Part shown: piece by piece, positions 1-64,000 of the stretch | Numbering within the stretch: the stretch's first letter is position 1 | How the letters are laid out: every line of letters begins with the position of its first letter | Assembly (NCBI GenBank): GCA_002010305.1 | Contig: MTND01000026.1 | Coordinates: forward strand, 78,236-142,235 | Source of the DNA: Archaeoglobi archaeon JdFR-42 | GTDB taxonomy: Archaea > Halobacteriota > Archaeoglobi > Archaeoglobales > JdFR-42 | Reading direction: 5' to 3' | DNA length: 64,000 nucleotides | The notes under the pieces: model-generated | What the model was told of the DNA's origin: nothing | The model's database searches: none | The model's input: only the letters and a program-made list of their open reading frames with translations | Program-made: the position numbers and the translations under genes

Positions 1-270
1 CGGAGTATCCCTGAAAAAAAAGCAGAAGAATTTCTTACACTCATGAAGGACTCTATTAAATTTGCCCTGAACAATGTGGATGAGGCTTTAGACTATGCCA
101 TGAAATATTCAAGAGGAACTCCTCGAGATCTAGTAAAAAGGTTTGCCCTTATGTACGTAAACGAATACACTTATGAGATGCCTGATTCGATAAAAGAGGC
201 ATTGCAACAGTTGTTTACTATGGCCAGAGACAAGGATCTCGTAGGTAACGTTACTCTTGATATTCTGTAA
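1..270 (+). CDS. MqnA/MqnD-family menaquinone (futalosine pathway) protein, C-terminal fragment; 5' end lies outside the window
   Basis: Frame 1 is open from the window edge (89 codons). The segment 'RFALMYVNEYTYEMPDSIKEALQQLF' resembles the C-terminus of MqnA/MqnD periplasmic-binding-protein-like enzymes. Confidence 0.5.
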   Translation, partial: RSIPEKKAEEFLTLMKDSIKFALNNVDEALDYAMKYSRGTPRDLVKRFALMYVNEYTYEMPDSIKEALQQLFTMARDKDLVGNVTLDIL

Positions 271-348
271 TTTTCCTCGAACTGGATTGTAATCCAAAAG
301 ATAGAGAATGAGAAATATTTTTATGCTACTACCTTACAATCAAGGTCG

Positions 349-3090
349 ATGCTTGAGAAAGAATATCTTGAAATTACCTATTTGAAAGATAATGGTTATG
401 AACGGAAGCTATGTCCTTCGTGTAATAAGTATTTCTGGACGAAAGATACTACTAAAGAATCCTGTGGAGACCCTCCTTGTGAACCTTATTCATTTATAGG
501 TAGTCCTGTTTTTACCAAAAACTTTGATTTATCATCCATGAGAGATGAATTCATTTCCTTTTTTGAGCAAAGGGGTCACGAGAAATTGGACCCCTACCCT
601 GTTGTGGCAAGATGGAGGGACGATATATACCTCACAATTGCATCCATTGCTGACTTCCAGCCTTTTGTAACCTCAGGGGAAGTTCCACCTCCCTCTAACC
701 CCCTAGTAATATCTCAACCCTGTATCAGACTGGATGATCTTGATTCTGTTGGCAAAACCGGAAGGCACCTAACTGTCTTTGAGATGATGGCCCACCACGC
801 TTTCAACAATCCCAAAAAAGAAATCTACTGGAAAAATGAGACTGTGGCATATTGTAAAGAATTTTTGAACAGTCTTGGGGTACACGATGAAGAGATTATA
901 TTTAAAGAGGAGCCTTGGGCTGGTGGTGGAAATGCCGGACCGTGTCTTGAAACTCTCGTTGGGGGACTTGAATTAGCAACCCTTGTGTTCATGAATCTTG
1001 AAACGGCAGCGGATGGTGATATCGAGATTAAAGGGGAAAAATATAGAAAGATGGATAATTACATAGTGGATACTGGTTATGGGCTCGAAAGGTTTGTCTG
1101 GGCCAGTCAGGGCACTCCCACGGTATATGATGCCATATTTCCAGATGTTATTCAGATAATAAAACAAGAAAGTGAAGGCCTAGAAATTCTTTCAACGAAA
1201 GAAGTAGAGAAAGTAGTTGGAGAGAGTTCTAAGCTGGCCGGTATGATGAGCAGTTTAAAGGGAAAAAAGCTCGAAAACTTAAGAATTACTCTGTCCGAAC
1301 GTCTTGGGATGGAAATTTCGGAGCTTCTTGCCATCATAGATCCTATGGAAAAAATGTACGCTCTTGCAGACCACTCCAGATGCCTTCTTTTTATGCTGAA
1401 CGATGGTCTCATACCTTCAAACGCTGGAGCCGGATATCTTGCCCGACTGGTCATTAGACGATCTATAAGGATGGCTGAAGAGATTGGGTTCAAACTTCCT
1501 CTTATTGAATTGTTGAAAGCTCACATGAATGCTCTAAAAGAATTCTCTTTTGAAAAACGTCTTACTTTGATGGATAAAATCCTGAAGTCTGAAGAAGAGA
1601 AATATAGTGTCACCATATCACGAGGTATCAAGATGGTTGAAAGGCTCCTTAAAAAACAGAAAACCATTTCTGAAAATAATCTTGTAGAACTGTATGAATC
1701 CCATGGTCTCCCTCCTGAGGTTGTGAAAAACGTGGCGATGAAAACAGGTGTTGAAATTGAAATTCCAGACACTTTTTATTCAAAACTTGCCCAGCAACAT
1801 ATTAAAGGAGAGAGAGAAGAACAAGAGCTTGATCCTGAATTGATCAAACAGTACCCTCCTACTAGAAAACTGTATTATGAACAACCCTATCAGAAGAGCT
1901 TTGAAGCCATGGTGCTGGGTGTGCGAGGAAATAATATCATTTTGGACAGGACCTTGTTTTATCCAGAAGGCGGAGGTCAGATGTATGATACCGGCTACAT
2001 TCAGAGTGAGCGGGGATCTACCCGAGTAATTGAGGTTCACGAAATGGGAGATATAATCCTTCATAGAGTTGAAGACCCTTCAATGGTCAGTATCGGAGAA
2101 GTTATCAAAGGAGAGATCGACTTTGACAGACGAAAAAGACATATGCAACACCATACAGCCACTCACATAATCCTCTATGCTACAAAAAGAGTTCTGGGTG
2201 ACCATATCTGGCAAGCTGGAGCCCGGAAAGAAGAAGACAAGGCACGACTTGATATCACCCACTACAGGAAACTATCCCGGGAAGAAGTGAGAAAGATTGA
2301 AGAGATCGTCAATGAAATAGTCCGGGCCAACATCAAGGTTGAATGGAAATGGATGGATCGTATTGAAGCTGAAAAAAAATATGGGTTTACTCTCTATCAG
2401 GGTGGAGTACCGCCTGGCAAGCAGATTCGAGTGGTTCAGATCGATAGAGATGTTCAGGCATGTGGTGGCACTCATTGTTCGTATACAGGAGAGGTTGGCG
2501 TGATCAAAATTCTTAGAGCTGATAGGATACAGGACGGAGTGGACAGACTGGAATTTGCGGCTGGTTCTGCTGCCCTGAAACATATTCAGAAAAGAGATGA
2601 AATTCTGGAAGAATCAGCCAAGATACTCAGAGTAGATGTGGAAAAACTTCCAGATACTGTAAAAAGATTTTTTGAAGAATGGAAAGACCAGAAAAAGCAG
2701 ATAGAAAAGATGGTAAATAAGCTTGCCCGCCTCCAAGTAAAAGAACTTATTAAAAGAGCGGAAAAAATAGATAAGATACGACTGGTCACCGAACAATTTT
2801 CAGACATGGATCAGCAAGAGCTTATAAAGATTGGTGAAAAACTAAAAGATGAAAAAAATGTGATTGCAATTTTAATTTCCAATGGGAAATCTCTTAGAGT
2901 CGTTATTTCTGTGAATGACGAGGTGATCCAAAGAGGGATTTATGCTAATACTCTTATCCGAGTGATGTGCAGCACAATCGGTGGAGGTGGGGGGGGTAAG
3001 AGAGATCTGGCCCAGGGTGGTGGAACCAGCCCAGAAAAGGTAGAAGAAGGTATAGAGAAGGTCATCGAATATATTCAGGAGAAGATATGA
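349..3090 (+). CDS. alaS: Alanyl-tRNA synthetase (archaeal type)
   Basis: 913 aa. Editing-domain zinc motifs 'HHTATH' and 'CGGTH' are present, as is the C-terminal DHHA1-like 'GGGGGGKRDLAQGGG'. Confidence 0.97.
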   Translation: MLEKEYLEITYLKDNGYERKLCPSCNKYFWTKDTTKESCGDPPCEPYSFIGSPVFTKNFDLSSMRDEFISFFEQRGHEKLDPYPVVARWRDDIYLTIASIADFQPFVTSGEVPPPSNPLVISQPCIRLDDLDSVGKTGRHLTVFEMMAHHAFNNPKKEIYWKNETVAYCKEFLNSLGVHDEEIIFKEEPWAGGGNAGPCLETLVGGLELATLVFMNLETAADGDIEIKGEKYRKMDNYIVDTGYGLERFVWASQGTPTVYDAIFPDVIQIIKQESEGLEILSTKEVEKVVGESSKLAGMMSSLKGKKLENLRITLSERLGMEISELLAIIDPMEKMYALADHSRCLLFMLNDGLIPSNAGAGYLARLVIRRSIRMAEEIGFKLPLIELLKAHMNALKEFSFEKRLTLMDKILKSEEEKYSVTISRGIKMVERLLKKQKTISENNLVELYESHGLPPEVVKNVAMKTGVEIEIPDTFYSKLAQQHIKGEREEQELDPELIKQYPPTRKLYYEQPYQKSFEAMVLGVRGNNIILDRTLFYPEGGGQMYDTGYIQSERGSTRVIEVHEMGDIILHRVEDPSMVSIGEVIKGEIDFDRRKRHMQHHTATHIILYATKRVLGDHIWQAGARKEEDKARLDITHYRKLSREEVRKIEEIVNEIVRANIKVEWKWMDRIEAEKKYGFTLYQGGVPPGKQIRVVQIDRDVQACGGTHCSYTGEVGVIKILRADRIQDGVDRLEFAAGSAALKHIQKRDEILEESAKILRVDVEKLPDTVKRFFEEWKDQKKQIEKMVNKLARLQVKELIKRAEKIDKIRLVTEQFSDMDQQELIKIGEKLKDEKNVIAILISNGKSLRVVISVNDEVIQRGIYANTLIRVMCSTIGGGGGGKRDLAQGGGTSPEKVEEGIEKVIEYIQEKI

Positions 3091-3842
3091 TTCAGGTTTT
3101 TCCTATAAAAGGTATTCCATTCATTCAGAGGGGGGACGATCTGGGAAAAATACTGGCAGATGTTTTTGAATTCAAAGATGGAGATATACTTGCAGTTTGC
3201 TCTACAGTTGTTTCCAAAGCCGAAGGACGAGTTATTGATCTGAGTTCAATCTCACCTTCACATAAAGCAGTGGAAATCGCCAGAATAGTTAAGAAGGATC
3301 CTAGATTCGTTCAGGCTGTACTTAACGAGAGTGAAGAGATATTGTTAAAAAAACCTTTCCTATTAACCAAAGTTAAGAGTGGAAATATTTGTGTGAACGC
3401 AGGTATAGATGGTTCAAATGTGGATAAAGGCAAAGTGATCCTGCTACCAGAGGACCCTGATGCAAGTGCAGCGGGTATAAGAGACCGCATTCATTTACAT
3501 ACTGGTAAGACAGTAAGCGTTATCATCACAGATACCAATGGTAGGGCTTTTAGAAAAGGGGTAGTGGGAGTGGCCATCGGGTGTGCGGGGATCAAACCTC
3601 TAAAAGACTGGCGTGGAGAGAGAGATATTTTTGGTAATCCTTTGGAAGTGACAATAGAGGCAGTCATAGATGAACTGGCGGGTTTTGCCAATATGATTAT
3701 GGGAGAGGGTGGATGGGGTATTCCGGCTGTTGTAGTTCGGGGTCTTGAAGTGAATAGAGCAGAAAAGAGCATACAAGAGATATATCGGGATGATAAAGAG
3801 GATGTCATTGCCAGAGCATTAAGAGAGGTAAGAGATGTCTGA
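3087..3842 (+). CDS. cofE: Coenzyme F420-0:L-glutamate ligase family protein
   Basis: 251 aa with 'VVSKAEGR', 'NAGIDGSN' and 'ITDTNGRAFRKG', typical of the F420 ligase family. The start overlaps the alaS stop as ATGA. Confidence 0.8.
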   Translation: MIQVFPIKGIPFIQRGDDLGKILADVFEFKDGDILAVCSTVVSKAEGRVIDLSSISPSHKAVEIARIVKKDPRFVQAVLNESEEILLKKPFLLTKVKSGNICVNAGIDGSNVDKGKVILLPEDPDASAAGIRDRIHLHTGKTVSVIITDTNGRAFRKGVVGVAIGCAGIKPLKDWRGERDIFGNPLEVTIEAVIDELAGFANMIMGEGGWGIPAVVVRGLEVNRAEKSIQEIYRDDKEDVIARALREVRDV

Positions 3843-4012
3843 CTTTATAGATTAAATTTAAACTAAAATTGCATCTATTGAACAACTACATTATAAGTTA
3901 TATCCATAAAATTACTTTTTACAAACCCCCCTTTTAGAACGAGTGAAGAACGCTCACTATCCATTAACTTGATCTAGACAAGAGATTATAAATGGTGAGA
4001 GAATTCTAAAGT

Positions 4013-4417
4013 TTATTCTCCCTCACTCTCTTTTTTACTTCCAAAGTACTCTGTTAAAGGGACCTTTCCTGCTTTAACTACCTTAACATTAAGCTGTACA
4101 ATATCTGAAGATATAACGCGTCCTCTGACCGTTTTACGTCTCCTGATACCTTTCTCCTTAGGTCTGTATCCGTATCCACCTGAAAGCAATAGCCTTCTTC
4201 GAGTATTACCGGGTAAATCAGGTCTCATTGGAAATCCGTCTTTATCTGATCCTCCGGTAATCTGCAGTTCATAATCGGGGGGAAGGTCAAACACAGTCCC
4301 TACTACAGTATCCCCTATTTCCTTACCTATCAATTTATTGGCATTCGCACCCTTCACTACAGTTGAAAATGCCTTCCCACTTTTTGGATCCGAGATTACC
4401 ACTCTAAACTCTGCCAT
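4013..4417 (-). CDS. rps6e: 30S ribosomal protein S6e
   Basis: 134 aa with the 'ITGGSDKDGFPMR' S6e signature and a basic C-terminal half. Confidence 0.92.
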   Translation of the reverse strand: MAEFRVVISDPKSGKAFSTVVKGANANKLIGKEIGDTVVGTVFDLPPDYELQITGGSDKDGFPMRPDLPGNTRRRLLLSGGYGYRPKEKGIRRRKTVRGRVISSDIVQLNVKVVKAGKVPLTEYFGSKKESEGE

Positions 4418-4428
4418 TTTATCACCAC

Positions 4429-6201
4429 CTATTTGCCCCAGAAGGGGTTGTTTCTTCGTTTAATATTTAAAAATTCCTCAAAGACTACCATCTCATCGGA
4501 TGTCATAGATCCTGCCAGATCGGTTTCAAGAATTTTGGCATGTTTCTCAGGAATATCAACATACAGTATTTCATCTTCTTTTATCTGTCTTCCTATCATC
4601 ACACCATCGATGGAAACTGCCACTTCACTCCCAGTTTTAGCAATTCCTACATTTTCTCCCCGGTCTTGGATTCCTTTGACTTGGCCAACCACTGTACCGT
4701 TTGTTTTCATCAATTTAACGCCATTTCTCAGCTCTCCACCCAGTACCCTCACACCGGCTATTGCTGGCTTACTTCTCCGGAATATAAAATCTGGAAGTAA
4801 TTCAATCTTTCCGGGACGAATAATTGTCTCAACTTTCATTTTTTCTATTTTCTTCTGTTCTTCTTCCTCCCATTCCTTAAAATCCTCAATAAGCTTATAA
4901 ATGACATTTCCATGGAATATCCTAACATCGTAAGTGGATGCTTCTTCTTCCACACCGGGAAGGATCTTTACATTAAATCCAATTATCACCTTCAGCAAAG
5001 GGTTCTTAACAGTTCCTGCTTCTATAACATCACGTTTGGTTATATTCCCAACTTCTGCAATCCTGATTGGAATATTCTCATTTCTCAATTCATTTATTAT
5101 CGCCTCAAGAGAACCTATAGCATCTGCTTTTACAATAATTCCTTCCTCGTCAGTTTCTATCTTAATGCTCTCATATTCCTTTTTCATTTCTTTCAGGAAT
5201 TCCTCAATATCTTCTTCCTTCTCTACTGATGAGAATTCACTTCCAGCCAGAACGTTTTCGATATCCTGAGCAACAATTTTAATTCCGGCTGCAGCAGAGA
5301 CCTCATCAACCTTCTTAAACTTACTCTCAACTCGCATTTCAGCCATTTCCCGTGGCTTAAAAATACCCTTCACATGAGTTATAACTGGCTCCTCAATTCC
5401 ACCTATTATCAACTTATCACCAGTATGAAGAGTTCCATCATACAGGATGGCATCCATGGTAAGACCAATTCCCCGCTCTTCTTTAATCTCTAAAACAGTT
5501 CCTCTAGCTTTACCAGAGACATGAAGCTTCAAATTGTCTTCCAGAAATTTTTGGGCCAGTCCAACCAGAATCATCAAAAGTTCCGCCACACCTTCACCAG
5601 TCTTGGCACTGATAGGTACAACACACACCGTTCTCTGAAAATCTGTTATTCTATCAAATCGCTCAGCCTGAAAATTTGTGGAGTATAGCTCACCAATTAA
5701 CTCATAAAGCTGCTCTTCCAGTTTAGTTTTAACCATATCTTCCTGCTGATTGAAAGACTCGATAAAAGAGTAAGTGTTGAAACTCTGCCATCCTGCAATC
5801 CTGTCTATTTTATTGGCTGCAACAACGAAGGGGGTTCTTAACGCCTTGAGAATGTTTATTGCTTCATGGGTTTGAGGCTTAAATCCCTCGTTTATATCAA
5901 CAACCAGCACTGCCAGATCAGCCAGAGCACTACCCCTTCTTCTTAAATTGGTAAAAGCATGATGACCAGGGGTGTCTATAAAGAGTAACCCAGGGATAGT
6001 AACCTTGGTCCTTGACAATTTTTTACTGATGTCCATAATTACATCGATAGGGATCTCTGTAGCACCAATATGCTGTGTTATCCCCCCTGCTTCTTTCTTG
6101 ACAACCCTGGAACCCCTTATGGTGTCAAGGAGAGTTGTCTTTCCATGATCAACATGTCCGACCACTGAAACGATAGGGGTTCGTAGAGCCAAGTACAACA
6201 C
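4429..6201 (-). CDS. infB: Translation initiation factor aIF5B (IF-2)
   Basis: 590 aa with GTPase motifs 'GHVDHGKT', 'DTPGH' and 'NKID'. It has a GTG start that abuts the ndk stop. Confidence 0.95.
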   Translation of the reverse strand: MLYLALRTPIVSVVGHVDHGKTTLLDTIRGSRVVKKEAGGITQHIGATEIPIDVIMDISKKLSRTKVTIPGLLFIDTPGHHAFTNLRRRGSALADLAVLVVDINEGFKPQTHEAINILKALRTPFVVAANKIDRIAGWQSFNTYSFIESFNQQEDMVKTKLEEQLYELIGELYSTNFQAERFDRITDFQRTVCVVPISAKTGEGVAELLMILVGLAQKFLEDNLKLHVSGKARGTVLEIKEERGIGLTMDAILYDGTLHTGDKLIIGGIEEPVITHVKGIFKPREMAEMRVESKFKKVDEVSAAAGIKIVAQDIENVLAGSEFSSVEKEEDIEEFLKEMKKEYESIKIETDEEGIIVKADAIGSLEAIINELRNENIPIRIAEVGNITKRDVIEAGTVKNPLLKVIIGFNVKILPGVEEEASTYDVRIFHGNVIYKLIEDFKEWEEEEQKKIEKMKVETIIRPGKIELLPDFIFRRSKPAIAGVRVLGGELRNGVKLMKTNGTVVGQVKGIQDRGENVGIAKTGSEVAVSIDGVMIGRQIKEDEILYVDIPEKHAKILETDLAGSMTSDEMVVFEEFLNIKRRNNPFWGK

Positions 6202-6654
6202 CTATTCATAAACCCAGATTTCATCTACCAGACTATAATCAAGAATTTCTTCCTGTTTAAAAAACAGATCAATCTCCCTGATTGCAGAATCAAGAGAGTC
6301 AGATGCGTGAACAATATTCCGCCCAATATCCAAACCAAAATCTCCACGAATGGTTCCTGATCCGGCTTCCACAGGATTTGTTTTGCCCACCATTTGCCTG
6401 ACCACTAATATAGAGTTCTTGCCTTCTACCACCATAACAACCACTGGTCCTGATGTAATGTAGTCTATTAAGCCTTCAAAAAAAGGCTTTTCTCTGTGCT
6501 CTGCATAATGCCGTTCCGCTAATTCTCTCTGTATCCGAATCATTTTCAATGCAACTATTTTTAGACCCTTCTCCTCAATGCGCTGGATTATCTTGCCAAT
6601 AAGCCTTCTCTGGACACCATCTGGTTTTACCATAAGAAAGGTTCTCTCAGACAT
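6202..6654 (-). CDS. ndk: Nucleoside diphosphate kinase
   Basis: 'FLMVKPDG' and the active-site 'NIVHASDS' are present. I chose the start at 'MSERTF' (6654), which removes the overlap with rpl24e seen in the longer ORF-track call. Confidence 0.94.
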
Positions 6655-6655
6655 G

Positions 6656-6841
6656 CTACTCCCTGCTGAATTGAGTCCACCTGACATTCCTCGGGATTCT
6701 TTTCAGTTTTAACATATTCTTTTCGCATTTGGATGAGCAAAAATAAAGGATTTTTCCATCATTCTTGACGAACATTTTTCCTGTTCCAGGCTCAATCGAC
6801 TCCCCACAGAATGAGCAGTTACGTTGCTGCACTACAATCAC
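6656..6841 (-). CDS. rpl24e: 50S ribosomal protein L24e
   Basis: 61 aa with the zinc ribbon '[17 protein letters not shown]...FCSSKC'. Confidence 0.9.
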
Positions 6842-7047
6842 CTTGCTGATAACTTTTTGGCCTCTCGTGCAGTTTCAAGGAGCATCAACTTATCTCCGAC
6901 CCTAACAGGGCCGATCACATTTCTTGTAATTATACGTCCTTTGTTTTGCCCTTCAAGGATTCTGCATTTTATCTGCAATGCCTCCCCGTGCATACCTGTT
7001 CTCCCAAGAATTTCTATAACTTCGGCCGCCTCTGCCTCTTCAGCCAT
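6838..7047 (-). CDS. rps28e: 30S ribosomal protein S28e
   Basis: 69 aa with '[25 protein letters not shown]'. Its stop overlaps the rpl24e start as ATGA. Confidence 0.9.
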
Positions 7048-7075
7048 TTTCCAACCTCCTTAATCTACTAAAGAT

Positions 7076-7441
7076 TTACTTTTTAAGGGCATTTATCTTC
7101 TTGACAATATTTCCAAGAGCAGATTTATTGCCCCCATCGTCTATTATCGCACATGAAGCTGCAGGCACTTCTATACCACATGCAGCTCCCAGTTCATCCT
7201 TCTTTTTAACATATATGTACGGGATCTTTTTCTCTTCGCAGAGTAACGGAATGTGGGCAACAATTTCAGGGGGGTCCACATCTTCCGCTATATACACTAG
7301 CTTTGCAACTCCTCTCTCGATTGCTTTTGTCGACTCATTTGTCCCTTTTTTAATCTTTCCACTCTCTCTTACCTTTTCAAGCAACTCAAGTGCTTCGTTT
7401 TCAAGATCCTCTGGTACTTGAAATCTAACATGGATACTCAT
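7076..7441 (-). CDS. rpl7ae: 50S ribosomal protein L7Ae (kink-turn RNA binding)
   Basis: '[40 protein letters not shown]' is present. I chose the start at 'MSIHVRF' (7441). Confidence 0.93.
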
Positions 7442-7508
7442 TTCATTCACCTCTCTCGGGTTTCCCCTCATCAATCATCGAACTGATACTCACAAAAGGT
7501 CATTTCTT

Positions 7509-8561
7509 TTAAACTTTTTGGTCTCCCAGTTCTTTCAACATAACCCGGGTACTCCGATTAAAAGCTATTTCTCCAATGGACTTACTGCTTTTCACTATAC
7601 TGTGAAGATTTTCAAGGACAAGTCTGAGATACAAAGAGATATCCCGATCGAGATTTTCATTGAGAATCTTCTCTTTGATAAACTCTACAATTTTGTTTTC
7701 TATCTCAATAAACCTCCGGATGGACATCTCAGAATTCATCAGGTTTTCTGCGAAAAAACTATCAGTTACCTGTTCAAAGGAATCAAAAACCAGTTTCATA
7801 AGATCTATAAGATCGTCTAGGATCGACTGTTCCACATCCATTTCTATAACGTGACTGGCATAATGGGCTATCGCTGAAATATTATCTCCGATCTCCTCAA
7901 GATATTTAGCCACCAACCGGTGGCCAAGAATAAGTCTAAGCTCATCCCAGCCTCTCAACCCAGAAATCCTTCTGAGTATTTTATTTTCTTGCCTAACTGC
8001 AAGGAGATACAACCGGTCTGCATCTTTCTCAAACCGGACTATGGAATTTACAACTTCCAGATCTCTTTCCTTGAAAATAGATTTCAACCCAGAATACATA
8101 GAAATGATTAGCTGGGCAAGCCTCCTCAAAACCTCTTCTATGGGCAGACCCTCAATAGTCAGACAGCGTATTACGATCTCCTTCGATGAGACACTTATAA
8201 TTTCCATCCCTACGAGCTCTCTGACAATTTCACTGAGAGCACCTATGATCTTTGGATCTATTTTTTCGCCTACAATCTGAATCTGATCTACTCCCAGAAT
8301 ATAATGGGCATAAATGTATCTTCTGAGAAAATCTTCATCTTCCATGGGAAAGCGAGATATTCTCGCAATTTCATCTCCAATATCCTGAATCTGGAGATGC
8401 TCAGGCAATATTTTAAGACTGCCATCTGGTTCCCTTACAAGGAGTATGGTATCTCCCTGTGAAAGCTCATTGGATTTTATCCAGTCTTTTGGTAGACTCA
8501 CCATATAACTTGAACCGCCTATAAATTGCAATTTCCTGTATTCAGTTTCTCTTTCCTCCAC
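7509..8561 (-). CDS. AbrB/SpoVT-domain plus PhoU-repeat regulator (archaeal PhoU-like)
   Basis: 350 aa. The N-terminal 'GGSSYMVSLPKDWIKSNELSQGDTILL' is a swapped-hairpin AbrB-type motif, followed by helical PhoU-like repeats. Confidence 0.75.
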   Translation of the reverse strand: MEERETEYRKLQFIGGSSYMVSLPKDWIKSNELSQGDTILLVREPDGSLKILPEHLQIQDIGDEIARISRFPMEDEDFLRRYIYAHYILGVDQIQIVGEKIDPKIIGALSEIVRELVGMEIISVSSKEIVIRCLTIEGLPIEEVLRRLAQLIISMYSGLKSIFKERDLEVVNSIVRFEKDADRLYLLAVRQENKILRRISGLRGWDELRLILGHRLVAKYLEEIGDNISAIAHYASHVIEMDVEQSILDDLIDLMKLVFDSFEQVTDSFFAENLMNSEMSIRRFIEIENKIVEFIKEKILNENLDRDISLYLRLVLENLHSIVKSSKSIGEIAFNRSTRVMLKELGDQKV

Positions 8562-8672
8562 AACTTATCACCTTTTATGTTTAGTATCCCATAAGTATTA
8601 TTTGCTGGATATAAGTATGACATATTAGCAATATATATTTTTTGCCAACTTCAGTGATAAAAAATCAAAAGG

Positions 8673-8680
8673 TTTATAGA
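8673..8680 (+). promoter_or_regulatory. TATA-box-like element upstream of the kor operon
   Basis: 'TTTATAGA' lies about 75 nt upstream of the korD ATG. A 'GGGGGAATTAGG' Shine-Dalgarno-like tract precedes the ATG. Confidence 0.25.
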
Positions 8681-8754
8681 TGATTTCCCTTACATCTCCT
8701 TGGATAAAAAGTAGAATTGGCTAATTTGAGCCCTCTAAAGGGGGAATTAGGATA

Positions 8755-8955
8755 ATGTCTGTAAAAATTAACATCGATAGGAATTTGTGCAAAGCATGTG
8801 GAATATGTGTGGATTTATGTCCAACCATTGTCTTTGAGTATGAGGATAGTCAAAACTTTCCGGTTCCAGCACATGTCGATAAATGCATAAAATGTATGTT
8901 ATGTGAACTACGATGCCCCGACTTTGCTGTTGAGGTTATTATAGAGGAGGACTGA
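8755..8955 (+). CDS. korD: 2-oxoacid:ferredoxin oxidoreductase delta subunit (2x[4Fe-4S] ferredoxin)
   Basis: 66 aa with 'CKACGICVDLCP' and 'CIKCMLCELRCP'. Confidence 0.85.
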   Translation: MSVKINIDRNLCKACGICVDLCPTIVFEYEDSQNFPVPAHVDKCIKCMLCELRCPDFAVEVIIEED

Positions 8956-8956
8956 A

Positions 8957-10075
8957 ATGGAAAAAGTAAGACTGATACAAGGTAATGAAGCTTGTGTGGA
9001 AGGGGCTCTTGCAGCCGGATGTACATTTTTTGCGGGTTATCCGATAACACCTTCATCTGAGATCGCTGAGTTGATGGCATTCCATCTCCCACGCCACGAT
9101 GGCGTATTTATACAGATGGAAGATGAGATAGGAAGCATAGCAGCCATTATTGGGGCATCTATTGCAGGAAAAAAAGCAATGACTGCCACTTCTGGACCTG
9201 GATTTAGTCTGATGCAGGAAAACTTGGGTTTCGCTGCAATGGCAGAAATACCAATAGTGATTGTCAATGTCCAGAGGGGGGGGCCAAGTACAGGAAGGCC
9301 TACCGCCCCTGCTCAGGGTGATGTCATGCAGACTAGATGGGGGACCCATGGAGACCATCCTATTGTAGTGTACTCTCCAACCTCTGTTCAGGAAACATTT
9401 GAGCTTACTGTCCAGAGTTTCAACGTTGCGGAAATGCTGAGAACCCCAGTTATATTGCTTTCAGATGAAGTTATCGCACATATGAGAGAGCGATTTCAAT
9501 ATCCGGAGAACGTTACAGTGATTGATCGAAAAAGGCCAAAAAAGGATGAGAAGGAATATCTACCTTACAAAGATGATGGTAGTGGTATCCCTCCTATGGC
9601 TGATTTTGGAACTGGTTACAGATATCATATAACCGGGTTGATTCATGATGAGAGTGGATATCCAAGTGAAGACCCAGAAATCCAGAGAAAACTCCTTGAA
9701 AGGTTGATGGGAAAAACGGAAAGATATAAAGATGAAATTACTCTTATTGATGAATATTTTACTGATGACATGAATGTAGTGGTTGTGAGTTATGGTTGTT
9801 CCTTCAGATCGGCTATCCATGCAGTCAAAACACTCAGAAAGGAGGGGATCAAAGCGGGGTGTATCAAACTGAAGTCTTTATGGCCTTTTCCCAAAGAGAC
9901 AATTACAAAGATTAGTGAGGGAGTAAAGGGGATTGTAGTACCCGAACTCAATTTTGAACAGATTGCATCAGAGATCAGAAAATATGTTGATGTACCTGTT
10001 AAGGGCGTGAATCGGTATGATGGTAGTGTGATAAGACCCTTTGAAATCGAGAAGACTGTAAGGGGGTTGCTGTAA
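8957..10075 (+). CDS. korA: 2-oxoglutarate:ferredoxin oxidoreductase alpha subunit
   Basis: 372 aa with 'GYPITPSSEI' and 'TATSGPGFSLM', typical of OFOR alpha subunits. The delta-alpha-beta-gamma gene order and adjacency to sucCD favour 2-oxoglutarate as substrate, but specificity was not proven. Confidence 0.88.
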   Translation: MEKVRLIQGNEACVEGALAAGCTFFAGYPITPSSEIAELMAFHLPRHDGVFIQMEDEIGSIAAIIGASIAGKKAMTATSGPGFSLMQENLGFAAMAEIPIVIVNVQRGGPSTGRPTAPAQGDVMQTRWGTHGDHPIVVYSPTSVQETFELTVQSFNVAEMLRTPVILLSDEVIAHMRERFQYPENVTVIDRKRPKKDEKEYLPYKDDGSGIPPMADFGTGYRYHITGLIHDESGYPSEDPEIQRKLLERLMGKTERYKDEITLIDEYFTDDMNVVVVSYGCSFRSAIHAVKTLRKEGIKAGCIKLKSLWPFPKETITKISEGVKGIVVPELNFEQIASEIRKYVDVPVKGVNRYDGSVIRPFEIEKTVRGLL

Positions 10076-10875
10076 TGAGGGCATCATTAAAATCATACTT
10101 CCGGACAGGAAAACTTCCTCATTTTCTGTGTCCTGGTTGTGGACATGGCGCCATAATGGGTGCCCTTGTCAGGGCCATTGATCAGCTTGGTCTTGATAGA
10201 AATAATGTTGTGGTGATTTCTGGTATTGGGTGTGCCGGTAGGAGTTCCAGCTTCATGGATTTCAATACCCTCCATACGACTCATGGGAGGGCACTGGCTT
10301 TTGCCACAGGCTTAAAACTGGCTAATCCAGATTTGGACATTTTTGTCTTCATGGGTGATGGAGATAGCTCGGCTATAGGAGGAAATCATCTGATTCACGC
10401 AGCACGGAGGAATATCGATCTCAATGCAATCGTGGCCAATAATAGTATATATGGTATGACCGGAGGACAGTATTCTCCTACCACCCCTGAAGGCATGTTT
10501 TCCACGACAGCCCCATATGGGAATATAGAGCCCCCTATGGATATCGCAGGAGTTACTGCAGCAGCAGGTGCCAGCTACGTAGCGAGATGGAGTGTGTTCC
10601 ATATCAAACAGGTAATAAAATCAATAGTAGAAGGATACAACAACAAAGGATTCTCCCTGATTGAAGTAATATCTCAGTGTCCCACATATTTTGGAAGGAA
10701 AAACAGGCTGGGATCCCCTTCAAGGATGATCCAGTGGCAGAAAGAGCGATCTGTTACACTGTCCAAAGCTAGAGAGATGAATGAAGAAGAACTGAAAGAC
10801 AAATTTGTTGTAGGTGTTATTGCCAGAAGAGAGCGGGAAGAGTTCTCGAAAAAAATATACTCCTTAATGAGGTGA
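10075..10875 (+). CDS. korB: 2-oxoglutarate:ferredoxin oxidoreductase beta subunit (TPP-binding)
   Basis: 266 aa with 'CPGCGHG' and the TPP motif 'GDGD...IGGNH'. Confidence 0.9.
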   Translation: MRASLKSYFRTGKLPHFLCPGCGHGAIMGALVRAIDQLGLDRNNVVVISGIGCAGRSSSFMDFNTLHTTHGRALAFATGLKLANPDLDIFVFMGDGDSSAIGGNHLIHAARRNIDLNAIVANNSIYGMTGGQYSPTTPEGMFSTTAPYGNIEPPMDIAGVTAAAGASYVARWSVFHIKQVIKSIVEGYNNKGFSLIEVISQCPTYFGRKNRLGSPSRMIQWQKERSVTLSKAREMNEEELKDKFVVGVIARREREEFSKKIYSLMR

Positions 10876-10881
10876 TGATAG

Positions 10882-11409
10882 ATGGACAGATTTGAGTTCA
10901 GACTTGCCGGCTCGGGAGGGCAAGGTCTCATTCTTGCTGGTGTTATAATCGCAGAGGCAGCAGTGATGGAGGGTAAGAACGCAGTACAGACACAATCCTA
11001 CGGAGCGGCTTCTCGAGGGGGATCCAGCATGTCTGAGGTAGTGATCAGTGATGGTGAAATTGATTTTCCAGAGGCACTTAATCCAGATGTTTTTCTTTCC
11101 ATGACACAGCAATCTTACGAGTTATATTATAAGGAAGTAAAGGAGGATGGAATTATAGTGGTAGACAGTGATCTCGTCAAGGATGTCAAAGATACGGAGG
11201 TAAAAGTGGTAAATGTTCCAATTACCAGAATCGCTAGAGACGTTGGAAAAGCTATCGTAGCGAATATAGTCGCCATTGGAGTTCTTACCTCTCTGACCAA
11301 TGTTGTTGATAAAGAAATAGTAGAAAAAGCGGTTCTTGCCAGGGTCCCAAAAGGGACCGAGATTCTTAACAGGAAGGCTCTTCAGGCTGGGTTTGAGTCT
11401 GTAAGGTGA
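10882..11409 (+). CDS. korG: 2-oxoglutarate:ferredoxin oxidoreductase gamma subunit
   Basis: 175 aa with 'GSGGQGLILAG', typical of OFOR gamma subunits. Confidence 0.88.
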   Translation: MDRFEFRLAGSGGQGLILAGVIIAEAAVMEGKNAVQTQSYGAASRGGSSMSEVVISDGEIDFPEALNPDVFLSMTQQSYELYYKEVKEDGIIVVDSDLVKDVKDTEVKVVNVPITRIARDVGKAIVANIVAIGVLTSLTNVVDKEIVEKAVLARVPKGTEILNRKALQAGFESVR

Positions 11410-11413
11410 TCCT

Positions 11414-12541
11414 ATGAAACTCCATGAATACGAGGCGAAAAAAATCTTTAAGGATGCTGGAATACCTGTTCCTGATGGAAAAGTTGTGTTTTCTTCCAGC
11501 GAGGCGAAAAAATTTGCTGAAAGTTGTGGAAAATCTCTGGTAGCCAAGGCACAGGTTAAAGTAGGTGGGCGAGGGAAAGCTGGGGGAATTAAGTTTCCAG
11601 AGAATCCAGAAGAGACCGGGAAAGTTACTTCAGAACTTCTGAGAATGAAAATCAAGGGAGAGGCTGTTGAGGCTGTTTTGCTGGAAGAGAGAGTGGACAT
11701 CAATAAAGAGCTGTACCTTGGGTTTGTAGTAGATAGAGGAAGCAAAAACATAGTATGTATCGTCAGTTCTATGGGAGGAGTTGACATTGAGGAGGTGGCA
11801 AAGAGTCATCCTGATAAAGTCTCAAGGATATACGTAGACCCCCGAATTGGTTTGATGGATTTCCAGCTCAGGAACCTCTTTTTGAAAATTGGATTGGAAT
11901 CCGACATTATGAGACAGGCAATATCTATTGCAAAAAAACTCTACAATGTGTTTGTATCCTTTGATTCGGAACTATGTGAGATAAATCCTCTTGTAGTGAC
12001 TGGAGATAGAAAACTTATAGCTGCAGATGCCGTGCTGAATATCGACGATAATGCTCTTTTCAGGCATCTTGAATTTGAAAAGGTAGATGATTCACCAGAA
12101 TACCGAGCCAGAAAAGCGGGATTGAGCTATGTAGAACTGGATGGTGATATTGGCATCATAGGAAATGGGGCTGGATTGGTGATGGCAACCCTTGATCTGG
12201 TGCATTTCAGTGGAGGGGAACCTGCCAATTTTTGTGATGTTGGTGGTGGCGCCCGAGCAGATAGAATCAGTCTTGCTTTAAATCTGATTCTTGAAAAAAA
12301 AGGTATTAAAGCGATCTTGATCAACATATTCGGTGGTATTACCAGATGTGACGAAGTAGCCAAGGGACTGATCGATGCTTTTGAGCAACTCCAGCTAGAT
12401 CTTAATAAAATTCCCATTGTGGTGAGGCTTGCAGGGACAAACAGAGAAGAAGGATTGAAAATTCTTTCCAAACTGAATCTCATAACAGTTGATACCATGG
12501 AAGAGGCTGCAAAAAAAGTTGTTATAGAAGCGAGGAGATAA
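11414..12541 (+). CDS. sucC: Succinyl-CoA synthetase beta subunit
   Basis: 375 aa with the N-terminal '[12 protein letters not shown]', an ATP-grasp domain and '[13 protein letters not shown]'. Confidence 0.94.
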
Positions 12542-12543
12542 AC

Positions 12544-13410
12544 ATGAGTATACTAGTGGATAAAAATACAAGGGTGGTTGTTCAGGGCATTACCGGTAGA
12601 GAGGGTAGTTTTCATACCAGCCAAATGATTGAATACGGCACCAATATTGTGGCTGGGGTGACTCCCGGGAAAGGAGGAGGAGAAATCCATGGAGTGCCTG
12701 TATATGATACAGTAGAACAGGCTGTACAAGAACGCGATGCAAACTGTTCCATCATTTTTGTTCCTGCTCCATTCGCGGGTGATGCGATTCTCGAAGCTGC
12801 TTACAGTGGTATAGAGCTCATAGTAACCATAACCGAAGGAATTCCAGTCCATGATATGCTAAAAGTATGCAAAATCATAGACAGTATGGGCGTGACTCTG
12901 ATTGGACCAAATTGTCCCGGAGTGATAACCCCTGAAGAGGTAAAAGTTGGCATAATGCCAGGGTATATATTCAAAAAAGGTCCAGTTGGAGTCGTATCAA
13001 GAAGTGGAACCCTAACGTACCAGATAGTAGATGAACTGACCCAGAGAGAAATTGGCCAGAGTACCTGCATAGGAATAGGAGGAGATCCAATCATAGGTAC
13101 GAATTTTATAGAAATCCTTGAAAAATTCGAGAACGATGAGGAAACAGAGGCTGTCGTACTCATAGGTGAGATAGGTGGCAGTGATGAAGAAAATGCTGCT
13201 AAATTTATCCAGAAAGAGATGAGTAAACCCGTAGTGGCATTCATCGCAGGGATCACAGCTCCTCCTGAAAAACGAATGGGGCATGCTGGAGCTATAATTT
13301 CCAGAGGGAAAGGAGATGCTAAATCCAAGATTGCAGCATTGACTGATGCAGGAATAAAGGTTGGAAAAACCCCAGGAGAAGTAGGAGACCTCGTGGAACG
13401 GTTATTTTAG
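12544..13410 (+). CDS. sucD: Succinyl-CoA synthetase alpha subunit
   Basis: 288 aa with '[12 protein letters not shown]', 'SRSGTLTYQ' and the phosphohistidine loop 'GHAGAII'. Confidence 0.95.
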
Positions 13411-13432
13411 TCTCTCATGATTAAAGATAATG

Positions 13433-13439
13433 TTTTTTT
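13433..13439 (+). terminator. Oligo-T tract after sucD
   Basis: A T7 run lies 23 nt downstream of the sucD stop. This is the archaeal intrinsic-terminator style. Confidence 0.35.
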
Positions 13440-13485
13440 AAAAAAATATAAGTAAAAAAGAGGTAAATCATTGGAGGGTGGTATT

Positions 13486-14349
13486 ATGGATGAAAGAGTT
13501 GATGAAATTATCAAAGGTGCCTATGACTGCCATATTCATGGTGGTCCTGATGTAATCCCAAGAAAGCTGGATGTAGTGGAAGTGGCCAGAGAGGCCAAAG
13601 AAGCTGGTATGGCTGGAGTTTTACTGGTTTCCCATGTTACCAACACAGCAGATGAGGCAGCAATAGTCTCTAAAGTTGTACCTGGGATCGAGGTTCTCGG
13701 CATTCAGGTACTGAATTACTATACCGGTGGTCTTAATCCAGAAGCAGTTACAACAGCTCTGAAATTGGGGGCAAGAAGAATTGCCATGCCCTCGATTTCC
13801 GCTGCCAATCATTTTGAGCATGAAGGGAAAAACCCAGAAGATGGAATATCCGTGCTGGACGGGAAGGGTGAACTTAAAGAAGTGGTTCTTGAAATAATAA
13901 ACATCGTGGCAGACTGGGAAGGGCCTGTTGCCCTTACAACTGGTCATCTGTATCCCCATGAATCCGAAATTTTTGTGTCTGAAGCCATTAAAGCTGGAGT
14001 TAAGAATGTTGTTGTGACTCATCCGGAATGGAATCTCGTTAACATGTCTGTAGAACTTCAGAAAGAACTTGCAAAGAAAGGAGCTTACTTTGAGAGATGT
14101 CTATACGCCACCACAGAAATGGGAGGAAATCTTGACCCACAGGTAGTGATAGACCAGATAAGAGAGGTGGGTTTAGAGTCTACAATCTTTTCAACAGACT
14201 TTGGTCAGGTACCGAATCCAAAACCGGTTGATGGCATGAAATCGTTCATTGATCTCATGCTTAAGAGTGGCTTTTCGGAAAAGGATATAGATGTGGTAAT
14301 CAAAGAGAACCCGAAAAAAGTATTCGGATTCGGGCAGGATAATGAGTAA
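13486..14349 (+). CDS. Predicted TIM-barrel metal-dependent hydrolase (amidohydrolase-like), function unknown
   Basis: The N-terminal 'CHIHGGPD' is a metal-binding-like motif. I chose the ATG at 13486, which is preceded by 'GGAGGGTGG'. Confidence 0.45.
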   Translation: MDERVDEIIKGAYDCHIHGGPDVIPRKLDVVEVAREAKEAGMAGVLLVSHVTNTADEAAIVSKVVPGIEVLGIQVLNYYTGGLNPEAVTTALKLGARRIAMPSISAANHFEHEGKNPEDGISVLDGKGELKEVVLEIINIVADWEGPVALTTGHLYPHESEIFVSEAIKAGVKNVVVTHPEWNLVNMSVELQKELAKKGAYFERCLYATTEMGGNLDPQVVIDQIREVGLESTIFSTDFGQVPNPKPVDGMKSFIDLMLKSGFSEKDIDVVIKENPKKVFGFGQDNE

Positions 14350-14355
14350 GCCCTC

Positions 14356-14367
14356 TTTCTTTTTTTT
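14356..14367 (+). terminator. Oligo-T tract
   Basis: 'TTTCTTTTTTTT' follows immediately after the stop at 14349. Confidence 0.4.
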
Positions 14368-14495
14368 ATTGCTTGACATTGTTTGAATGGTTTTTTATGT
14401 ATAATCTATCCAGAGGATTGTAAGTATTCATAACTACTTGTTCATTATTTATTATTGGAAAATTTTTAATAGATGTAATAATAAACAACCTATTA

Positions 14496-15185
14496 ATGTT
14501 CATGAATCAGGTATTCGGATGGATAGGGGTTCTTCTTTTTGGTCTTTCTGTGTTTAATCTCAGTATATTCCTCCATCCTGATAGAGATCCCATAAAACAG
14601 TATGTTAGCAGAAAAATCCGAGTGGCTGTATCCTACACACTGTTACTTCTATATTCACTTATTTTTATTGGTGTCATAAGTGTACTAACCCTTCTTTATC
14701 CCTCCACTACAAGCACATTTCTTAGATATCTGGGTTCCCTAGTTCTTGCCATGGCCTTGATTGTGATGAACGGACACCTCGCATACAATCTTGTCAAAGA
14801 AGGTTTTAAACCAGAAATCACAGAAGACTTCCTCCGGGTGCTGATGTATGTGGCTATCATATTCCTTATTGAAGAAAAAATGAAATTTTATACGGTTCCA
14901 ATTGAGATTGTATTTCCTTTCCTCCTTGTCATATTGCTGTATTTCACAGTCAGTCTTTTTAGATATTCAGAAATAATATCAATGATCGTGGAGCCAGTGG
15001 ATCTATATATGTCAGGTCTGGGTGTCAGGATTTTCTCCATCCTTATCGCAGCAGATTTTATAGGAATGTTTTGGAACCAGATGAGTATGTTTCATTTGTT
15101 ATTTGCTTTTTTTGTTCTTATATACGTAGCCTACTATACTACACAAAACCTCAGACCATTGGTTAGCCAAAAAACAACAGGATGA
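14496..15185 (+). CDS. Multi-pass membrane protein, unknown family (paralog of 57580..58257)
   Basis: 229 aa, highly hydrophobic. The C-terminal half is roughly 50% identical by eye to the ORF at 57580..58257 (compare 'LVKEGFKPE..FL..L.Y.AII.L..EKM' and 'DLY..GLG.R.FSIL'). Confidence 0.7.
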   Translation: MFMNQVFGWIGVLLFGLSVFNLSIFLHPDRDPIKQYVSRKIRVAVSYTLLLLYSLIFIGVISVLTLLYPSTTSTFLRYLGSLVLAMALIVMNGHLAYNLVKEGFKPEITEDFLRVLMYVAIIFLIEEKMKFYTVPIEIVFPFLLVILLYFTVSLFRYSEIISMIVEPVDLYMSGLGVRIFSILIAADFIGMFWNQMSMFHLLFAFFVLIYVAYYTTQNLRPLVSQKTTG

Positions 15186-15285
15186 TGACCCCAGCATCTT
15201 TGATTTGCAATATTGTCAATGTAAATTGACAAATTGTAACTCTGCGAGATATAATATTATCGCTTCTCTATGATGGCTTTTGAGT

Positions 15286-15714
15286 CTATTCTATCTGTTT
15301 TTCTTTAAGTTTTTGCTCCAATTCCCTGTCAAGAAGAGCCAGTATCCTTAACGCGAGATATGCAGCATTCTTACCATTATCAATCCCGACACCTCCAACC
15401 GGTATACCAGAAGGCATCTGGATTATAGAGAGCAGAGCATCAATTCCCAGCAGACTGGCACTTACTGGAACCCCAATAACAGGCTTTGAAGTTATAGAAG
15501 CTATGACTCCAGGTAAGGCTGCTGACAGACCCGCGATTGCAATGAACACCTTTGCATCTGAATTAATAACATATTCCCTGAGCTCTTCAGGATTTCTGTG
15601 AGCAGAAAGGATGCGCACTTCATAGCTCACCCCGTAATCGTCCAGAACCTGAGTAGTTTTTTCAGCAATTTTTTCATCAGAAGCAGAACCCATAATTACA
15701 CTTATATCAGGCAT
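15286..15714 (-). CDS. purE: N5-carboxyaminoimidazole ribonucleotide mutase / AIR carboxylase catalytic subunit
   Basis: 'VIMGSASD', 'SAHRNP' and '[11 protein letters not shown]' are present. I chose the start at 'MPDISVIMG' (15714). Confidence 0.9.
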
Positions 15715-16269
15715 ATTAAGATAGAAGTGTGTTATTGATAAAAATCTTTTGATAACAGGCAAGACTTCAGTGAAAGTCTTTTTGATTTCCAGCATACATT
15801 TCTATCAAACAATCGTAGAGCCTTTAGAATCTACGTTCCAGGGTGATACAAATTTTTTAAGGGATATATGTGCCCATGTACAACCCAGCCCATTACAAGA
15901 CTACAAAAAATATTCCGCTTGACATAGTTCGGTAAAATTTATAACCCTCACAATATCTATAAATCCAATTTCAATCTTCATGCTCCGATAACCATATTTG
16001 CCAGAAACTCATTTAACTCCACTCTAAAGACATCTAAAGGTTCTACTAAATCAGAGGGGGAGATAACGTAAATATGGCAGTCATTTTAACTTTTGCAGGA
16101 ATTATCTTCATAACTAGGGATGACATGAAGAGCATATTGGTATTGAAAGGTAGCAGAGGGGAAGCTGGATAATTCTCAAGTAAAAAACTCAAAAACTCAG
16201 GGAAAGATAGATGAAGACTTTCCTTTTATTATAAACGATTTTGGTGTGGAGTTGATACAATCCCACCGA

Positions 16270-18594
16270 TTAACTCACTATCTCCTTGGTCACTTTCTCT
16301 ATTTCCATCGTATGGATATACATGATCCCAGGAATGAGAGAGACAAACAGAACCACCATAACAAGAATAATTGTTAACACATAGGTTATTGGATAGATTA
16401 CAAAGGGTATGGAATATAATTCACTCTGAAAAGAATTAAGGAATACCCGAGCAGAGAGATGCCCTAGTGGTAATCCTACTACAATACCACCGAGCCCAAG
16501 GAGAAAATTCTCGATAACTAGCGTATATGCCAGCTCTTTTGTAGTATACCCGAGCATTTTCAGAGTGGCTATCTCTCTCCTCCTCTCCAGAATGTTCACC
16601 GTTGTTGTATTAAAAATAGAGGCAAAACCCAGAGATGCTCCAAAGAATAGTGAGAAGAAGATAAATATATAAAAGAAGGACATGAGCTCTAAAATATCTT
16701 CTTCAATATCTTCAATCAGATCAACTCGAAGAACCTCTTTATATTTTTCAAGTCTGCTTTTAACTTCTTCCCTTGCGTCAGGGTCTACATTCAGTATAAC
16801 TCCATTAAAACCTTTAATTCCCAATATTTTTTGCAATTCATCCAGATTAGCATAGCTTACTGGGGTTAATGGTATCTGAATTATATCGTAGACTTCAGCC
16901 TTTCTTATACCAAATTCAGTAAGAAACTCCACTTTCTCCTGCCTAACTATGCTCAGATTAGATGAGATTAGTTCTGGCAAAATCAGCCCTTCAGGTGGTG
17001 GCATATGAATATTCCCTCTATCATCGTAGATTTTGTATAAATTTTGATATTCCAGCCCGATAAGGCTTATTGACTTCGAATTTCCACCTCTTTCAATCAA
17101 AATCCATGTATTTATCAAAGGATAGGCTTCTTTAACCCCTTTCAAAGATTTTATCTCCTTTAAAAGACTTTCATTAACGTATCCATTGAATTTGACATCC
17201 ATATCGTATGCCAGTACCTTGTTGAACTGCAAATCCAGAGCCTGATCCATTGAATCCAAGAATACCATGGATGATAGTATCAACACTATACTCGCTATTA
17301 CACTGAAAGTGGAGTATGCTGTCCTTTTTTTATTTCTGAATAGGTTCCTTATTGAAAGTCTAACCAGCACTGGCAATTTAGAGAATCTCTTGACATCAAT
17401 ACCCCTGAATGTTTGTTCAGAATACCCTTTCAGCCCGTAGAGAATCTCAAGCTCTGCTGCGTGTTTCGCTGCTATGAAGCCTGATATCAAAGGTATTGTA
17501 AGACCGGCAATAAACCCATAAGCCATTACATCATAATGGACTTTTGTCAGATAAAATGGAATATTGAGAATGGCTGTATACTGAGCTGTCAATACAATCG
17601 CAGATAAGTGGCCTACAACAACCCCAACAGCTGAGCCTGATACTCCTATGAATAAGGAGTGTTTCAGGTAGTGCTGGAGTATTGTCTGCTTACTCACTCC
17701 TAGAGCTCTTAACACTGCTATATTGCCACTCTGGGATCTAATCAGTCTTGTAAGGAGGACATATACTGCAAATACAGAAATCAGCAAAAAGAAGGAAGGA
17801 AATAAAATCGATAGCTCTTTAAATCCATCCAGATCCATCTTCAACAGTTTATTGCTGGGCTGATCTTCAACTGTGTAGTAGTTTATTACAGTATACGGTC
17901 TGAGAATCTTCAGTGCTCTATTCAATATTTCATCTCTTGATCTCTTGTCATACACTGTAATCTTCACTTCGTTTATTTCATCTTTGTATCCAAACTCTTC
18001 TAGCATCTTCTGTGGAACATAAGCAATGCCAAATGTTCTTGGAGTAGTTATGAACTCACTCTCTTCAACTACCCAGATGAATTCAGGACTATAAACCAGC
18101 CCAGATACTTCTAACCTCACCTCCCCACCATTTATATTGATGTGTATCACATCCCCTACTCTGATATCATGGTAATCTGCAAATTTCTTCAGTAGGAGGA
18201 CTGATTTGGAATTCTTTGCCATGTAGTTTCCTTCAACCACTACCAGCTTATCCACCCTTGGCTGTTCGTCAGGAATCGAAATAAGTTTTAAAACAGCTCT
18301 TTGATTCTGAATGGTGATGAAACCTTTCAGAGAGATCCTTCCCTCTACCTCTTTAATTCCATTGATTTTCTTTATTTCTTTGACTATATCTTCTGGAGCT
18401 CTATTAAAATTAATAGAAATATCTTCAAAATCTGTTTGCTCGTAAAAATAATTGTATGTTTCCTGTAAATTCATATAGGACATATAAAAGGATGAGAATA
18501 TTGCGATCCCGAGAAATATGATAAAGGTAACTGCCAGGAACATTCCCTTTCGGGCTTTAATGTCTCTTATAACTTTTAAATTCAACGTGTTCAT
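16270..18594 (-). CDS. ABC transporter permease, MacB/FtsX type with duplicated FtsX modules
   Basis: 774 aa. It contains two large extracytoplasmic loops, each followed by an FtsX-type TM bundle, and is adjacent to a MacB/LolD-type ATPase. Confidence 0.88.
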   Translation of the reverse strand: MNTLNLKVIRDIKARKGMFLAVTFIIFLGIAIFSSFYMSYMNLQETYNYFYEQTDFEDISINFNRAPEDIVKEIKKINGIKEVEGRISLKGFITIQNQRAVLKLISIPDEQPRVDKLVVVEGNYMAKNSKSVLLLKKFADYHDIRVGDVIHININGGEVRLEVSGLVYSPEFIWVVEESEFITTPRTFGIAYVPQKMLEEFGYKDEINEVKITVYDKRSRDEILNRALKILRPYTVINYYTVEDQPSNKLLKMDLDGFKELSILFPSFFLLISVFAVYVLLTRLIRSQSGNIAVLRALGVSKQTILQHYLKHSLFIGVSGSAVGVVVGHLSAIVLTAQYTAILNIPFYLTKVHYDVMAYGFIAGLTIPLISGFIAAKHAAELEILYGLKGYSEQTFRGIDVKRFSKLPVLVRLSIRNLFRNKKRTAYSTFSVIASIVLILSSMVFLDSMDQALDLQFNKVLAYDMDVKFNGYVNESLLKEIKSLKGVKEAYPLINTWILIERGGNSKSISLIGLEYQNLYKIYDDRGNIHMPPPEGLILPELISSNLSIVRQEKVEFLTEFGIRKAEVYDIIQIPLTPVSYANLDELQKILGIKGFNGVILNVDPDAREEVKSRLEKYKEVLRVDLIEDIEEDILELMSFFYIFIFFSLFFGASLGFASIFNTTTVNILERRREIATLKMLGYTTKELAYTLVIENFLLGLGGIVVGLPLGHLSARVFLNSFQSELYSIPFVIYPITYVLTIILVMVVLFVSLIPGIMYIHTMEIEKVTKEIVS

Positions 18595-18597
18595 AAC

Positions 18598-19293
18598 TCA
18601 CCATCGGAGTTCATCAGCATCCACAGGAGTCTCATTTTCAACTATTTTGTCTATCCTTCCGTCTTTCAGATAAATCACCCTGTCCGCCATACTAGCAATA
18701 ACTGAATTGTGTGTGACAAGAATAATGGTTATACCTTCTTTCTCATTTATCTCCCTCATAACTTTCAATACTTCTTTTCCTGTTTCAAAATCCAGACTTC
18801 CTGTAGGCTCGTCTGCTAGAATTAATGGGGGTTTTTTTACCAGTGCCCTTGCAATAGCAACCCTCTGCTGTTCACCACCACTTAACTCTGAGGGAAAGTG
18901 ATCTGCTCGTTTCCTCAATCCAACTATACCCAGAACTTCCTCAACATCCATAGGCTCTTTAACTAATTCCGCAGCAATCATTACATTTTCTCTTGCAGTT
19001 AAAGTCGGTATCAGGTTGAAAAACTGAAATATAAAACCTATATTCCTTCTTCTGTGTAGAGTCAGGTCATTTTCACTCAATTTTGAGATATCTAACCCGT
19101 TAAAAACAACTCTACCTTTTGTTGGTACATCTATTCCTCCAATTATATTCAGTAGAGTGGTTTTGCCGGATCCCGATGGCCCAAGAACCACCACAAATTC
19201 CTTTTTACCTAATTCCAAATTAACCTCTTTCAGGGCCACTACATCTACAACACCCATTCTGTAGATCTTCCACACATCATCCAGCTTCAGCAT
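18598..19293 (-). CDS. ABC transporter ATP-binding protein (MacB/LolD type)
   Basis: 231 aa with Walker A 'GPSGSGKTT', signature 'LSGGEQQR' and Walker B 'LILADEPT'. Confidence 0.95.
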   Translation of the reverse strand: MLKLDDVWKIYRMGVVDVVALKEVNLELGKKEFVVVLGPSGSGKTTLLNIIGGIDVPTKGRVVFNGLDISKLSENDLTLHRRRNIGFIFQFFNLIPTLTARENVMIAAELVKEPMDVEEVLGIVGLRKRADHFPSELSGGEQQRVAIARALVKKPPLILADEPTGSLDFETGKEVLKVMREINEKEGITIILVTHNSVIASMADRVIYLKDGRIDKIVENETPVDADELRW

Positions 19294-20787
19294 CTATTTC
19301 TTCCTCGTTCTCCAGTAGTAAAACACACCCAGTATAGCCAATAGCGCAATAGCAGGATACATCCACGAATAGCTTTTTGGAAAGACGTAGATACTGAATT
19401 CTTCAACAATTTCGTACTTCTCAAACCGGGAATCCATGTAACTTACAACCGCTTTAATGTTATGTTTTCCGGCATCTCCAGCCTTTAATTCAAAGGTTGC
19501 TGTAGCCGAGTCACCGCTTTCCAGGCTCCCTATAAAGTAACTCTCCCTTCCTTCAAATCCGTCTGGTAGAAGAAGTTTAACGCTAACTGCCTTAGCATCC
19601 TGATTTCCGCTATTTTCAATTTGCAGTGAAAGTTTAAACATGTCTTCAGGATTGATTGCCTGCGGAGAAGTATATACTCCTGCGATGTCCAAGCTTATAA
19701 TTCCAAGACTACTCACAAAGACCGGGAACTCATAGGACTCATAATATTTATCCCCATGAGAGCTCTCATATTCCACATACAGAGTAAAGAGATGGCTTCC
19801 ACTGGCAGTATTTTTTTCAGCTTTGAGAGTAAACCCTTCTTCTATGACATTATCTCTGCTCAGACTGCCCAAGAATTTCTCTCTTTCTCCGAAAAATACC
19901 TCTGGAAAGTCCAGTCTGGCTTTTATATTCTTAGCTTCATCTGTTCCCACATTTTCAAGGGAAACGTTCAACACAAATTCAGAGTCTGGATAGATTCTTT
20001 CAGGAGTTAATGAGAAACCTGATAAAACTAGCCTTGGATTTCCGTAAATTTCCAGAGCCACAGGGATTTCATCAGTATACTTGTTACCGAATTCATCATT
20101 ATAGCTAATTTTCACCATTAGTGTGTAAGCACCAACTTTTACCTCTCCATCCACTATAAGCTGGACTGGCACATTCCTTTCCTCACCTGAATTCCATCTT
20201 TCAACAACCATATTAGGACTGGCAACAACACCTTTTGGAGTTTCAAAGCTTATGGTTACATCTCTGGCATTACCTCCTGCATTTCTTATCATAAGATCAA
20301 CAATTTTACTTTCCGATGGTTTTATCACCACATCTCCTCCCACCACAAAACTGGGTTTATCAGCCACGATAATTGCAATGGTAGTATCAATTTCTGAAAC
20401 GAGTTTTCCAGTATTGCTTGTAAAACCTGAATCGTCACTGAAATAATTGTATTTCAACTTTAACTTTAATTGATAAATTCCAGACTCTTTTGCAAAAATT
20501 TTGAAAGTCGCAGAAGTAGCTCCAGCGGATAGATCACCTAGATCCAGATGTAATCTTGATACTTCTTTATTTTTGTCTATAAGGGCAAGGTTGTCTTCTT
20601 CTTCGTAAATCTCTAGTTCAATATTTCTGGCATAACTTCCTGAATTTGTTAAATCTACACTCAAAATGAAATAGCCCACAGACGGATTTTCAGGCACAGT
20701 GTGATGATCCACTGTTATAACTGGCTGTCCCGATGCCTCCCACATTAAAAAAACTAGGATTAAAATCGCCCATACCAATTTTCTCAT
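19294..20787 (-). CDS. Secreted repeat beta-sandwich (CARDB/COG1361 S-layer-like) protein with a C-terminal TM anchor
   Basis: 497 aa. It has an N-terminal signal peptide, repeated segments of about 100 aa of the form 'N.G...A.NV.....' and a C-terminal 'YPAIALLAILGVFYYWRTRKK'. Confidence 0.6.
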   Translation of the reverse strand: MRKLVWAILILVFLMWEASGQPVITVDHHTVPENPSVGYFILSVDLTNSGSYARNIELEIYEEEDNLALIDKNKEVSRLHLDLGDLSAGATSATFKIFAKESGIYQLKLKLKYNYFSDDSGFTSNTGKLVSEIDTTIAIIVADKPSFVVGGDVVIKPSESKIVDLMIRNAGGNARDVTISFETPKGVVASPNMVVERWNSGEERNVPVQLIVDGEVKVGAYTLMVKISYNDEFGNKYTDEIPVALEIYGNPRLVLSGFSLTPERIYPDSEFVLNVSLENVGTDEAKNIKARLDFPEVFFGEREKFLGSLSRDNVIEEGFTLKAEKNTASGSHLFTLYVEYESSHGDKYYESYEFPVFVSSLGIISLDIAGVYTSPQAINPEDMFKLSLQIENSGNQDAKAVSVKLLLPDGFEGRESYFIGSLESGDSATATFELKAGDAGKHNIKAVVSYMDSRFEKYEIVEEFSIYVFPKSYSWMYPAIALLAILGVFYYWRTRKK

Positions 20788-21365
20788 TTTTTCAACCTCC
20801 TGCTTTTTATGAAATCTAGAATGATGCTTTCAAAATCTTCTATTTTACCCAGATCCATGAAAGTGGAATATATAGCCAGCCCATCAAGCAATGCCATCAG
20901 AACAATAGCCGTTTTATCTGGATCTTCTACTTCTTCTCTAGTAAGCAACTCCGAAAGAGTTCTCATAAATCCTTTGAAAAAATTTTCAATAAACTCAGGA
21001 TCTCCCGAATGGATCTCTTTCTCGTACACGTACTGCCAGAATCTGACAAGGGCTGGATTTTCAGCCGCTATCCTGAGACTGGTATGTACCACATCTGTTA
21101 TGTTATCTATACCGAATCCAAAATATTTCTGAATAGAATAAATTAAAGTCTCTTTCTCCAAATTGTCCTTGGTTTTAAAATGATAGAAAATAACCCCTTT
21201 AGAAACCCCTGCTAATTTCGCAATATCATTGACTGCGACCTTATGTATAGGCTTCATCGTATATATTTGGAGGGCAGCTTCGAGTATCTTCTCTTTCACA
21301 CTGACTGACTGGTCAGTCAATTTATTTATAGTTTCGGTTACAGTCAAAGTAAATTTCTTGTTCAA
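20784..21365 (-). CDS. TetR-family transcriptional regulator
   Basis: 193 aa with the HTH 'VNDIAKLAGVSKGVIFYHFKTKDNL'. It has a TTG start and its stop overlaps the downstream gene start as ATGA. Confidence 0.85.
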   Translation of the reverse strand: MNKKFTLTVTETINKLTDQSVSVKEKILEAALQIYTMKPIHKVAVNDIAKLAGVSKGVIFYHFKTKDNLEKETLIYSIQKYFGFGIDNITDVVHTSLRIAAENPALVRFWQYVYEKEIHSGDPEFIENFFKGFMRTLSELLTREEVEDPDKTAIVLMALLDGLAIYSTFMDLGKIEDFESIILDFIKSRRLKK

Positions 21366-21505
21366 AGCCAGGATGAGAGTAGTTCTTCAATGATTCTTCC
21401 AGCTCTATTAATTTCCTTAAAAAGTGCTCGCTGTTATCAAGCTACTCTAGAATGAACAAGACCATAATTGTTAAATAGGCTTAGAATGAAGTAATGTCCT
21501 GCCTT

Positions 21506-21577
21506 GCGCCGGTAGTGTAGCGGCTATCACTGAGCCCTGCCACGGCTCCGACCCGGGTTCAAATCCCGGCCGGCGCA
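21506..21577 (+). tRNA. tRNA-Gly (anticodon GCC)
   Basis: A cloverleaf was read by eye. The acceptor stem is GCGCCGG/CCGGCGC, the anticodon loop is CTGCCAC, the T arm is CCGGGTTCAAATCCCGG, the discriminator is A, and no CCA is encoded. Confidence 0.95.
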
Positions 21578-21706
21578 TCTTTTGTTTTAATTAAATTATC
21601 CATTCGATTACACGATCTTTTCCTCAAGATGAAGATAAAATCTAGTCGAATTGGCAGAGTACATGGATAAAATTATTAGCTTTATCTCTCTAAAGGAATA
21701 AGAAGG

Positions 21707-22234
21707 ATGTTAGGGTACAAAATAACATTTTTTGATTTGGCACTCAATACCCTTCTGGACCCTTTATTGCTCGGAATAACAGCTTTGGTATATCTGACTT
21801 TGGGGGTGTGTTTTTTAAGGATTAAATCTAAAAAATCACGGCTGATAATTCTAATGTTCGTGATTCTTTTACCCTTGGGCTATACAGCACCTACTATTCT
21901 TAATACGTACTCTGGCTGGTACTGGTATGGTTATGAGCTAACAGATCATAAGCTTCACATAAAAGCCTGGCTTGTAGATGAAGTCGTGGATTTGGAAGAC
22001 ATAGAGATAATACTTACGAACTCAAGCGATTGGAAACCAACTTTAAGAAAATTCGGCTACGGATCTAGTGAAGTTAGCATGAGTTACTTTAAGCTAAAAA
22101 ACGGAGTTGAAGCCATTGTTTTCAGGCACAAAAACAGCGAGAACTTTGTGGTTATAAACACAAGTGAGGAGTATTACGTAATCATCCATCCGGAAGTAGA
22201 GGAGTTCTATAAAGAAATAAAAATGGAAAAATAG
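21707..22234 (+). CDS. Hypothetical membrane protein (two N-terminal TM helices plus a soluble C-terminal domain)
   Basis: 175-aa ORF. I did not recognise a family. Confidence 0.55.
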   Translation: MLGYKITFFDLALNTLLDPLLLGITALVYLTLGVCFLRIKSKKSRLIILMFVILLPLGYTAPTILNTYSGWYWYGYELTDHKLHIKAWLVDEVVDLEDIEIILTNSSDWKPTLRKFGYGSSEVSMSYFKLKNGVEAIVFRHKNSENFVVINTSEEYYVIIHPEVEEFYKEIKMEK

Positions 22235-22492
22235 AAGAGCGCGAGCAGGTAGAAATGTAAAGGCATTTAACTTTACTGGTGTTTTTGAGATTAATTATCT
22301 TTTTTGTGGGTTTTATGCTTTCTATACTTGCCATAAGTATTTTGACAATTCTATCAATCTTATCGCTATTTACCGGTCATTTATGATTACGCCTTCAGGC
22401 AATTACGCTAAGCAAATGCTGATAAACGAAATGTCAATATAGGTGACTATTTGATTAAGTTATTATACTCCAAAATGGGAATATATTTTATT

Positions 22493-23767
22493 TTATGATA
22501 GGTTTCCCCGAGCCCTTTCAGCTTCGAGAATCCTTTGGACTGCCACCGTATGAGCTGCCAATCTTAGAGGTATTTGTTCTTTCATCGATCGCTTATACAT
22601 GGCATGGAACATACTCCTAACAATTCCATAAAATTCACTCCTGATTTTTTCTTCATCAGGGATCGAGCCTCTAATCCCATATCTCCATTCCAGATAACTA
22701 GCAATAACTCCCCCAGCATTTGCAGATATATCCGGAATTACGTGAATTCCATTTCTCACAAGATGATCATCTGCTTCCGTTGAAATCGCTGCATTTCCAA
22801 TCTCAAGGATTATATGTGCTTTAATGTCTCTTACATTTTTTGAATTGATCTGCTTAGAGAGAGCTGCAGGTACGAGTATATCACACTCACGAGTTATGAG
22901 TTCTTCTAGATCGATAGACTTCGTTCCTGAAAATCCACGCACCGTTCCTGTTTCTTTCTTGTGCTTTACAAGTTTCCAAACATCAATCCCCTTCTCATCC
23001 CATATCCCTCCCTTGGAATCTGCCACCCCTACAACATCAACTCCTTTTTCTTTCAGGAATCTGGCACTCCAAGAACCGGCATTTCCAAATCCAATTACTA
23101 TGGCCTTTGAACCTTTCAGACTCATGGAATTTGCCATATAGAATTCCTCAAGCTGGATTGCTCCCCCCAATCCAGTAGAATACTCTCTTAGTTTGATGCC
23201 GCCAAGAGACACGGGTTTTCCTGTGATGGCCGCTGGGCATCTCTCCTTTCGTAACTTTTCAAATTCTTCCAGCATCCAGGCCATCACTCTTTCGTTTGTG
23301 TATACATCTGGTGCTGGTATATCTTTAAATGGACCGATGAACTCATAAATCTCTCGTATATATTCCCTTGTTATCAATTCCAGTTCTCTGTCACTATACT
23401 CTTTAGGATTTATCACAAGACCTCCTTTTGACCCCCCGAAGGGTATGTTTGCAAGAGCGCATTTTAAAGCCATCAGGTAGGCCAGTTCTGAAAGGTGTGT
23501 AACAGTTAAATCTGGATGATATATCATCCCTCCCTTATAGGGTCCTCTTGCATTATTGTACTGCACTCTATAACCTTGCACATATACTACTCCATTTTCA
23601 AGAGATACTGGAAAGGATACAGATATCGTTCTTTTTGGATTGCTCAGTAGTTTTCGCTCTTCATCACTCAATCCCAGATTTCGATATACTTTCATGAGAA
23701 GATCTCTTGAACAATTACAGTAGTCTTCATCAATTTGCTGAATTTCAGAATAATGTATTAGATCCAT
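22493..23767 (-). CDS. Glu/Leu/Phe/Val dehydrogenase family protein (divergent GDH paralog)
   Basis: 424 aa with 'RGPYKGGMIYHP', 'IPFGGSKGGLVINP' and the Rossmann motif 'GFGNAGS'. Confidence 0.85.
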   Translation of the reverse strand: MDLIHYSEIQQIDEDYCNCSRDLLMKVYRNLGLSDEERKLLSNPKRTISVSFPVSLENGVVYVQGYRVQYNNARGPYKGGMIYHPDLTVTHLSELAYLMALKCALANIPFGGSKGGLVINPKEYSDRELELITREYIREIYEFIGPFKDIPAPDVYTNERVMAWMLEEFEKLRKERCPAAITGKPVSLGGIKLREYSTGLGGAIQLEEFYMANSMSLKGSKAIVIGFGNAGSWSARFLKEKGVDVVGVADSKGGIWDEKGIDVWKLVKHKKETGTVRGFSGTKSIDLEELITRECDILVPAALSKQINSKNVRDIKAHIILEIGNAAISTEADDHLVRNGIHVIPDISANAGGVIASYLEWRYGIRGSIPDEEKIRSEFYGIVRSMFHAMYKRSMKEQIPLRLAAHTVAVQRILEAERARGNLS

Positions 23768-23870
23768 ACATTCACCTGTTTTATCTTTTTGTTATATGTT
23801 ATTTAAACCCAGTGATGAACTTCCTAGTTCAGTCGGTAAGTTTATGTGAGATATCCCTAATTAAGGAGAT

Positions 23871-24137
23871 GTGAAATTCGTTTCAGCACCATGCAGAACA
23901 AGTGCAGCATACGAGGTGAAACCTGATAAGAATCTCAGACTTATCCTTGATGATGTAGCGAAAAAGCTTTCAAATGAGGGATATATACCGGTAGTGGTAA
24001 CATCTCATATTGCCGTATTCAAGAAAGAGTATGAATTAACTATTTTCCCTTCAGGAAGGATACTTATCAAAAAAATTGAGGAAAAAGAGATAGCAGACAG
24101 GATAGCCAGAGAGATTTATGAGGTGTTATTAGAATGA
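23871..24137 (+). CDS. Small hypothetical protein translationally coupled to the short ThiI
   Basis: 88 aa with a GTG start. Its stop overlaps the downstream ATG as ATGA. No family was recognised. Confidence 0.5.
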   Translation: MKFVSAPCRTSAAYEVKPDKNLRLILDDVAKKLSNEGYIPVVVTSHIAVFKKEYELTIFPSGRILIKKIEEKEIADRIAREIYEVLLE

Positions 24138-24760
24138 AAGTGCTTGTCTTGATATCTGGAGGGATTGATTCTCCGGTCGCAGCGTATCTCATGATTCAAA
24201 AAGGGTTTAAAGTTGAGTATGTCCATTTTGATAACCAGCCCTTTACTGATGAAGTTCCCAGAGAAAAGGCAATCCAGCTTGCCAAACACCTTAAACAGTT
24301 CGGAGGGGGAAATACATTTTATATCATTCATCATGGATTGACGCAAACTGAAATACTTAAAAGCCTTGAACGCAAGTATACCTGCATATTTTGTCGCAGG
24401 TTTATGTACCGGATTGGAGAGAGACTAGCAGAGTTCATTGGAGCTGAGGCTCTTGTTACAGGAGAGAATCTCGGGCAAGTAGCCAGTCAGACCCTTCACA
24501 ATCTTAGAGCTGAGAGTGAAGCCATCCGAATCCCTATTATAAGACCCCTTATAGGCTTTGATAAGCAGGAGATTGTGGATCTAGCAAAAAAAATAGGCAC
24601 TTACGAGATATCCATAATTCGAAGTCTGTGCTGCACTGTCACCCCCAGATATCCAGAGACTCGAGCCATCTTGGATAAAATTAAGAGAGAAGAGGGAAAG
24701 CTGGAAATAAACGATATTATTGATTTAAGACTCAAAGAAATGGAATCACTAGATATATGA
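24134..24760 (+). CDS. thiI: ThiI-like PP-loop ATP pyrophosphatase (tRNA sulfurtransferase catalytic domain only; no THUMP domain)
   Basis: 208 aa with the PP-loop 'SGGIDSPVAA' and the ThiI-specific 'GENLGQVASQTL'. Cys residues occur at 'CIFC' and 'CC'. Confidence 0.85.
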   Translation: MKVLVLISGGIDSPVAAYLMIQKGFKVEYVHFDNQPFTDEVPREKAIQLAKHLKQFGGGNTFYIIHHGLTQTEILKSLERKYTCIFCRRFMYRIGERLAEFIGAEALVTGENLGQVASQTLHNLRAESEAIRIPIIRPLIGFDKQEIVDLAKKIGTYEISIIRSLCCTVTPRYPETRAILDKIKREEGKLEINDIIDLRLKEMESLDI

Positions 24761-24883
24761 AAGATGATGATGTTATTTTCCAATAATTGCAGTATTTATG
24801 GGAATAAAAAGGTTAAAGTAAGTTGAACCCTTATGAATTATTATTAACTTCGTTAACAATCTGTGAATTGGAGGATTTACGAT

Positions 24884-27262
24884 ATGGTGAAAGTCAGAGG
24901 ACTGCTGCTGGATGTAGATTATATAACAAAAAATGGGAAAGCCATCCTCAGACTGTGGTGTAAAAGAGAAGATGGTAATATATTCATTGTTTATGATAGC
25001 TCCTTTAAACCATATTTTTACGTGATTCCTCTTGGAGAAATCACTTCTAAAAACCTAGAGGAAGTCGAGGTTGATTTCAGAGGCCAGAAAGTCACTCCGT
25101 TAAAGGTAGAGGTAGAAAAGAGGAAGGATTCTGGTGTGTGGAGTGACGTGTACAAAATCTACGCCAGACATCCCCAGCATGTTCCGAAACTAAGAGAGTA
25201 TTACTCAAGGTTTTGCGACGTAAGAGAGGCAGATATACCTTTTGTGTTCCGATATTTGATAGATAGAGGTCTGACACCTTTAGAATGGATTGAAGTGGAT
25301 GGAGATATAGATAACAGGAAGTTTCTAGAGATTAATGCTCAAACCATTCAGAAAATTGAAGGGGATGCAGATATACCCCTGAAAGTCATGGCCTTTGATT
25401 GTGAAATGCTAAATGAATATGGTATGCCTGATCCCAAGAAATCACCTATCATCCTAATTTCCGTTAAGATGGGGGATGAGGAGATTCTACTCGAAGCTGA
25501 TGGAGATGATGACCGGAGATTGATTGAAGAGTTCCTTTCATTAATACAGGAAAAAGATCCCGATATAATTACAGGCTATAATCAGGATTCTTTTGACTGG
25601 CCATATCTGAGAGAGAGGGCGAGACTTCACAGCATTAAACTGGCAGTAGGCAGGGACGGGAGTGAACCTAGATTCACTGGAGGTATACGGAAAGTTGACC
25701 TTGTAGGGAGGTTGAACATTGATCTGTATTCCATTGTTGAAAGGGACCTTGACATAAAGCTCAAAACACTGGATAATGTCGCTGAATATTTCGGAAAAAA
25801 ACAAGGGATATCTGATATAAAGGCATCAGATATCTACTATCTCTGGACCTCTGGCGATAGGGAAGAGGTGAAACGATATTCCATTCAAGATGCCATTCAC
25901 ACCTATGAAATCGGTAAAGAGCTCCTCCCCATTCAGTATGAGCTAACAAGGATGATAGGACTCCCATTGGATGAAGTCTCCAGAATGGGAAGGGGTAGAC
26001 AGGTAGAATGGCTACTCATCAAAGAGAGTTTCAGGCTCGAGGAACTGGTACCTGCCAGAAGAGGGGATCATTCATCCTATGAAGGTGCTTTCGTCCTCGA
26101 ACCACAAAGAGAGCTTCACGAGCATGTAGTCTGTCTTGACTTTGCTTCCATGTATCCATCCATAATGGTGGCCTTCAATATCTCACCTGATACTCTGACA
26201 GAAGATTGTGATGATTGCCACGTAGCTCCCGAAGTCGGTCATAAATTCAGAAAAAGCCCTGACGGATTTTTCAAAAGAATTCTTATTAAGCTAATAAATG
26301 GAAGAAAGGAGATCAAAGAGCGTATGAAAACTCTGAGTCCATCAGATCCAGAATACAGAATGCTCGACATTAGACAACAGATACTGAAGATACTTACTAA
26401 CTCATTCTATGGTTACACAGGGTGGAGTGAGGCAAAATGGTACAGGCAGGAGTGTGCTGAAGCAACTGCTGCATGGGGCAGGGATTTCATACGTAGATCC
26501 ATGGAAGTTGCCAAGCAAAATGGTTTTTCAGTCCTCTATGGAGACACTGACAGCCTGTTCGTTAAGAAGGATGATCTGGACATGGATCGACTCATAAAAG
26601 AGGTAGAAAAGCTCATAGATAATTTAGCACCCATTTTACCCGTAAGGTTGGAGATAGATGAAGTCTATAAAACCATATTTTTTACAGATAAAAAAAGATA
26701 TGCTGGATTAACACAAGATGAGCGTATAATAGTAAAAGGCTTGGAGGTTAGACGAGGAGACTGGTGTGAACTGGCAAAACGCATACAGTCTGAAATTATA
26801 GAGATTATTCTCAAAGAGAGGAGTCCAGAGAGAGCAGCTCAGGTGGTTCAGGATGTAATTCAGAAGATAAAAAACGCGGATGTGGAGCTGGAAGATCTCG
26901 TTATATACAAGACCCTGACGAAGAAGATTTCAGAATACGATTCCATGCAGGCACATGTCAGAGCGGCAGAGAGAGCCAGGCAGATGAACCTGATATATCA
27001 TGTGGGCTCAAAAATAGGTTTTGTTGTGGTAAAGGGCCATGGAACTGTAAGTGAAAGGGCTTATCCAATAGAGATGTTTGACGAATTCAGAAATGGAATA
27101 CTAAAAGAGAAACATAGCAATCAACAGTATCGTATCGACTTAGATTACTATATAGACCATCAGATACTCCCTGTTGCTCTGAGAATCTTGGGATTTTTTG
27201 GGTATACCAAAGATAAGTTAAAGCAAAAACCAGAACAAATGACGCTGGATTTTTTCAGTTGA
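24884..27262 (+). CDS. polB: DNA polymerase, family B
   Basis: It has Exo I 'FDCEM', Pol motifs 'SMYPSI' and 'YGDTDS', and 'KKRYAG'. I chose the ATG at 24884, preceded by 'GGAGGA'. No intein is present. Confidence 0.95.
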   Translation: MVKVRGLLLDVDYITKNGKAILRLWCKREDGNIFIVYDSSFKPYFYVIPLGEITSKNLEEVEVDFRGQKVTPLKVEVEKRKDSGVWSDVYKIYARHPQHVPKLREYYSRFCDVREADIPFVFRYLIDRGLTPLEWIEVDGDIDNRKFLEINAQTIQKIEGDADIPLKVMAFDCEMLNEYGMPDPKKSPIILISVKMGDEEILLEADGDDDRRLIEEFLSLIQEKDPDIITGYNQDSFDWPYLRERARLHSIKLAVGRDGSEPRFTGGIRKVDLVGRLNIDLYSIVERDLDIKLKTLDNVAEYFGKKQGISDIKASDIYYLWTSGDREEVKRYSIQDAIHTYEIGKELLPIQYELTRMIGLPLDEVSRMGRGRQVEWLLIKESFRLEELVPARRGDHSSYEGAFVLEPQRELHEHVVCLDFASMYPSIMVAFNISPDTLTEDCDDCHVAPEVGHKFRKSPDGFFKRILIKLINGRKEIKERMKTLSPSDPEYRMLDIRQQILKILTNSFYGYTGWSEAKWYRQECAEATAAWGRDFIRRSMEVAKQNGFSVLYGDTDSLFVKKDDLDMDRLIKEVEKLIDNLAPILPVRLEIDEVYKTIFFTDKKRYAGLTQDERIIVKGLEVRRGDWCELAKRIQSEIIEIILKERSPERAAQVVQDVIQKIKNADVELEDLVIYKTLTKKISEYDSMQAHVRAAERARQMNLIYHVGSKIGFVVVKGHGTVSERAYPIEMFDEFRNGILKEKHSNQQYRIDLDYYIDHQILPVALRILGFFGYTKDKLKQKPEQMTLDFFS

Positions 27263-27266
27263 TAAA

Positions 27267-27277
27267 TTTTATTTTTT
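27267..27277 (+). terminator. Oligo-T tract after polB
   Basis: 'TTTTATTTTTT' lies 5 nt after the stop. Confidence 0.4.
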
Positions 27278-27330
27278 AAGAGGGATTTCTCATTTAAAAG
27301 AGTTAAGAGGCGTTGGATAGATCAAGAGGT

Positions 27331-27540
27331 TCAGTGAAATTTGACAAATCCAGGAGGACCATGGGCCTTTTCTTGATAGTATCTGACCTTTTCTCCTGCC
27401 TCCCTTTCATCTCTTGCTGTATCCACTTTCAGCATTCTCGAGATCTTGCTTGTATAACCACATACACACCGTTTTGTTTTTGCATCCTGCCTTGCATACA
27501 AGAATCTCCCACATTTTCTGCATCTGAGTATGAGATACAC
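27331..27540 (-). CDS. Small zinc-ribbon protein (DUF1922-like)
   Basis: 69 aa with 'CRKCGRFLYARQDAKTKRCVCG'. The antisense ORF at 27313..27546 is considered spurious. Confidence 0.55.
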   Translation of the reverse strand: MYLILRCRKCGRFLYARQDAKTKRCVCGYTSKISRMLKVDTARDEREAGEKVRYYQEKAHGPPGFVKFH

Positions 27541-27752
27541 ATTTGAATGATTTTAGCCTTGTTACAAATTCTTTTTGATTCTAATTTATAATCTCACAAT
27601 CCCCCCTTAAACCGAGAGATTAACATTATAAGTAGGTAAATAAGCGGGATTATGTCTTGCATCCGAACTCAGTCACATTCATTTTCCATGCGACTATACA
27701 TCACTCACTACAATGAACTTAGAATGAGACCGTTTTAAGAGAATTTTTAGTT

Positions 27753-29054
27753 TTATTTCTGAACCTTTTCCCATTTATACAGATCGACGATCTCTGCAAG
27801 AGTTCTTCCCCTGTTAATCTCCTCCCTTATCCTCTCCTCATGTTTTTTGACCTCGAGAGAGCGTCTGGCAATCTCATAAGCTCTTTCCTTTGGTATCACC
27901 ATAACTCCATTATCATCTCCCACAATCCAATCTCCAGGCCTGACTTCAAGCCCTCCACATATTATCTTTGTATTTATTTCTCCAAAACCCTTTGGTTCTC
28001 CTGCATTAGGCACAATACCTCTTGCAAAAATGGGAAATCCCATTTCTTCAATCTCTTCAATATCCCTCACTGGCCCATCTATTACCACACCTTCGATTCC
28101 TTTAATCATACAGCTTCTCGAAGCAAGAGCCCCCCAAGGAGTAATATTTTCCGACCCACAATAGATAACAAGTACATCACCTTTTCCTGCAACATCAATC
28201 GCTTCAACAGTTTTGGCCCAATCTCCCTCAAAGGTGTTAACTGTCACAGCTTTTCCCACCATCTTTTTTCCTTTGAGCATGGACTTTATTCCCTCCATAG
28301 CTGGTTGTCGATGCATTGCGTCAGAAATATTCGGTGTAGACACTTCCATAAATATCCTCTTTATCTCCTGTTCAATGTCTTTTTTCCGTTTTTTTATACC
28401 CAGAGATTGTCTATCAGCTGTATCAATAGCTTCTCGTACCTTTCTCGCTGATTCAGTTACTCTGGCGGACTTAACTATATTGCTGCCCACTATGACTATT
28501 CTAGCTCCAAGAGCTACACATTCAGCAGCTGTAGTCGCATCAAGGCCGCCAGCGACAGCCACTGGGATTGAAACTTCGTTTACTATTTTTTTAAGAACTT
28601 CAACCGTTTCCTTACCCACCATTTGTTGATCAATACCCACATGGACATTGATATAATCCACTCCAATATTTTCCATCTCTTTTGCCCTTGAAACAGGGTC
28701 TGGTACGTTAATTAAGTCTACCATGATCTGAGACCCATACTTCTTAGCAGCCCGGATGGCTTCTTTCAGGGTCGCATCATCAGAGAGACCAAGAACCATT
28801 ACGATATCTGCCCCTGATTTTGCAGCCATTTCAACTTCAAGAGAACCAGTATCAATGGTCTTCATATCAGCCAGAATATTTTTATCAGGGAATTTTCTTT
28901 TCAACGTCCTGATGGCATCCATCCCCTCGCTTTTTATAAGAGGAGTTCCTGCTTCGATCCAGTCTGCACCACCGATGATGGCTTCTTCTGCTATTTCAAT
29001 GGCGCGATCCAACTCTACCAGATCCAAGGCTACTTGAAGTATGGGTCTCTCCAT
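27753..29054 (-). CDS. Bifunctional 3-hexulose-6-phosphate synthase (OMPdecase-fold) / RraA-like domain protein
   Basis: 433 aa. The N-terminal 'LQVALDL...ADMKTIDTG...VHVGIDQQ' is HPS-like. The C-terminal '[24 protein letters not shown]...[15 protein letters not shown]' is RraA-like. Confidence 0.82.
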
Positions 29055-29063
29055 CCTACTACC

Positions 29064-29477
29064 TCACGATATCTTCTTTCCTGCATTGGGACCTGGTGTT
29101 AAATCATAGATTTCCTCAACATGTATTTTAACTGCATATTTTGGTTTTGGGAGTTTCATTGGCAAATTCTCTACAAACTTTACAATTTTCTCATAGATCT
29201 CCCCGCTATCAAGTAAGAAGGCTTTTCCCTTGAGCTGATACCCCCTGAAATTTTTGAAATCGATTATTGAAATAGCCACATTTGGATTATTTCTGATATT
29301 TTCAGTGGTTTTCCCTGAAAATATGTCTGCATATATCAGATGCTCATCATCCAGCAACTGTAAAGATCCTTTGTGAACCACATTAGGTATCCCATCAGGG
29401 GTAGAAGTGGCTATAAAGGCGGGCCTTCCTTTGATAAAATCTATCACTTCATCTCCCATTTTTACCATGTATATCAC
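29064..29477 (-). CDS. Pyridoxamine 5'-phosphate oxidase-like FMN-binding split-barrel protein
   Basis: 137 aa with 'PAFIATSTPDGIPNVVHKG...NIRNNPNVAISI'. The exact start is uncertain. Confidence 0.65.
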   Translation of the reverse strand: MIYMVKMGDEVIDFIKGRPAFIATSTPDGIPNVVHKGSLQLLDDEHLIYADIFSGKTTENIRNNPNVAISIIDFKNFRGYQLKGKAFLLDSGEIYEKIVKFVENLPMKLPKPKYAVKIHVEEIYDLTPGPNAGKKIS

Positions 29478-29586
29478 CCTTACCCAGTTGGGTGGTTTGC
29501 TATTTCTATCTTTTGCTATTTCCAGTTTCCAAGGACAGACCGTGTTTCGAAATGTATATATCTCCCACTATCTTCTGAATCCATAA

Positions 29587-31422
29587 ATGAGACTGACAAC
29601 ATTGGTTGTGCTGTGTTTGTTTATTGTAATAAGTCTTCCCTGGGTCTCTTCAGCGGATCTACTTGAGAACACCAGTAGTGTAACTGTCAAAGCCCCGGCC
29701 GTATCCGCAGGTCCTGAGCCAGAGGGTGCTGTGATCGAGATTACCGTATACGTAACTGAAGGAAAGGGAAGAGTTTTCGTAAACACCGAGCCTTTTACTC
29801 AAATAGATATGCAGGGTAGTGCACGACTGGCTGCTATTGTGGCCACAGACCTCCTTGGGATAGATTTCAATAGATTTGATTACTTCTATGTCATCAAAGC
29901 AGAAACTCCAGTTGTGGGAGGTCCATCTGCAGGAGGCGTTATGACCGTTGCTACTGTAGCTGCCATAGAAGGGTGGACCATCAACGGATCTGTGATGATG
30001 ACTGGTATGATCCTCCCTGATGGCTCAATTGGCCCCGTAGGTGGAATCCCTTACAAACTTGAAGCAGCAAAATTAGAGGGTGTAAAGCTATTTCTCGTCC
30101 CTGCTGGTCAGACACTCGTGATAAGAGAGAAAAGAGAGACAGTTGAGCGTGGTCCATTTATTTTTGTCAGGACTGTTAAGGAGCCCATAGATCTTGTAAA
30201 ATATGGAGAGGAGATGGGTATTACAGTAAAAGAGGTCTCTGATTTGAATGAAGCTGTGAAATATTACACAGGATATGCAGTAAAACAATTGATGGGAGGC
30301 AACATCTCATCTCAGACTTACACAGAAATATCAAGGACTATGGCAGATGCAATGAAGAAAGACACAAATAGACTGTTTGAACAGGCTAAGAAATATGGTT
30401 CCTTGACAGGTATTGAAGATCTCTTGAAAGTAGCGCAGGAAGAATACGACTCTGGAAATTATTATTCAGCAACAAGCACTATGCTTACTGCCCGAATTCA
30501 GATGAGACAGATTATATATTCAAATACCCTGATCGATGAGAAAGCCATTAAAGATGAGATGACCTATATTGATAAAGAAATAAACGATCTAAAAGAAGAC
30601 CTCAAAAATGAGTCTATATTAAACTTACAGGCTTTTCAACTAATTGGGACTGCAGAAACCAGACTTTATATGGCTGAGAACTATCTTCAGCAAGCAAAGG
30701 AAGCTGAGAGTTTTTCACAGGCAATTACATATCTGGCCCTTGCAAGAGAACGCCTAGAAACAGCCAAGATCTGGTTAACCCCTTATCATGAAGGAGTGAT
30801 CAGATCTTCTGGAATGGTCATATCTGAGAACAAACTTAGAGACAGGGCCAATTTTTATATTTCTCAGGCTCTATCTCTTGAAACCTATGCATCTTCTATT
30901 GGGGGGCATCAAGAATTACTTTCAATGGCTGATTCCTCTATTGAACTGGCGAGATCCATGTTTGCTGATGGCCTCTATGCTGGTGCTGTGTTATCTGCAG
31001 TGGATGGAATTGTTGATGCCAGTGTGTCCATTGAAGTCATTGGGATTTCTCAAAATCAGCTGAATGAAAAAGTGGAAAAAGCTAGGATTTCAGCAGAAAA
31101 TTCCATATCTAGACTTAAAGATATATCAGAACCTATAATTCCACTAACAGATTACGAATTCGCTAGAACATCAAAGGATCCGCTGATAAAACTAATATTT
31201 TACCGGTCGGCAGATCAGACTGCGAAAGTTCTGACGTTTATGAGCAAATCACAACCTCAGATAATGACAGAAACAGAGAAAGCTGTTAATAATGAGAGTG
31301 GAGTGCCAGCCGAAACTCCTGTACCACAAGAAAATCCAGAACTTCCTGGCTTTACTCTCTCTTATTCAATTTTATCAATTATAGTGACTCTATTTATTAT
31401 AGCCCATTACAGAAGACGCTAA
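29587..31422 (+). CDS. Secreted Lon-like (S16) serine protease with a PGF-CTERM sorting signal
   Basis: 611 aa. It has a signal peptide 'LVVLCLFIVISLPWVSSA', the Lon proteolytic motif 'GGPSAGGVMTVA' with a downstream 'YKLEAAK', a long helical region, and the C-terminal 'PELPGFTLSYSILSIIVTLFIIAHYRRR'. Confidence 0.8.
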   Translation: MRLTTLVVLCLFIVISLPWVSSADLLENTSSVTVKAPAVSAGPEPEGAVIEITVYVTEGKGRVFVNTEPFTQIDMQGSARLAAIVATDLLGIDFNRFDYFYVIKAETPVVGGPSAGGVMTVATVAAIEGWTINGSVMMTGMILPDGSIGPVGGIPYKLEAAKLEGVKLFLVPAGQTLVIREKRETVERGPFIFVRTVKEPIDLVKYGEEMGITVKEVSDLNEAVKYYTGYAVKQLMGGNISSQTYTEISRTMADAMKKDTNRLFEQAKKYGSLTGIEDLLKVAQEEYDSGNYYSATSTMLTARIQMRQIIYSNTLIDEKAIKDEMTYIDKEINDLKEDLKNESILNLQAFQLIGTAETRLYMAENYLQQAKEAESFSQAITYLALARERLETAKIWLTPYHEGVIRSSGMVISENKLRDRANFYISQALSLETYASSIGGHQELLSMADSSIELARSMFADGLYAGAVLSAVDGIVDASVSIEVIGISQNQLNEKVEKARISAENSISRLKDISEPIIPLTDYEFARTSKDPLIKLIFYRSADQTAKVLTFMSKSQPQIMTETEKAVNNESGVPAETPVPQENPELPGFTLSYSILSIIVTLFIIAHYRRR

Positions 31423-31468
31423 TTTTACAGGCATAAGGTTTTTATTTTTAACAACATACCTATAATTG

Positions 31469-31915
31469 ATGGAAAAGCAATACAGATACCCTATAGAATT
31501 CGTAAAGCATTATTATATATCGGTGATTGGAGGGTTCAGTCCCGAACTCGACAGGAGAGAGGTGGGAATTAACCGGGATGCAATTCAATACAATACAGAA
31601 CTCGTAGGCTATCACGATACGGTTATACTGAGAAGGGTAAGGGGAGGTAAGATAAAACCATTTTTTATGAAGAGGCCTTACACACTTATTCCTCTGGATG
31701 AACAGACTCCTGCATCAGTGGAGAAGTCCAGATCTGGAGAAGTTGTTCTTTCGGAGAAACTCCTAGATGAACTGGAAAAGAAAAATATCATCCGAAACCC
31801 ATACATGACTCCATGTATCGGTGAGGAGATCCTGATAAACTCCACTGTCACTAAATTACTGAACGAGAGATGGTTGGAACGTATGGCAGCTAAATATTTT
31901 GGAAGAGTAAACTGA
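31469..31915 (+). CDS. Hypothetical protein
   Basis: 148-aa ORF starting at ATG 31469. No family was recognised. Confidence 0.5.
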   Translation: MEKQYRYPIEFVKHYYISVIGGFSPELDRREVGINRDAIQYNTELVGYHDTVILRRVRGGKIKPFFMKRPYTLIPLDEQTPASVEKSRSGEVVLSEKLLDELEKKNIIRNPYMTPCIGEEILINSTVTKLLNERWLERMAAKYFGRVN

Positions 31916-31947
31916 TGGCTCAGGCCAATATTATTACAGGTGGAGAA

Positions 31948-31969
31948 GAGACTTTTTTCTTTTTGTCTC
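31948..31969 (+). terminator. Short hairpin enclosing a T-rich tract
   Basis: 'GAGAC-TTTTTTCTTTTT-GTCTC' lies 33 nt after the stop at 31915. Confidence 0.35.
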
Positions 31970-32040
31970 ATTATTTCAAACTTATTTCGTTAGAAACACC
32001 TAAATAGATTGCATTCATTAATTAAATATGGTGATATTCC

Positions 32041-33531
32041 ATGTCAGGATATATTGACATGGGATCCGGGTATCAACCCTCTTCCCGTGATATGGCTGAA
32101 GAGATGGCGGGACTTATTGAAAGATGGCTTGGAAATCCTGCTTCAAGAGCCATCCTGAAATTCTGCACTCATCGATGTGAGTGTGGGCGGAGGATTGAGC
32201 TGATCTTACTAAAATATGCTGGCGAAGATGTGGATCTATGTTTCAAATGTAATTTAGCCTACTCACTGGTAAAGAAGATACTGGATAGGATAACTTCCGT
32301 ATTCAATGTAGAAAGGGAGAAAATATCTACAAATCTTAGGGATGCCATGTGGAGGAAGGGATTGGCAAGTGTTCTCGAAGGTATTGCAGCATACGGCCCT
32401 GAGAAACCTTTTACTGCCTTTGCTCCTTTTCTTGTGGTATGGAATGTAACCAATGCCTGTAACTTGAAATGCAAGCACTGTTATCAGAATGCAGACAAAC
32501 CAACTTCTGACGAATTAACTACTGAAGAGGCTCTAATGGCTGTGGACAAGATGGCCGAAGCTGGAGTTGCTTATCTAGCCATTTCAGGGGGAGAGCCTTT
32601 GGTCCGAAAAGATTTCTTTACCATAGTTGAAAGAATTAAAGACAACGACATGGCATTCTCTTTAGCAACAAATGGAACTCTTCTTACTAAAAACAAAGTT
32701 AAAAGACTAGAAGAGAGTAACTGCCTGTTTATCCAAGTATCACTGGATGGAGCAAAACCAGAGACCCATAACACATTCAGAGGTAAAAATAGTTTCGAGA
32801 AAACGATAGAGGGGATTAAAAACGCAGTTGATTCCAGCATCACTGTTGGGATAGCCACAACGGTAACTAAATATAACTACAGGGAAGTCTTTGACATAAT
32901 AAATCTGGCTGAGAAACTTGGTGTGGATATTTTTATGCATTATAACTTCATCCCTACAGGAAGAGGGAAAGAAATGATGGAAATGGATCTATCCCCTGAA
33001 GAGAGAGAGGAATTCCTTAAAAAAATGGCGTCCCAAATACATGCAAGAGATATATCACTCCTCTCAACCGCTCCTCAGTATAGCAGGATATGCAGTGAAT
33101 TCTCTGCAGTGAGTCTGACTCATTTTGATACGTTCGGTCAGAGATCTCAGGGTGTGGATTTTCTGGCTGAATTTGTAGGTGGATGTGGTACGGGAAGGTT
33201 ATATTGTGCTCTCCAGCCGAATGGAGACATAACCCCATGTGTTTTTATTCCCATCGTTGTGGGAAACATAAAGCAGGATGATATTCTAGAGGTATGGCAT
33301 CACAGAGAAGAATTTAAAAAAATACGGGCAAGAGATGAGTTCGAAGGGTGTTCTCGTTGTGAGCATGTGACCATTTGTGGAGGATGCAGAGCCAGAGCTC
33401 TTGGATACTTTGGAGATTTGCAGGGTCCAGATCCAGGTTGCATCATAAATCGCAGATACTGGTGCCGCCTTGAGACTGAAAGTGTAGGAATTAATATAAA
33501 AATTCCTGAAAGAGAGAAGGCATATTCTTAA
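32041..33531 (+). CDS. Radical SAM/SPASM-domain enzyme with a Cys-rich N-terminal extension
   Basis: 496 aa. It has the radical-SAM 'CNLKCKHCY', a SPASM-type C-terminus ('CGTGRLYCALQPNGDITPC', 'CSRCEHVTICGGCRARA...DPGC') and an N-terminal 'CTHRCECG...CFKC'. Confidence 0.9.
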   Translation: MSGYIDMGSGYQPSSRDMAEEMAGLIERWLGNPASRAILKFCTHRCECGRRIELILLKYAGEDVDLCFKCNLAYSLVKKILDRITSVFNVEREKISTNLRDAMWRKGLASVLEGIAAYGPEKPFTAFAPFLVVWNVTNACNLKCKHCYQNADKPTSDELTTEEALMAVDKMAEAGVAYLAISGGEPLVRKDFFTIVERIKDNDMAFSLATNGTLLTKNKVKRLEESNCLFIQVSLDGAKPETHNTFRGKNSFEKTIEGIKNAVDSSITVGIATTVTKYNYREVFDIINLAEKLGVDIFMHYNFIPTGRGKEMMEMDLSPEEREEFLKKMASQIHARDISLLSTAPQYSRICSEFSAVSLTHFDTFGQRSQGVDFLAEFVGGCGTGRLYCALQPNGDITPCVFIPIVVGNIKQDDILEVWHHREEFKKIRARDEFEGCSRCEHVTICGGCRARALGYFGDLQGPDPGCIINRRYWCRLETESVGINIKIPEREKAYS

Positions 33532-33571
33532 GATGTCTTAAAAAGGGGAAGGTATTTATTTTCTTCTCAAG

Positions 33572-34726
33572 ATGTATTTTGCAATGGACAAAAAACTCAG
33601 CCTAGTCTCTATAACAGTGTTTTTGGCATATGTAGGAGCCTTCATCAGAGTACCAATCGTACCTCTTTATGCCAGCAATCTGGGCGCTGACAACTTTGAA
33701 GTAGGGTTAATAACTTTTGGATTTATGATAGTAGCTGGAATTATGGCATTTCCTCTTGGCTTCACATCAGACAAAATTGGCAGAAAGAAACTCATGCTTG
33801 CAGGTCTTGGAATTAGCGCTGTAAGTTCAGTGTTACTTTCATATTCTACAAACCCAGAAGAGATAATTTTAGCATATCTTTTTGGTGGTATTGGAATGGC
33901 CTCATTTGCACCAAGCATATCTTCTTACGTAGGGGATATAGCACAGCGAATGGGACAGTCCTATGGCTGGTTTACTGCCTTTATGCAGGGTGGAATGGCC
34001 TTTGGACCTGCTCTAGGTGGGTTTCTGGCAGGAACAATTAGCTTCCATAATACGTTCATAATCTCTGCCCTCTTTTTTGTATTTAGCATTCTGGTGGTTA
34101 TTCCATTACCTGACAGAGGCCACAGGATAAAGGGCAATAATTTCCTGACCAGCATCAGAGAGTTATTTAATATTCCCCTGATATCTACTAGCTGGTTGGC
34201 AGTGTTTACCATTGCCTTTGCTTTTGGTGTGTTCATGCCCTTCTTCCCTCTATATGCAAGGGATCTCGGTATTGCTACCTTTTTTATCGGACTTCTTTTT
34301 GGCATTCAGTCCATATCCAATGCTGTTGGGCGAATACCAGCCGGATACATATCTGACAAAACTGGAAAAAGAGACCCTTTCATAGTGGGAGGTATGATCC
34401 TGTTCTCTATCCTTATTTATATGATCTCTGTAAGCACAACATTTATCACACTGGCAGTTATTGTGGCTGTACTGGGACTGGCTATGGGAATTACAACCAC
34501 CAATCTAAGCACTATTCTCGCTGAATCTGCGCCAAAGGGCATAAGGGGCCTTACAATGAGCGGATTTAACTCATTTTTATATATCGGCTTCGCTTCCAGT
34601 TCTCTCTTTGGAGGTAAACTTATTGAGAACCTTGGTAGCTATTCTTATGGCTTCATGCTGGGCAGTATTGTATGTCTTTTCGGTGGAGTTGTGTACTGGT
34701 ATGCCACCAGAAAAATTGGAAATTAG
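33572..34726 (+). CDS. MFS transporter
   Basis: 384 aa with about 12 TM segments and the loop 2-3 motif 'SDKIGRKK'. Confidence 0.88.
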   Translation: MYFAMDKKLSLVSITVFLAYVGAFIRVPIVPLYASNLGADNFEVGLITFGFMIVAGIMAFPLGFTSDKIGRKKLMLAGLGISAVSSVLLSYSTNPEEIILAYLFGGIGMASFAPSISSYVGDIAQRMGQSYGWFTAFMQGGMAFGPALGGFLAGTISFHNTFIISALFFVFSILVVIPLPDRGHRIKGNNFLTSIRELFNIPLISTSWLAVFTIAFAFGVFMPFFPLYARDLGIATFFIGLLFGIQSISNAVGRIPAGYISDKTGKRDPFIVGGMILFSILIYMISVSTTFITLAVIVAVLGLAMGITTTNLSTILAESAPKGIRGLTMSGFNSFLYIGFASSSLFGGKLIENLGSYSYGFMLGSIVCLFGGVVYWYATRKIGN

Positions 34727-35246
34727 AGAACCTTCAAATAGGGAGTGGAAAACTCTTTTAAAAGCCTTCAGGTATTATGGAATCTCCACTCCAGGGAATA
34801 TCATGATACTTGAATCCAGCAGCAGAAATGTATTATTGATGTCTCCATCTCTTATCCGTTATATCAAAGGTCTCAACAAAAACTCTAGAGAGGTTATCAC
34901 CTCAGCCGGAATAAAAATTGGGGAATTGGGGCGTAGATTCAGGATCTCCTTGGAAGGGGGAGAATTACTTTCCAAAGATGTATTAAAAAAGTGGATTATC
35001 GTAAGAGAGAGGGGAGAGATGCTCTTTTTGTATGGACGTGATATTTTCGGAACCTCTGTGGAAATCTGTTCTGGAGATATAGCAGAGAATGATTTGGTTT
35101 TTGTTTTCAACCGCAATCGTGGGTTTCTAGGCATAGGAAGAGCAAGAGTAGACGCTAAAAGAATGAAAGAAGACAGGGTAGTGGTGGAAAATCTTGTGGA
35201 TAAAGGAGAGTACCTTCGCAAGATCAACCTTTTCTCTTCCTTTTAG
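34701..35246 (+). CDS. NIP7-like PUA-domain protein (ribosome biogenesis, UPF0113)
   Basis: 'ERGEMLFLYGRDIF', 'LGIGRARV' and 'DKGEYLRK' are present. I chose the ATG at 34701, which overlaps the MFS 3' end by 26 nt. Confidence 0.65.
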   Translation: MPPEKLEIREPSNREWKTLLKAFRYYGISTPGNIMILESSSRNVLLMSPSLIRYIKGLNKNSREVITSAGIKIGELGRRFRISLEGGELLSKDVLKKWIIVRERGEMLFLYGRDIFGTSVEICSGDIAENDLVFVFNRNRGFLGIGRARVDAKRMKEDRVVVENLVDKGEYLRKINLFSSF

Positions 35247-36420
35247 TTTTCAATTTAACTTCATAATAAGATAATGGATGTGATATTTTTCCACATAGCC
35301 TGTCAGGATTGAAGCAATTATGGTAACTCTTCATGGTCTGGCAGGAGGGAGGTGTATAGATTTCTCCTCTACCACTTCTAATATGATTAACCTGATATCT
35401 GGTACGTTCTTCATCAAAATCCGGAGATGCTTTGTACACAGCCACCACATCCTCGACAGACATTCCCGTATTCAGCAAAAAAGACGTCAACGCAAATCTG
35501 GCAGAATGAGGTAAGTTAATTCCAGAACGTATATCCCCTATCATCCTTTTTATACATGGAGGGAAGCTTTCTACATCAACTTTCTCAAATCTAACTGGTT
35601 TGAAAGATTTTTTTACTTCTTTTAATTTCTTATCTATACTTTTAAGATACCTTTTCAGTTCATCGCAGTATACAGCCTTAAAGCTCTCCTCTATTTTGAT
35701 GCGTATAATCTCCTCAAGAGCTCTGATCAATTCACTTTTTGTAACGGTAACGTATCCCTTTGCCAGATCCCTAAAAAATAATTTCCATTCACCTTCTCGC
35801 AGGGAAGATGACACCTTCAGAAAATCAGAAATATGAAGCCGGATATTTCCCTCAAACTTGGCCCGAACTCCCAGATTTTTTGAAATAATCTTCAAAATTT
35901 CATCATCTTCACGATTTAAAAGTTTACCCGCTCTTTTGGACTCAAAAATTGCAAATCGTCTTTTAAGCCATCCATCCCCTGCACATCCAACAAGAACCAG
36001 AGAGAAATAAAAGGAGAGTATGGACAGTTTAATCTCTTTTAACCTCTCAATGTTAATAAAGTCTTCAAGGTAATCACACCCCTGAAGGCACCTTCCACAT
36101 CCAGAACATAGCTCATAGTTCCTCACTCCCTCAGGTCCTATAGCCTTCTCTGGACAGACTGAAATGCACGATATGAACTCACAGTCTCTGCAAGAAATAG
36201 TTTGTTGACTTCCTGATTTTTCCATTGTTTCATCTATTATACGCTCCATTTCTGAAAGAGAGCCCTCTATCACCTCGAGGACCTTTTCCAATCCCTCATT
36301 TCTGCAAGCTTGAAAAAATAAACTCTGATTTGAAACCAGATCCTCAAGGGAAACGTTAAGTTCGTTTGAAAGAGATACGAAAGATAAGAAAGGATATCTG
36401 GCAAGAATAAGCTCAAGCAT
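35224..36420 (-). CDS. priL: DNA primase large subunit PriL, with an extra ferredoxin-like Cys insertion
   Basis: 398 aa. It has the N-terminal 'ARYPFL' and a C-terminal Fe-S domain ('PPCIKRM', 'HSARFALTSFL', 'PPSCQTM', 'CFNPDRLCG'). An additional 8-Cys insert lies at residues 77-115. Confidence 0.9.
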   Translation of the reverse strand: MLELILARYPFLSFVSLSNELNVSLEDLVSNQSLFFQACRNEGLEKVLEVIEGSLSEMERIIDETMEKSGSQQTISCRDCEFISCISVCPEKAIGPEGVRNYELCSGCGRCLQGCDYLEDFINIERLKEIKLSILSFYFSLVLVGCAGDGWLKRRFAIFESKRAGKLLNREDDEILKIISKNLGVRAKFEGNIRLHISDFLKVSSSLREGEWKLFFRDLAKGYVTVTKSELIRALEEIIRIKIEESFKAVYCDELKRYLKSIDKKLKEVKKSFKPVRFEKVDVESFPPCIKRMIGDIRSGINLPHSARFALTSFLLNTGMSVEDVVAVYKASPDFDEERTRYQVNHIRSGRGEIYTPPSCQTMKSYHNCFNPDRLCGKISHPLSYYEVKLKTKRKRKG

Positions 36421-36423
36421 CGT

Positions 36424-37161
36424 TTATTCTGATTCTATTCTCGGCGCCAAGAGATACTCCACCTTCACTCTGCCATCTGCGATAGTAAACTCAAACCGGG
36501 CTGGGTAATCAGTACCAAGGTGTATGGTCACAAACTCACTCCTAGAAATGGGTTTTACAAACTCTTTCAGATAATCCAGCGAGAACATGCTCCTAGCAGT
36601 CTCAGGAACAAAATCTACCAGCTCCGCTTTTGTAAGAGAAAATACTATTTGATCCGTATCTCCTTCTGCCTCAATGTAAAAATTATTTTCATCAGTCTTT
36701 AGTACCACATGGTCACTTATTTTCTCTCCTGCCAGAATAGCCTTCTTAAAGTCATCAGTTTTCATAGTGATCCTAGCCGGCAACTCAAGATTTGGTACTT
36801 TTGGCTCTTTCCTTATGGCTGATGGATCAATAAGAGTATACGTGTATCTTAATCCGCTGAACTGTACTTTAAGGGTGTTGCTTCCCTCATCTATTACCAG
36901 CTCCACTTCATCTTCCTTTCTGGCCATTTTTAAGATGTCATACAGCCTATTTACATCTACTCCCACTTCAGCTTCTGTTGCGGAAAACGAGTCAAAAGCA
37001 TCTTTTTTCAGCTCTACCGAGACCATGGCTACATTTGCAGGATCTACAGCTCTGGAAACAACTCCTTCTTCAAGAATCCTGAATCTTGCTTCGGGAACAA
37101 GAGTGAGAATAGCCTCAATTCCAGTTCTCAAAATATCTGCGGAAATTAGGGCATCCAGCAT
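36424..37161 (-). CDS. pcn: DNA polymerase sliding clamp (PCNA)
   Basis: Archaeal PCNA pattern with start 'MLDALISADILR'. The C-terminus 'VEYLLAPRIESE' is typical. Confidence 0.93.
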   Translation of the reverse strand: MLDALISADILRTGIEAILTLVPEARFRILEEGVVSRAVDPANVAMVSVELKKDAFDSFSATEAEVGVDVNRLYDILKMARKEDEVELVIDEGSNTLKVQFSGLRYTYTLIDPSAIRKEPKVPNLELPARITMKTDDFKKAILAGEKISDHVVLKTDENNFYIEAEGDTDQIVFSLTKAELVDFVPETARSMFSLDYLKEFVKPISRSEFVTIHLGTDYPARFEFTIADGRVKVEYLLAPRIESE

Positions 37162-37335
37162 TTTAACCTCTCCACACACTCCTGATGGTTGAGGATTGTG
37201 CACAACCTTTGCTCATAGGTTGCTGTATCCTGTATATATCTTTTTCTTAAAGTCCCTGAAGAGACTTTACAAGCCCGGTGAATTAGTAGTCTAGAAGTTC
37301 AGGCAAGAAGATGTGAAAAAGATATGACGATAAGT

Positions 37336-37644
37336 TCAGTCATATTCTCTCCATGTTTTTCCACATTTGGTACACCGAAAGAATCTTACTTCACTCTCAT
37401 CAGCTGATCTCAACTGCCTTAACCACCAGTACGCAATATTATATCCACACCTCGGACATTTGGTTTCAGTGGTGGGAAGGACGCCTTCTACACCTTCTTC
37501 AATCACCGGAATCTCTCTTTTTCTTCTTTTTTCACTGGATACGAATGCAGCACCTTCATTAGTTGAGATATATCCGCATTTACGACATTTCAACCCTTTA
37601 TCGGACACCATCATTATACTCCTACATTTGGGACAGAATTCCAT
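37336..37644 (-). CDS. tfs: Transcription factor S (TFS / RpoM-like)
   Basis: It has the N-terminal zinc ribbon 'CPKCRS...CRKCG' and a C-terminal ribbon 'CPRCG...SADE...CTKCG' with the acidic 'ADE' loop. Confidence 0.9.
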   Translation of the reverse strand: MEFCPKCRSIMMVSDKGLKCRKCGYISTNEGAAFVSSEKRRKREIPVIEEGVEGVLPTTETKCPRCGYNIAYWWLRQLRSADESEVRFFRCTKCGKTWREYD

Positions 37645-38038
37645 ACAGGTCCTCCTTTGCATCCTGAATCATTTTCTTATGGTCAAAGGCAAGATCTGGA
37701 AGTGCATCCAATGGAAACAATTCCACTTCTTTAGCATCACTTCCAGCCCTTAAATTCTCACTGGTGGGAAGCACTATGTAGCAGATAGATACTACATGAC
37801 CTCTGGGATCTCTTGCAGGACTGGAATATACTCCAACCAGTTTAAAGACTTTTCCGTCAACTCCAACTTCTTCCCTCACCTCTCTTAGCACGGCACTTTC
37901 AACTTCTTCACCGTATTTTACCATACCTCCTGGCAATGCATACAACCCTTTATATGGAGGGTATTTTCTTTTAATCAAAACGATTTTTCCTTTAAAAGGG
38001 AGAATTGCATCAACTGCCAGGGTTATTTTCTTTTCCAT
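37622..38038 (-). CDS. NUDIX hydrolase
   Basis: 138 aa with the Nudix box 'GGMVKYGEEVESAVLREVREEVGV'. Confidence 0.88.
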   Translation of the reverse strand: MEKKITLAVDAILPFKGKIVLIKRKYPPYKGLYALPGGMVKYGEEVESAVLREVREEVGVDGKVFKLVGVYSSPARDPRGHVVSICYIVLPTSENLRAGSDAKEVELFPLDALPDLAFDHKKMIQDAKEDLYGILSQM

Positions 38039-38679
38039 GATACTGCGATATTACTCCCCTTTTTAAAATAGGTTTCTCCAATTCGTCTAGACCATTCGAT
38101 ATTACCGACTTCTGACACAAGATGAGCGTCACTCCCTGTGGAATAATTTAAACTATAATGTCTGCATATTCCAAGAGTGTAATCATCAGGAACTAGATAG
38201 GCTTCATTAATTTCTATGGCAACAGAATTTTCAACCATGATTTCAAAGAGATCTTCCACTAATTCCATATTCCTTATTATCCAATTCGCTCCCACACCAT
38301 AATGGGCAAGGACATCAACATCGTTATCCTGAAAAACTTTGATAAGGAGTTTATGGTATTCCTGAAAATTCAGAGGTCTGTGAATACCCACCACAACAAA
38401 ATCCAAGAAATCACGGGAGTTTGGAGGTATATCCAAGGTCCCATCCGGAAACACTTCAGCTTCAATTCCACTAAGAATTTCCAGGCTGTATTTCTCAACA
38501 GCATCCTCTATTTCCCTGTACCGGTTTTTAATTTTCCTTGCTGTGAGGCCCGTAATATGAGAGGGGCCGTGGTCTACTATTCCTATAATCTTCATTCTCC
38601 GTTCAACCGCCTTTCTTGCTATCTCTTCTATGGTACCATTTCCATCAGAATAACAAGAATGAACATGTAGATCAGTCAT
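38023..38679 (-). CDS. PHP-domain metal-dependent phosphoesterase
   Basis: 218 aa with 'DLHVHSCYSDG' and 'IGIVDHGP'. Confidence 0.8.
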   Translation of the reverse strand: MTDLHVHSCYSDGNGTIEEIARKAVERRMKIIGIVDHGPSHITGLTARKIKNRYREIEDAVEKYSLEILSGIEAEVFPDGTLDIPPNSRDFLDFVVVGIHRPLNFQEYHKLLIKVFQDNDVDVLAHYGVGANWIIRNMELVEDLFEIMVENSVAIEINEAYLVPDDYTLGICRHYSLNYSTGSDAHLVSEVGNIEWSRRIGETYFKKGSNIAVSWKRK

Positions 38680-38726
38680 TGGTAATGGAAAAGAGTATAT
38701 ATGTCTATTAAAAACTTATCACTCGC

Positions 38727-39491
38727 ATGAATCTGCTACTACCGGTGGCACTGCTCTTGATGCTGGGTTTCGCGATTATGCGATTGAGAGTTGTTGGTGT
38801 ATTTGGATGGATAATATTTGCCCTTTTCTGGTTTTCCAAAGCTCCGGGATACATTCAGATAGGAGACTACTACAACACAGGAATAGTGTTACTGGCCGGA
38901 ATCTTCTTTATTCTATTAAGTTATACCATTTCAGTTGTAGATCCAGATAAGCTGAAATTGATGTCCCAAGTAACCTTTTTTTCAACCCTTGCGGGGTTAA
39001 TTTATTTCCCTTTTGCTATTATTGAGACACTGAGAGATTCTCTGATCTCTCTGGTAATTAATCTGATCCTTACCACAGGTCATTATTTGGGTTATAATCT
39101 CACTCTGTATTCCTGGAACATCATTGAGTCCAATGGTCGATATGTGGAGATCATCCCGGCCTGCACTGCTATTGAGAGTATAGCTCTTTTCACGGGAGCC
39201 TCTTTTGGTGTGTCAGCTCCCTTCAACAGGAAGATTAAAGCTTTTGTCATTTCAGTCTTTCCAATTTTTTTCCTCAACATTTTAAGAAATGTATTTGTAA
39301 TTTTAGCCTATTCCTATAGCTGGTTTGGTGATAACAGTTTCTATATTGCTCATCACGTTATCTCAAAAATAGGGGCCACTGTAGCCCTTATTGCCATAGC
39401 CTATGCTGTATTTGAGATTCTCCCAGAACTTGAAAATCTCCTAGTGGGTCTTAAAAACACATTTATTGAGGTGATGAGGGGTAAAAAATGA
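38727..39491 (+). CDS. artA: Archaeosortase (exosortase-family transpeptidase, ArtA-like)
   Basis: 254 aa, polytopic. The candidate catalytic residues appear in the expected order: Cys in 'IIPACTAIES', Arg in 'NILRNV' and His in 'IAHHV'. Confidence 0.78.
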   Translation: MNLLLPVALLLMLGFAIMRLRVVGVFGWIIFALFWFSKAPGYIQIGDYYNTGIVLLAGIFFILLSYTISVVDPDKLKLMSQVTFFSTLAGLIYFPFAIIETLRDSLISLVINLILTTGHYLGYNLTLYSWNIIESNGRYVEIIPACTAIESIALFTGASFGVSAPFNRKIKAFVISVFPIFFLNILRNVFVILAYSYSWFGDNSFYIAHHVISKIGATVALIAIAYAVFEILPELENLLVGLKNTFIEVMRGKK

Positions 39492-40069
39492 TCGAGAGAT
39501 CTGTCTGGCCTATTATTACAGTGCTTGGATTTATGGTCGTTATAGGGATGACCGTTAATATCATCCTGTCAGCCCTTTTTTTCTTTGGAATTATATTCAC
39601 CCTTTTTTTCTTTAGAGATCCTGATCGACAACCGGCTGGGACAGGTGCTGTCTCTCCTGCCGATGGGAAAGTTAAAAAAGTAGAAGGTAATAAGGTTGAA
39701 ATATTCATGAATCTCTTAGACTGTCATGTTAATAGAGTTCCTTGGGGGGGAACTGTAACGAAAATTATATACTATAAGGGGAGTTTTTTTCCAGCATTCA
39801 GGGATGACATCGAAGAAAATGAGCGAAATGAAGTAATTATTTCCACAGATTATGGTGAGTTAACGGTAACCCAGATAGCGGGATTTTTTGCACGAAGAAT
39901 TACTTGTTATCTTAGCAAAGGCCAGAAAGTTAGGAAGGGCGATAGGCTGGGTATGATTCGCTTTGGGTCTCGAGTTCATGTGCATTTTCCAAGAGCTTTT
40001 CGGATCATCGTTAAGGAAGGGGATAGAGTAAAGGCCGGAGAGACCATTATCGCGGTTGTGGAGTCATGA
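39488..40069 (+). CDS. psd: Archaetidylserine (phosphatidylserine) decarboxylase proenzyme, short archaeal type
   Basis: 193 aa with N-terminal TM helices and the self-cleavage motif 'RFGSRV'. It overlaps artA as ATGA. Confidence 0.87.
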   Translation: MIERSVWPIITVLGFMVVIGMTVNIILSALFFFGIIFTLFFFRDPDRQPAGTGAVSPADGKVKKVEGNKVEIFMNLLDCHVNRVPWGGTVTKIIYYKGSFFPAFRDDIEENERNEVIISTDYGELTVTQIAGFFARRITCYLSKGQKVRKGDRLGMIRFGSRVHVHFPRAFRIIVKEGDRVKAGETIIAVVES

Positions 40070-40731
40070 AATTCGAAATTATTGAAGGAATAAGACTTCC
40101 AGATCTAGTATCCATATGCAATCTCCTGGTAGGTCTCCTGGGGATCTGGGTATCCTTTCTTAACCTATATTATGGTTGCATTGCAGTGATAATCTCTACA
40201 CTACTCGACGGACTCGATGGGATTGTTTCTAGGGTTGAACATGGAGGAATGGGGAGAGAGATGGACTCTCTGGCAGATATTGTATCTTTTGGAATACTTC
40301 CTTCGTTACTTCTTCTTTTGTATACTCAGAACCAATTTAACGGACTCTCTTTTGCCATCGCCGGAGCCTTTGCAGTCACTGGTATGCTCAGACTTGCCTG
40401 GTATAATATCCTTCAGGAGAGACATTTCCGGGGAATTCCAATTACTTTTTCAGGACTTCTAGTTTCACTCCTTATAGTGAATGAGTTCGGTGGTGGTTTT
40501 GTTCTGGCTGTATCTGCAATCCTAGCAGTTCTCATGATATCTCCTGCACGCTATCCAAAAATCCTGGACAAGAGAGTTGTATGTCTGTTCGCTCTAACCC
40601 TGATTGCATCTCTCATATACCTGCTTTCTGGAATTGAAATCCTGATGGCGTTTCTTTATGCTGTCTTTTTTCTTATGATCTTATATGCCACATCTCCACT
40701 ATTTATATGGAGGTACATGAATGAAGGATGA
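40066..40731 (+). CDS. pssA: CDP-alcohol phosphatidyltransferase (archaetidylserine synthase-like)
   Basis: 221 aa with 'DGLDGIVSR...GREMDSLADIVSF', which fits the D-G-x2-A/S-R...G-x3-D-x3-D motif. It overlaps psd as ATGA. Confidence 0.85.
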   Translation: MKFEIIEGIRLPDLVSICNLLVGLLGIWVSFLNLYYGCIAVIISTLLDGLDGIVSRVEHGGMGREMDSLADIVSFGILPSLLLLLYTQNQFNGLSFAIAGAFAVTGMLRLAWYNILQERHFRGIPITFSGLLVSLLIVNEFGGGFVLAVSAILAVLMISPARYPKILDKRVVCLFALTLIASLIYLLSGIEILMAFLYAVFFLMILYATSPLFIWRYMNEG

Positions 40732-41080
40732 GATAACCAACAGAGATAACGCCCTGTTTGAAGCAGGGATTAAACTGGGAGCTGTATACCATCAGTTTAT
40801 AGGTATGCCAATAAGAGTTGAATTCATAGAAGAGGCTGAGAAGATCATAGCAAAAAGTATTGCCTCACAGCCTTATGTAATAGACGTCAATGTAGATATA
40901 GATCCAGAGAAGGTTAAAAAGAACTACTCAGACTTCGGTTATGCCGAGTTGAAGGGTGAGTACTTGTCTGTCACTGTGGTTGTGGAATACGGTGGAGTGA
41001 GAGTTACAGCAGGGATGGACTACGACGAAGAAAAGGAATATCCTCTGATGAGGATTGAAAAAATAGAGTCACAAGAGTGA
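40721..41080 (+). CDS. Small conserved archaeal protein, possibly MptD-type dihydroneopterin aldolase (COG2098-like)
   Basis: 119 aa. 'LFEAGIKLGAVYHQFIGMPI' resembles the motif I recall for the archaeal DHNA/MptD family. It overlaps the pssA end by 11 nt. Confidence 0.45.
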   Translation: MKDEITNRDNALFEAGIKLGAVYHQFIGMPIRVEFIEEAEKIIAKSIASQPYVIDVNVDIDPEKVKKNYSDFGYAELKGEYLSVTVVVEYGGVRVTAGMDYDEEKEYPLMRIEKIESQE

Positions 41081-41088
41081 ACTCGGAC

Positions 41089-42090
41089 TCATGGGAACAT
41101 GGGCAGGTGTTCCAGACCTCGCTGTTCAGGCAAACCAAGCATCAAATTCATATTCTGGATGGCTTGACCAGAGGCTCCTTTGACAAGATTATCTATGGCA
41201 GAGATGATGACAAATTGTTCTCCTTCTCCAAAAATCCCTATATCACAGAAATTCGATCCTCTTACTCTAGCAACAGATGGAGAGGACACGAACCTGACAA
41301 AAAAACAGTCATTGTAAAATTCTTCGTAAACTTCCTTAACTTCTTTGGAAGTAAGAGGGCCCTTCAAATATATATGAGCTGTTGTTAAAATTCCGCGATT
41401 AACAGGTATCAGATGAGGGGTAAAGGAGATCCGGAAATCCCCTCCAAGCTTCCATAGCTCCTGTTTTATTTCAGGGGTATGCCTGTGATCTACTACTCTG
41501 TAAGGAACAATGTTATCGCTTATATGCGGAAAATGCGTAAACTCTGTGGGAATTGCTCCTGCTCCTGTTACACCTGACTTGGAATCAAACACAACCATAT
41601 CTATCAGTTTTTCCTTTGCCAAGGGAGCAGCAGCGAGAATAGCTCCGGTAGGATAACAACCTGGATTAGCAATGAGATTGGCTATAGATAAATCCCTATA
41701 CAGTTCCGGAATTCCATATACCGCTTCCCGATATCCCTTATGGGTAATCCCATACGTTGCCTCGTACACATCCTTTTCCAGACGATAATCAGCACTCAGG
41801 TCTATTACCCTCAAACCCATATCCAGCAGATCAGGAATAAATTCCATGGATGTTCCGTGGGGTAAAGCAGAAAACACTACATCACAATCCTTAAATTTCT
41901 CGACAGAGACATTGGTAAACTCCAAGGTATAGGCGCCTTTTAAGTGGAGGTGAAAATCTCCTATACTGGTCCCTGCTGCTTTCCTAGAGGTAACCACTCG
42001 TACCCCAACATCTGGATGGGATTTCAACAATCTCAACAGTTCACTCCCAGTATATCCACTTCCACCTAAAATGCCTACATCCAGCTTCAT
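41089..42090 (-). CDS. argC: N-acetyl-gamma-glutamyl-phosphate reductase (ArgC/LysY family)
   Basis: 'GGSGYTGSELLRLL' and the active-site 'NPGCYPT' are present. I chose the start at 'MKLDVGILG' (42090). Confidence 0.9.
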   Translation of the reverse strand: MKLDVGILGGSGYTGSELLRLLKSHPDVGVRVVTSRKAAGTSIGDFHLHLKGAYTLEFTNVSVEKFKDCDVVFSALPHGTSMEFIPDLLDMGLRVIDLSADYRLEKDVYEATYGITHKGYREAVYGIPELYRDLSIANLIANPGCYPTGAILAAAPLAKEKLIDMVVFDSKSGVTGAGAIPTEFTHFPHISDNIVPYRVVDHRHTPEIKQELWKLGGDFRISFTPHLIPVNRGILTTAHIYLKGPLTSKEVKEVYEEFYNDCFFVRFVSSPSVARVRGSNFCDIGIFGEGEQFVIISAIDNLVKGASGQAIQNMNLMLGLPEQRGLEHLPMFP

Positions 42091-42250
42091 ATGAGAGCCC
42101 ACCTCTTTCACCAGTTTCTCCATATTATATGTAAATTTACATTTAGTACTCTTTTTTCCAGTATTTTTCCCTGTAGTCCAGTTGAAACAGGTAAATTTCT
42201 TTTGAAATCCGATAAAAAATTTTTTATTTCATCCCATATAGCTATTATCA

Positions 42251-43639
42251 ATGGAAGACCTTATCAAGAGAGCCAGACAGTGTGCCAGTGAAATAAAAAA
42301 ATACGATGATATTCTAATAGTATCCCATATTGATGCCGACGGATTAACTTCAGCCGCTATAGCCCATATTTCCCTTGAGAGGGCTGGAATATCTTCAAAA
42401 GTGTGTTTTGTAAAACAGCTTGACAAGACATATTTGAATAAAATTGAAGAAGAGTCCTATGACCTTGTTTTGTTTACTGATCTTGGAAGCGGTATGCAAG
42501 ATGAAATACTTGGACGGGATTTAAACGCTGTCATCGTGGATCATCACGTTCCGAGGGGAGATAATATCAGGTTTCATCTCAATCCTCACCTTGTGGGATT
42601 CGATGGATCCGATCAGTTAAGTGGTTCCTCCACCACATACCTTCTATCCACCCAGCTTGGTATGAATTACGATCTGGTAAACCTAGCAGTTGTGGGGGCT
42701 GTTGGAGACCTCCAGGATTCAAAAAAAGGGAGACTGGTTGGTTTAAACCGGGAAATAATGCTGGAAGGAGTCAGGAATGGGTTTATTGACAACCAGATAG
42801 ACCTCCGGATGTTTGGGAAACAAACCAGACCGGTTTACAGAATGTTACAGTATTCCTCGGATCCCATTATCCCAGGTATTACAGGAAGAGAAGAAGGATG
42901 TATAGAATTTCTCCGTAACCTGGGTATTCCATTAAAAGAAGGAGAGAAGTGGCGCCGTTGGATTGACCTTGATTTTTCAGAAAAGCGAAAAATTGTCTCG
43001 GAGCTGGTTAAACTTGCAATAGAATCAGGTATAAACGCTTCACTGATTAACAGACTTGTGGGAGAGGTCTATATCCTTTTATCTGAGCCTGAAGGAACTG
43101 AACTGAGAGACGCTATGGAATTTTCTACCCTCTTGAACGCTACAGCTAGATACGGTTATGAAGAGGTGGGTTTGAAAATATGTATAGGAGATAGGGACAG
43201 ATCCCTCTCCACAGCTCGACGATTGCTAGCGGAACACAGAAAAAATCTGGCTGATGGGCTCAATCTTGTGAAAGAGAATGGAATTGAAGAAATGGAGAAC
43301 CTTCAGTATTTTCATGCTGGTAAGAAAATCAGAGAGACCATTGTAGGAATAGTGGCAGGCATGTCAATACCTTTGACCAACACTGAGAAGCCCATAATTG
43401 CCTTTGCCAAGAAAGACGAGGGTATTAAAGTATCTGCCAGAGCCACCCAAAATTTGGTACGTAAAGGGATAAACCTAGCAGAAGCTATTAATAGGGCGGC
43501 AAAAGAAGTTGGAGGGGTCGGGGGAGGACACAATATCGCTGCTGGAGCGACGATTCCTGATGGTAAAGAGGAGGAATTCCTCCAAAGACTCAATAGAATT
43601 CTTGAAAAACAATTGAAAAGTAAGGGAGCGAGATTATGA
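42251..43639 (+). CDS. Archaeal RecJ-like DHH/DHHA1 phosphoesterase (GAN/Cdc45-RecJ family)
   Basis: 462 aa with 'SHIDADG', 'TDLG', 'VDHH' and the DHHA1 motif 'GGGHNIAAGA'. Confidence 0.88.
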   Translation: MEDLIKRARQCASEIKKYDDILIVSHIDADGLTSAAIAHISLERAGISSKVCFVKQLDKTYLNKIEEESYDLVLFTDLGSGMQDEILGRDLNAVIVDHHVPRGDNIRFHLNPHLVGFDGSDQLSGSSTTYLLSTQLGMNYDLVNLAVVGAVGDLQDSKKGRLVGLNREIMLEGVRNGFIDNQIDLRMFGKQTRPVYRMLQYSSDPIIPGITGREEGCIEFLRNLGIPLKEGEKWRRWIDLDFSEKRKIVSELVKLAIESGINASLINRLVGEVYILLSEPEGTELRDAMEFSTLLNATARYGYEEVGLKICIGDRDRSLSTARRLLAEHRKNLADGLNLVKENGIEEMENLQYFHAGKKIRETIVGIVAGMSIPLTNTEKPIIAFAKKDEGIKVSARATQNLVRKGINLAEAINRAAKEVGGVGGGHNIAAGATIPDGKEEEFLQRLNRILEKQLKSKGARL

Positions 43640-44592
43640 AGGAGAAATTGCTCAAAATATTTGAGGAGATCTTCAGGACTTATGGGTACAGGATTACAAG
43701 AGATACTTTTTTCGATCTGATTGCTGAAAGAGAAGAGACGATCTTCATAAGATATATGAGAGGGGATGAAAAGCCAGAAGAGATAAATCGGAATGGAAGA
43801 ATCATAATGATGTCTCTTTCCAGAATAGAGGATTCAATAATCCAGAAATTCAACAGACATGGGATCGAGATATGGGATCGAGATCGTATAATGTATGAAA
43901 TTGGCAAAGCTGTAGTTCAGGATCTTGAAGGAGTGAGTGAGGTCAGTCCATCATACGGTATTTCAAATTACAGTATTTCAGAGGTGACCGACTACATGGA
44001 TGCAGAAAAGTCTGATGAGAGATTCTCTCGAGAAGTGATATTCCTCAAAACATTCCCTGTCAGGGTGTCACGGGAAGAGGTAGAAGCTAAATCCCGAAGC
44101 GAAGTTGGAAGAGTTGATAGAGTCATCCTCAAGTTGGTTCCTCACTGGAAGTATTCTTTCACTATCAGCCATACGAGGAAAATTGGAGACAGGAGCGTCG
44201 AAATAAATGAAGAGGGTAATGGGTTCTTCAATGCAGTTAATGGAGTGGAAGAAAAGGATATCCACGGTTCTCTAATCGACAGTCTGGAAGTAGAGGGAGA
44301 TTATTCCATAGAACCCCCGAAAATACCAAAAGATAAGGCTGAAGAGATGATTGTAGATCTAATACTGAAACGATATACAAAAAAATTGAAAATTAAAAAA
44401 CTTACGGGAGATTCCTACATCGTTGAGACCATAGTGGTTAAACCCTCCAGAAAAGATCTTACACTGGAGCTAGATATGATCTATCTTCCAGTCTGGGAAG
44501 TCAGCGGACAGAGGGGTGTTGCCTTCTATAACGCAACCAGTGGGACACTGTTAGAAATTCCTGTCGATGATGATGTCGAAATAATTCAGTAA
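43636..44592 (+). CDS. Hypothetical protein translationally coupled to the RecJ-like gene
   Basis: 318 aa. It overlaps the recJ-like stop as ATGA. No family was recognised. Confidence 0.6.
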   Translation: MKEKLLKIFEEIFRTYGYRITRDTFFDLIAEREETIFIRYMRGDEKPEEINRNGRIIMMSLSRIEDSIIQKFNRHGIEIWDRDRIMYEIGKAVVQDLEGVSEVSPSYGISNYSISEVTDYMDAEKSDERFSREVIFLKTFPVRVSREEVEAKSRSEVGRVDRVILKLVPHWKYSFTISHTRKIGDRSVEINEEGNGFFNAVNGVEEKDIHGSLIDSLEVEGDYSIEPPKIPKDKAEEMIVDLILKRYTKKLKIKKLTGDSYIVETIVVKPSRKDLTLELDMIYLPVWEVSGQRGVAFYNATSGTLLEIPVDDDVEIIQ

Positions 44593-44677
44593 TTATACAA
44601 ATTTTCTTGGATACTTTACCATATTTCTACCATCGTGTTTGTATGACCAAAGCAAAAAATTTAAATTTTTAAAACGT

Positions 44678-44687
44678 AATACGTATT
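44678..44687. promoter_or_regulatory. Perfect 10-bp palindrome between a TATA-like tract and the gdhA start
   Basis: 'AATACGTATT' lies downstream of 'AAAAAATTTAAATTTTTAAAA' and 15 nt upstream of the ATG. Confidence 0.2.
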
Positions 44688-44701
44688 GCAGGTGATGTAA
44701 C

Positions 44702-45952
44702 ATGAATGAGGACCCTCTTCAAATTGCCCATTTACAGCTGGAAGAAGCGGCAGAAATGATGGACCTGGATGATGGATTACTGGACTATCTTAAAACTCCT
44801 GACAGAGTGATGCAGGTAAAGGTGCCCATACGCATGGATGATGGTTCTATAAAGGTTTTTACAGGATACCGTTCACAGCATTGTGGTGTTAGAGGCCCAT
44901 ACAAGGGAGGTATCAGATACCATCCAGATGTTACCATGGAAGAAGTGATTGCCCTTTCCATGTGGATGACTTGGAAGTGTGCGGTTGTAGACATACCATA
45001 CGGAGGTGGAAAAGGTGGTGTGGCCTGCAATCCAAAAGAGATGAGCAGTGGAGAACTTGAAAGACTTACACGCCGATATACTTCTGCAATTCTCCCCCTC
45101 ATCAGTCCAGACAGAGATATTCCCGCCCCTGATGTATATACAAACCCTCAGATAATGGCATGGATTATGGATACCTACAGCATCTTTCAAGGATATTCAG
45201 TCCCCGGGATTGTAACGGGAAAACCTGTAGAACTTGGTGGTTCTAAAGGGAGAATATCATCAACAGGCAGAGGAGTTGCAATAACAGCTAGAGAAGCTGC
45301 TAAAAAAATTGGTGTTCGACTAAACAATGCCCGAGTCGTAATTCAGGGTTTTGGGAACGTTGGATATTATGCAGCAAAGATCCTGAGCGAATGGGGTGCT
45401 AAAATCATAGCGGTAAGTGATTCAAGGGGTGGAATCTATCGAGCAGAGGGATTGACCGTGGACAAAGTTCTGGAGCACAAAGTAAAGACGGGCTCTGTTG
45501 TTGGTTTTAACGGAACTAAGGAAATTAGCAACGAAGAGCTGCTTGAATTAGAATGTGAGGTGTTGATTCCTGCTGCTCTAGAGAATGTTATAACAAAAAA
45601 GAATGCTGACAATATCAATGCACGAATAGTTGCTGAAGGTGCTAACGGACCTACCACTCCAGATGCAGACAGAATTCTGGACGATAAATGTGAACTGGTG
45701 TTACCTGATATCCTAGCCAACTCTGGCGGTGTCGTCGTCAGTTATTTCGAATGGGTTCAGGACTTAAACAGATATTTCTGGGATGAAGAAAGAGTAAATC
45801 AGGAATTGGAGAGAATTATGGTGAAAAGTTTCAATGAGGTACTTGAAGTTAAACGTGAACTAGGAAAAGAGGCCACATGGAGAGCAGCTACCATGACACT
45901 GGCCCTCAAACGTGTTGTTGAGGCCTTTGAGCTCAGAGGTCTGTGGCCTTAA
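44702..45952 (+). CDS. gdhA: Glutamate dehydrogenase
   Basis: 416 aa with 'RGPYKGGIRYHP', 'IPYGGGKGGV', 'GGSKGR..STGRGV' and 'GFGNVG'. Confidence 0.95.
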   Translation: MNEDPLQIAHLQLEEAAEMMDLDDGLLDYLKTPDRVMQVKVPIRMDDGSIKVFTGYRSQHCGVRGPYKGGIRYHPDVTMEEVIALSMWMTWKCAVVDIPYGGGKGGVACNPKEMSSGELERLTRRYTSAILPLISPDRDIPAPDVYTNPQIMAWIMDTYSIFQGYSVPGIVTGKPVELGGSKGRISSTGRGVAITAREAAKKIGVRLNNARVVIQGFGNVGYYAAKILSEWGAKIIAVSDSRGGIYRAEGLTVDKVLEHKVKTGSVVGFNGTKEISNEELLELECEVLIPAALENVITKKNADNINARIVAEGANGPTTPDADRILDDKCELVLPDILANSGGVVVSYFEWVQDLNRYFWDEERVNQELERIMVKSFNEVLEVKRELGKEATWRAATMTLALKRVVEAFELRGLWP

Positions 45953-45965
45953 TCCCTCTATAATA

Positions 45966-45982
45966 TTTTTTCTTATATTTTT
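45966..45982 (+). terminator. Oligo-T tracts after gdhA
   Basis: 'TTTTTTCTTATATTTTT' lies 14 nt after the stop. Confidence 0.4.
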
Positions 45983-46026
45983 GAATCAATTATTTTATCT
46001 AGCATCTATGGATAACTCAAAAATAA

Positions 46027-46098
46027 TGGACCTGACGGGATTCGAACCCGTGGCCTCTGCCTTGCGAAGGCAGCGCTCTACCCCTGAGCTACAGGCCC
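46027..46098 (-). tRNA. tRNA-Ala (anticodon CGC)
   Basis: The reverse complement folds as a cloverleaf. The acceptor stem GGGCCTG/CAGGTCC carries the G3:U70 alanine identity pair, the anticodon loop is TTCGCAA, and the T arm contains GGTTCGAATCC. Confidence 0.95.
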
Positions 46099-46345
46099 TT
46101 TAATTCCTTAGCTGCTATTCCAATAGAGTACTAGAACCTACTTTTCCAAGAGATGGTTTAATTCAGGTGAGAAATCAACATATATTTAAATTTTGGTAAT
46201 AACTCTTTTTTCTTCCATTCAGTATACGATAGGCTTCTCTACACAATTCTATCAAGATGAAATTCTTTAATGTATAAAATTTAACGCAAAATGCAACATG
46301 TAAAAGAAAGAAAATAAAAATTGAAAATAATTTAAAGAATACGCT

Positions 46346-46633
46346 CTATTGTTCTTTTTCTTTGATTACAAATCCTTCACCAAACTCAGTAGTAATGTAG
46401 TCAATTTCCATTCCATTAAGTTCCTCATTGAGATCTTTTTCACAAATTACCTTGACACCAAAGTTTTCTTCAACAACATCGCCTTCTTTTTCAACTTCTT
46501 CGAGATCAAGGCCAAACTGAACTCCACCACAGCCTACATCAGCAACATAAACCCTCAGATACCAATCTGATTTATTTTCTTCTTCCATAACTTCTTTGAT
46601 CAGGCCAGCGGCCTTTTCTGTAATGTATACCAT
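46346..46633 (-). CDS. HesB/IscA-fold protein lacking the C-terminal Cys pair
   Basis: 95 aa with 'ITEKAAGLIKEVM' and 'LRVYVADVGCGGVQFGL'. It ends 'EFGEGFVIKEKEQ' where a CGCG motif would be expected. Confidence 0.65.
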   Translation of the reverse strand: MVYITEKAAGLIKEVMEEENKSDWYLRVYVADVGCGGVQFGLDLEEVEKEGDVVEENFGVKVICEKDLNEELNGMEIDYITTEFGEGFVIKEKEQ

Positions 46634-46734
46634 TTCTACACCTCATTTTTTCGGACTCTTTGTCTCACAATATATATATGTATTGGTCATATCATCAAAA
46701 AATTATTAATAAAATGATTGTATTAATTTGGCAT

Positions 46735-47532
46735 ATGAGCAATATTCACGAAGAGATTTTGCACCTAATGACATGCTCTAAAAGACGTCTTGAGATTTTG
46801 AAAAAGCTATTGGAAGGAAGAAAAGTTCAAAAAGAACTCAGTGATGAACTTCAAACAAGACCTGCAAATCTTGCGTTTCAGATCAAACTACTGGAAAACA
46901 GCGGGATTGTCAAAAGGAGTGGGAGGACAATCCAGTTAACTGACACTGGGCTATTGCTTGTCAAATCCCTTGAAAAGTTTGCCATGAATATAGAAACCAT
47001 AATGAAATTTGAGAATCTATGGAAAGGTCATATAACTGAATGCATCCCAGAAGAATTTGTTATTAGACTATATCAGCTCAACAATGGGTCTGTGGTAGAG
47101 GCTTCTCCAGAGGATCTTGAAAAAGCTCATAGGGCATATCTGGATCTGGTTTCTAAATCTAGAAACCTTATGGGAGTATCACCTATTTTCCATCCAGAAT
47201 ATGTTGACGTTTTTCTGGAGGTAGCAAGCAAGGGGGCTTCAATTTCTCTGGTGTTCACAAAACAGGTTGTGAAGAAACTACTGGACGAATACATGGAAGC
47301 GCTGAAAGAGGCTGAAAAATACGATTTAAAACTGTTTGTTTATGGGGATGAAATAAAGGTTGCTTTTACAGTTTCAGAGAGATTTCTATCCTTTGGTCTT
47401 TTTACAAGGGATGGTGAATATGATTTCTTCAGGGATCTGATTTCTATGTCTCCTGAAGCGATACAATGGGGTATGGACCTTTTCCATTATTATGCCAGGC
47501 GATCTGAAGTTTTGGATGTGTCGCTAATTTGA
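46735..47532 (+). CDS. Winged-helix (ArsR-like) transcriptional regulator with a DUF1724-type C-terminal domain
   Basis: The wHTH is 'RRLEILKKLLEGRKVQKELSDELQTRPANLAFQIKLLENSGIVK', followed by a C-terminal domain of about 170 aa. I chose the ATG at 46735. Confidence 0.72.
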   Translation: MSNIHEEILHLMTCSKRRLEILKKLLEGRKVQKELSDELQTRPANLAFQIKLLENSGIVKRSGRTIQLTDTGLLLVKSLEKFAMNIETIMKFENLWKGHITECIPEEFVIRLYQLNNGSVVEASPEDLEKAHRAYLDLVSKSRNLMGVSPIFHPEYVDVFLEVASKGASISLVFTKQVVKKLLDEYMEALKEAEKYDLKLFVYGDEIKVAFTVSERFLSFGLFTRDGEYDFFRDLISMSPEAIQWGMDLFHYYARRSEVLDVSLI

Positions 47533-47643
47533 ATCTTTTTCAACTTTTTTGAATCATTTTCAAAATAAATAATTAGGAAATTATTTATCCTTGAAAAACA
47601 CATCGGATAGTTGTGGTCAAACTTATTTGGTGATGGGGGGTAC

Positions 47644-48402
47644 ATGCCATATGGAGGGAGATGGCTTAAGATATTGCTCCCTATCATCTCCCTCTCTTTA
47701 ATTCTAATGGGTTACATGGGGCCGGTCTTCCTGCAACCCCCCACATCCCTCCAACAAAATGATTATCTGGAGGGGTTTTGGCTTGAAAATGGAGCCCTGA
47801 CTATGTCTTTTACCGATGGACGCTATCAGTCTGTTCAGAAAGTAACAGTATCTTTTTTTGATGCAAAACTCTTTGCACCACCTACATATACTCTTGAAAT
47901 AAATTCCCCCCAGAAAGATGTTGTTCAGTTGCCAGTACCGAAACTTCCTGAAAAAATCTCTCATGTTGCAATAATCATAGACACTGGGGGAGAAGTAGAA
48001 TACCTGACGACAGCAACCTTCAGGACATTTATACCTTCTCTGTTTCTTATATTAGGTTATGCCATGATGGCAATTTCAGCCCTGTTACTGTTGAGTAGAG
48101 TAGGCCAGACATCCAGTCTCTTTGAAGCGAGAACCGCAGAAAGAATATCCATATTGCTGCAGGCCATTGCATTTGGATTCATAATTCCCTTTACTATCAG
48201 CATCACACTCGCTAGAATTCTGGACATCTCCACATTTCTCACTGACCCCAAAATCATGTTTGAAGGTCATGAAGTTTATTTTAGGTCTGGTATTCTTGCA
48301 GGAGTGGTTTCTGGAGTGGCAGGAATGTTTTTAATGGACTTATACCTCACTGCAGTTAGGTGGATTAACAAGATGAATCGAGGGTTCAGGAAAGTTTTTT
48401 AG
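47644..48402 (+). CDS. Hypothetical membrane protein
   Basis: The ORF has an N-terminal TM helix, an extracytoplasmic domain of about 110 aa and 3-4 C-terminal TM helices. I chose the ATG at 47644. Confidence 0.5.
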   Translation: MPYGGRWLKILLPIISLSLILMGYMGPVFLQPPTSLQQNDYLEGFWLENGALTMSFTDGRYQSVQKVTVSFFDAKLFAPPTYTLEINSPQKDVVQLPVPKLPEKISHVAIIIDTGGEVEYLTTATFRTFIPSLFLILGYAMMAISALLLLSRVGQTSSLFEARTAERISILLQAIAFGFIIPFTISITLARILDISTFLTDPKIMFEGHEVYFRSGILAGVVSGVAGMFLMDLYLTAVRWINKMNRGFRKVF

Positions 48403-48450
48403 AGAGTGAGATAGCATAACTTTTTTATTAATCAGAGCTTATTTTCCAAT

Positions 48451-49911
48451 ATGGATCTGATCACCTCTTCTGAAATGAGCGTTGTAGATATCAACTGTGA
48501 ATATTTTGGTCTCTCAAGGTTACAGCTTATGGAGAATGCTGGTCGAGCCCTTGCTTCTGAACTGCTAAAACGATTTCGGAAAGGGAAAGTTATCGTTGTG
48601 GCAGGAAAAGGAAACAATGGGGGCGATGCTTTCGTCATGGCCCGTCATTTGAAGAACTTTGACGTAGAGATATTCATACTTGGAAAAATATCCGACATAA
48701 AAACCAGTGAGGCCAGAAAAAATCTACAGATACTTGTGAATGGCGGATATAAAATTACAGAAATCCGTGATTCAGCTCATATCCCAGAGTTCAGTGGGAA
48801 TATTCTTGTCGATGCCATCCTTGGTACAGGAGTTAAGGGTAGTTTAAAAGACCCAGAAAAAACCGCTGTAGAAAAAATTAATGAAGCAGATATATTTACT
48901 TTATCTGTCGACGTTCCAACTGGTCTTGACCCAGATACCGGAGAGGGAGAACTGGCAGTACAGGCAGACCTTACCGTTACATTCCATAAAGCCAAACCAG
49001 GCCTTATCACTGAAAATGCAAAGAGGTTCGTTGGTGAAATGATTGTTGCCGACATAGGAATACCAAAATCCTTTGAAAAGATGATCGGTGTAGGGGAAGT
49101 AAAAGTATCTTACAAAAGAGATACAGAAGGTCATAAAGGTACCCATGGTAAAATTCTGGTCATAGGAGGGGGGCCTTACACAGGTGCTCCCGTGTTAACT
49201 GGTCTTGCAGCTCTTAGAGGAGGAGTGGATCTGGCTGTTCTTGTCGTACCAGAAAAGATTTCAAAGGTTGTAGCTTCATATTCCCCTGATCTGATTGTTC
49301 GCTCATATCCTGGAGACCATCTGACTCCAGAAGCCCTTCCATATATATACCCATATCTAGAGACCTCTGACGTTGTCGCAATTGGGATGGGACTGGGTCG
49401 AGAGAATGAAACAATAATTGCTGTAAGAGAAATTCTGGAAAAATGTAAAAAAGCTGTCGTAGATGCAGATGCATTAAGGGCTCTTGATTTTCCTCTGGAA
49501 AAAAATATTATTCTTACTCCCCACGAAGGTGAATTTAAGAGGCTTTTCAACCCCATATCCTGGGACACCCTTCAAGAAAAATCCCAAGAGGTTGAAAGAT
49601 GGGCTAAAGAGATAGGAGCTACCATCATTCTGAAAAATCCGATTGATGTAGTTTCCAACGGAAAGATGACAAAAATTAACCTGACTGGAAATGCTGGTAT
49701 GACAGTCGGTGGAACGGGAGACGTGATGGCAGGAGTTGTTTCTGCATTCTTTGCTATGAGTTCAGATACATTTCATGCAGCGTGTGCAGGGGCTTTTATC
49801 ACTGGGCTGGCAGGCGATAAAGCATACGAGAGAATGGGATACAACTTCACGGCAACGGATGTGATCCAGTATATACCTGAGGCCATTAAGGAGAGTCTAT
49901 CCTTCGGTTAA
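48451..49911 (+). CDS. nnr: Bifunctional NAD(P)H-hydrate repair enzyme (epimerase/ADP-dependent dehydratase)
   Basis: 486 aa. It has the YjeF_N motif 'AGKGNNGGDAFV', and its C-terminal carbohydrate-kinase-like domain contains 'GGTGDVMAG'. Confidence 0.9.
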   Translation: MDLITSSEMSVVDINCEYFGLSRLQLMENAGRALASELLKRFRKGKVIVVAGKGNNGGDAFVMARHLKNFDVEIFILGKISDIKTSEARKNLQILVNGGYKITEIRDSAHIPEFSGNILVDAILGTGVKGSLKDPEKTAVEKINEADIFTLSVDVPTGLDPDTGEGELAVQADLTVTFHKAKPGLITENAKRFVGEMIVADIGIPKSFEKMIGVGEVKVSYKRDTEGHKGTHGKILVIGGGPYTGAPVLTGLAALRGGVDLAVLVVPEKISKVVASYSPDLIVRSYPGDHLTPEALPYIYPYLETSDVVAIGMGLGRENETIIAVREILEKCKKAVVDADALRALDFPLEKNIILTPHEGEFKRLFNPISWDTLQEKSQEVERWAKEIGATIILKNPIDVVSNGKMTKINLTGNAGMTVGGTGDVMAGVVSAFFAMSSDTFHAACAGAFITGLAGDKAYERMGYNFTATDVIQYIPEAIKESLSFG

Positions 49912-49912
49912 G

Positions 49913-50944
49913 TCAAATAGAGCCTTCCAGAAGAGCAGATTTTCCATATTCTGTAATTGAATACACCACTCTATCGTCTTTTTTGGTAGCAATAACAAGG
50001 CCCATACTTTCCAGTTCTTTGAGATGCTGGTATATAGCCTGAAAAGAGATTTCCTTTATATGAGACATCCATTTCCATAAGACGTACCCATGAGACGGGT
50101 TTCTATAGAGGTTTCTCAGAATCATAAGCTTGGTTTCTGTAAGAGAGTGTGTGTGAGATTTAAAGCGGCCTGCCACTATACAAACGATTGAATTTCCCTT
50201 TACTTTTCTTGCACCAGCATATGAGGCAGATGCAGAAGCACTGGCTAATATTCCTTCCTTTGCAAGATTCTCCTGGGCTTCAAGGATTTCCTTCTCGTTA
50301 ACATATACTAGCTTAACCATTCCTTTCTCTTGTAGCTGCATTACCTCTTTAAGGAAGTGATTATGTCCAACCAGATAGGATGCGATGCTCGAATCTTTGC
50401 CAGTAGATGATTCTGGCATCACCCCGAAAAACATAGGTGATTTCTTAGCTAGACCCATATTAACCATCTCAATGCTGGCTCTAACACTCATAACTAGGTG
50501 GCTCCCACTCCCTACCGGCAATACAACTGATTCAGGTTCTATCTCTTCAAGAATCTCGTAGGTGGTTGTCTTCTCTCCCACATGCATGTTCAGGTTACGA
50601 AGGAGAGTATCTTCTTCTTCCTTAGCTGTTTTTGCACCCAAAAGTAGAAGAGGTAGATTTGTTTCACTGGTCACAAATTCAATACCAGCTTTAGAACAAT
50701 ATGAAGCAAGAGAGACAATACGATCGTAATCCCAGTTGCACACAATTTTGTTTTTGCCAGTACTCTTAAGATACGATACAAAAAAAGCAGAAAATCTATC
50801 TTCAAAACTTCCTGTAGGATTTATGCGCTCATCCTTGATGAATATACCATTTGAATCCTCATAGAGTGGTGTGCCTCCTTCTCCAAGAGTCAATTGGTAT
50901 TTAAGAGAAGGAAGGAGTTCCCTATATTTCCATATGCCCTTCAC
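49913..50944 (-). CDS. Threonine-synthase-like (fold-type II PLP) domain lacking the catalytic Lys, fused to a PadR-type wHTH; putative transcriptional regulator
   Basis: 343 aa with a GTG start. ThrC-like features are 'WKYRELLP', 'LGEGGTPL', 'NPTGSFEDRF' (E48 where the canonical sequence is SFKDR) and 'PVGSGS'. The C-terminal 'NPSHGYVLWKWM...IYQHLKELESMGLV...YSITEYG' is PadR-like. Confidence 0.8.
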   Translation of the reverse strand: MKGIWKYRELLPSLKYQLTLGEGGTPLYEDSNGIFIKDERINPTGSFEDRFSAFFVSYLKSTGKNKIVCNWDYDRIVSLASYCSKAGIEFVTSETNLPLLLLGAKTAKEEEDTLLRNLNMHVGEKTTTYEILEEIEPESVVLPVGSGSHLVMSVRASIEMVNMGLAKKSPMFFGVMPESSTGKDSSIASYLVGHNHFLKEVMQLQEKGMVKLVYVNEKEILEAQENLAKEGILASASASASYAGARKVKGNSIVCIVAGRFKSHTHSLTETKLMILRNLYRNPSHGYVLWKWMSHIKEISFQAIYQHLKELESMGLVIATKKDDRVVYSITEYGKSALLEGSI

Positions 50945-50958
50945 AATGCAACATATTT

Positions 50959-50975
50959 CTTAAATACTATTAAAG
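50959..50975. promoter_or_regulatory. Imperfect 17-bp palindrome in the 55-bp divergent spacer between the regulator gene and pdxS
   Basis: In 'CTTAAATA-C-TATTAAAG', 7 of 8 arm positions are complementary. It overlaps the positions where TATA boxes are expected for both divergent, probably leaderless genes. Confidence 0.3.
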
Positions 50976-50999
50976 TGTTTACTTGAATAGGTGAAGTAC

Positions 51000-51902
51000 A
51001 TGATAGTGGAACTGGAAAAACTGAGACATGGAACTGAACTGCTCAAACGGGGATTTGCCAAAATGCAAAAAGGTGGAGTGATAATGGATGTAACCACCCC
51101 TGAGCAGGCCCAGATAGCTGAAGATGCTGGAGCAGTGGCTGTGATGGCTTTGCACAGAGTTCCTGCTGATATACGAGCCGTAGGAGGAGTGGCAAGGATG
51201 GCTGATCCAAAGATTATTCAGGCTATAATGGATGCAGTCACGATTCCTGTCATGGCAAAGGTCAGAATAGGTCATTTTGCTGAAGCCCAAATCCTTGAAG
51301 CTCTTGGAGTTGACATGATCGACGAATCTGAAGTCCTTACTCCCGCAGATGAGATGTTTCATATAGACAAGAGACAGTTCAAAGTGCCATTTGTATGTGG
51401 AGCCAGAAATCTTGGAGAGGCTTTGAGAAGGATAGACGAAGGTGCTGCTATGATTAGAACCAAGGGAGAGGCTGGAACAGGAAATGTTGCAGAGGCTGTA
51501 CGCCATATGCGTCTAATCATGGGTGCAATACGAGAGCTGAAAGGAAAGAGTGAAGAAGAGCTCAAAGCATATGCCAGAAAAATCGAAGCACCTTATGAGC
51601 TGGTTGTAGAGACAGCAGATCTCCAGAGATTGCCCGTGGTTAATTTCGCTGCTGGTGGAATAGCCACTCCAGCCGATGCTTCTTTGATGATGCAGCTTGG
51701 TGCTGATGGTGTGTTCGTAGGATCAGGTATATTCAAATCTGAGAACCCAGAAAGGATGGCCAATGCCATTGTGGAAGCTGTAAATTACCATGACGATCCA
51801 TATACTCTCGCTGAAATTTCCAAAGGTCTTGGCGAGCCCATGAAGGGTATAGATATTCGAGAGCTGTCTGAAGAAGAGAAACTTCAGACCCGAGGAATAT
51901 AA
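51000..51902 (+). CDS. pdxS: Pyridoxal 5'-phosphate synthase, synthase subunit
   Basis: 'KGGVIMDV', '[13 protein letters not shown]', '[11 protein letters not shown]' and '[10 protein letters not shown]' are present. I chose the ATG at 51000. Confidence 0.96.
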
Positions 51903-52508
51903 ATGCGGATAGCTGTCGTTGGAGTCCAAGGAGATGTAGAAGAGCACATTATAGCCACTAAAAAAGCTATGGATGCTGAAGGACTTAAAGGAGAAGTAAT
52001 TCCCGTCAGAAAGCAGGGTGTTGTACCTGACTCGGATGGAATAATAATTCCCGGTGGAGAGAGCACAACCATCTCTCGGCTTATTTTTAGAGAAGGTATC
52101 GCAGAAGAAATACTGGCCTTAGCAAACAACGATGTCCCAGTTATGGGAACATGTGCAGGACTGATAACTCTTGCAAAACATGGAGATGAGGAGGTAAAAA
52201 AAACTGGACAAAAATTGCTTAGACTTATGGATGTACAAGTTAAAAGAAATGCCTTCGGAAGACAGCGTGAGAGTTTCGAGGTCCCTCTAGAGGTTAAAAA
52301 CATAGGCATATATCCTGCGGTATTTATTCGAGCCCCTGCTATCGTTGGAGTCGGAAAAGAGGTGGAGGTGTTAGCAACTTTCGAAGACTTTGTGGTTGGA
52401 GCCAGACAAGACAACATTATTTCTTTCGCTTTTCACCCTGAATTAACAGATGATCTGAGAATTCACAGATACTTCTTGGCCATGTGTAAAACAGCATCTC
52501 GACAATAA
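51903..52508 (+). CDS. pdxT: Pyridoxal 5'-phosphate synthase, glutaminase subunit
   Basis: 201 aa with 'PGGESTT', 'GTCAG' and 'FHPE'. It starts one nt after the pdxS stop. Confidence 0.93.
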   Translation: MRIAVVGVQGDVEEHIIATKKAMDAEGLKGEVIPVRKQGVVPDSDGIIIPGGESTTISRLIFREGIAEEILALANNDVPVMGTCAGLITLAKHGDEEVKKTGQKLLRLMDVQVKRNAFGRQRESFEVPLEVKNIGIYPAVFIRAPAIVGVGKEVEVLATFEDFVVGARQDNIISFAFHPELTDDLRIHRYFLAMCKTASRQ

Positions 52509-52529
52509 AGTTAATGAGTATCCATTCAA

Positions 52530-53111
52530 TTATCTCTTTTTAAACCCTTTGGCCACCACATAAATCTCGGCACTTTCTTTTCGTGATGCTTTTGGTCCGT
52601 GAAGTTTCACAAAGTAAAATTTACTTTTTACCTCTCTTACATAGGAAGGGAGCAGATCTCCTTGGAACACCTTGACCACAAAATTTCCTTTCTCTTTAAG
52701 CAAATTTTCCGCAATTTTCAGAGCATTCTCAGCCAGAAAAATCGATCTTGCATGATCATAACTCCATCGTCCAGAAAGATTTGGAGATGCATCGCATATA
52801 ACGACATCTGCTTCCTTGACTATCTCTTTCAACTGATTCAGAGTCTCTTCGTTGGTTATATCACCTCTTAAAAATTCAACACCATCTAGGGGAGGCATTG
52901 GAGAGATGTCCACCGCAACAACTTTTCCTGAAGTTATTTCTGAAGCAACCTGGCTCCACCCTCCTGGAGATGCCCCAAGATCAACAACAATACTTTCAGA
53001 CCCTATGACCTTGAATTTCTTATTAATTTGCTTCAGCTTAAAAGCAGCCCTTGATCTGTATCCTTCCTTTTTTGCAAGTTTAAAATAGTAATCTTTCATC
53101 TTCCGGGCCAT
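52530..53111 (-). CDS. rlmE: 23S rRNA (uridine-2'-O)-methyltransferase RlmE/FtsJ
   Basis: 193 aa with 'YRSRAAFKL', 'VVDLGASPGGWSQV' and 'DASPNLSG'. Confidence 0.9.
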   Translation of the reverse strand: MARKMKDYYFKLAKKEGYRSRAAFKLKQINKKFKVIGSESIVVDLGASPGGWSQVASEITSGKVVAVDISPMPPLDGVEFLRGDITNEETLNQLKEIVKEADVVICDASPNLSGRWSYDHARSIFLAENALKIAENLLKEKGNFVVKVFQGDLLPSYVREVKSKFYFVKLHGPKASRKESAEIYVVAKGFKKR

Positions 53112-53116
53112 ACTGT

Positions 53117-53620
53117 CTATTCCACCGCCTTTTGACCCTTTTCCTTTACAGCATTTAATGTTTTCTGGAATTCATGAAGAAATATAGAGGCTACTTTTTC
53201 TATTTCATCCATAAACTCCTCTGTTACCTTCATCCCCTTTTCATACCCAGGACATTCTACAAGAGGGGATAGACGTATTGCTACTTCGTCAGTATACTGA
53301 ACGCTGTGGATTTTGAATGGAAGCAGTCGGCAGACAATTGGTTTTACTTCATTGATCTTACATGTCAGATCATCCTTCAGGAAGATGCATTTATTTTTTT
53401 CTTTTTTCAAATAAAAATTTTGATCTGATTCATTGAACACATAAAAGTCATCGTAACTTTTCCCAATACGTTTTATATCCTGAAGTGTGAGAACTATTTC
53501 CCTTCTGCAACATCTTGCATGGCATTCTTCAAATAGACAGCTCCATCTGGAAATCTGGGTGTCTATGGTAATCATAGATGTTATTATCCTGCTTTTTCGC
53601 TTTATAGTTTTTGTTCCCAT
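53117..53620 (-). CDS. YkgJ-family cysteine-cluster (CxxCxxCC-like) protein
   Basis: 167 aa with 'CLFEECHARCCR' and further Cys residues at 'CIFL', 'CKI', 'CRLLPF' and 'ECPG'. Confidence 0.65.
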   Translation of the reverse strand: MGTKTIKRKSRIITSMITIDTQISRWSCLFEECHARCCRREIVLTLQDIKRIGKSYDDFYVFNESDQNFYLKKEKNKCIFLKDDLTCKINEVKPIVCRLLPFKIHSVQYTDEVAIRLSPLVECPGYEKGMKVTEEFMDEIEKVASIFLHEFQKTLNAVKEKGQKAVE

Positions 53621-53653
53621 AATGATTATATGGTTGAAAGAAAGCTTTAATAT

Positions 53654-54790
53654 GTGTCCAGATGTGAGGAAATAGGTTTATATGCAGGAAAAGGCACCAG
53701 TCATTCCTGGTTATGGTTTGTAGAGTGCCTTGAAAAATTTACTCCTTCAATTCGTTTGCTGGATGAGACCGATATCAGAAAGAAAAATTTAGAGTCCATA
53801 TCCGTCATTATTATCCCAGGGGGGGATACCATTTCCATGGCTCATGCCATGGGGAAAGATGGGTTATCTTATTTACATAATCTGATTAAATCTGGAGCCA
53901 CGTATATGGGATCATGTGCCGGTGCCTATTTACCATTAAAATCTTCCCTTAAACCCCTTTCTCATTTCAACCTTGTCCGGTTGAAAGTAGAAAATCTGGT
54001 TAAAGATCTTCCCATATCAATTGCTCAAGAATACAAATTCTCCGTACCATACGGATGCAGATATGTTATTCATCCAGTGCGAGGAGAAATGGCCCTCGAG
54101 ATGGATGGTTCAATCATCCATGCTCCTTTGTATGGTGGACCTTCATTTTCCTCTATAAATGGAGATGGAGGCATTAAAATCCTAGCCCGCTATTGTAGTT
54201 TTACGTCAGGTACCGAATTTCTGGTAGATAGAGATACAGCCTCATCTATGCTAATTGGTAAGCCAGCTGTGGTGAAATTTTCATGTGGTAGCGGTGATGT
54301 TTACTTACTAGGGCCTCATCTCGAGCACCCCTCCACTAAAGAGGGGAATCAATGGATTCGGGTCATTTTAAGTCCTAAAATTACAACAAACCAAGACGAC
54401 ACATCAGAAATTGGTGTACGAAGAAATTTAACCACTTTGGCCAGTGTCATTTCAGATCTAATGGTAGCAGGAACTTCTTTTTATTCCATGCCTATCTTCT
54501 GGAAGATAGGAATAAAGACATGGGAGCCTGAGAAACTCCATTATTTTATAGATGCCATATGGAAAAGGCTGAAATGGCTTATAAAACTTGGATGGATGGT
54601 AGAAATCAATGAGAGTGAACATCTGGAAAAGATTGCAGGAGAAGTATTGAGCATGGTGAAAGAAATACGATCCATAGTAAAAGATGGAAAGAGTGCAAGA
54701 GAAGAGGCAGAGATCATGTTTGAGAGATGTCGCATCTTGACAAAACTATTCCTTGAAAACTATTTTGCTACCAGGCAGATAGTATGGTGA
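53654..54790 (+). CDS. BPL_N-like (class I glutamine-amidotransferase-fold) domain protein, function unknown
   Basis: 378 aa. 'IGLYAGKGTSHS...IIPGGDT...GATYMGSCAGAYL' resembles the N-terminal domain of eukaryote-type biotin protein ligases. It has a GTG start. Confidence 0.5.
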   Translation: MSRCEEIGLYAGKGTSHSWLWFVECLEKFTPSIRLLDETDIRKKNLESISVIIIPGGDTISMAHAMGKDGLSYLHNLIKSGATYMGSCAGAYLPLKSSLKPLSHFNLVRLKVENLVKDLPISIAQEYKFSVPYGCRYVIHPVRGEMALEMDGSIIHAPLYGGPSFSSINGDGGIKILARYCSFTSGTEFLVDRDTASSMLIGKPAVVKFSCGSGDVYLLGPHLEHPSTKEGNQWIRVILSPKITTNQDDTSEIGVRRNLTTLASVISDLMVAGTSFYSMPIFWKIGIKTWEPEKLHYFIDAIWKRLKWLIKLGWMVEINESEHLEKIAGEVLSMVKEIRSIVKDGKSAREEAEIMFERCRILTKLFLENYFATRQIVW

Positions 54791-54794
54791 TTAG

Positions 54795-55280
54795 ATGAGA
54801 CGGGTACGACATATTCACCTAGGTGAGCTGAATTCCCTGTGGTACTGGACAAAAGCTAAAAATCCTCTTGTGGTCACAAGAAATTATGTTGTAGTTGCCA
54901 TATGTCGTATTTTACCTTCATTACGGTTAAAAAATATACTGTATAGGTCTATTGGGGTTAAAGTTGGTAGGCATGTTTCTTTTGGGCTTGAATCCACTAT
55001 AGATATCTTTTTTCCTGAATTGATCGAAATAGGAGATAACACCATAATCGGATATAACTCAGTTATTTTGGCTCATGAATTTCTTAGAAATGAGCTGAGA
55101 GTAGGTGAAGTGGTTATTGGGAGAGATGTTACTATCGGAACCAATGTGACAATTCTTCCTGGAATTGAAATTGGAGATGGAGCTGTAGTGTCCTCTAACT
55201 CACTGGTAAACCGGGATGTACCACCCTATACCATGGTCGGTGGAGTTCCTGCAAGAGTGATAAAAACCTTAAAAAATTGA
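54795..55280 (+). CDS. Hexapeptide-repeat (left-handed beta-helix) acyl/acetyltransferase
   Basis: 161 aa with the repeats 'IGDNTIIGYNSVI', 'IGRDVTIGTNVTI' and 'IGDGAVVSSNSLV'. Confidence 0.8.
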   Translation: MRRVRHIHLGELNSLWYWTKAKNPLVVTRNYVVVAICRILPSLRLKNILYRSIGVKVGRHVSFGLESTIDIFFPELIEIGDNTIIGYNSVILAHEFLRNELRVGEVVIGRDVTIGTNVTILPGIEIGDGAVVSSNSLVNRDVPPYTMVGGVPARVIKTLKN

Positions 55281-55395
55281 GATGGCATAAAGGAGTGAAA
55301 ATATTTATAATCATTAAGGTTTTGGCTTTTCTTAAATTTTGCAAAGTTTTTCACACATTAAGAGCTATGCACTCCCTTTCTCCTATATTTTCTAA

Positions 55396-55908
55396 TTAAT
55401 ATTTAAGTTCAAATATCTCAAATTTCTCTTTTCTGGCTCGACATATAGGGCAAATGGGAGGAGGATCAGGTCTCGCACACAAATACCCACATACAGTACA
55501 TCTCCAGACCAGAACCTTTTCATCTCCTTTTATCTCCTTTATTATCTGAGATGAAATATCTCTATTTTTCTTTTTTGTAGATCTCCTTTCAGGAATCGCA
55601 TCGAGCCTCCTCTCACCGCTCACGTATCTTTCATCCACGTACAAAGCACAGTAACACCTTCCATATTCCTCAAGATCTGGATCACGATATTCACACGGAC
55701 ATATTATATCAAAGTCCTCAATTCTGTTGCCTGACGCCAGCCTACATGGGCACGATCTGTATCCATATCGTTTTTCGTTTATGAGTAAACCTTCCAGAAG
55801 CCCCCAGAGGATTTCTCTATCAGGATTCAGAATATATCCTTCTCCATCCGCAATTCCTTTCAATTCATCATACAATTCCTGTATCTCTCTTTCAGGAACT
55901 TTGTCCAT
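55396..55908 (-). CDS. Ferredoxin:thioredoxin-reductase-catalytic-subunit-like domain fused to a rubredoxin-like domain
   Basis: 170 aa. It has the FTRc pattern 'CPCR...CPC...CYC' and a C-terminal 'WRCTVCGY...CPICRA'. Confidence 0.8.
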   Translation of the reverse strand: MDKVPEREIQELYDELKGIADGEGYILNPDREILWGLLEGLLINEKRYGYRSCPCRLASGNRIEDFDIICPCEYRDPDLEEYGRCYCALYVDERYVSGERRLDAIPERRSTKKKNRDISSQIIKEIKGDEKVLVWRCTVCGYLCARPDPPPICPICRARKEKFEIFELKY

Positions 55909-56464
55909 TGAGAGTATGGTATATATCTATAATTATATATGGTTTCTCCGAGATGGATTTTCCTGTTCAAATATATGACTTAGTAATAAATCCCGAACCC
56001 TTAGTGACCTCTGATAGATATGGATTAAAATCCATCATTATGGTGGACAAGGATTTTAACGTAAGGAGAGAATGACCAGATAAAAAGCTTATATAAAAAA
56101 CAAGATAACAGATTTTTTGAGCTATGTTATTCTATGCTTAATATTGCCACTGTCTCCTAATATATATCCAATCCAGATACTTTTACAACCCTATGAGCCT
56201 TGTATATGTAAACGATGTCCATGACTTTAAAAAACAAAGGAGAGGGGAGAAATTAGAAAAACAACCAATGTACCAAAAAATAAATATAGGACAACCCTTT
56301 ACCTGAACTCTGGGATAGTCCAAAATGTAAGGAGGAGTATTGGCAATTTGAAAACTATGGTTTACAATATCCTGTAAGCTTATCTAAAACGGTAAATGCT
56401 GTAGCTGTCGTTGATGGATGGAGTCCTTTGAAGAGCTTGTATCTTGAAATCCCACGTAGAAGGC

Positions 56465-56537
56465 AGCCCCGTGGGGTAGCGGTCAATCCTGCGGGACTCT
56501 GGATCCCGCGACGCCGGTTCGAATCCGGCCGGGGCTA
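56465..56537 (+). tRNA. tRNA-Gln (anticodon CTG)
   Basis: The acceptor stem is AGCCCCG/CGGGGCT with an A1-U72 pair. The anticodon stem is CGGGA/TCCCG with loop CTCTGGA, the T arm is GCCGGTTCGAATCCGGC, and the discriminator is A. Confidence 0.92.
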
Positions 56538-56551
56538 TATTTTTATCTACA

Positions 56552-57340
56552 CTAACATGAATCTCTTTTTCTGAATCTGGCAACTCTACCTGCAATCTTG
56601 GCAGCAGCTACTCCAGCTCCAAATCCATTGTCAATATTAACTGTAACAAGCCCGGGAGAACAGCTCTGTAACATGGAGTAAAGGGCAGCAATACCTCCTG
56701 ACCCGGCTCCATACCCAACAGATACAGGTACACCAACAATAGGAATATCAACGAGTCCTGCCACTACAGATGGCAAAGCCCCTTCCATTCCGGCAGCAAC
56801 GATGGCCACATCCACATCTTCTTCAACTATCCTCTTAACGGCCGGAACAAGCCTGTGAAATCCTGCGACGCCCACATCATAGAACTTTAAAGTTCTACAT
56901 CCCATTTCTTCAGCCACAATTCGGGCTTCTTCAGCAACTCTCACATCAGAGGTTCCACCACAGAGAACCGCTACAACACCACCGTTTAGCTCAACCACAA
57001 AATCCTGCTTTTTAATTACAGCGATTCTTCCCTCCTTATAGAGTTCCAGTCTGTAATCTTTAAAATCTTCAGTCAGGAGATCTATATATTCAGGTTTCAT
57101 TCGTGTGATTATGCAACGGCCTGTCCTTTCAAGGAATCTATAAGTTATGCGTTTGATCTCCTGATAATCCTTGTTTTCTCCATATACTACCTCGGGTATT
57201 CCAGTTCTAACATCCCTTGTTATATCGAGGCATATCTCATCGCTCAGTTTCTCCATCTCAAACAGCTTCACCCGCTTCTCAGCATCTTCGAGAGAGATTC
57301 GCCCTGCAAGGAGGTCTTCCAGAATATCCTTTAAAGTCAT
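56552..57340 (-). CDS. larB: LarB-like pyridinium-3,5-biscarboxylic acid mononucleotide synthase (PurE-related, COG1691)
   Basis: 262 aa. The N-terminal region reads 'ILEDLLAGRISLEDAE...DITRDVRTGIPEVVYG', followed by a PurE-like 'GGTSD...AAGMEGALPSVVAG..D.PIVGVP'. Confidence 0.85.
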   Translation of the reverse strand: MTLKDILEDLLAGRISLEDAEKRVKLFEMEKLSDEICLDITRDVRTGIPEVVYGENKDYQEIKRITYRFLERTGRCIITRMKPEYIDLLTEDFKDYRLELYKEGRIAVIKKQDFVVELNGGVVAVLCGGTSDVRVAEEARIVAEEMGCRTLKFYDVGVAGFHRLVPAVKRIVEEDVDVAIVAAGMEGALPSVVAGLVDIPIVGVPVSVGYGAGSGGIAALYSMLQSCSPGLVTVNIDNGFGAGVAAAKIAGRVARFRKRDSC

Positions 57341-57579
57341 ACTATCACCTAAATATAATCTGTTAAATTCTCATACACTTACCACAGTGACTGTAATCAT
57401 CTTTCGGTAATATTACTTTGCCACCGTAATATATTTCCTTCAATGCTACTACATAATGATTTTCCACGTTGATAGAGAACAAACGAAGAAATACAATTAA
57501 TTGAAATAAGTGGTAAAATCAGTGAAAAAAATATTTAAGGAAATTGAAAATCTAACATGGTTCGAGAGATTCTTGAATC

Positions 57580-58257
57580 TCACTTCATCCTGAGCAATCG
57601 CCGTATATTTTCAGCAGTATATAGAAGAGTCAGCATGAAAGCTATGTGACCAAGAGCAAGAAGACCCCAGAAAACATTTTCAGAGTGATTGTATGCGATG
57701 AATCTTAATCCCGTAAGAATGGAAAAGAGTCTTATTCCCAAACCAGGAGTATACAGATCCAAGAATTCTATTATCACATGGGCCAGTTTACTATATTTCC
57801 ACAACATCACACTAAAGTAGATAGTGACCCCTATAAGTAAACCAGATAGTATCGGGATAACTAGAAAAGGAATTCTCATTTTTTCAAACACCAACCAGAT
57901 TATGGCGAAATATATAAGAGAATCCAGAAATTTTTTGGAGAGTTTAGGTGTAAAACCTTCTCTAACAAGCCTGATGAGTGTATCAGACTCCACTGTTACA
58001 AGTCCTATCCAGAGGACAGAAGTTGCTAGGATAAGAATCCATCTTGCCCTTTCACTTTGGACTACAAAATTGAATAGTCCGATGACATACATAAACAAAA
58101 CTACAGTGATGACTATGGCAATGTGCCATTTTGATGGATTTATTTGCCTGTCAACAAAATCTTTTACACTTTTATTTCCCAGCATAGTATTGAAGTTTAT
58201 AATAGAGAGAGTGGTGAGAGTAACTCCAAAAAATACATAAAGAGGGGGGGCGAACAT
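57580..58257 (-). CDS. Multi-pass membrane protein, unknown family (paralog of 14496..15185)
   Basis: 225 aa. It shares 'LVREGFTPK..FL..LIYFAIIWL..EKM', 'YFSVMLWKYS', 'LDLYTPGLGIRLFSIL' and 'YTAENIRRL' with the ORF at 14496. Confidence 0.7.
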   Translation of the reverse strand: MFAPPLYVFFGVTLTTLSIINFNTMLGNKSVKDFVDRQINPSKWHIAIVITVVLFMYVIGLFNFVVQSERARWILILATSVLWIGLVTVESDTLIRLVREGFTPKLSKKFLDSLIYFAIIWLVFEKMRIPFLVIPILSGLLIGVTIYFSVMLWKYSKLAHVIIEFLDLYTPGLGIRLFSILTGLRFIAYNHSENVFWGLLALGHIAFMLTLLYTAENIRRLLRMK

Positions 58258-58740
58258 TAATTTAAAAATTATTACAATAATACATAAATTTTCTGATAAT
58301 TACAAAAATAGCTACGCAGGCAGATAAATCTTCCACATAGAGGAGGAACCTTTGTTACTATTCTGATGATGAATATGTCAAAAACAGGTGTGAGCCTGTA
58401 ACCATAAAAATCACTTGCTACCCTAACACAATAACCCCTGAAATGTTACCATCAATACTTCCAGCTCGTGACACTGAAGAGATTAGAAGAAAAACAGATA
58501 GAGGTAAACATAACTCCATCAGAAAAAAATAGTCTCTCACATAGACAATACTACTTGTAAGGAGAACAGGTACACCTGTTATCACTTTATCTCTGGGTGA
58601 ATGCTTATCAATCCCATGGCTCTAATTTTTAGTTATCATACCTTCCTGACCTTAATCCATATTATATCAGAAATGAGAGCAATTCTTCCACGAGAAGGAA
58701 TTACTAGGAAATAAGAAGGGTAGAATTTGACATCAAGGTA

Positions 58741-59340
58741 TTATTTTCTACACATATTAAGAAAGTTTTCAACAATTCTCAGACCGCTTTCTCCACTTTT
58801 TTCTGGATGGAACTGCACACCCACTACATTTTTCCTAGCGATAATAGAAGGGAATTCTTTTCCATATTCAGTGAGTGTGATGATCTCTTTGCCTTCGGTC
58901 TCCATATAATAAGAGTGTACAAAATACATGTAAGTATTATCTTCGACTCCATCTAGAATCTCGTGGTACTGCCGTATTTTGAGGTTATTCCAGCCCATGT
59001 GTGGTATTTTAACATCTCCTTGGATTCTTACCACTCTGCCTGAGATGATGTTCAGTCCCTTAAAAAGGCCTCCTTCCTCACTTTCTGTTGCATAGAGTTG
59101 CATTCCAAGGCATATACCCATAATTGGTTTGCTATTCACCCAATCCATAATGGCATCTTGCATAGGTGCGAGGTTACTGATAGCACATTTAAAAGCTCCA
59201 ACTCCTGGAAGTATGATTCCATCACAGGTTTCGAGATCTTTGAGGCCAGATGAGATGAGCGGGTGGGCATTGAATCGTTTTACAGCCATGGAAATGCTTT
59301 TGAGATTCCCTACACCGTAATCTACTATACCGATGCGCAT
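58741..59340 (-). CDS. hisH: Imidazole glycerol phosphate synthase, glutamine amidotransferase subunit
   Basis: 199 aa with 'VDYGVGNL', 'LPGVGAF', the nucleophile motif 'GICLGMQ' and 'VQFHPEKS'. Confidence 0.9.
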   Translation of the reverse strand: MRIGIVDYGVGNLKSISMAVKRFNAHPLISSGLKDLETCDGIILPGVGAFKCAISNLAPMQDAIMDWVNSKPIMGICLGMQLYATESEEGGLFKGLNIISGRVVRIQGDVKIPHMGWNNLKIRQYHEILDGVEDNTYMYFVHSYYMETEGKEIITLTEYGKEFPSIIARKNVVGVQFHPEKSGESGLRIVENFLNMCRK

Positions 59341-59440
59341 ACAACTTCTCTTTTTAATCTCATGGGTTAAAATGTTTTGCCTGATGTATCAAATATCACA
59401 ACATTTATTTACTCCAACCAATAACCAATTATTGATTGTT

Positions 59441-61270
59441 ATGAAACACATCATGCTTGGAAATGAAGCGATTGGAAGAGGCTTCATTGAGGGAGGTGTG
59501 CAGGTAGCGGTCGGATACCCTGGAACTCCTTCAACTGAGATTCTCCAGTATATCATAGATAATGCAGGAGAATACGGAATATACACAGAATGGTCTGTCA
59601 ATGAAAAGGTAGCTATGGAGGTTGCCATAGCAGGTTCAGTGGCAGGAGTTAGAAGTCTGGTAACCATGAAATCTGTGGGTTTGAATGTGGCATCAGATCC
59701 CATCAACGCTTACGCATATATGGGAGTTAGAGGTGGGATGGTTATCGTGTCCGCTGATGATCCCTCTTGCCACTCTACACATACAGAGCAGGACTCGAGA
59801 TACCATGCGAAACTGGCATATCTACCAGTATTCGAACCATCTAACCCTGGTGAAGGGAAAGACATGGCTTCTGTAGCCTTTGAGTATTCAGAGAGATGGG
59901 AGCAGCCTGTCCTTTTTAGGACAACAACTAGAATAGGGCATTCAAGGTACCCAGTTGTGTGGAAGGGTAGAAACAATGGAGATAGAGTCCCAGAATTTAT
60001 TAGAGACCTTACAAAATATGTCAATCTCCCTCAAAATGCTCGAAGGATGAGACAGGAGCTTGTAGAACGGATGGAGAAGATAAAAAAGGATATCAATAAT
60101 CTGGAGTTTAACCGTGTAGAGGGTGATGGGAGTATCGGAATTGTTGCATCTGGCATATCGTATGGTTATGTCAAAGAAGCGGTTGATAAACTGGACATTG
60201 AATGCAGAATTCTAAAGATTTCAACACCTTACCCTCTCCCTGAGGAGATGGTGGTACAATTCCTAGAAGATCTTGAGAGGGTTCTGGTGGTAGAAGAAGT
60301 TGAACCAATTGTTGAAGAAGGAATTATAAAAATTGCGAACAAACACGGTTTTTCCATTCCCATCTATGGGAAGGAATTCGTCCCTCTAACCGGGGAACTA
60401 TCTCCCGATATTGCATACAACAGTATTGCAAGATTTCTAGAGAGACCTGAAAAAGATCTTTCGAAGTTTGAAGAAATGGTAAATAGAATATCTGAGTTTA
60501 TCCCACCAAGACCTCCTGTCCTGTGCCCAGGGTGCCCTCATAGAACTGCTTTTTATTCCATAAACAGGGTGGAAAAGAAGCTTTTTAAGAAAGAAAGGAA
60601 TATAGTGAAACCTTCTGATATAGGATGTTATACTCTTGGATATCAGCCTCCTCTGAGCGCAGTAGATACTAACTTCTGCATGGGAGCAAGTGTTGGAGTT
60701 GCCAGTGGCCTTTCCAAGCTAATCGAAAAACCTGTAGTAGCAACCATAGGAGATTCTACTTTTTTCCACGCAGGGATTCCTCCCTTGCTCAATATGGTAT
60801 TTAACAGAGCGAAAGCCACTGTAATCATACTGGACAATAGAACTACAGCTATGACAGGTCATCAACCTCATCCGGGTGTTGGAAAGAACGTGAGGGGTGA
60901 AAAAGTCCCACCTATTATTGTGGAAGAGATCGTAAAGGCCTGTGGGGTTGATTTTGTCCGGGTGGTAGATGCTTTTGATGTGAAAACCTTCGAAGAGACT
61001 CTTAGAGAAGCTGTAGAATACGATGGTGTTGCAGTAATAGTCTCCAAAGGACCATGTGCACTTCTGGATGTGAGAGATAAAATAAGGGCTGGTGAGACCA
61101 TACCTGTGTATTATGTGTCAGATGATTGTACTGGATGTAAATCCTGTCTTAATTTAGGATGTCCGGCCATAACTTTCGACGAGAAAGCAGGTATAGAAGA
61201 GACCTTGTGTGTGGGATGTTCTGTGTGTGCTCAGGTATGTCCTGTTAATGCTATAAAGGTGGTCGAATGA
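59441..61270 (+). CDS. iorA: Indolepyruvate:ferredoxin oxidoreductase alpha subunit
   Basis: 'MLGNEAIGRG', 'GYPGTPSTEI', the TPP motif 'GDSTFFHAG' and two C-terminal 4Fe-4S motifs ('CTGCKSCLNLGCP', 'CVGCSVCAQVCP') are present. I chose the ATG at 59441 rather than the ORF-track 59333. Confidence 0.92.
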   Translation: MKHIMLGNEAIGRGFIEGGVQVAVGYPGTPSTEILQYIIDNAGEYGIYTEWSVNEKVAMEVAIAGSVAGVRSLVTMKSVGLNVASDPINAYAYMGVRGGMVIVSADDPSCHSTHTEQDSRYHAKLAYLPVFEPSNPGEGKDMASVAFEYSERWEQPVLFRTTTRIGHSRYPVVWKGRNNGDRVPEFIRDLTKYVNLPQNARRMRQELVERMEKIKKDINNLEFNRVEGDGSIGIVASGISYGYVKEAVDKLDIECRILKISTPYPLPEEMVVQFLEDLERVLVVEEVEPIVEEGIIKIANKHGFSIPIYGKEFVPLTGELSPDIAYNSIARFLERPEKDLSKFEEMVNRISEFIPPRPPVLCPGCPHRTAFYSINRVEKKLFKKERNIVKPSDIGCYTLGYQPPLSAVDTNFCMGASVGVASGLSKLIEKPVVATIGDSTFFHAGIPPLLNMVFNRAKATVIILDNRTTAMTGHQPHPGVGKNVRGEKVPPIIVEEIVKACGVDFVRVVDAFDVKTFEETLREAVEYDGVAVIVSKGPCALLDVRDKIRAGETIPVYYVSDDCTGCKSCLNLGCPAITFDEKAGIEETLCVGCSVCAQVCPVNAIKVVE

Positions 61271-61863
61271 ATGGCGATAAAAGTATAAACGTCGTGATGT
61301 GTGGAGTAGGTGGCCAGGGAATAGTCCTTGCATCGAGAATTCTTTCTGAGGTTGCAGTTTCAACTGGAAATCAGGTATACTGCACGGAGAGTCATGGAAT
61401 GGCTCAGAGGGGTGGATCTGTTGTAGCCCATATAAGAATAGGAAGAAGAGTCCACAGTGGGTTGATTCCATTAGGAGAGGGAGATCTTTTAATTGGCTTT
61501 GAGCCAATAGAAGCTGTTCGAAGTCTACCTTATATCAGAGAAGGTGGTAGTGCTGTGATCAATTCATATAAGATCCCCACTGTAATGAAGACCGTACCTT
61601 ATCCTGAAATAGATATGGTGGAAGGTTTCATAAGGGATCATATTAAAAAGGCTTACTTCCTAGATGCCACCTCTCTTGCAAAACCAATCAACCCAAGAAG
61701 TGTAAATATGGTGATGCTTGGAGCGGCCACAAAAATTGCCTTGCCTTTTTCCAAGAAAGAAGTGTTGGATGCCATAAAAAGCAATGTTCACGAGAGATTC
61801 TATAAGTCTAACGTGAGGGCTTTTGAAGCAGGATTTAAAGCGATGGAGGATGTTCTAGAATAG
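61267..61863 (+). CDS. iorB: Indolepyruvate:ferredoxin oxidoreductase beta subunit
   Basis: 198 aa with 'GVGGQGIVLAS' and 'ESHGMAQRGGSV'. It overlaps iorA as ATGA. Confidence 0.9.
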   Translation: MNGDKSINVVMCGVGGQGIVLASRILSEVAVSTGNQVYCTESHGMAQRGGSVVAHIRIGRRVHSGLIPLGEGDLLIGFEPIEAVRSLPYIREGGSAVINSYKIPTVMKTVPYPEIDMVEGFIRDHIKKAYFLDATSLAKPINPRSVNMVMLGAATKIALPFSKKEVLDAIKSNVHERFYKSNVRAFEAGFKAMEDVLE

Positions 61864-61918
61864 CCTCACTCCTGTTATTTTTTAAAAAAAGATTCGAGGA
61901 ATTTCTCGAGAGGAACAC

Positions 61919-62170
61919 TCAAGAAGATTCCTCAAAAGAATTTCCTCCAGCTACAGGCGGAAACATAGCCACTTCATCCCCGTCATGTAAAGTGTGCTCT
62001 ATTTCGGCCTTTTTACCGTTTACCAGAATCAGATGGGCCTCATCCCTCGGTATTTTGAGAATGTTTAAGAGATCCTCTACCTTCACCCCATATTTCAATT
62101 CTACATCCTTTTCTCGACCAAAGCGCCTCAAGGTGGCGAAGAACTTCACCTTCACTTTGATGTTCTTCAT
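61919..62170 (-). CDS. MoaD/ThiS-type ubiquitin-like beta-grasp protein with an internal di-glycine followed by a 7-aa tail
   Basis: 83 aa from 'MKNIKVKVKFFATLR'. It ends 'GDEVAMFPPVAGGNSFEESS'. Confidence 0.78.
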   Translation of the reverse strand: MKNIKVKVKFFATLRRFGREKDVELKYGVKVEDLLNILKIPRDEAHLILVNGKKAEIEHTLHDGDEVAMFPPVAGGNSFEESS

Positions 62171-62171
62171 A

Positions 62172-62432
62172 TCAATCCCTCTTTCTGAAGTACCACTTAT
62201 ACAGCAAGGACATGTTAGTGGGAAATATCCCGACCCTATCTCCATCTTTCAGAGTCCTTCCCGTGCTGGAATATTCCCCGTTTACAAATATGAGTCCTAC
62301 ATCATCCTCATCGATATTTAGATGTGAAAGGAGGGAAAAAATATCCTGGCTCTCTTCTTGTCTAAGGTGGATGACTCCGTTGTCCTTTCCAGCTTTATCT
62401 TTTAACACACCGTACAAATGCACTTCGATCAT
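62172..62432 (-). CDS. Beta-grasp (ThiS/MoaD-like, Ub-Mut7C-like) protein without a C-terminal Gly-Gly
   Basis: 86 aa from 'MIEVHLYGVL' (an alternative ATG is at 62453). 'IFVNGE....L.DGDRVGIFPTNMSLLY' is paralogous to the ORF at 62446..62703. Confidence 0.65.
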   Translation of the reverse strand: MIEVHLYGVLKDKAGKDNGVIHLRQEESQDIFSLLSHLNIDEDDVGLIFVNGEYSSTGRTLKDGDRVGIFPTNMSLLYKWYFRKRD

Positions 62433-62445
62433 AGAATTACTGCCT

Positions 62446-62703
62446 CTATACATATAGCAGGCTCATGTCACGTGGAAATATTCCAACCCTGTCTCCTTTT
62501 CTGACTTTGGAGTCTAGATCACTCAGCTTTCCGTTTATAAATATATTACTGACCTCCTCAGCTTTTATTCCAATGATATCTAGAATGTTTCTAATGGTAC
62601 CCTCGCTCATGTTTAAATTGAGGATGCTTTCTCCATCCGGTCTTTTGTCTGGAGCTACTCTCCTCAGTTTTCCGTAAAGCCGTATTTCTATGTGATTATT
62701 CAT
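62446..62703 (-). CDS. Beta-grasp (ThiS/MoaD-like, Ub-Mut7C-like) protein without a C-terminal Gly-Gly
   Basis: 85 aa from 'MNNHIEIRLYGKL'. It ends 'GDRVGIFPRDMSLLYV'. Its ATG overlaps the aor stop region by 8 nt. Confidence 0.7.
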   Translation of the reverse strand: MNNHIEIRLYGKLRRVAPDKRPDGESILNLNMSEGTIRNILDIIGIKAEEVSNIFINGKLSDLDSKVRKGDRVGIFPRDMSLLYV

Positions 62704-64000
62704 ATTTGTGGACTTTATCGAGTTCCTCATCTGGCACATCAAAAACGGTATTGTGTGGAGGGAGTGGTTCAAATTTCATAAACTCCGGCAATCTGTCGTG
62801 GGCTGAAGTAAATCCTGCCGCCTCATTGAACTTTCGTTCCATCTTCACAATATCCTGTCCCAAGGATACAGCATCATCCACACTCCATTCTGTGCCAAGG
62901 ACGCCATTGCAAGTTTCGACCATTCCTTCAAAACCCTCAGGAATATCAATTATTGCGAAGGCCGTGAACAGACAGTATCCGGTTGAATCTATAAAGGCTG
63001 TGGACGCCTGGAAATTTCTCGATAGTTCGGCCTTGGTGGGTTCGAAGGGATCTGCCTTTCCTCCTACGTTGAGTATCTCTGTTGCTATGGTATACCCAGA
63101 AGTGTGGTCTGCTCCCATGGTAGATGTGGCATAGGTAACGCCTATACCCTTAACAGCTCTTGGTTCATAGGCTGGCATGGCCTGTCCTTTCACAACAGGA
63201 ACTCGGGTTACCCCTAACGCTTTTCCTGTGAAAGCGGCTCCATTACCCAAGATTTTTCCAAGAGCTGTACCTTTGTCTATCTCCTTCAACAACTCAATAG
63301 CTTTTTCCCCATCTCCGAATTCAGCCAGACCCCCTTCCATGGCGACAGCTATAGTATTACCCGCCTCTATGGTATCAAGACCTATGTCATTGCATATCTT
63401 TATCAATTCTCCTGTTACATCAAGGCTATCGATCCCACAGTTGGGTCCAAAAGCCCAGATGGATTCATATTCCTGCACAGAGACAAGCTCCTCACCATTT
63501 TCCTTTGGCCATATGTTTGAACACCGAATTATACACCCGGGATGACAGGGGTGTCCTGTTTTACCTGCACCGCCCCTCTTTTTCACTCCTTCTGCAAGAG
63601 CTTCTCCAGATACTTTTGCAGCCCCTTCAAATCGTCCGCTAGAGAAGTTTCTCGTGGGTAATCCGCCTGCTTCATTCATTATATTGATCAGAACGGCGGT
63701 TCCATAGGAATTCAAAGCTCCACCTAGTTTGGTAACATCGTGGGTCTGAAGAGCCTCAACCAGCTTCTTCTTCCCTTCTTTGAATTTTTCCTTATCAGCC
63801 ATTTTCACTCCTGGTGCCTCTTTCCCATCGACAACAATGAACTTGAGGCCTTTCGAGGCCATCACTGCGCCAAGACCCCCTCTACCGGCATATCTGCTTG
63901 GCCTACCCTCGAGATCATTGAAACACACTCCGGAGTTGGCCATAAGCATTTCAGCCGATTTTCCTACTCCGCATATCCCCACAGCATCTCCAAATTCTCT
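62696..64000 (-). CDS. aor: Tungsten/molybdenum aldehyde:ferredoxin oxidoreductase (AOR family); the N-terminus lies outside the window
   Basis: The frame is open to the window edge (434 codons present). 'YAGRGGLGAVMASKGLKFIVV', 'GHPCHPGCIIRC' and 'GADHTSGY' are typical of AOR-family enzymes. Confidence 0.93.
   Translation of the reverse strand, partial: REFGDAVGICGVGKSAEMLMANSGVCFNDLEGRPSRYAGRGGLGAVMASKGLKFIVVDGKEAPGVKMADKEKFKEGKKKLVEALQTHDVTKLGGALNSYGTAVLINIMNEAGGLPTRNFSSGRFEGAAKVSGEALAEGVKKRGGAGKTGHPCHPGCIIRCSNIWPKENGEELVSVQEYESIWAFGPNCGIDSLDVTGELIKICNDIGLDTIEAGNTIAVAMEGGLAEFGDGEKAIELLKEIDKGTALGKILGNGAAFTGKALGVTRVPVVKGQAMPAYEPRAVKGIGVTYATSTMGADHTSGYTIATEILNVGGKADPFEPTKAELSRNFQASTAFIDSTGYCLFTAFAIIDIPEGFEGMVETCNGVLGTEWSVDDAVSLGQDIVKMERKFNEAAGFTSAHDRLPEFMKFEPLPPHNTVFDVPDEELDKVHKYE

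What the first reader, a model, noticed from the sequence alone, without database searches (positions are those of the whole stretch)
36076..36192. Ferredoxin-type 8-cysteine insertion in the N-terminal domain of primase large subunit PriL
Residues 77-115 read 'C-RD-C-EFIS-C-ISV-CP EKAIGPEGVRNYEL C-SG-C-GR-C-LQG-C-D'. This gives C-x2-C-x4-C-x3-CP followed by C-x2-C-x2-C-x3-C, the spacing of a 2x[4Fe-4S] clostridial-type ferredoxin module. It lies between the conserved 'ARYPFL' start and the helical core of the PriL N-terminal domain. It is additional to the canonical C-terminal PriL Fe-S domain ('PPCIKRM', 'PPSCQTM', 'CFNPDRLCG'). PriL proteins I know carry only the C-terminal cluster. A primase with up to three clusters would bear on the debated redox and DNA charge-transport roles of primase Fe-S centres.
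Basis: partly seen in the sequence, partly recalled or inferred. Interest (0 to 1): 0.55.

Follow-up and report, generated by a model that had tools for sequence, protein, structure and literature searches.

The report
Ferredoxin-like iron-sulfur module inside primase PriL
The regulatory subunit of this archaeon's replicative DNA primase carries a roughly 60-residue insertion that looks by sequence like a two-cluster iron-sulfur ferredoxin module; the insertion is shared by the whole class Archaeoglobi, cultured species included, and I found no paper describing it.

Summary
Window 36076-36192 (- strand) encodes residues 77-115 of a 398-aa PriL (35224-36420, -). They read C-x2-C-x4-C-x3-CP-x14-C-x2-C-x2-C-x3-C.

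- **Bona fide PriL.** It has the canonical C-terminal Fe-S ligands (C289, C360, C369, C376). It sits 3 nt downstream of PCNA, as in most related genomes.
- **Insertion.** The Cys module lies in a ~61-residue insertion (residues ~60-120) that other archaeal PriLs lack.
- **Ferredoxin homology.** A profile of 30 such insertions matches solved [4Fe-4S] dicluster modules (E 2e-8 to 3e-7). All eight Cys and the Ala of 'CPxxA' align with them.
- **Distribution.** It is not unique to this genome. It occurs only in Archaeoglobi-type PriLs, in three states: full 8-Cys (this window, Ferroglobus, Geoglobus), compact 8-Cys (A. veneficus, A. neptunius), and 4-Cys remnants (A. profundus).
- **Degeneration pattern.** Remnants keep C1-C3 and C8 and lose C4-C7. 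That is the ligand set of one cluster in ferredoxin cross-ligation, which favours Fe-S over zinc.
- **Limits.** AlphaFold models of the insertion were low-confidence, so the fold and the metal content are untested.
- **Likely role.** An accessory structural or regulatory Fe-S domain, like the ferredoxin-like domain of RNA polymerase subunit Rpo3.

I rate it a new variant of a known kind, of moderate interest.

The parts
35224..36420 (-). PriL gene: DNA primase large (regulatory) subunit, 398 aa
   Evidence: ORF. Pfam DNA_primase_lrg covers residues 194-380 at 9.9e-32. NCBIfam PriL equivalog models reach 1.6e-100. The AF2 model has mean pLDDT 86 and Foldseek hits to PriL chains 5of3_B, 1zt2, 8foh_B and others.
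36061..36243 (-). Lineage-specific insertion (residues ~60-120) in the loop between two helices of the PriL N-terminal domain: a short helix followed by the 8-Cys module
   Evidence: In alignment A1 the insertion-less PriLs are gapped across these residues. AF2 secondary structure shows helix 55-68, then a poorly ordered 69-123, then helix 124-147.
36151..36192 (-). Cys motif 1, C77-x2-C80-x4-C85-x3-C89-P90. Predicted ligands: C77, C80 and C85 to cluster I, C89 to cluster II
   Evidence: These Cys are invariant. They align to cluster-ligating Cys of solved ferredoxin modules. The ligand assignment is inferred from the canonical ferredoxin topology.
36139..36150 (-). 'EKAI' following C89-P90 (the CPxxAI signature). 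Ala93 is the only non-Cys residue invariant in the 30 full-type insertions
   Evidence: Invariant column A25 of alignment A6 corresponds to Ala93. It aligns with the 'CPtGA' of solved modules.
36076..36108 (-). Cys motif 2, C105-x2-C108-x2-C111-x3-C115. Predicted ligands: C105, C108 and C111 to cluster II, C115 to cluster I
   Evidence: Invariant. Pfam Fer4 and Fer4_6 hits cover residues 100-116.
35281..35841 (-). Canonical PriL core and C-terminal Fe-S domain with ligands C289 (35554-35556), C360 (35341-35343), C369 (35314-35316) and C376 (35293-35295)
   Evidence: PF04104 match at residues 194-380. The four Cys are invariant across 120 PriLs. Coordinates.
36424..37203 (-). PCNA sliding-clamp gene immediately upstream in the same orientation, with a 3-nt gap to the PriL ATG. 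The likely true start gives 245 aa (36424-37161)
   Evidence: NCBIfam DNA polymerase sliding clamp at 3.4e-94, aligned from residue 15. Gene calls. PCNA lies directly upstream of PriL in 19/19 insertion-bearing loci and 56/61 insertion-less loci.

Best explanation
This is the housekeeping PriL of an Archaeoglobi-related archaeon. A ferredoxin-type dicluster module was inserted into a loop of the N-terminal (PriS-scaffolding) domain in an ancestor of the class and has been kept since.

In the window's protein the module most likely binds two [4Fe-4S] clusters in the canonical cross-ligated way. Cluster I would use C77, C80, C85 and C115. Cluster II would use C105, C108, C111 and C89. With the C-terminal cluster, PriL would then carry three clusters.

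Its most likely role is accessory, not catalytic. I propose an Fe-S-dependent structural or assembly element whose integrity depends on anaerobic, reducing conditions. It would stabilise or tune the PriL N-terminal domain and its partnerships, by analogy with the ferredoxin-like domain of archaeal RNA polymerase subunit Rpo3.

Shown here: the insertion itself, its homology to Fer4 dicluster modules, its restriction to Archaeoglobi, its three evolutionary states, and orthology through PCNA-PriL synteny. Inferred: metal identity, cluster number, ligand assignment and function.
For: 1. **Homology to Fe-S modules.** The window's 57-aa segment passes the Pfam gathering cut-offs for LdpA_Fe-S-bd (30.0 vs 27.6 bits, E 4.5e-7) and Fer4 (21.4 vs 21.1 bits). 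Of the 30 full-type insertions, 18 hit LdpA_Fe-S-bd, 17 hit Fer4_6 and 15 hit Fer4. NCBIfam matches residues 59-128 to DsrO (3.5e-7), DmsB, NrfC, TtrB and others.
2. **Match to solved structures.** A profile of the 30 insertions matches solved dicluster modules: 9mqx_E at 2.1e-8, MvhB 9sw6_G at 3.4e-8, ArrB 6cz7_B at 8.6e-8 and HycB3 at 2.7e-7. All eight Cys and the Ala of CPxxA are in register.
3. **Linker length is compatible.** The 15-residue linker falls within the range of solved modules. MvhB has 14 residues between C19 and C34 in the printed alignment.
4. **Strong purifying selection.** The eight Cys are invariant across sequences only 19-48% identical in the N-terminal region.
5. **Degeneration pattern.** All 18 aligned remnant sequences keep Cys at the C1, C2 and C8 positions. 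Most also keep C3, while C4-C7 are deleted. This is the ligand set of one cluster under ferredoxin cross-ligation, not the loss of one self-contained Cys4 zinc site.
6. **Orthology.** PCNA is directly upstream in 19/19 insertion-bearing loci. A neighbour-joining tree groups the window clade as sister to all other Archaeoglobi PriLs.
7. **Precedent.** The Rpo3 ferredoxin-like domain binds one or two [4Fe-4S] clusters. It varies by lineage, with cluster 1 retained more often than cluster 2. It is non-essential but needed for efficient RNA polymerase assembly (PMC5300874).
Against: No structure supports the fold. AF2 gave pLDDT ~55 for residues 70-120 in the full-length model and 53.8 for the isolated insertion. 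Foldseek on the isolated model found nothing significant.

The second motif ends in C-D rather than C-P. In the full-length context the Fer4-family scores fall below the Pfam cut-offs.

The compact 8-Cys relatives (linker 7-10, C-x2-C-x3-C-x2-C) barely match Fer4 models, and only in their second half. At least in those, a canonical ferredoxin fold is doubtful and other metal sites are possible.

The function is inferred purely by analogy. The position of the insertion relative to PriS, DNA or the C-terminal domain could not be examined.
Confidence: 0.7

Rival explanations
1. The eight cysteines form zinc sites (for example two Zn(Cys)4 knuckles). These would be a purely structural cross-brace for a surface loop of a thermophile protein, with no iron-sulfur cluster.
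For: Cys4 motifs can bind Zn. The compact relatives (C-x2-C-x3-C-x2-C-x8-C-x2-C-x2-C-x3-C) are too short for a textbook ferredoxin fold and hardly match Fer4 models. AF2 does not produce a confident ferredoxin fold. Two of the 30 full-type segments give weak zinc-finger Pfam hits at E ~0.003-0.007.
Against: The full-type profile matches solved Fe-S modules at E ~1e-8, with all eight Cys and the CPxxA Ala aligned. No zinc-ribbon family appears among the significant hits. Remnant forms lose C4-C7 and keep C1-C3 plus C8. Two independent Cys4 zinc sites would be expected to be lost as C1-C4 or C5-C8 units.
Confidence: 0.15
2. The module binds only one cluster, or one [4Fe-4S] plus a degenerate or [3Fe-4S] site. 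The second site would be vestigial even in the 8-Cys forms.
For: Cluster-I ligands are the ones retained in all remnant forms. The second motif lacks the trailing Pro. In Rpo3, cluster 1 is likewise the better conserved and more important one.
Against: C89, C105, C108 and C111 are invariant in all 30 full-type and 29 compact sequences analysed. That is hard to explain if they ligate nothing.
Confidence: 0.1
3. The module is a working electron wire. Two low-potential clusters would relay electrons between cellular ferredoxin or other redox partners and the C-terminal PriL cluster or DNA, making priming redox-gated.
For: Dicluster ferredoxin modules are classic electron-transfer units. The closest solved relatives (HycB, MvhB, ArrB) are wires in redox enzymes. 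The top Pfam family is the Fe-S domain of LdpA, which I recall from the literature as a redox-sensing clock protein.
Against: No redox partner is encoded next to the gene; its neighbours are PCNA, TFS, a Nudix protein and a PUA protein. The module has been halved or compacted in several Archaeoglobi lineages and is absent from all other archaea. It therefore cannot be integral to the priming chemistry. Nothing shows that it lies within electron-transfer distance of the C-terminal cluster.
Confidence: 0.1

Closest known systems
Canonical archaeal/eukaryotic PriL (Pfam PF04104; structures 1ZT2, 5OF3, 2DLA, 4RR2)
   Same: Same two-domain architecture: a helical N-terminal domain and a C-terminal domain with four conserved Cys for one [4Fe-4S] cluster. 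Same PCNA-PriL synteny as related Halobacteriota genomes. The fold of the model matches PriL structures.
   Different: About 61 extra residues with eight invariant Cys are inserted between two N-terminal helices. The 123 non-Archaeoglobi-type PriLs collected have 0-3 scattered Cys in that region and no insertion.
2x[4Fe-4S] ferredoxin-type modules of DmsB/NrfC/HybA/HycB-type subunits and polyferredoxin MvhB (Pfam Fer4 clan; PDB 9mqx_E, 9sw6_G, 6cz7_B, 7qv7_A)
   Same: The C-x2-C-x4-C-x3-CP-x2-A...C-x2-C-x2-C-x3-C pattern. Profile E-values are 2e-8 to 3e-7, with all eight ligand Cys aligned. The short inter-motif linker is comparable to an MvhB module.
   Different: It is a single module embedded in a non-redox replication protein. 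The linker (13-15 residues in most, 15 here) is about 4-6 residues shorter than in the best DmsB-type hits. The second motif lacks the terminal Pro. The fold is not confirmed.
Ferredoxin-like domain (FLD, domain 3) of archaeal RNA polymerase subunit Rpo3/D (Lessner lab; PMC5300874)
   Same: A ferredoxin-like one- or two-cluster domain grafted onto an information-processing protein with no redox chemistry. Its presence varies by lineage, with cluster 1 kept more often than cluster 2. Two-cluster forms occur only in strict anaerobes. The role is accessory, in assembly and stability. PriL shows the same full, reduced and single-site series.
   Different: A different host protein and insertion site. 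The Rpo3 FLD is widespread across archaea and some eukaryotes, whereas the PriL module is confined to Archaeoglobi. Cluster binding and function are experimentally shown for Rpo3 but not for PriL. Common ancestry of the two modules was not tested.
LdpA Fe-S cluster-binding domain (Pfam PF25160)
   Same: The best-scoring Pfam family for the window's insertion: 30.0 bits against a cut-off of 27.6 on the isolated segment. It was also precomputed for this protein in the public collection.
   Different: The match covers only ~32 of 49 profile positions around C85-C115. The rest of LdpA is absent. The resemblance shows a shared Fer4-type motif, not a shared function.

Membership tests
PriL (archaeo-eukaryotic primase large subunit) | Significant match to the PriL core domain model (PF04104 / NCBIfam PriL models) | tested here: met
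   PF04104 at 9.9e-32, 110.8 bits against a 22.4-bit cut-off. NCBIfam PriL models reach E 1.6e-100 but 336.9 bits, below the strict equivalog cut-off of 439. The shortfall is consistent with a divergent, insertion-bearing member.
PriL (archaeo-eukaryotic primase large subunit) | Four conserved Cys of the C-terminal [4Fe-4S] domain | tested here: met
   C289, C360, C369 and C376 are invariant in a 120-sequence alignment.
PriL (archaeo-eukaryotic primase large subunit) | PriL three-dimensional fold | tested here: met
   AF2 mean pLDDT 86.2. Foldseek probability 1.00 to 5of3_B, 1zt2_B/D, 8foh_B, 4rr2_D and 2dla.
PriL (archaeo-eukaryotic primase large subunit) | Forms the PriS-PriL heterodimer and supports primer synthesis | not testable with these tools
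   No PriS gene was found among the ten large window ORFs scanned. Biochemistry is required.
2x[4Fe-4S] ferredoxin-type (Fer4 dicluster) domain | Two Cys motifs of the CxxCxxCxxxC(P) kind, eight ligand Cys in all | tested here: met
   C-x2-C-x4-C-x3-CP and C-x2-C-x2-C-x3-C. The x4 variant of motif 1 is the one seen in the aligned DmsB/HycB-type solved modules. Motif 2 lacks the final Pro.
2x[4Fe-4S] ferredoxin-type (Fer4 dicluster) domain | Sequence-profile match at or above curated thresholds | tested here: met
   Isolated segment: PF25160 at 30.0 bits (cut-off 27.6) and PF00037 at 21.4 bits (cut-off 21.1). The pass is marginal: in the full-length protein the same hits fall below the cut-offs. 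Independent support comes from the profile search against the PDB at E 2e-8.
2x[4Fe-4S] ferredoxin-type (Fer4 dicluster) domain | The (beta-alpha-beta)2 ferredoxin fold with cross-ligated clusters | tested here: inconclusive
   AF2 pLDDT ~55 and 53.8 for the insertion. Foldseek gave no hit with E <= 0.001. Indirect support: remnant forms keep C1-C3 plus C8.
2x[4Fe-4S] ferredoxin-type (Fer4 dicluster) domain | Actually binds iron-sulfur clusters | not testable with these tools
   Needs metal analysis, UV-vis and EPR of anaerobically purified protein.
Zinc ribbon / zinc knuckle | Match to a zinc-binding family model, or paired CxxC...CxxC knuckles lost or gained as units | tested here: not met
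   Only 2 of 30 members give weak zinc-finger hits (E 0.0035 and 0.007), against 15-18 of 30 for Fer4-type families. The loss pattern does not follow Cys4 units.
Rpo3-type accessory ferredoxin-like domain (functional analogue, not claimed as homologue) | Lineage-variable one- or two-cluster FLD in a non-redox nucleic-acid enzyme, with preferential retention of one cluster site | tested here: met
   Among 257 unique full-length PriLs there are 42 full 8-Cys, 64 compact 8-Cys, 28 remnant and 123 insertion-less forms. Cluster-I ligands are retained in the remnants. The Rpo3 pattern is taken from PMC5300874.
Rpo3-type accessory ferredoxin-like domain (functional analogue, not claimed as homologue) | Clusters needed for efficient complex assembly or stability | not testable with these tools
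   Requires genetics or biochemistry.

The most novel reading that the evidence does not exclude
Archaeoglobi primase is a three-cluster enzyme. The N-terminal ferredoxin module would accept or donate electrons (for example from the cellular ferredoxin pool) and communicate with the C-terminal [4Fe-4S] cluster. Primer synthesis, or hand-off, would then be gated by the cell's redox and energy state. The natural series of three-, two- and one-cluster PriLs within one class would provide a ready-made test bed for the disputed redox-switch model of primase Fe-S clusters.
Probability: 0.1. Interest if true: 0.85.

Novelty: new variant of a known kind. Interest (0 to 1): 0.55.

Why it matters
The role of the primase iron-sulfur cluster is unresolved: it may be structural, or it may act as a redox switch or in DNA charge transport. 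Cluster-less mutants of one archaeal primase remain active (PMC10250227).

A whole archaeal class now appears to carry a second Fe-S module, ferredoxin-like and probably holding two clusters, on the other domain of PriL. The module comes in full, compact and single-site forms. This gives an evolutionary natural experiment and tractable proteins from cultured organisms (Ferroglobus placidus, Geoglobus acetivorans, Archaeoglobus species). With them one can ask what extra clusters do for a primase.

It also adds a second case, after RNA polymerase Rpo3, of strict anaerobes decorating core information-processing enzymes with ferredoxin-like domains. That hints at a general link between Fe-S or redox status and the assembly of replication and transcription machines.

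There is a practical point as well. Aerobic purification of Archaeoglobus PriSL for biochemistry may yield protein with damaged N-terminal clusters.

Tried and rejected
- **Word-indexed profile search.** Searching with the N-terminal alignment returned only one partial protein and not even the query sequences. It was uninformative and one search was wasted.
- **The search for related loci with the N-terminal alignment.** The full-length alignment was used instead.
- **Structure prediction.** The full-length AF2 model is good for PriL but gives only ~55 pLDDT for the insertion. The isolated insertion with a 30-sequence alignment gave 53.8. Foldseek on it gave no significant match, only weak hits to Fe-S proteins that are probably sequence-driven. 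I draw no structural conclusion.
- **Literature.** Seven full-text searches found no description of an N-terminal Fe-S or ferredoxin insertion in PriL. The paper that purified A. fulgidus PriSL (Jozwiakowski et al. 2015, PNAS) is not held, so I could not check whether extra iron was noticed there.
- **Organism name.** A search for the assembly accession found nothing, and the assembly's proteins carry no organism label. I know only that the record is GCA_003935005.1 / RSFX01000006.1. The closest species-level genome, at 50% PriL identity, is labelled 'Archaeoglobaceae archaeon'.
- **Paralogue or artefact.** I considered a second, specialised PriL paralogue or an assembly or frameshift artefact and rejected both. 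PCNA-PriL synteny is conserved. The identical protein occurs in independent assemblies. More than 100 homologous clusters carry the insertion.
- **A. fulgidus DSM 4304.** I could not confirm the state of the insertion in the type strain. Only MAG-derived proteins labelled A. fulgidus were seen, and they have the compact 8-Cys form.
Full report
**1. The observation**

The ORF at window 35224..36420 on the minus strand encodes a 398-aa protein. Translating 36076-36192 (-) gives CRDCEFISCISVCPEKAIGPEGVRNYELCSGCGRCLQGC, which is residues 77-115. The pattern is C77-x2-C80-x4-C85-x3-C89-P, then 15 residues, then C105-x2-C108-x2-C111-x3-C115.

Eight of these 39 residues are Cys, against 1.9% in the rest of the protein. 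The binomial tail is 7.5e-7. Only 202 of 200,000 shuffles of the protein's own residues give such a window. The identical protein is encoded on contigs from an NCBI assembly (GCA_003935005.1, RSFX01000006.1), a Logan run and a JGI metagenome. The sequence is therefore real.

**2. The host protein is the housekeeping PriL**

- Pfam DNA_primase_lrg matches residues 194-380 at 9.9e-32. NCBIfam PriL models match at up to 1.6e-100.
- The four C-terminal cluster ligands (C289, C360, C369, C376) are invariant in a 120-sequence alignment.
- An AF2 model has mean pLDDT 86. It matches PriL chains of S. solfataricus, yeast, Xenopus, human and Pyrococcus primases with Foldseek probability 1.00.
- The gene starts 3 nt after the stop of a PCNA gene on the same strand. 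PCNA lies directly upstream of PriL in 19/19 insertion-bearing loci and 56/61 insertion-less loci. This is the orthologous replicative PriL, not a paralogue.

**3. It is an insertion**

In an alignment with insertion-less PriLs from Methanosarcinales, Methanomassiliicoccales and other Halobacteriota, residues ~60-120 face a gap. The gap lies between the 'RGKERV..IE.G' helix and the 'LSYPFARILVS' helix. AF2 places a helix at 55-68, a poorly ordered stretch at 69-123, and the next long helix at 124-147.

**4. What the insertion resembles**

- In the full-length protein the insertion gives sub-threshold hits to LdpA_Fe-S-bd (1.2e-5) and to many Fer4 families.
- Residues 59-128 also hit NCBIfam DsrO (3.5e-7), DmsB, NrfC, TtrB, ArrB, HybA and PorD.
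- Scanned on its own, the 57-aa segment passes the Pfam cut-offs for LdpA_Fe-S-bd (30.0 vs 27.6 bits) and Fer4 (21.4 vs 21.1 bits). Of 30 'full-type' insertions, 18 hit LdpA_Fe-S-bd, 17 hit Fer4_6 and 15 hit Fer4.
- A profile of those 30 segments, searched against all PDB sequences, finds 33 chains, all of them Fe-S proteins. The best are 9mqx_E (2.1e-8), polyferredoxin MvhB 9sw6_G (3.4e-8), arsenate reductase ArrB 6cz7_B (8.6e-8) and HycB3 7qv7_A (2.7e-7).
- In the printed alignments all eight Cys and the Ala of 'CPxxA' are in register with the cluster-binding motifs.
- That Ala is the only non-Cys residue invariant in the 30 segments.
- The C-x2-C-x4-C-x3-CP form of motif 1 is the one seen in these DmsB/HycB-type modules. 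'Clostridial-type' is therefore slightly inexact.
- The linker (15 residues here, 13 in most relatives) is shorter than in the best hits. It is comparable to an MvhB module, which has 14 residues between C19 and C34 in the printed alignment.

**5. Distribution**

- Among the top 120 PriL homologues of the window protein, only eight carry the 8-Cys block.
- An exhaustive HMMER scan of 1.84 billion representative proteins with the N-terminal profile found only 11 clusters at E < 1e-10. All are of the same PriL type.
- A scan of one genome per species found 19 insertion-bearing loci among the best 80. All are labelled Archaeoglobus, Archaeoglobaceae, Archaeoglobales or 'uncultured archaeon'. Methanosarcinales, Methanothrix, Methanocellales, Methanoperedens, ANME-1 and Methanoliparia loci lack the insertion.
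- Searching with the Ferroglobus-type sequence recovered about 108 further Archaeoglobi-type clusters. After them the E-value drops sharply, from 1.7e-61 to 2.4e-46.
- The cultured species among the hits are Ferroglobus placidus DSM 10642, Geoglobus acetivorans, A. veneficus, A. neptunius and A. profundus.
- The closest species-level genome to the window is labelled 'Archaeoglobaceae archaeon', with 50% PriL identity.
- A crude neighbour-joining tree, with insertion columns removed, places the window clade as sister to all other Archaeoglobi PriLs. This fits a single ancestral gain.

**6. Three evolutionary states**

Among 257 unique full-length PriLs collected:

| State | Count | Pattern | Examples |
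|---|---|---|---|
| Full 8-Cys | 42 | Linker >= 13 residues, mostly C2C4C3C-13-C2C2C3C | This window, Ferroglobus, Geoglobus |
| Compact 8-Cys | 64 | Linker 7-12 residues, e.g. C2C3C2C-8-C2C2C3C | A. veneficus, A. neptunius, A. fulgidus-labelled MAGs |
| Remnant | 28 | 4-5 Cys | A. profundus and relatives |
| No module | 123 | 0-3 scattered Cys | All non-Archaeoglobi |

- Full and compact profiles are clearly homologous (hhalign probability 98.5%, E 2.5e-15).
- The compact forms barely match Fer4 models, and only in their second half.
- In a joint alignment all 18 remnants keep Cys at the C1, C2 and C8 positions and have lost C4-C7. C8 sits within the conserved 'F.NC.Y' context. Most also keep C3.
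- In a canonical 2x[4Fe-4S] ferredoxin (established knowledge), cluster I is ligated by C1, C2, C3 and C8, and cluster II by C5, C6, C7 and C4.
- The remnants therefore retain exactly one cluster's ligand set. That is expected for a cross-ligated Fe-S module and not for two independent Cys4 zinc sites.

**7. What could not be shown**

AF2 gives low confidence for the insertion, both in context (about 55 pLDDT) and alone (53.8). Foldseek on the isolated model found nothing significant. The fold, the metal identity and the spatial relation to PriS, DNA or the C-terminal cluster remain untested.

**8. Mechanism proposed**

Most likely (about 0.7 for the Fe-S identity), the module binds two [4Fe-4S] clusters, giving PriL three in total. 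Function is inferred by analogy with the ferredoxin-like domain of archaeal RNA polymerase subunit Rpo3.

- That domain binds one or two [4Fe-4S] clusters.
- It varies by lineage, with cluster 1 kept preferentially.
- It has two clusters only in strict anaerobes.
- It is dispensable for viability but needed for efficient polymerase assembly (PMC5300874).

I therefore favour an accessory structural, assembly or redox-integrity role. Rival readings are zinc sites (about 0.15), a single functional cluster (about 0.1) and a true electron wire to the C-terminal cluster (about 0.1). The wire model is weakened by the absence of redox partners nearby. It is also weakened by the repeated reduction or loss of the module within the class.

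**9. Novelty**

The sequences are public and automatic pipelines have attached a weak Fe-S Pfam label to this protein. Seven full-text searches found no paper describing an N-terminal Fe-S or ferredoxin module in PriL. Reviews of archaeal replication that mention A. fulgidus primase do not mention it either. The paper that purified A. fulgidus PriSL is not held.

I classify it as a new variant of a known kind: PriL plus an accessory ferredoxin-like domain. It is a class-wide trait, not a peculiarity of this genome.

**10. Verdict**

The motif is of the DmsB/polyferredoxin type. The trait is a synapomorphy of Archaeoglobi, including cultured species. It exists in full, compact and single-site forms whose degeneration pattern itself argues for Fe-S binding. 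Interest is moderate (0.55): it is experimentally tractable and relevant to the debate on primase Fe-S clusters, but the function is unknown and the structural evidence is inconclusive.

Noticed in passing
window 36421-36423 (PCNA 36424-37203 and PriL 35224-36420, both on the - strand): PCNA and PriL are separated by only 3 nt and probably form an operon. The PCNA-PriL order is conserved in 75 of 80 related loci from Archaeoglobi and other Halobacteriota.
   Followed up: yes
window 35224-35246: The 3' end of PriL (- strand) overlaps by about 23 nt the 3' end of the convergent pre-PUA/NIP7-PUA gene (+ strand, ends at 35246).
   Followed up: no
window 32041-33531 (+), with upstream ORFs at 31466-31915 and 31915-32007: A radical SAM/SPASM protein of the AhbD/NirJ type (6e-75, far below equivalog cut-offs) has a ~130-residue N-terminal extension. 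It is preceded by an AF_0059-family gene and a called 30-aa ORF (MAQANIITGGEETFFFLSHYFKLISLETPK) that contains no Cys. Whether this is a peptide-maturase pair or a heme-pathway enzyme is unclear.
   Followed up: partly
window 49913-50944 (-): This 343-aa ORF combines a partial PLP-dependent enzyme (PALP) match at residues 118-259 with a C-terminal PadR-type transcriptional regulator domain at residues 275-338. It may be an unusual fusion or a mis-joined ORF.
   Followed up: no
window 7509-8561 (-): A 350-aa protein with an N-terminal MazE/AbrB-type DNA-binding domain fused to PhoU domains.
   Followed up: no
window 24863-27262 (+): A family-B DNA polymerase gene lies about 8 kb from the PCNA-PriL pair. 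No PriS gene was found among the ten large window ORFs scanned.
   Followed up: partly
related proteins P0281, P0143, P0275 (A. profundus type) and P0220-P0261: There are two different 4-Cys remnant designs within Archaeoglobi: C-x2-C-x5-C-x5-C and C-x2-C-x4-C-x13-C. This suggests the second cluster site was lost at least twice independently.
   Followed up: partly
L054 (Archaeoglobus sp. JdFR-22) and a few proteins: In some members the second motif reads C-x2-CC-x-C-x3-C, with an extra adjacent Cys. This is a variant of unknown meaning.
   Followed up: no

Follow-up and report, generated by a model that had tools for sequence, protein, structure and literature searches.

The 64,000-nucleotide stretch of DNA analysed here (the window) carries a block of four overlapping genes, artA-psd-pssA-mptD, whose fourth member is both an orthodox MptD by sequence and, across Halobacteriota, the best conserved neighbour of pssA. 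We consider it probable that the block combines an operon for protein anchoring with a housekeeping mptD gene, which is kept in place by co-expression and by the overlap. The four open reading frames lie on the plus strand at 38727-41080. Sequence reading gave a 4-nt ATGA overlap at both the artA/psd and the psd/pssA junctions and an 11-nt overlap between pssA and mptD, in full agreement with the coordinates and overlaps of a preliminary description of this DNA. The block, its borders and a candidate substrate gene are as follows.

29587-31422, plus strand: candidate ArtA substrate, putatively secreted Lon_C (S16) protein, 611 aa (PF05362, 40 bits)
38023-38679, minus strand: PHP-family gene, divergent from artA, upstream border of the block
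38680-38726, no strand: divergent intergenic region of 47 nt between the PHP-family gene and artA
38727-39491, plus strand: artA, 254 aa, archaeosortase A, polytopic membrane cysteine transpeptidase (TIGR04125)
39488-40069, plus strand: psd/asd, 193 aa, short archaeal phosphatidyl/archaetidylserine decarboxylase proenzyme (NF003685, PF02666)
40066-40731, plus strand: pssA/assA-like CDP-alcohol phosphatidyltransferase gene, 221 aa (PF01066)
40709-40713, plus strand: GGAGG, Shine-Dalgarno-like, within the 3'-terminal part of pssA and 7 nt upstream of the mptD ATG
40721-41080, plus strand: mptD, 119 aa, archaeal 7,8-dihydroneopterin aldolase family (PF04038)
41089-42123, minus strand: argC-like gene, convergent, 8 nt beyond the mptD stop codon

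An A-rich stretch with TATATA was read at 38687-38703, 24-32 nt ahead of the artA ATG, and the opposite strand of the 47-nt intergenic region has a TTTAATA-like element toward the PHP-family gene. This region probably holds BRE/TATA promoters, with a leader predicted to be short or absent, and a promoter here would give one artA-psd-pssA-mptD transcript. The stop/start overlaps would couple translation of the four genes, and the GGAGG in pssA may serve as the Shine-Dalgarno element of mptD. No structured RNAs were found inside the operon; the window has three tRNAs in total, all of them distant.

The ArtA protein scored 210.8 bits against TIGR04125 (cutoff 75; profile positions 2-262 of 271) and 67 bits against TIGR04178. 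The next archaeosortase subfamily was heimdallarchaeosortase at 30.6 bits (cutoff 130), so that the subfamily models place the 254-aa protein in archaeosortase A, well above cutoff. The Cys, Arg and His that the preliminary description had seen in the expected order are Cys146 (ACTAIES), Arg187 (LNILRN) and His209, all unchanged across 18 aligned ArtA homologues. The catalytic Cys and Arg are conserved in archaeosortase A, the Cys being Cys173 in H. volcanii (PMC7157517), and motif position suggests that the window residues are the counterparts of the Haloferax catalytic residues. The nearest ArtA relative, at 66% identity, is from an Archaeoglobaceae MAG.

Psd scored 234.4 bits against NF003685 (cutoff 183) and 142 bits against PF02666 (cutoff 22), and fell short on the archaeal equivalog model, TIGR00164 (205, cutoff 230), as well as on NF038088 (165, cutoff 240). 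The RFGSRV previously noted in the decarboxylase was found at residues 158-163; from residue 159 it contains the FGSR self-cleavage motif, which is common to 103 of 112 homologues. The next protein is a CDP-alcohol phosphatidyltransferase, as had been proposed (PF01066, 38.9 bits, cutoff 22), but its assignment as an archaetidylserine synthase reached no curated cutoff. Its best NCBIfam matches are all serine synthases, each scoring under its cutoff (TIGR04217, 119/200; TIGR00473, 105/107; NF038087, 105/240; NF038086, 80/200), and for this reason we refer to it as PssA-like. The motif DGivSRx6Gx3Dx3D starts at residue 51 (DGIVSRVEHGGMGREMDSLAD), with a spacer one residue shorter than in 87 of 92 motif-bearing homologues. 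The best matches together with the adjoining decarboxylase gene point to serine specificity.

The Methanosarcina/Haloferax ArtA system, said to be treated also in Haft et al. 2012, comprises the same three families in the order artA, decarboxylase, synthase. This order was published for Methanosarcina as artA-pssD-pssA and led to the Haloferax work, as the preliminary description had correctly stated; the three-gene module was therefore already known and is not new (PMC7157517). Lipid anchoring by ArtA, HvPssA and HvPssD in Haloferax volcanii rests on genetics and a model (Abdul-Halim et al. 2020, PMC7157517). The likeness to this system extends to an ArtA above the cutoff of the ArtA-specific HMM, to a neighbouring gene for a candidate substrate with a PGF-type tail, and to the proposed role of archaetidylethanolamine as the nucleophile resolving the ArtA thioester. 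Here, however, the host is an uncultured Archaeoglobi-like lineage and the genes overlap, whereas they are dispersed in haloarchaea, and the haloarchaeal 'protein sorting system' models NF038088 and NF038086 score Psd and PssA under their cutoffs. In its main text, the published account of the system has three genes; mptD is the fourth both here and in Methanosarcina itself. Two bacterial sorting systems, rhombosortase/GlyGly-CTERM and exosortase/PEP-CTERM, likewise use a dedicated membrane protease to remove a C-terminal sorting signal made up of a motif, a hydrophobic helix and a basic tail. For rhombosortase, which is not homologous to ArtA, there is a report of attachment to a glycerophosphoethanolamine-containing moiety (cited in PMC7157517). 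Exosortases are homologous to ArtA, but their signal is PEP-CTERM and they are found at exopolysaccharide loci. We know of neither rhombosortase nor exosortase in an operon with a PS synthase, PS decarboxylase or pterin gene.

Homology to characterised systems suggests the following route. The PssA-like enzyme would convert CDP-archaeol and L-serine to archaetidylserine, which Psd, as a pyruvoyl enzyme self-cleaved between FG and SR, would decarboxylate to archaetidylethanolamine. ArtA would use Cys146 to cut the PGF-type C-terminal signals of secreted proteins, and under the published model the ethanolamine amine would resolve the ArtA acyl-enzyme, so that the protein ends up bound to the lipid through an amide.

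The protein encoded at 29587-31422 had been put forward as a PGF-CTERM substrate. It has an N-terminal signal-like segment (MRLTTLVVLCLFIVISLPWVSSA), a Lon_C (S16) domain and a C-terminus ending in ...PELPGFTLSYSILSIIVTLFIIAHYRRR. The tail reads ...ESGVPAETPVPQENPEL-PGF-TLSYSILSIIVTLFIIAHY-RRR, that is, a Pro/Thr/Glu-rich linker, PGF, a hydrophobic stretch of ~20 residues and a basic cluster, so the three-part architecture of the claim stood. The curated model did not bear it out: TIGR04126 (cutoff 24.5 bits) gave no match to this tail even at E<=10. For calibration, a PGF tail from the closest relative scored only 19.5 bits on TIGR04126 and a PEF-CTERM tail scored 44.7 bits on its own model. 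The tail of the 611-aa protein is the only PGF + TM + RRR tail in the window and one of three PGF tails among the 3337 ORFs of all sequence collected. We regard the protein as a candidate ArtA substrate on its visible architecture.

The fourth protein had tentatively been called MptD-like. On the family profile it matched PF04038 over its full length (134.8 bits, cutoff 25; positions 1-108 of 108), and it matched three solved structures, PDB 2iec (3e-21), 2i52 and 2ogf (MJ0408). All 19 family-invariant residues are present, including R8, E14, K18, H24, Q50, Y74 and Y107-P-L-M, and the same residues are found in MJ0408 and in unlinked Asgard and Methanomassiliicoccales members. The FExG..LG...H, QP and YPLM motifs are intact in 120 of the 129 PF04038 homologues collected. 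The protein thus resembles MptD (MJ0408, PDB 2OGF) in full-length match, size and invariant residues, and is small, soluble and without a membrane segment; it differs from MptD systems in its context of lipid head-group and sortase genes rather than pterin genes. Most likely it is an orthodox MptD with the predicted aldolase activity, and it would convert 7,8-dihydroneopterin to 6-hydroxymethyl-7,8-dihydropterin and glycolaldehyde for tetrahydromethanopterin synthesis. MptD/COG2098/PF04038 was reportedly described as the archaeal 7,8-dihydroneopterin aldolase by de Crecy-Lagard et al. 2012 and Wang et al. 2014. No second PF04038 gene was found in any collected locus. Sequence clustering of the collected MptDs gave no sign of two deep clades within the same lineages, and locus configurations were mostly lineage-coherent among the clusters.

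Linkage of mptD to pterin genes elsewhere was found at a single locus, an Asgard contig where the PF04038 gene follows a beta-RFAP synthase gene (NF040726, 353 bits, cutoff 328), an adjacency that fits a methanopterin role for the family. Among the loci examined, no pterin genes were found beside standalone mptD in Halobacteriota; the neighbours there are TGT, fwdB/D-like, CdhD-like, prepilin peptidase, Yip1 and SpoU genes. The preliminary description had offered two options, an MptD that is an unrelated neighbour or an uncharacterised member of the module, and this proved a false choice.

How often the fourth gene accompanies artA-psd-pssA was answered by two independent samplings, by ArtA and by PF04038, and both rejected chance adjacency. 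The gene immediately after pssA belongs to PF04038 in 62 of the 73 evaluable ArtA loci from named genomes. Sampling by PF04038 alone gave 73 evaluable loci, 59 of them with linkage to pssA, psd or artA; the pssA-mptD adjacency itself occurs in 50 of 80 MptD-sampled loci. Named PF04038 proteins retrieved by the profile search were Methanosarcinales- and ANME-like sequences only. Intact four-gene blocks number 95, in Archaeoglobi, Methanosarcina, Methanolobus, Methanothrix, Methanoperedens and Methanocellales-like MAGs, and the same order in 95 independent loci places the arrangement far beyond chance. The genes flanking these blocks belong to at least 23 families upstream and at least 25 downstream. 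The probability that two random species share the gene after pssA is 0.72, compared to 0.08-0.11 for the outer flanks, making the pssA/mptD junction ~7-9x more conserved than the outer borders of the block. Flanks of more than 20 gene families on either side of an intact block weaken the idea that general synteny or inertia is all that keeps it together; we do not discard this idea because the pssA/mptD junction overlaps, as it usually does among the sampled ArtA loci.

Some lineages have a rearranged or missing linkage. In ANME-1-like contigs, mptD is convergent on artA and both psd and pssA are gone; Ca. Alkanophaga keeps pssA-mptD without artA or psd; and in Methanosalsum a ThiF-family gene is inserted between pssA and mptD. 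The linkage is absent from Geoglobus- and Ferroglobus-type loci, ANME-2a and some other loci. Replacement of the missing mptD by another pterin gene was rejected, as the position is taken by unrelated genes or, in Geoglobus-type loci, by a ~930-aa protein after pssA that looks like a leucyl-tRNA synthetase from its N-terminal sequence. Among the papers searched, none on archaeosortase or Methanosarcina together with dihydroneopterin aldolase was found to describe the linkage, and it is absent from the lipid review PMC9385802.

These data bear on why mptD is there. The implicit null of the preliminary description was that mptD is incidental and its place beside pssA peculiar to this genome, the real unit being three genes. 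MptD does belong to an unrelated pathway, an Asgard homologue lies beside beta-RFAP synthase, and a Methanomassiliicoccales homologue has unrelated neighbours. However, the recurring adjacency in both samplings, in several classes and more than 20 flank contexts, Methanosarcina included, refutes this reading and leaves it with almost no probability. Scarcely more credible is a reading in which pssA and mptD form a pterin pair and the PssA-like transferase, instead of or besides acting as an archaetidylserine synthase, makes a phosphodiester in methanopterin biosynthesis, for example the hydroxyglutarate linkage, for which we know of no assigned enzyme. Membrane CDP-alcohol transferases can make soluble phosphodiesters, as DIP synthase does, the window protein lies under all curated serine-synthase cutoffs, and pssA is the tightest partner of mptD even without artA and psd. 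Against this, the best matches are consistently serine synthases and the 'config-B' homologues pass TIGR00473. The gene directly follows that of the serine-lipid decarboxylase in 74 of 80 ArtA loci, and in Haloferax, an archaeon without methanopterin, ArtA function depends on the PssA homologue (PMC7157517; PMC8305020).

A more serious competitor, though in our judgement still an unlikely one, is that the PF04038 protein takes a direct part in archaetidylethanolamine/ArtA anchoring. It would then be a specialised copy or a moonlighting MptD, might serve PssA or ArtA as partner, chaperone or regulator or work on an intermediate not yet recognised, and would count as a genuine fourth member of the module. 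We give similarly low credence to the broader form, in which MptD is a functional partner of the anchoring machinery throughout Halobacteriota, either by moonlighting or by coupling C1-cofactor supply to envelope growth. Such a partnership would explain why mptD stays beside pssA or artA through repeated rearrangements. Survival of a linkage in this way, as in the ANME-1-like, Alkanophaga and Methanosalsum loci, is a classic signature of functional coupling and counts against co-expression as the only cause. The partners vary (mostly pssA, artA alone in ANME-1-like loci, pssA alone in Alkanophaga), and the conserved, overlapping junction with its upstream GGAGG, as well as standalone Halobacteriota mptD genes not lying beside pterin genes, also favour a direct role. 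On the other hand, the retention of all family-invariant residues gives no sign of neofunctionalisation, and the known chemistry, a cofactor-free retro-aldol reaction acting on the side chain of a dihydropterin, finds no obvious substrate in serine/ethanolamine lipid synthesis. The protein is small and soluble and has no membrane segment. Geoglobus- and Ferroglobus-type loci, ANME-2a and some others manage without the linkage, and the lineages concerned require DHNA for H4MPT regardless. To our knowledge, every lineage with the four-gene block is an H4MPT user, and we know of no metabolic link between a pterin-pathway gene and lipid head-group synthesis or sortase action.

The anchoring operon with a housekeeping mptD is the probable explanation. 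The place of mptD directly after pssA is old, being common to Archaeoglobi, Methanosarcinales, Methanoperedens and Methanocellales-like lineages. We take the linkage to be maintained because these constitutively needed genes are co-expressed and their junction overlaps, without a shared pathway.

The three-gene module is textbook-level archaeal surface biology, so this instance merely extends it to another uncultured Archaeoglobi-like lineage. What may be of use is that the gene of a canonical methanopterin-pathway aldolase is the most conserved neighbour of a lipid-synthase gene in at least four archaeal classes, including the genetically tractable Methanosarcina. If co-expression alone is responsible, the block would be a clean case of an ancient mixed-function operon held by overlapping genes. 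If the linkage is functional, MptD would be an unsuspected component of archaeosortase-dependent lipid anchoring, or C1-cofactor synthesis would be tied to envelope growth. Either outcome is testable with existing Methanosarcina genetics.

The four open reading frames that the preliminary description had placed here were reproduced on the forward strand, with overlaps of ATGA between artA and psd, ATGA between psd and pssA, and 11 nt between pssA and mptD:

38727-39491, + strand, artA, 254 aa
39488-40069, + strand, psd, 193 aa
40066-40731, + strand, pssA-like, 221 aa
40721-41080, + strand, mptD, 119 aa

A GGAGG motif lies within the 3' end of pssA, 7 nt ahead of the mptD start codon. On the 5' side, 47 nt of intergenic sequence lie between the block and a divergent PHP-Nudix-TFS-PCNA-primase string; on the 3' side, an argC-like gene in convergent orientation ends 8 nt past the mptD stop codon. 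The intergenic region carries an A-rich stretch and then TATATA, 24-32 nt ahead of the artA ATG, which we infer to be a putative BRE/TATA promoter with a short or absent artA leader. Rfam and ARAGORN searches gave no RNA matches in the operon. The window sequence is identical in GCA_003935005.1 contig RSFX01000006.1 and in the Logan assembly of SRR3723048. Among the best 80 of 438 ArtA matches, the closest (66% identity) is from an Archaeoglobaceae MAG with the same flanking genes as the window.

ArtA scored 210.8 bits against its model TIGR04125 (cutoff 75), which was nearly wholly covered, while all other sortase subfamily models remained far under their own cutoffs. Cys146, Arg187 and His209 were invariant among 18 homologues. 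Judged by profile, gene 1 is archaeosortase A, which settles the subfamily classification that the preliminary description had proposed as a check. Psd passed Pfam PF02666 and NF003685 (phosphatidylserine decarboxylase equivalog; 234 against a cutoff of 183) and has the FGSR self-cleavage motif common to 103 of 112 homologues. For the third protein, the sole cutoff passed was that of the general CDP-alcohol phosphatidyltransferase model of Pfam; the top NCBIfam matches were serine synthases throughout, each below cutoff (119 vs 200, 105 vs 107, 105 vs 240 and 80 vs 200). Its CDP-alcohol catalytic motif is present but 21 aa long, compared to 22 aa in 87 of the 92 motif-bearing homologues, the spacer being one residue under the usual length. 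Because the serine-synthase cutoffs were missed while the catalytic motif was kept with a shortened spacer, we named it PssA-like; the best matches and the neighbouring decarboxylase suggest serine specificity. Its TIGR04217 score was 119 bits, compared to 157-183 for Alkanophaga and termite-gut homologues.

The tentative MptD call for the 119-aa protein held: PF04038, the archaeal 7,8-dihydroneopterin aldolase (DHNA) family, matched at 134.8 bits over profile positions 1-108 of 108. The protein aligned end to end with PDB 2iec, 2i52 and 2ogf (MJ0408) and had every invariant residue of a 17-sequence alignment that included Asgard and Methanomassiliicoccales members. De Crecy-Lagard and colleagues (2012) and Wang and colleagues (2014) are said to have identified COG2098/MJ0408 as the archaeal 7,8-dihydroneopterin aldolase MptD. 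A 229-aa homologue from a JGI metagenome (P0187) scored 208 bits against PF04038, about twice the usual score, suggesting a putative tandem double-DHNA fusion.

The core of three genes is already known, and the block does not represent a novel type of system. In several methanogens, Methanosarcina acetivorans and M. mazei among them, artA adjoins pssA (PMC7157517, citing Haft et al. 2012) with a pssD homologue in between, so the artA-psd-pssA order is already published. As the preliminary description said, that study states that this synteny motivated the Haloferax experiments, in which deletion of hvpssA or hvpssD mimicked artA deletion. In the authors' model, archaetidylethanolamine attacks the ArtA-Cys thioester to form a C-terminal lipid amide. 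The main text names three genes only; mptD is an apparently unremarked addition there.

The fourth gene is no casual neighbour of pssA. We scanned one genome per species by ArtA alignment and analysed the best 80 of 438 matches, from Archaeoglobus and other Archaeoglobaceae, Geoglobus, Ferroglobus, Ca. Mnemosynella, Methanolobus, Methanohalobium, Methanothrix and Methanotrichaceae. Both psd and pssA lay directly 3' of artA in 74 of these 80 loci, and five of the remaining six were contigs ending too early. In the co-occurrence check proposed earlier, 73 loci extended far enough downstream; in 62 of them pssA is directly followed by a co-directional PF04038 gene, usually with an overlap. The exceptions were Geoglobus (3/3), Ferroglobus and a few more. 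In four Geoglobus-type loci, of which three carry a Geoglobus/Archaeoglobaceae label and one has no label, this place was considered for another pterin gene; it is occupied instead by a ~930-aa leucyl-tRNA-synthetase-like gene (N-terminal sequence only). The probability of finding the same gene after pssA in two randomly drawn species was 0.72 in this set, compared to 0.08-0.11 for genes outside the block. Locus genes were longest-ORF calls with heuristic start refinement, making junction distances approximate. Two loci binned as Hadarchaeota and Aenigmatarchaeota, with ArtA 47-48% identical to the window's and in one case (L044) a full Archaeoglobi-type four-gene block, are probably mis-binned Archaeoglobi contigs.

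Metagenomes were also sampled by PF04038 only, taking the 80 loci most similar to the window protein. The full block occurred in 32, psd-pssA-mptD in five (three with the contig ending upstream), and pssA-mptD only in 13, at least six of which had >1.2 kb of upstream sequence without psd and artA. In eight loci mptD was convergent on a true ArtA (TIGR04125, 187-189 bits), in one the cluster lay 4.5 kb away, and in 21 none of artA, psd or pssA was nearby (seven with the contig ending upstream). The module was thus linked in 59 of 73 evaluable loci. Each scan covered the 80 loci closest to the window proteins, all of them outside haloarchaea, Methanomicrobiales, Methanobacteriales and Methanococcales. 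Exact-sequence lookup placed the full block in Ca. Methanoperedens, a Methanocellales/Met12 lineage, peat 'Halobacteriota' MAGs and Methanosarcina (M. flavescens, with AYK15276 ArtA, AYK15277 Psd and AYK15279 DHNA; M. vacuolata; M. thermophila; M. barkeri). The pssA-mptD form was Ca. Alkanophaga, the convergent form ANME-1-like, and one unlinked form ANME-2a. Across 95 intact blocks there were at least 23 upstream and at least 25 downstream flanking gene families. In Methanosalsum zhilinae (L002) pssA and mptD are separated by an inserted 242-aa ThiF-family (E1-like) gene (5236-5964), and the primase-PCNA-TFS-Nudix string further upstream matches that of the window.

Outside Halobacteriota, module linkage was absent in both cases examined: the Asgard homologue lies directly 3' of the methanopterin-pathway enzyme beta-RFAP synthase (NF040726, 353 bits vs 328), and the Methanomassiliicoccales homologue has unrelated neighbours. 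Standalone Halobacteriota mptD genes neighbour TGT, fwdB/D-like, CdhD-like and other genes; none of the neighbours inspected was recognisable as belonging to the pterin pathway. Of the earlier alternative, an MptD linked to pterin genes elsewhere, the MptD match holds; a pterin neighbour was found in one Asgard locus only. On ANME-1-like contigs the gene immediately before mptD, and overlapped by it, encodes a tRNA-guanine transglycosylase (archaeosine TGT) of 486-490 aa (locus coordinates L003 4532-6372, L084 2477-4299, L086 6523-8351; also L089 and L093), with or without a downstream artA. A link to GTP-derived pterin/deazapurine metabolism is common to TGT and MptD. In a Methanosarcinales-labelled clade mptD precedes two same-direction formylmethanofuran dehydrogenase B/D-like genes (L094 8001-9986; L098 2338-4185), called from a weak TPP_enzyme_M match and a Molydop_binding match; this context links mptD to C1 metabolism, not lipid genes.

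The preliminary description had also named a PGF-CTERM substrate near the operon. The protein encoded at 29587-31422 (611 aa) begins with a signal-peptide-like segment and contains a Lon_C/S16 domain and a linker rich in Pro, Glu and Thr. Its C-terminal tail, PGF-TLSYSILSIIVTLFIIAHY-RRR, is the sole one of its kind in the window, and the 3337 ORFs of all sequence examined include three PGF tails, this one among them. The tail architecture stands, but the curated PGF-CTERM model (TIGR04126) gave no match even at E<=10, so the substrate call is architecture-based, not family-tested. For these lineages the model sets a strict standard: the closest relative's tail scored 19.5 bits against a cutoff of 24.5. 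On the same strand follow an AF_0059-family protein (PF27352), a radical SAM/SPASM enzyme (496 aa) and an MFS transporter, and these genes (window 29587-34400; L001 861-6000) could be a peptide-maturation or export cluster. Small secreted proteins whose PEF-CTERM tails are strong (TIGR03024, 44.7 bits) are encoded, singly or in pairs, ~3 kb upstream of artA in Methanolobus-type loci (locus coordinates L054 6576-7154; L060 6517-7173; L070 2974-3945 and 4148-4723; L071 6150-7154; L077 6591-7160; L163 2103-3122), which is curious because PEF-CTERM is normally assigned to another archaeosortase, ArtC.

The four-gene observation is real and its earlier interpretation correct. We favour, with some reserve, an ordinary MptD riding in an ancestral operon. 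This is the simplest reading because MptD has an orthodox sequence, tetrahydromethanopterin is required in the host lineages, and no second PF04038 copy was found at any locus examined (loci, not whole genomes). The operon would go back to an ancestor shared by Archaeoglobi, Methanosarcinia and relatives, and the pssA/mptD overlap would couple mptD translation and make separation costly. A direct functional role of mptD with the module seems rather unlikely, since MptD is small and soluble, the reaction known for it is a cofactor-free retro-aldol cleaving a dihydropterin side chain, and we can propose no chemistry; such a role is kept as a live rival because mptD still has a module partner where the block has been rearranged (in ANME-1 artA, in Alkanophaga pssA), which speaks against purely passive retention. 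A place for the PssA-like enzyme in the pterin pathway instead is highly improbable: its gene directly follows the serine-lipid decarboxylase gene in the 74 of 80 ArtA-sampled loci (best 80 of 438), and Haloferax lacks methanopterin (PMC8305020), yet its PssA homologue is needed for ArtA function.

Among the open-access papers and preprints searched, the conserved and, from gene overlap, probably translationally coupled mptD appears to be an unremarked feature of a known cluster, and its linkage is amenable to simple genetics in Methanosarcina.

What the first reader, a model, noticed from the sequence alone, without database searches (positions are those of the whole stretch)
49913..51002. 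Threonine-synthase-like pseudoenzyme fused to a PadR wHTH, divergent from pdxS-pdxT: candidate archaeal vitamin-B6 regulator analogous to bacterial PdxR
The 343-aa minus-strand ORF starts like a threonine synthase or other fold-type II PLP enzyme ('GIWKYRELLP', 'LTLGEGGTPL', 'NPTGSF.DR', 'PVGSGS', 'ASASASYAG'). However, the Schiff-base lysine of the canonical 'SFKDR' motif is Glu (E48, codon at 50801..50803). The segment normally reading 'C.STGN...' is 'CNWDYDR', and the domain is shorter than a functional ThrC. The last 75 or so residues form a PadR-type winged helix ('NPSHGYVLWKWM...IYQHLKELESMGLV...YSITEYGKSAL'). The gene is transcribed divergently from the PLP synthase genes pdxS-pdxT, with only 55 bp between start codons. 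This mirrors the architectural logic of bacterial PdxR/MocR regulators, where an inactivated or repurposed PLP-fold domain is joined to a DNA-binding domain next to pdxST. Here it is built from different parts: fold type II instead of fold type I, and PadR instead of GntR. I am not aware of a described archaeal regulator of this type. A PLP-, pyridoxal- or threonine-pathway-sensing function is an inference.
Basis: partly seen in the sequence, partly recalled or inferred. Interest (0 to 1): 0.8.

Follow-up and report, generated by a model that had tools for sequence, protein, structure and literature searches.

The report
Dead threonine-synthase turned archaeal B6 regulator
This gene encodes a threonine-synthase-like protein that has lost its catalytic lysine and is fused to a DNA-binding domain. 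It belongs to a widespread archaeal family, mislabelled "threonine synthase", that sits next to vitamin B6 synthesis or uptake genes and is probably the missing archaeal B6 regulator.

Summary
ORF 49913..50944 (-) encodes 343 aa: a shortened threonine-synthase-type (ThrC) PLP fold plus a C-terminal PadR-type winged helix. Glu48 replaces the Schiff-base lysine. The gene is divergent from pdxS-pdxT across 55 bp.

It is not a one-off. It is a trimmed "E-type" branch of a large archaeal family (222 hits in species-representative genomes; NCBIfam NF004170 "threonine synthase").
- None of 94 members has the catalytic lysine, against 39/39 true ThrC. Among 93 wHTH-bearing 50%-identity cluster representatives, 2 have it.
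- All 94 lack the substrate-phosphate arginine, but the long forms keep the cofactor-binding loops.
- pdxST lies divergently next to the gene in three separate branches.
- In 45/80 loci the neighbour is an ECF S-component whose only solved relative is HmpT/PdxU2, a pyridoxamine transporter.
- Conserved inverted repeats lie in these spacers (window 50969..50988).
- A 28-nt operator pattern (22 specified bases) scanned across metagenomes hit 36 loci; 34 lie directly upstream of a family member.

Best reading: a ligand-sensing repressor of B6 synthesis or uptake, an archaeal analogue of bacterial PdxR built from different folds. The ligand is inferred and untested, and for this trimmed branch it is least certain. 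I found no published description.

The parts
49913..50944 (-). Whole gene: 343-aa ThrC-like pseudoenzyme fused to a PadR-type wHTH (stop codon 49913..49915; GTG start 50942..50944)
50159..50944 (-). Shortened fold-type-II (threonine-synthase-type) PLP-fold domain, residues about 1-262; proposed sensor and dimerisation module
   Evidence: Pfam PALP 2.2e-23. Foldseek best hits are ThrC 2D1F/3AEY/6NMX, TM 0.67-0.69. Four deletions relative to long relatives.
50801..50803 (-). Codon GAA for Glu48, in the column of the Schiff-base lysine (SF-K-DR)
   Evidence: Lys in 39/39 ThrC, 0/94 family members, Glu in all 8 short-clade members
50720..50737 (-). N70-W-D-Y-D-R75, replacing the S-T-G-N 'asparagine loop' of ThrC
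   Evidence: G-N kept in 85/86 long family members, replaced by [YLI]-D in all 8 short-clade members
50501..50518 (-). P143-V-G-S-G-S148, the retained glycine-rich loop that in ThrC holds the PLP phosphate
49916..50143 (-). C-terminal PadR-type winged helix-turn-helix plus terminal helix (residues about 268-343)
   Evidence: Pfam PadR 1.7e-8, residues 275-338. Closest solved sequences are TA0346 (3ELK), AphA, PadR 4EJO/6ABT and AspA. AF2 gives H270-281, H286-294, H301-313, E317-322, E325-330, H332-341.
50945..50999 (.). 55-bp divergent spacer carrying both promoters (AT-rich TATA-like stretches) and the candidate operator
50969..50988 (.). Inverted repeat ATTAAAGT-GTTT-ACTTGAAT (7/8 complementary arms): candidate operator. 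It lies between the TATA-like TTAAATA (50960..50966) and the pdxS SD/start region, and overlaps the TATA-like TTTAATA of the regulator gene.
   Evidence: Unique in the 64-kb window even with 2 mismatches, 0.18 expected. It is the invariant block of the spacer in six loci down to 44% protein identity. It is a perfect 8+8 repeat in L002.
51000..51902 (+). pdxS (PLP synthase lyase subunit), proposed regulated target; alternative in-frame GTG start at 50991
   Evidence: NF003215 523.9 bits, TIGR00343 506.5 bits
51903..52508 (+). pdxT (PLP synthase glutaminase subunit), in an operon with pdxS
   Evidence: TIGR03800 199.5 bits

Best explanation
The gene encodes a transcription factor. Its C-terminal PadR-type winged helix binds the 20-bp inverted repeat in the 55-bp spacer, presumably as a dimer held together by the ThrC-like domain.

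The repeat sits between the likely pdxS TATA box and the pdxS start region. It also overlaps the likely TATA box of the regulator gene. Occupancy would therefore block both promoters, repressing pdxST and the regulator itself.

The ThrC-like domain is catalytically dead and serves as the sensor. I propose it binds a B6 vitamer non-covalently (PLP, or PMP/pyridoxamine), so that PLP synthesis is shut off when the cofactor is plentiful. In relatives the same logic would shut off B6 uptake through a PdxU2-like ECF transporter.

Shown here: the architecture, the loss of catalytic residues, the conserved linkage and the conserved repeats. Inferred: DNA binding, the sign of regulation and the ligand.
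For: 1. **Architecture.** PALP plus PadR domains, a confident AF2 model and a ThrC fold.
2. **Not an enzyme.** The Schiff-base Lys is absent in 0/94 family members against 39/39 ThrC. The substrate-phosphate Arg is absent in all 94 against 33/39 ThrC. Among the 149 best cluster representatives, Lys is present in 2/93 with the wHTH and in 52/56 without it.
3. **Cofactor site kept in long members.** G-N loop in 85/86, the Gly-rich loop, and the T of TGxGLK in 84/86.
4. **pdxST linkage.** pdxST is divergent in every short-clade context retrieved: the window, L082-L086, L001 and L002. It is also divergent in two other branches only 36-44% identical, L052/L054/L064 and L035.
5. **Transporter linkage.** 45/80 loci have an adjacent PF07155 ECF S-component. 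Its only PDB sequence relative is 4HZU_S, HmpT/PdxU2 (E 1e-19 and 1e-15). Pyridoxamine is the reported substrate of that transporter (PMC4860826). PdxU and PdxU2 are PF07155/COG4720 (PMC9997740).
6. **One orthologous group, both targets.** L058 is 59-61% identical to L052/L054/L064. All four carry the motif ATATATGA-N7-CCCATATAT; the CATATATG-N10-CATATATG form is exact in L052, L064 and L058. The site faces the S-component in L058 and pdxST in the others.
7. **Operators.** The window repeat is the conserved core of the spacer. The motif ATATATRA-N7-CCYATATAT gives 25 hits in 1.15 Mb, and 24 of them lie at the annotated start of a family gene on its strand (22 upstream at -10 to -51; two just inside starts that are probably called too early). 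The 28-nt pattern ATATATAA-N6-GCCTATATATAGGC, scanned over 241 million metagenome records, hit 36 loci. Of these, 34 have the family gene directly downstream and 34 have the S-component.
8. **Niche.** MocR/PdxR regulators are absent from Archaea, and their regulons are pdxST/pdxK/pdxU (PMC5320631).
Against: - There is no experimental evidence of any kind.
- Only 6 of 80 species-representative loci have pdxST adjacent.
- The S-component family was first predicted to carry hydroxymethylpyrimidine. Its pyridoxamine assignment rests on one MS/MD study.
- An AIR-synthase/ThiL/HypE-like gene in 19+ loci, and a ThiN-HTH (ThiR-like) gene near it in 4 Nitrososphaerota loci, could point to thiamine or HMP instead.
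- This short clade has lost the Asn loop, the Glu of EPAS and about 90 residues, so PLP binding is least secure for the window protein itself.
- No conserved operator was found for the Arg-type branches: Odin, the operon-type Bathyarchaeia, Desulfurococcales and Thermococcus.
- The window repeat overlaps AT-rich promoter elements, so part of its conservation could reflect promoter function.
- Within-clade pdxST linkage is part of a longer syntenic block.
Confidence: 0.6

Rival explanations
1. The protein is a transcription factor, but the dead ThrC domain is only a dimerisation scaffold. No small molecule is sensed, or regulation comes through another signal.
For: The short clade has lost the Asn loop and other cofactor contacts and about 90 residues. 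The residue at the Lys position is very variable across the family: R, I, L, M, Y, E, S.
Against: Long members keep the Gly-rich phosphate loop, the G-N loop, the T of TGxGLK and the NPTGSF-x-DR frame under strong conservation. That is hard to explain for a mere scaffold. Glu48 and D-x-D-R are invariant within the short clade. Linkage to cofactor synthesis and uptake genes suggests feedback.
Confidence: 0.12
2. The protein is a regulator that senses an amino-acid-type ligand inherited from ThrC chemistry, such as threonine, serine or O-phosphohomoserine. Sensing would occur alone or as an aldimine with non-covalently held PLP, as GABA-PLP does in GabR. This would couple PLP supply to amino-acid status.
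For: The ThrC ancestry is clear. GabR-type MocR regulators work through an external aldimine (PMC5320631).
Against: The substrate-phosphate Arg and the N-S pair are lost in all 94 members. No thr, hom or ser genes recur in the neighbourhoods. The recurring partners are pdxST, an HmpT/PdxU2-like transporter and ECF modules.
Confidence: 0.12
3. The protein regulates thiamine-pyrimidine (HMP) salvage rather than B6. The ligand would be HMP or HMP-P, which resembles pyridoxamine.
For: The S-component family was originally named HmpT. A ThiL/HypE-like AIR-synthase-family gene co-occurs in 19+ loci. A ThiN-HTH (ThiR-like) gene lies nearby in 4 Nitrososphaerota loci.
Against: pdxST is the divergent partner in three independent branches. 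The same operator type precedes pdxST and the S-component within one orthologous group. The solved relative of the S-component carried pyridoxamine (PMC4860826). Archaea already have ThiR for thiamine (PMC10746257). No thiC/thi4/thiD genes recur.
Confidence: 0.1
4. It is still an enzyme (threonine synthase or another beta/gamma-replacement activity) that also binds DNA. It would then be a bifunctional protein like RbkR.
For: Databases name the family threonine synthase. NF004170 scores 702 bits for a Thermococcus member, and TIGR00260 is passed by Bathyarchaeia, Thor and Odin members.
Against: There is no Schiff-base Lys in 0/94 members, or in 2/93 representatives. There is no substrate Arg. 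The window protein scores 164.6 against a cut-off of 421, and 43.6 against 167.1. The small domain is trimmed.
Confidence: 0.03
5. It is a decaying gene remnant with no function.
For: It is shorter than its relatives and has lost catalytic residues.
Against: Intact ORFs with the same deletions occur in at least 8 sequences at 44-60% identity. The AF2 model has pLDDT 93. Many columns are invariant. The upstream repeat is conserved.
Confidence: 0.03

Closest known systems
Bacterial PdxR (MocR subfamily of GntR regulators)
   Same: A PLP-enzyme fold is joined to a winged helix. The gene is divergent from pdxST and the operator lies in the shared spacer. The regulon content is B6 synthesis (pdxST) and/or uptake (pdxU) (PMC5320631).
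   Different: The fold is type II (ThrC) instead of type I (aminotransferase). The wHTH is PadR-type and C-terminal instead of GntR-type and N-terminal. The Schiff-base lysine is lost here, whereas MocR regulators keep it and bind PLP covalently. PdxR activates pdxST in its apo form; here the site position suggests repression. MocR regulators are absent from Archaea.
Archaeal vitamin regulators derived from pathway enzymes: ThiR (ThiN domain + HTH) and RbkR (riboflavin kinase + wHTH)
   Same: An archaeal enzyme-type domain fused to a wHTH controls synthesis genes in some genomes and an ECF or other uptake transporter in others. Operators are 16-20-bp palindromes and the regulators autoregulate (PMC5397151; PMC10746257).
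   Different: The vitamin and the enzyme fold are different. RbkR is still an active kinase, whereas this family lacks the catalytic lysine. ThrC is not an enzyme of the B6 pathway but a B6-dependent enzyme, so the domain was recruited for cofactor binding rather than substrate binding.
Threonine synthase (ThrC; TIGR00260; structures 2D1F, 1V7C, 6NMX)
   Same: The fold and many framework motifs are shared: GIW..LLP, LGEGGTPL, NPTGSF-x-DR, the Gly-rich loop and EGxKT. The long relatives also share the N-terminal zinc ribbon of archaeal ThrC.
   Different: There is no Schiff-base Lys, no substrate-phosphate Arg and no Asn loop. About 90 residues are missing. A DNA-binding domain has been added. 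The curated cut-offs are not reached.
NCBIfam NF004170 / PRK05638 'threonine synthase' (the 442-position model that includes the C-terminal wHTH)
   Same: The two-domain architecture is the same. The window protein aligns to profile positions 195-436, wHTH included. Thermococcus and Desulfurococcales relatives pass the cut-off.
   Different: The window protein scores 164.6 bits against a cut-off of 421. It lacks the zinc ribbon and four internal segments, and it has Glu instead of Arg at the Lys column. The family name itself appears wrong, because its members lack the catalytic Lys.
PadR-family regulators (for example TA0346/3ELK, AphA, B. subtilis PadR)
   Same: The wHTH sequence type is shared (Pfam 34.8 bits against a cut-off of 27). 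A short helix follows the wing, and the candidate site is palindromic.
   Different: The wHTH is C-terminal and follows a 260-aa enzyme-derived domain. In PadR proteins it is N-terminal and is followed by a helical dimerisation domain.

Membership tests
Threonine synthase (EC 4.2.3.1; TIGR00260 / NF004170 equivalogs) | Schiff-base lysine in the SFKDR motif | tested here: not met
   Glu48 occupies the column. Lys is present in 39/39 ThrC and 0/94 family members.
Threonine synthase (EC 4.2.3.1; TIGR00260 / NF004170 equivalogs) | Residues that hold the substrate phosphate (N-S ... NPxR-EGQKT) and the S-T-G-N loop | tested here: not met
   Arg is present in 33/39 ThrC and 0/94 family members. G-N is replaced by Y-D in the window protein. 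The roles of these residues are from my recollection of the T. thermophilus ThrC complexes and were not re-verified here.
Threonine synthase (EC 4.2.3.1; TIGR00260 / NF004170 equivalogs) | Score at or above the curated model cut-off | tested here: not met
   NF004170 164.6 bits against 421; TIGR00260 43.6 bits against 167.1
Threonine synthase (EC 4.2.3.1; TIGR00260 / NF004170 equivalogs) | Fold-type-II PLP-enzyme fold most similar to ThrC | tested here: met
   Pfam PALP 2.2e-23. Foldseek top 13 hits are all bacterial-type ThrC, E about 1e-17, TM 0.67-0.69.
Threonine synthase (EC 4.2.3.1; TIGR00260 / NF004170 equivalogs) | Catalytic activity (O-phosphohomoserine to threonine) | not testable with these tools
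   Needs an enzyme assay or thrC complementation.
PadR-family transcription factors (PF03551) | PadR-type wHTH above the Pfam gathering score | tested here: met
   34.8 bits against 27, residues 275-338. The nearest PDB sequences are PadR-type: 3ELK, 1YG2, 4EJO, 6ABT.
PadR-family transcription factors (PF03551) | N-terminal wHTH followed by a C-terminal helical dimerisation domain | tested here: not met
   The wHTH is C-terminal. Only one short helix (332-341) follows it.
PadR-family transcription factors (PF03551) | Binds a palindromic operator as a dimer | tested here: inconclusive
   A conserved 8-N4-8 inverted repeat lies at 50969..50988. Binding was not tested.
MocR/PdxR PLP-dependent regulators | N-terminal GntR-type wHTH plus a fold-type-I aminotransferase-like domain with the PLP lysine | tested here: not met
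   The domains are PALP (fold type II) plus a C-terminal PadR wHTH, with no lysine.
MocR/PdxR PLP-dependent regulators | Divergent from pdxST; regulon made of B6 synthesis and uptake genes | tested here: met
   Met by gene neighbourhood only. pdxST is divergent in 3 branches. A PdxU2-like S-component is adjacent in 45/80 loci.
Archaeal ThrC-like + wHTH family (undescribed; overlaps NF004170) | ThrC-like domain followed by a wHTH carrying the [AS][VI]YQHLxEL[ET] recognition-helix motif | tested here: met
   The window has AIYQHLKELE. 222 relatives were found with this motif, and 80 were analysed.
Archaeal ThrC-like + wHTH family (undescribed; overlaps NF004170) | Schiff-base lysine replaced, substrate Arg lost | tested here: met
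Archaeal ThrC-like + wHTH family (undescribed; overlaps NF004170) | Retention of the cofactor-binding loops (G-N loop, TGxGLK) and the N-terminal zinc ribbon | tested here: not met
   The short E-type clade lacks the zinc ribbon, the G-N loop and the GLK tail. It keeps only the Gly-rich loop.
Archaeal ThrC-like + wHTH family (undescribed; overlaps NF004170) | Binding of a B6 vitamer | not testable with these tools
   Needs ITC, UV-vis or a structure with ligand.

The most novel reading that the evidence does not exclude
The whole ThrC-like + wHTH family is the long-missing vitamin B6 regulator of Archaea. It occurs in Asgard lineages, Bathyarchaeia, Nitrososphaerota, Desulfurococcales, Thermococcales, Methanomethylicia and Archaeoglobi relatives. 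It would be a fold-type-II PLP pseudoenzyme that reads the free cofactor pool non-covalently and represses either de novo synthesis (pdxST) or uptake (a PdxU2-like ECF transporter). The AIR-synthase/HypE-like gene that travels with it would be a new kind of B6 salvage enzyme, for example the alternative B6 kinase that PMC9997740 says remains to be found.
Probability: 0.45. Interest if true: 0.85.

Novelty: new variant of a known kind. Interest (0 to 1): 0.72.

Why it matters
- **An open gap.** No B6 regulator is known in Archaea. MocR/PdxR regulators are absent there (PMC5320631). A 2023 list of Pyrococcus vitamin regulons names B1, B2 and B12 only (PMC10746257).
- **What this family would add.** It would fill that gap and give a third example of archaeal enzyme-derived vitamin regulators, after ThiR and RbkR. 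It would also show convergent evolution with bacterial PdxR from entirely different folds.
- **Annotation.** Hundreds of archaeal genes are named "threonine synthase" by curated equivalog models although they lack the catalytic lysine. This distorts metabolic reconstructions of threonine prototrophy in uncultured archaea, including Asgard lineages.
- **Other functions.** The linkage also annotates an archaeal B6 uptake S-component and flags an unknown AIR-synthase-like enzyme as a B6 salvage candidate.
- **Testability.** Members exist in genetically tractable Thermococcales, so the hypothesis can be tested directly.

Tried and rejected
- **Literature.** Seven full-text searches combined threonine synthase, ThrC or fold type II with PadR, wHTH, HTH, pseudoenzyme, archaea, or pdxS regulators. 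None found a description. Older non-CC papers are not searchable, for example early surveys of archaeal HTH fusions, so I cannot exclude a passing mention.
- **PDB.** No solved structure of the fusion exists; only true ThrC structures match.
- **Window.** A search for the ECF S-component or the AIR-synthase-like partner found none, only a generic ABC ATPase at about 18.6-19.3 kb.
- **L088.** I tested whether the gene upstream of P0016 in L088 is pdxS. It is not.
- **Arg-type branches.** I looked for a shared operator in Odin, the operon-type Bathyarchaeia, Desulfurococcales, Thermococcus and Methanomethylicia. None was evident by eye or by the inverted-repeat scan.
- **Metagenome operator scan.** I hoped it would reveal extra regulon members such as stand-alone pdxS. 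It returned only family-gene/S-component spacers plus one gene-less contig, L125, probably a chance match.
- **Promoter scanner.** The sigma-70 promoter scanner was not used because archaeal promoters are not covered. TATA and start-site positions are my own reading of the sequence.
- **Organism.** The exact organism of the window was not identified. The nearest named relatives of the gene are Ca. Mnemosynella (Archaeoglobi) at 44-45% identity.
Full report
**1. What is in the window**

The domain evidence is:
- Pfam finds a PLP-enzyme domain (PALP, 2.2e-23) and a PadR wHTH at residues 275-338 (1.7e-8, above the gathering score).
- NCBIfam's best match is NF004170/PRK05638 "threonine synthase". 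This 442-position model itself runs through the C-terminal wHTH. The score is only 164.6 bits against a cut-off of 421, and TIGR00260 thrC gives 43.6 against 167.1.

The E48 codon is at 50803..50801. pdxS and pdxT follow divergently. With the pdxS ATG at 51000, preceded by GGTGA, the spacer is 55 bp (50945..50999); an independent gene call agrees. An NAD(P)HX epimerase/dehydratase gene converges on the 3' end (48451..49911).

An AlphaFold2 model is confident (pLDDT 93.1, pTM 0.84). Its best structural matches are bacterial-type threonine synthases (2D1F, 3AEY, 6NMX; E about 1e-17, TM about 0.68 over a query that includes the extra wHTH). The wHTH alone is closest to PadR-type structures (TA0346 3ELK, AphA, 4EJO, 6ABT, AspA).

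**2. It belongs to a large family, and the whole family has lost the lysine**

A protein search found two groups:
- a small clade of short proteins (332-343 aa, 44-100% identity);
- many long PALP+PadR proteins (425-500 aa) from Odinarchaeota, Nitrososphaerales and others.

I then scanned one genome per species with a pattern from the recognition helix, [AS][VI]YQHLxEL[ET]. It gave 222 relatives, and 80 loci were kept. They come from Bathyarchaeia, Odin-, Thor-, Hel-, Hermod- and Baldr-archaeota, Desulfurococcales, Thermococcus, Nitrososphaerota, Methanomethylicia, Culexmicrobium and Ca. Mnemosynella.

At the Schiff-base column no member has Lys. The counts are R 32, I 19, L 8, M 4, Y 4, E 3, S 3, A, V and T. 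A joint alignment of 39 true ThrC against 86 long and 8 short members gives:

| Feature | True ThrC | Long members | Short clade |
|---|---|---|---|
| Schiff-base Lys | 39/39 | 0/86 | 0/8 (all Glu) |
| Arg of NPxR-EGQKT | 33/39 | 0/86 | 0/8 |
| G-N of the S-T-G-N loop | G 39/39, N 36/39 | 85/86 | replaced by D-[YLI]-D-R |
| Gly-rich phosphate loop | kept | kept | kept |
| T of TGxGLK | 39/39 | 84/86 | Thr in 4/8; the GLK tail is lost |

By my recollection of the ThrC-analogue complexes, that Arg holds the substrate phosphate. The short clade also lacks the zinc ribbon and four internal segments.

An exhaustive profile search of 1.84 billion cluster representatives gave the same association among the 149 best hits:
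- 93 carry the wHTH, and only 2 of them have Lys (P0152 and P0158, which still lack the substrate Arg);
- 56 lack the wHTH, and 52 of them have Lys.

So the wHTH fusion and loss of catalysis go together. Yet curated models name these proteins threonine synthase. A Thermococcus member scores 702 bits on NF004170 and a Desulfurococcales member 437, both above the cut-off. Bathyarchaeia, Thor and Odin members pass TIGR00260.

**3. Genomic context points to vitamin B6**

*pdxST.* In the short clade every context I could retrieve has pdxT-pdxS divergent from the gene across 52-58 bp:
- the window;
- P0004 on three contigs, P0002 and P0003 (59-60% identity; P0003's 3-kb contig is cut, and I did not test its partial upstream ORF for pdxS);
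- two Mnemosynella species (44-45% identity).

That block is syntenic over several genes, so on its own it is weak evidence. But pdxST is also the divergent neighbour of long-form members in two other branches that are only 36-44% identical to the window protein and to each other. These are three Bathyarchaeota loci (L052, L054, L064) and a Methanobacteriota MAG (L035).

*ECF S-component.* The commonest neighbour by far, in 45 of 80 loci, is a protein of about 200 aa. It lies downstream on the same strand (20 loci), divergent upstream (14), or nearby. It is an ECF S-component of Pfam PF07155 (1e-32). Sometimes it comes with a fused EcfA-A' ATPase and a T-like protein (12 loci). Independent gene calls with precomputed Pfam hits agree.

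Two representatives of the S-component have a single relative among all PDB sequences: 4HZU chain S, Lactobacillus brevis HmpT (E 1e-19 and 1e-15). They show no match to RibU, FolT, ThiT or BioY structures. Three papers bear on its identity:
- HmpT was shown to carry pyridoxamine (PMC4860826).
- The B6 S-components PdxU and PdxU2/HmpT are exactly COG4720/PF07155 (PMC9997740).
- RibU is COG3601 (PMC5397151).

The bacterial PdxR regulon consists of pdxST and/or pdxK and pdxU (PMC5320631). The neighbourhoods of this archaeal family reproduce that content.

**4. Candidate operators**

*In the window.* The spacer contains ATTAAAGT-GTTT-ACTTGAAT at 50969..50988, with 7/8 complementary arms. It is unique in the window even at two mismatches, with 0.18 expected. 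In an alignment of six short-clade spacers this repeat is the invariant core (TATT.AAG....A.ACTTTAATA.T) while the rest diverges. In L002 the repeat is perfect.

*My reading of the promoters (inference).* For pdxS, a TATA-like TTAAATA at 50960..50966 would put the start near the SD at about 50989, so the repeat fills the TATA-to-start interval. For the regulator gene, TTTAATA (complement of 50968..50974) lies about 27 nt before the GTG. That fits a leaderless transcript and overlaps one arm of the repeat. A bound dimer would thus hinder both promoters. This is the usual way archaeal repressors act (established knowledge; not tested here).

*In long-form branches.* Related elements appear:
- CATATATG-N10-CATATATG before the pdxST-linked L052 and L064, with a 1-mismatch variant in L054, and the same element before the S-component-linked L058, which is 59-61% identical to them;
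- ATATATAA-N6-GCCTATATATAGGC in Thor and Bathyarchaeia;
- AATATATAAG-N5-ACCTATATAT in Nitrososphaerota;
- a 13+13 perfect palindrome in L035.

The consensus ATATATRA-N7-CCYATATAT occurs 25 times (at most 1 mismatch) in 1.15 Mb of fetched loci. Of these, 24 lie at the annotated start of a family gene on its strand: 22 upstream at -10 to -51, and two just inside starts that are probably called too early.

As an unbiased test I scanned 241 million metagenome records for the 28-nt Thor/Bathyarchaeia pattern. It hit 36 loci. In 34 the family gene lies immediately downstream, and in 34 the S-component lies on the other side. The element is therefore tied to this gene pair, as expected for an autoregulated factor controlling its divergent neighbour.

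**5. Mechanism proposed**

The protein is a dimeric transcription factor in which the dead ThrC domain senses a B6 vitamer non-covalently.
- For the long forms the preserved cofactor loops argue for PLP or PMP.
- For the short Glu-type clade the ligand may differ, because the site is more altered. The invariant Glu48 and D-x-D-R might suit an amine such as pyridoxamine(-P); this is speculation.
- The liganded form would occupy the operator and repress pdxST, or the uptake system in relatives, together with its own gene.

Shown: architecture, loss of catalytic residues, conserved linkage and conserved repeats. Inferred: DNA binding, the sign of regulation and the ligand. My confidence is about 0.85 that it is a DNA-binding regulator of its neighbours, about 0.7 that the regulon is B6-related, and about 0.55-0.6 that a B6 vitamer is the ligand.

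**6. Rivals**

- *Scaffold only, no ligand.* This is weakened by the strong conservation of the cofactor loops.
- *Amino-acid sensing.* The substrate-binding residues are gone and no amino-acid genes are linked.
- *HMP or thiamine.* This is suggested by the original HmpT name, by an AIR-synthase/ThiL/HypE-like gene in 19+ loci and by a ThiN-HTH gene nearby in four Nitrososphaerota loci. The pdxST linkage and the existence of ThiR argue against it.
- *Active bifunctional enzyme.* There is no lysine.
- *Gene decay.* The clade is conserved, intact and predicted to fold well.

**7. Comparison with known systems, and novelty**

Functionally it resembles bacterial PdxR, but it fails every structural criterion of the MocR family. 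MocR regulators are absent from Archaea. Conceptually it joins ThiR and RbkR, the archaeal enzyme-derived vitamin regulators. It is not a threonine synthase and only partly a PadR-family protein.

Seven literature searches found no description. I rate it a new variant of a known kind: a new regulator family built from new parts on a known logic. The window gene is a reduced member of that family.

Noticed in passing
L008, L012, L013, L021, L027, L028, L031, L032, L044, L065, L072 (gene +2); L089 5502..6515; also divergent from the regulator in L075, L078, L079: An AIR-synthase-family protein of about 335 aa travels with the regulator and the S-component in 19+ loci. It resembles HypE (2e-35) and ThiL (3e-25), both below cut-off; the closest PDB sequence is HypE 2Z1E. 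Its function is unknown. It is a candidate B6 salvage enzyme, since PMC9997740 notes that alternative B6 kinases remain to be found. It could instead be a thiamine-related kinase.
   Followed up: partly
NCBIfam NF004170 (PRK05638) and TIGR00260, tested with family members from L043, L015, L052, L024, L074, L004: Curated 'equivalog' models name these lysine-less wHTH fusions threonine synthase. The Thermococcus member scores 702 bits against a cut-off of 421, and several others pass the thrC cut-off. This is probably a systematic misannotation that affects threonine-pathway reconstructions in archaeal MAGs.
   Followed up: yes
P0152 (475 aa) and P0158 (470 aa), from the representative search: These are the only two wHTH-bearing family representatives of 93 that keep Lys at the Schiff-base position (NPTNSFKDR, NPTSSFKDR). 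Both still lack the substrate-phosphate Arg. They are possible ancestral-state or revertant members that could bind PLP covalently, like MocR regulators.
   Followed up: partly
L048 11704..11727: A second copy of the operator-like motif (ATATTTAATTTGTCGCCTATATATAGGC) lies about 1.2 kb downstream of the regulator gene. It sits between a radical-SAM-like gene and a GNAT-like acetyltransferase gene. Bacterial PdxR regulons are reported to include RimI/RimL-type acetyltransferases (PMC5320631).
   Followed up: no
L009, L029, L063, L075 (cluster c22, about 310 aa): A ThiN-domain protein with an N-terminal HTH (ThiR-like; PF10120 2e-41) lies a few genes from the AIR-synthase-like gene in Nitrososphaerota loci. 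It hints at a B1/B6 salvage neighbourhood.
   Followed up: partly
L043, L047, L049, L050 (Thermococcus), gene +2: In Thermococcus the regulator gene is followed by a small membrane protein and by ribose-5-phosphate isomerase A (PF06026 2.6e-66). Ribose 5-phosphate is a PdxS substrate, so this may be a further B6 link or a coincidence.
   Followed up: no
window 46660..47532 (+): This ORF is a FilR1-type regulator: ArsR-like HTH plus the FilR1 middle domain (3.7e-34). It lies two genes from the finding and suggests a methanogen- or alkanotroph-related or Archaeoglobi-related host. Its start codon is uncertain, because the listed ORF starts at TTG with a long N-terminal extension.
   Followed up: no
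window 53654..54790 (+); same position in L082/L083: A conserved 378-aa protein with a biotin-protein-ligase N-terminal-like (BPL_N) domain and a weak SNO/glutamine-amidotransferase hit is kept in synteny. The conserved order is pdxT, an FtsJ methyltransferase, a CxxCxxCC protein, then this gene. Its function is unknown.
   Followed up: no
L024, L034, L037, L045, L051, L056, L060, L066 (cluster c6, about 431 aa): In Thorarchaeota a conserved 431-aa protein with no Pfam match follows the S-component on the strand opposite the regulator. It may be co-regulated.
   Followed up: no
P0056, P0060, P0077, P0080 and others (about 540-580 aa): Other ThrC-like proteins are fused to a response-regulator receiver domain (PF00072). 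This is a second kind of ThrC-domain fusion in signalling proteins. I did not check their lysine.
   Followed up: no
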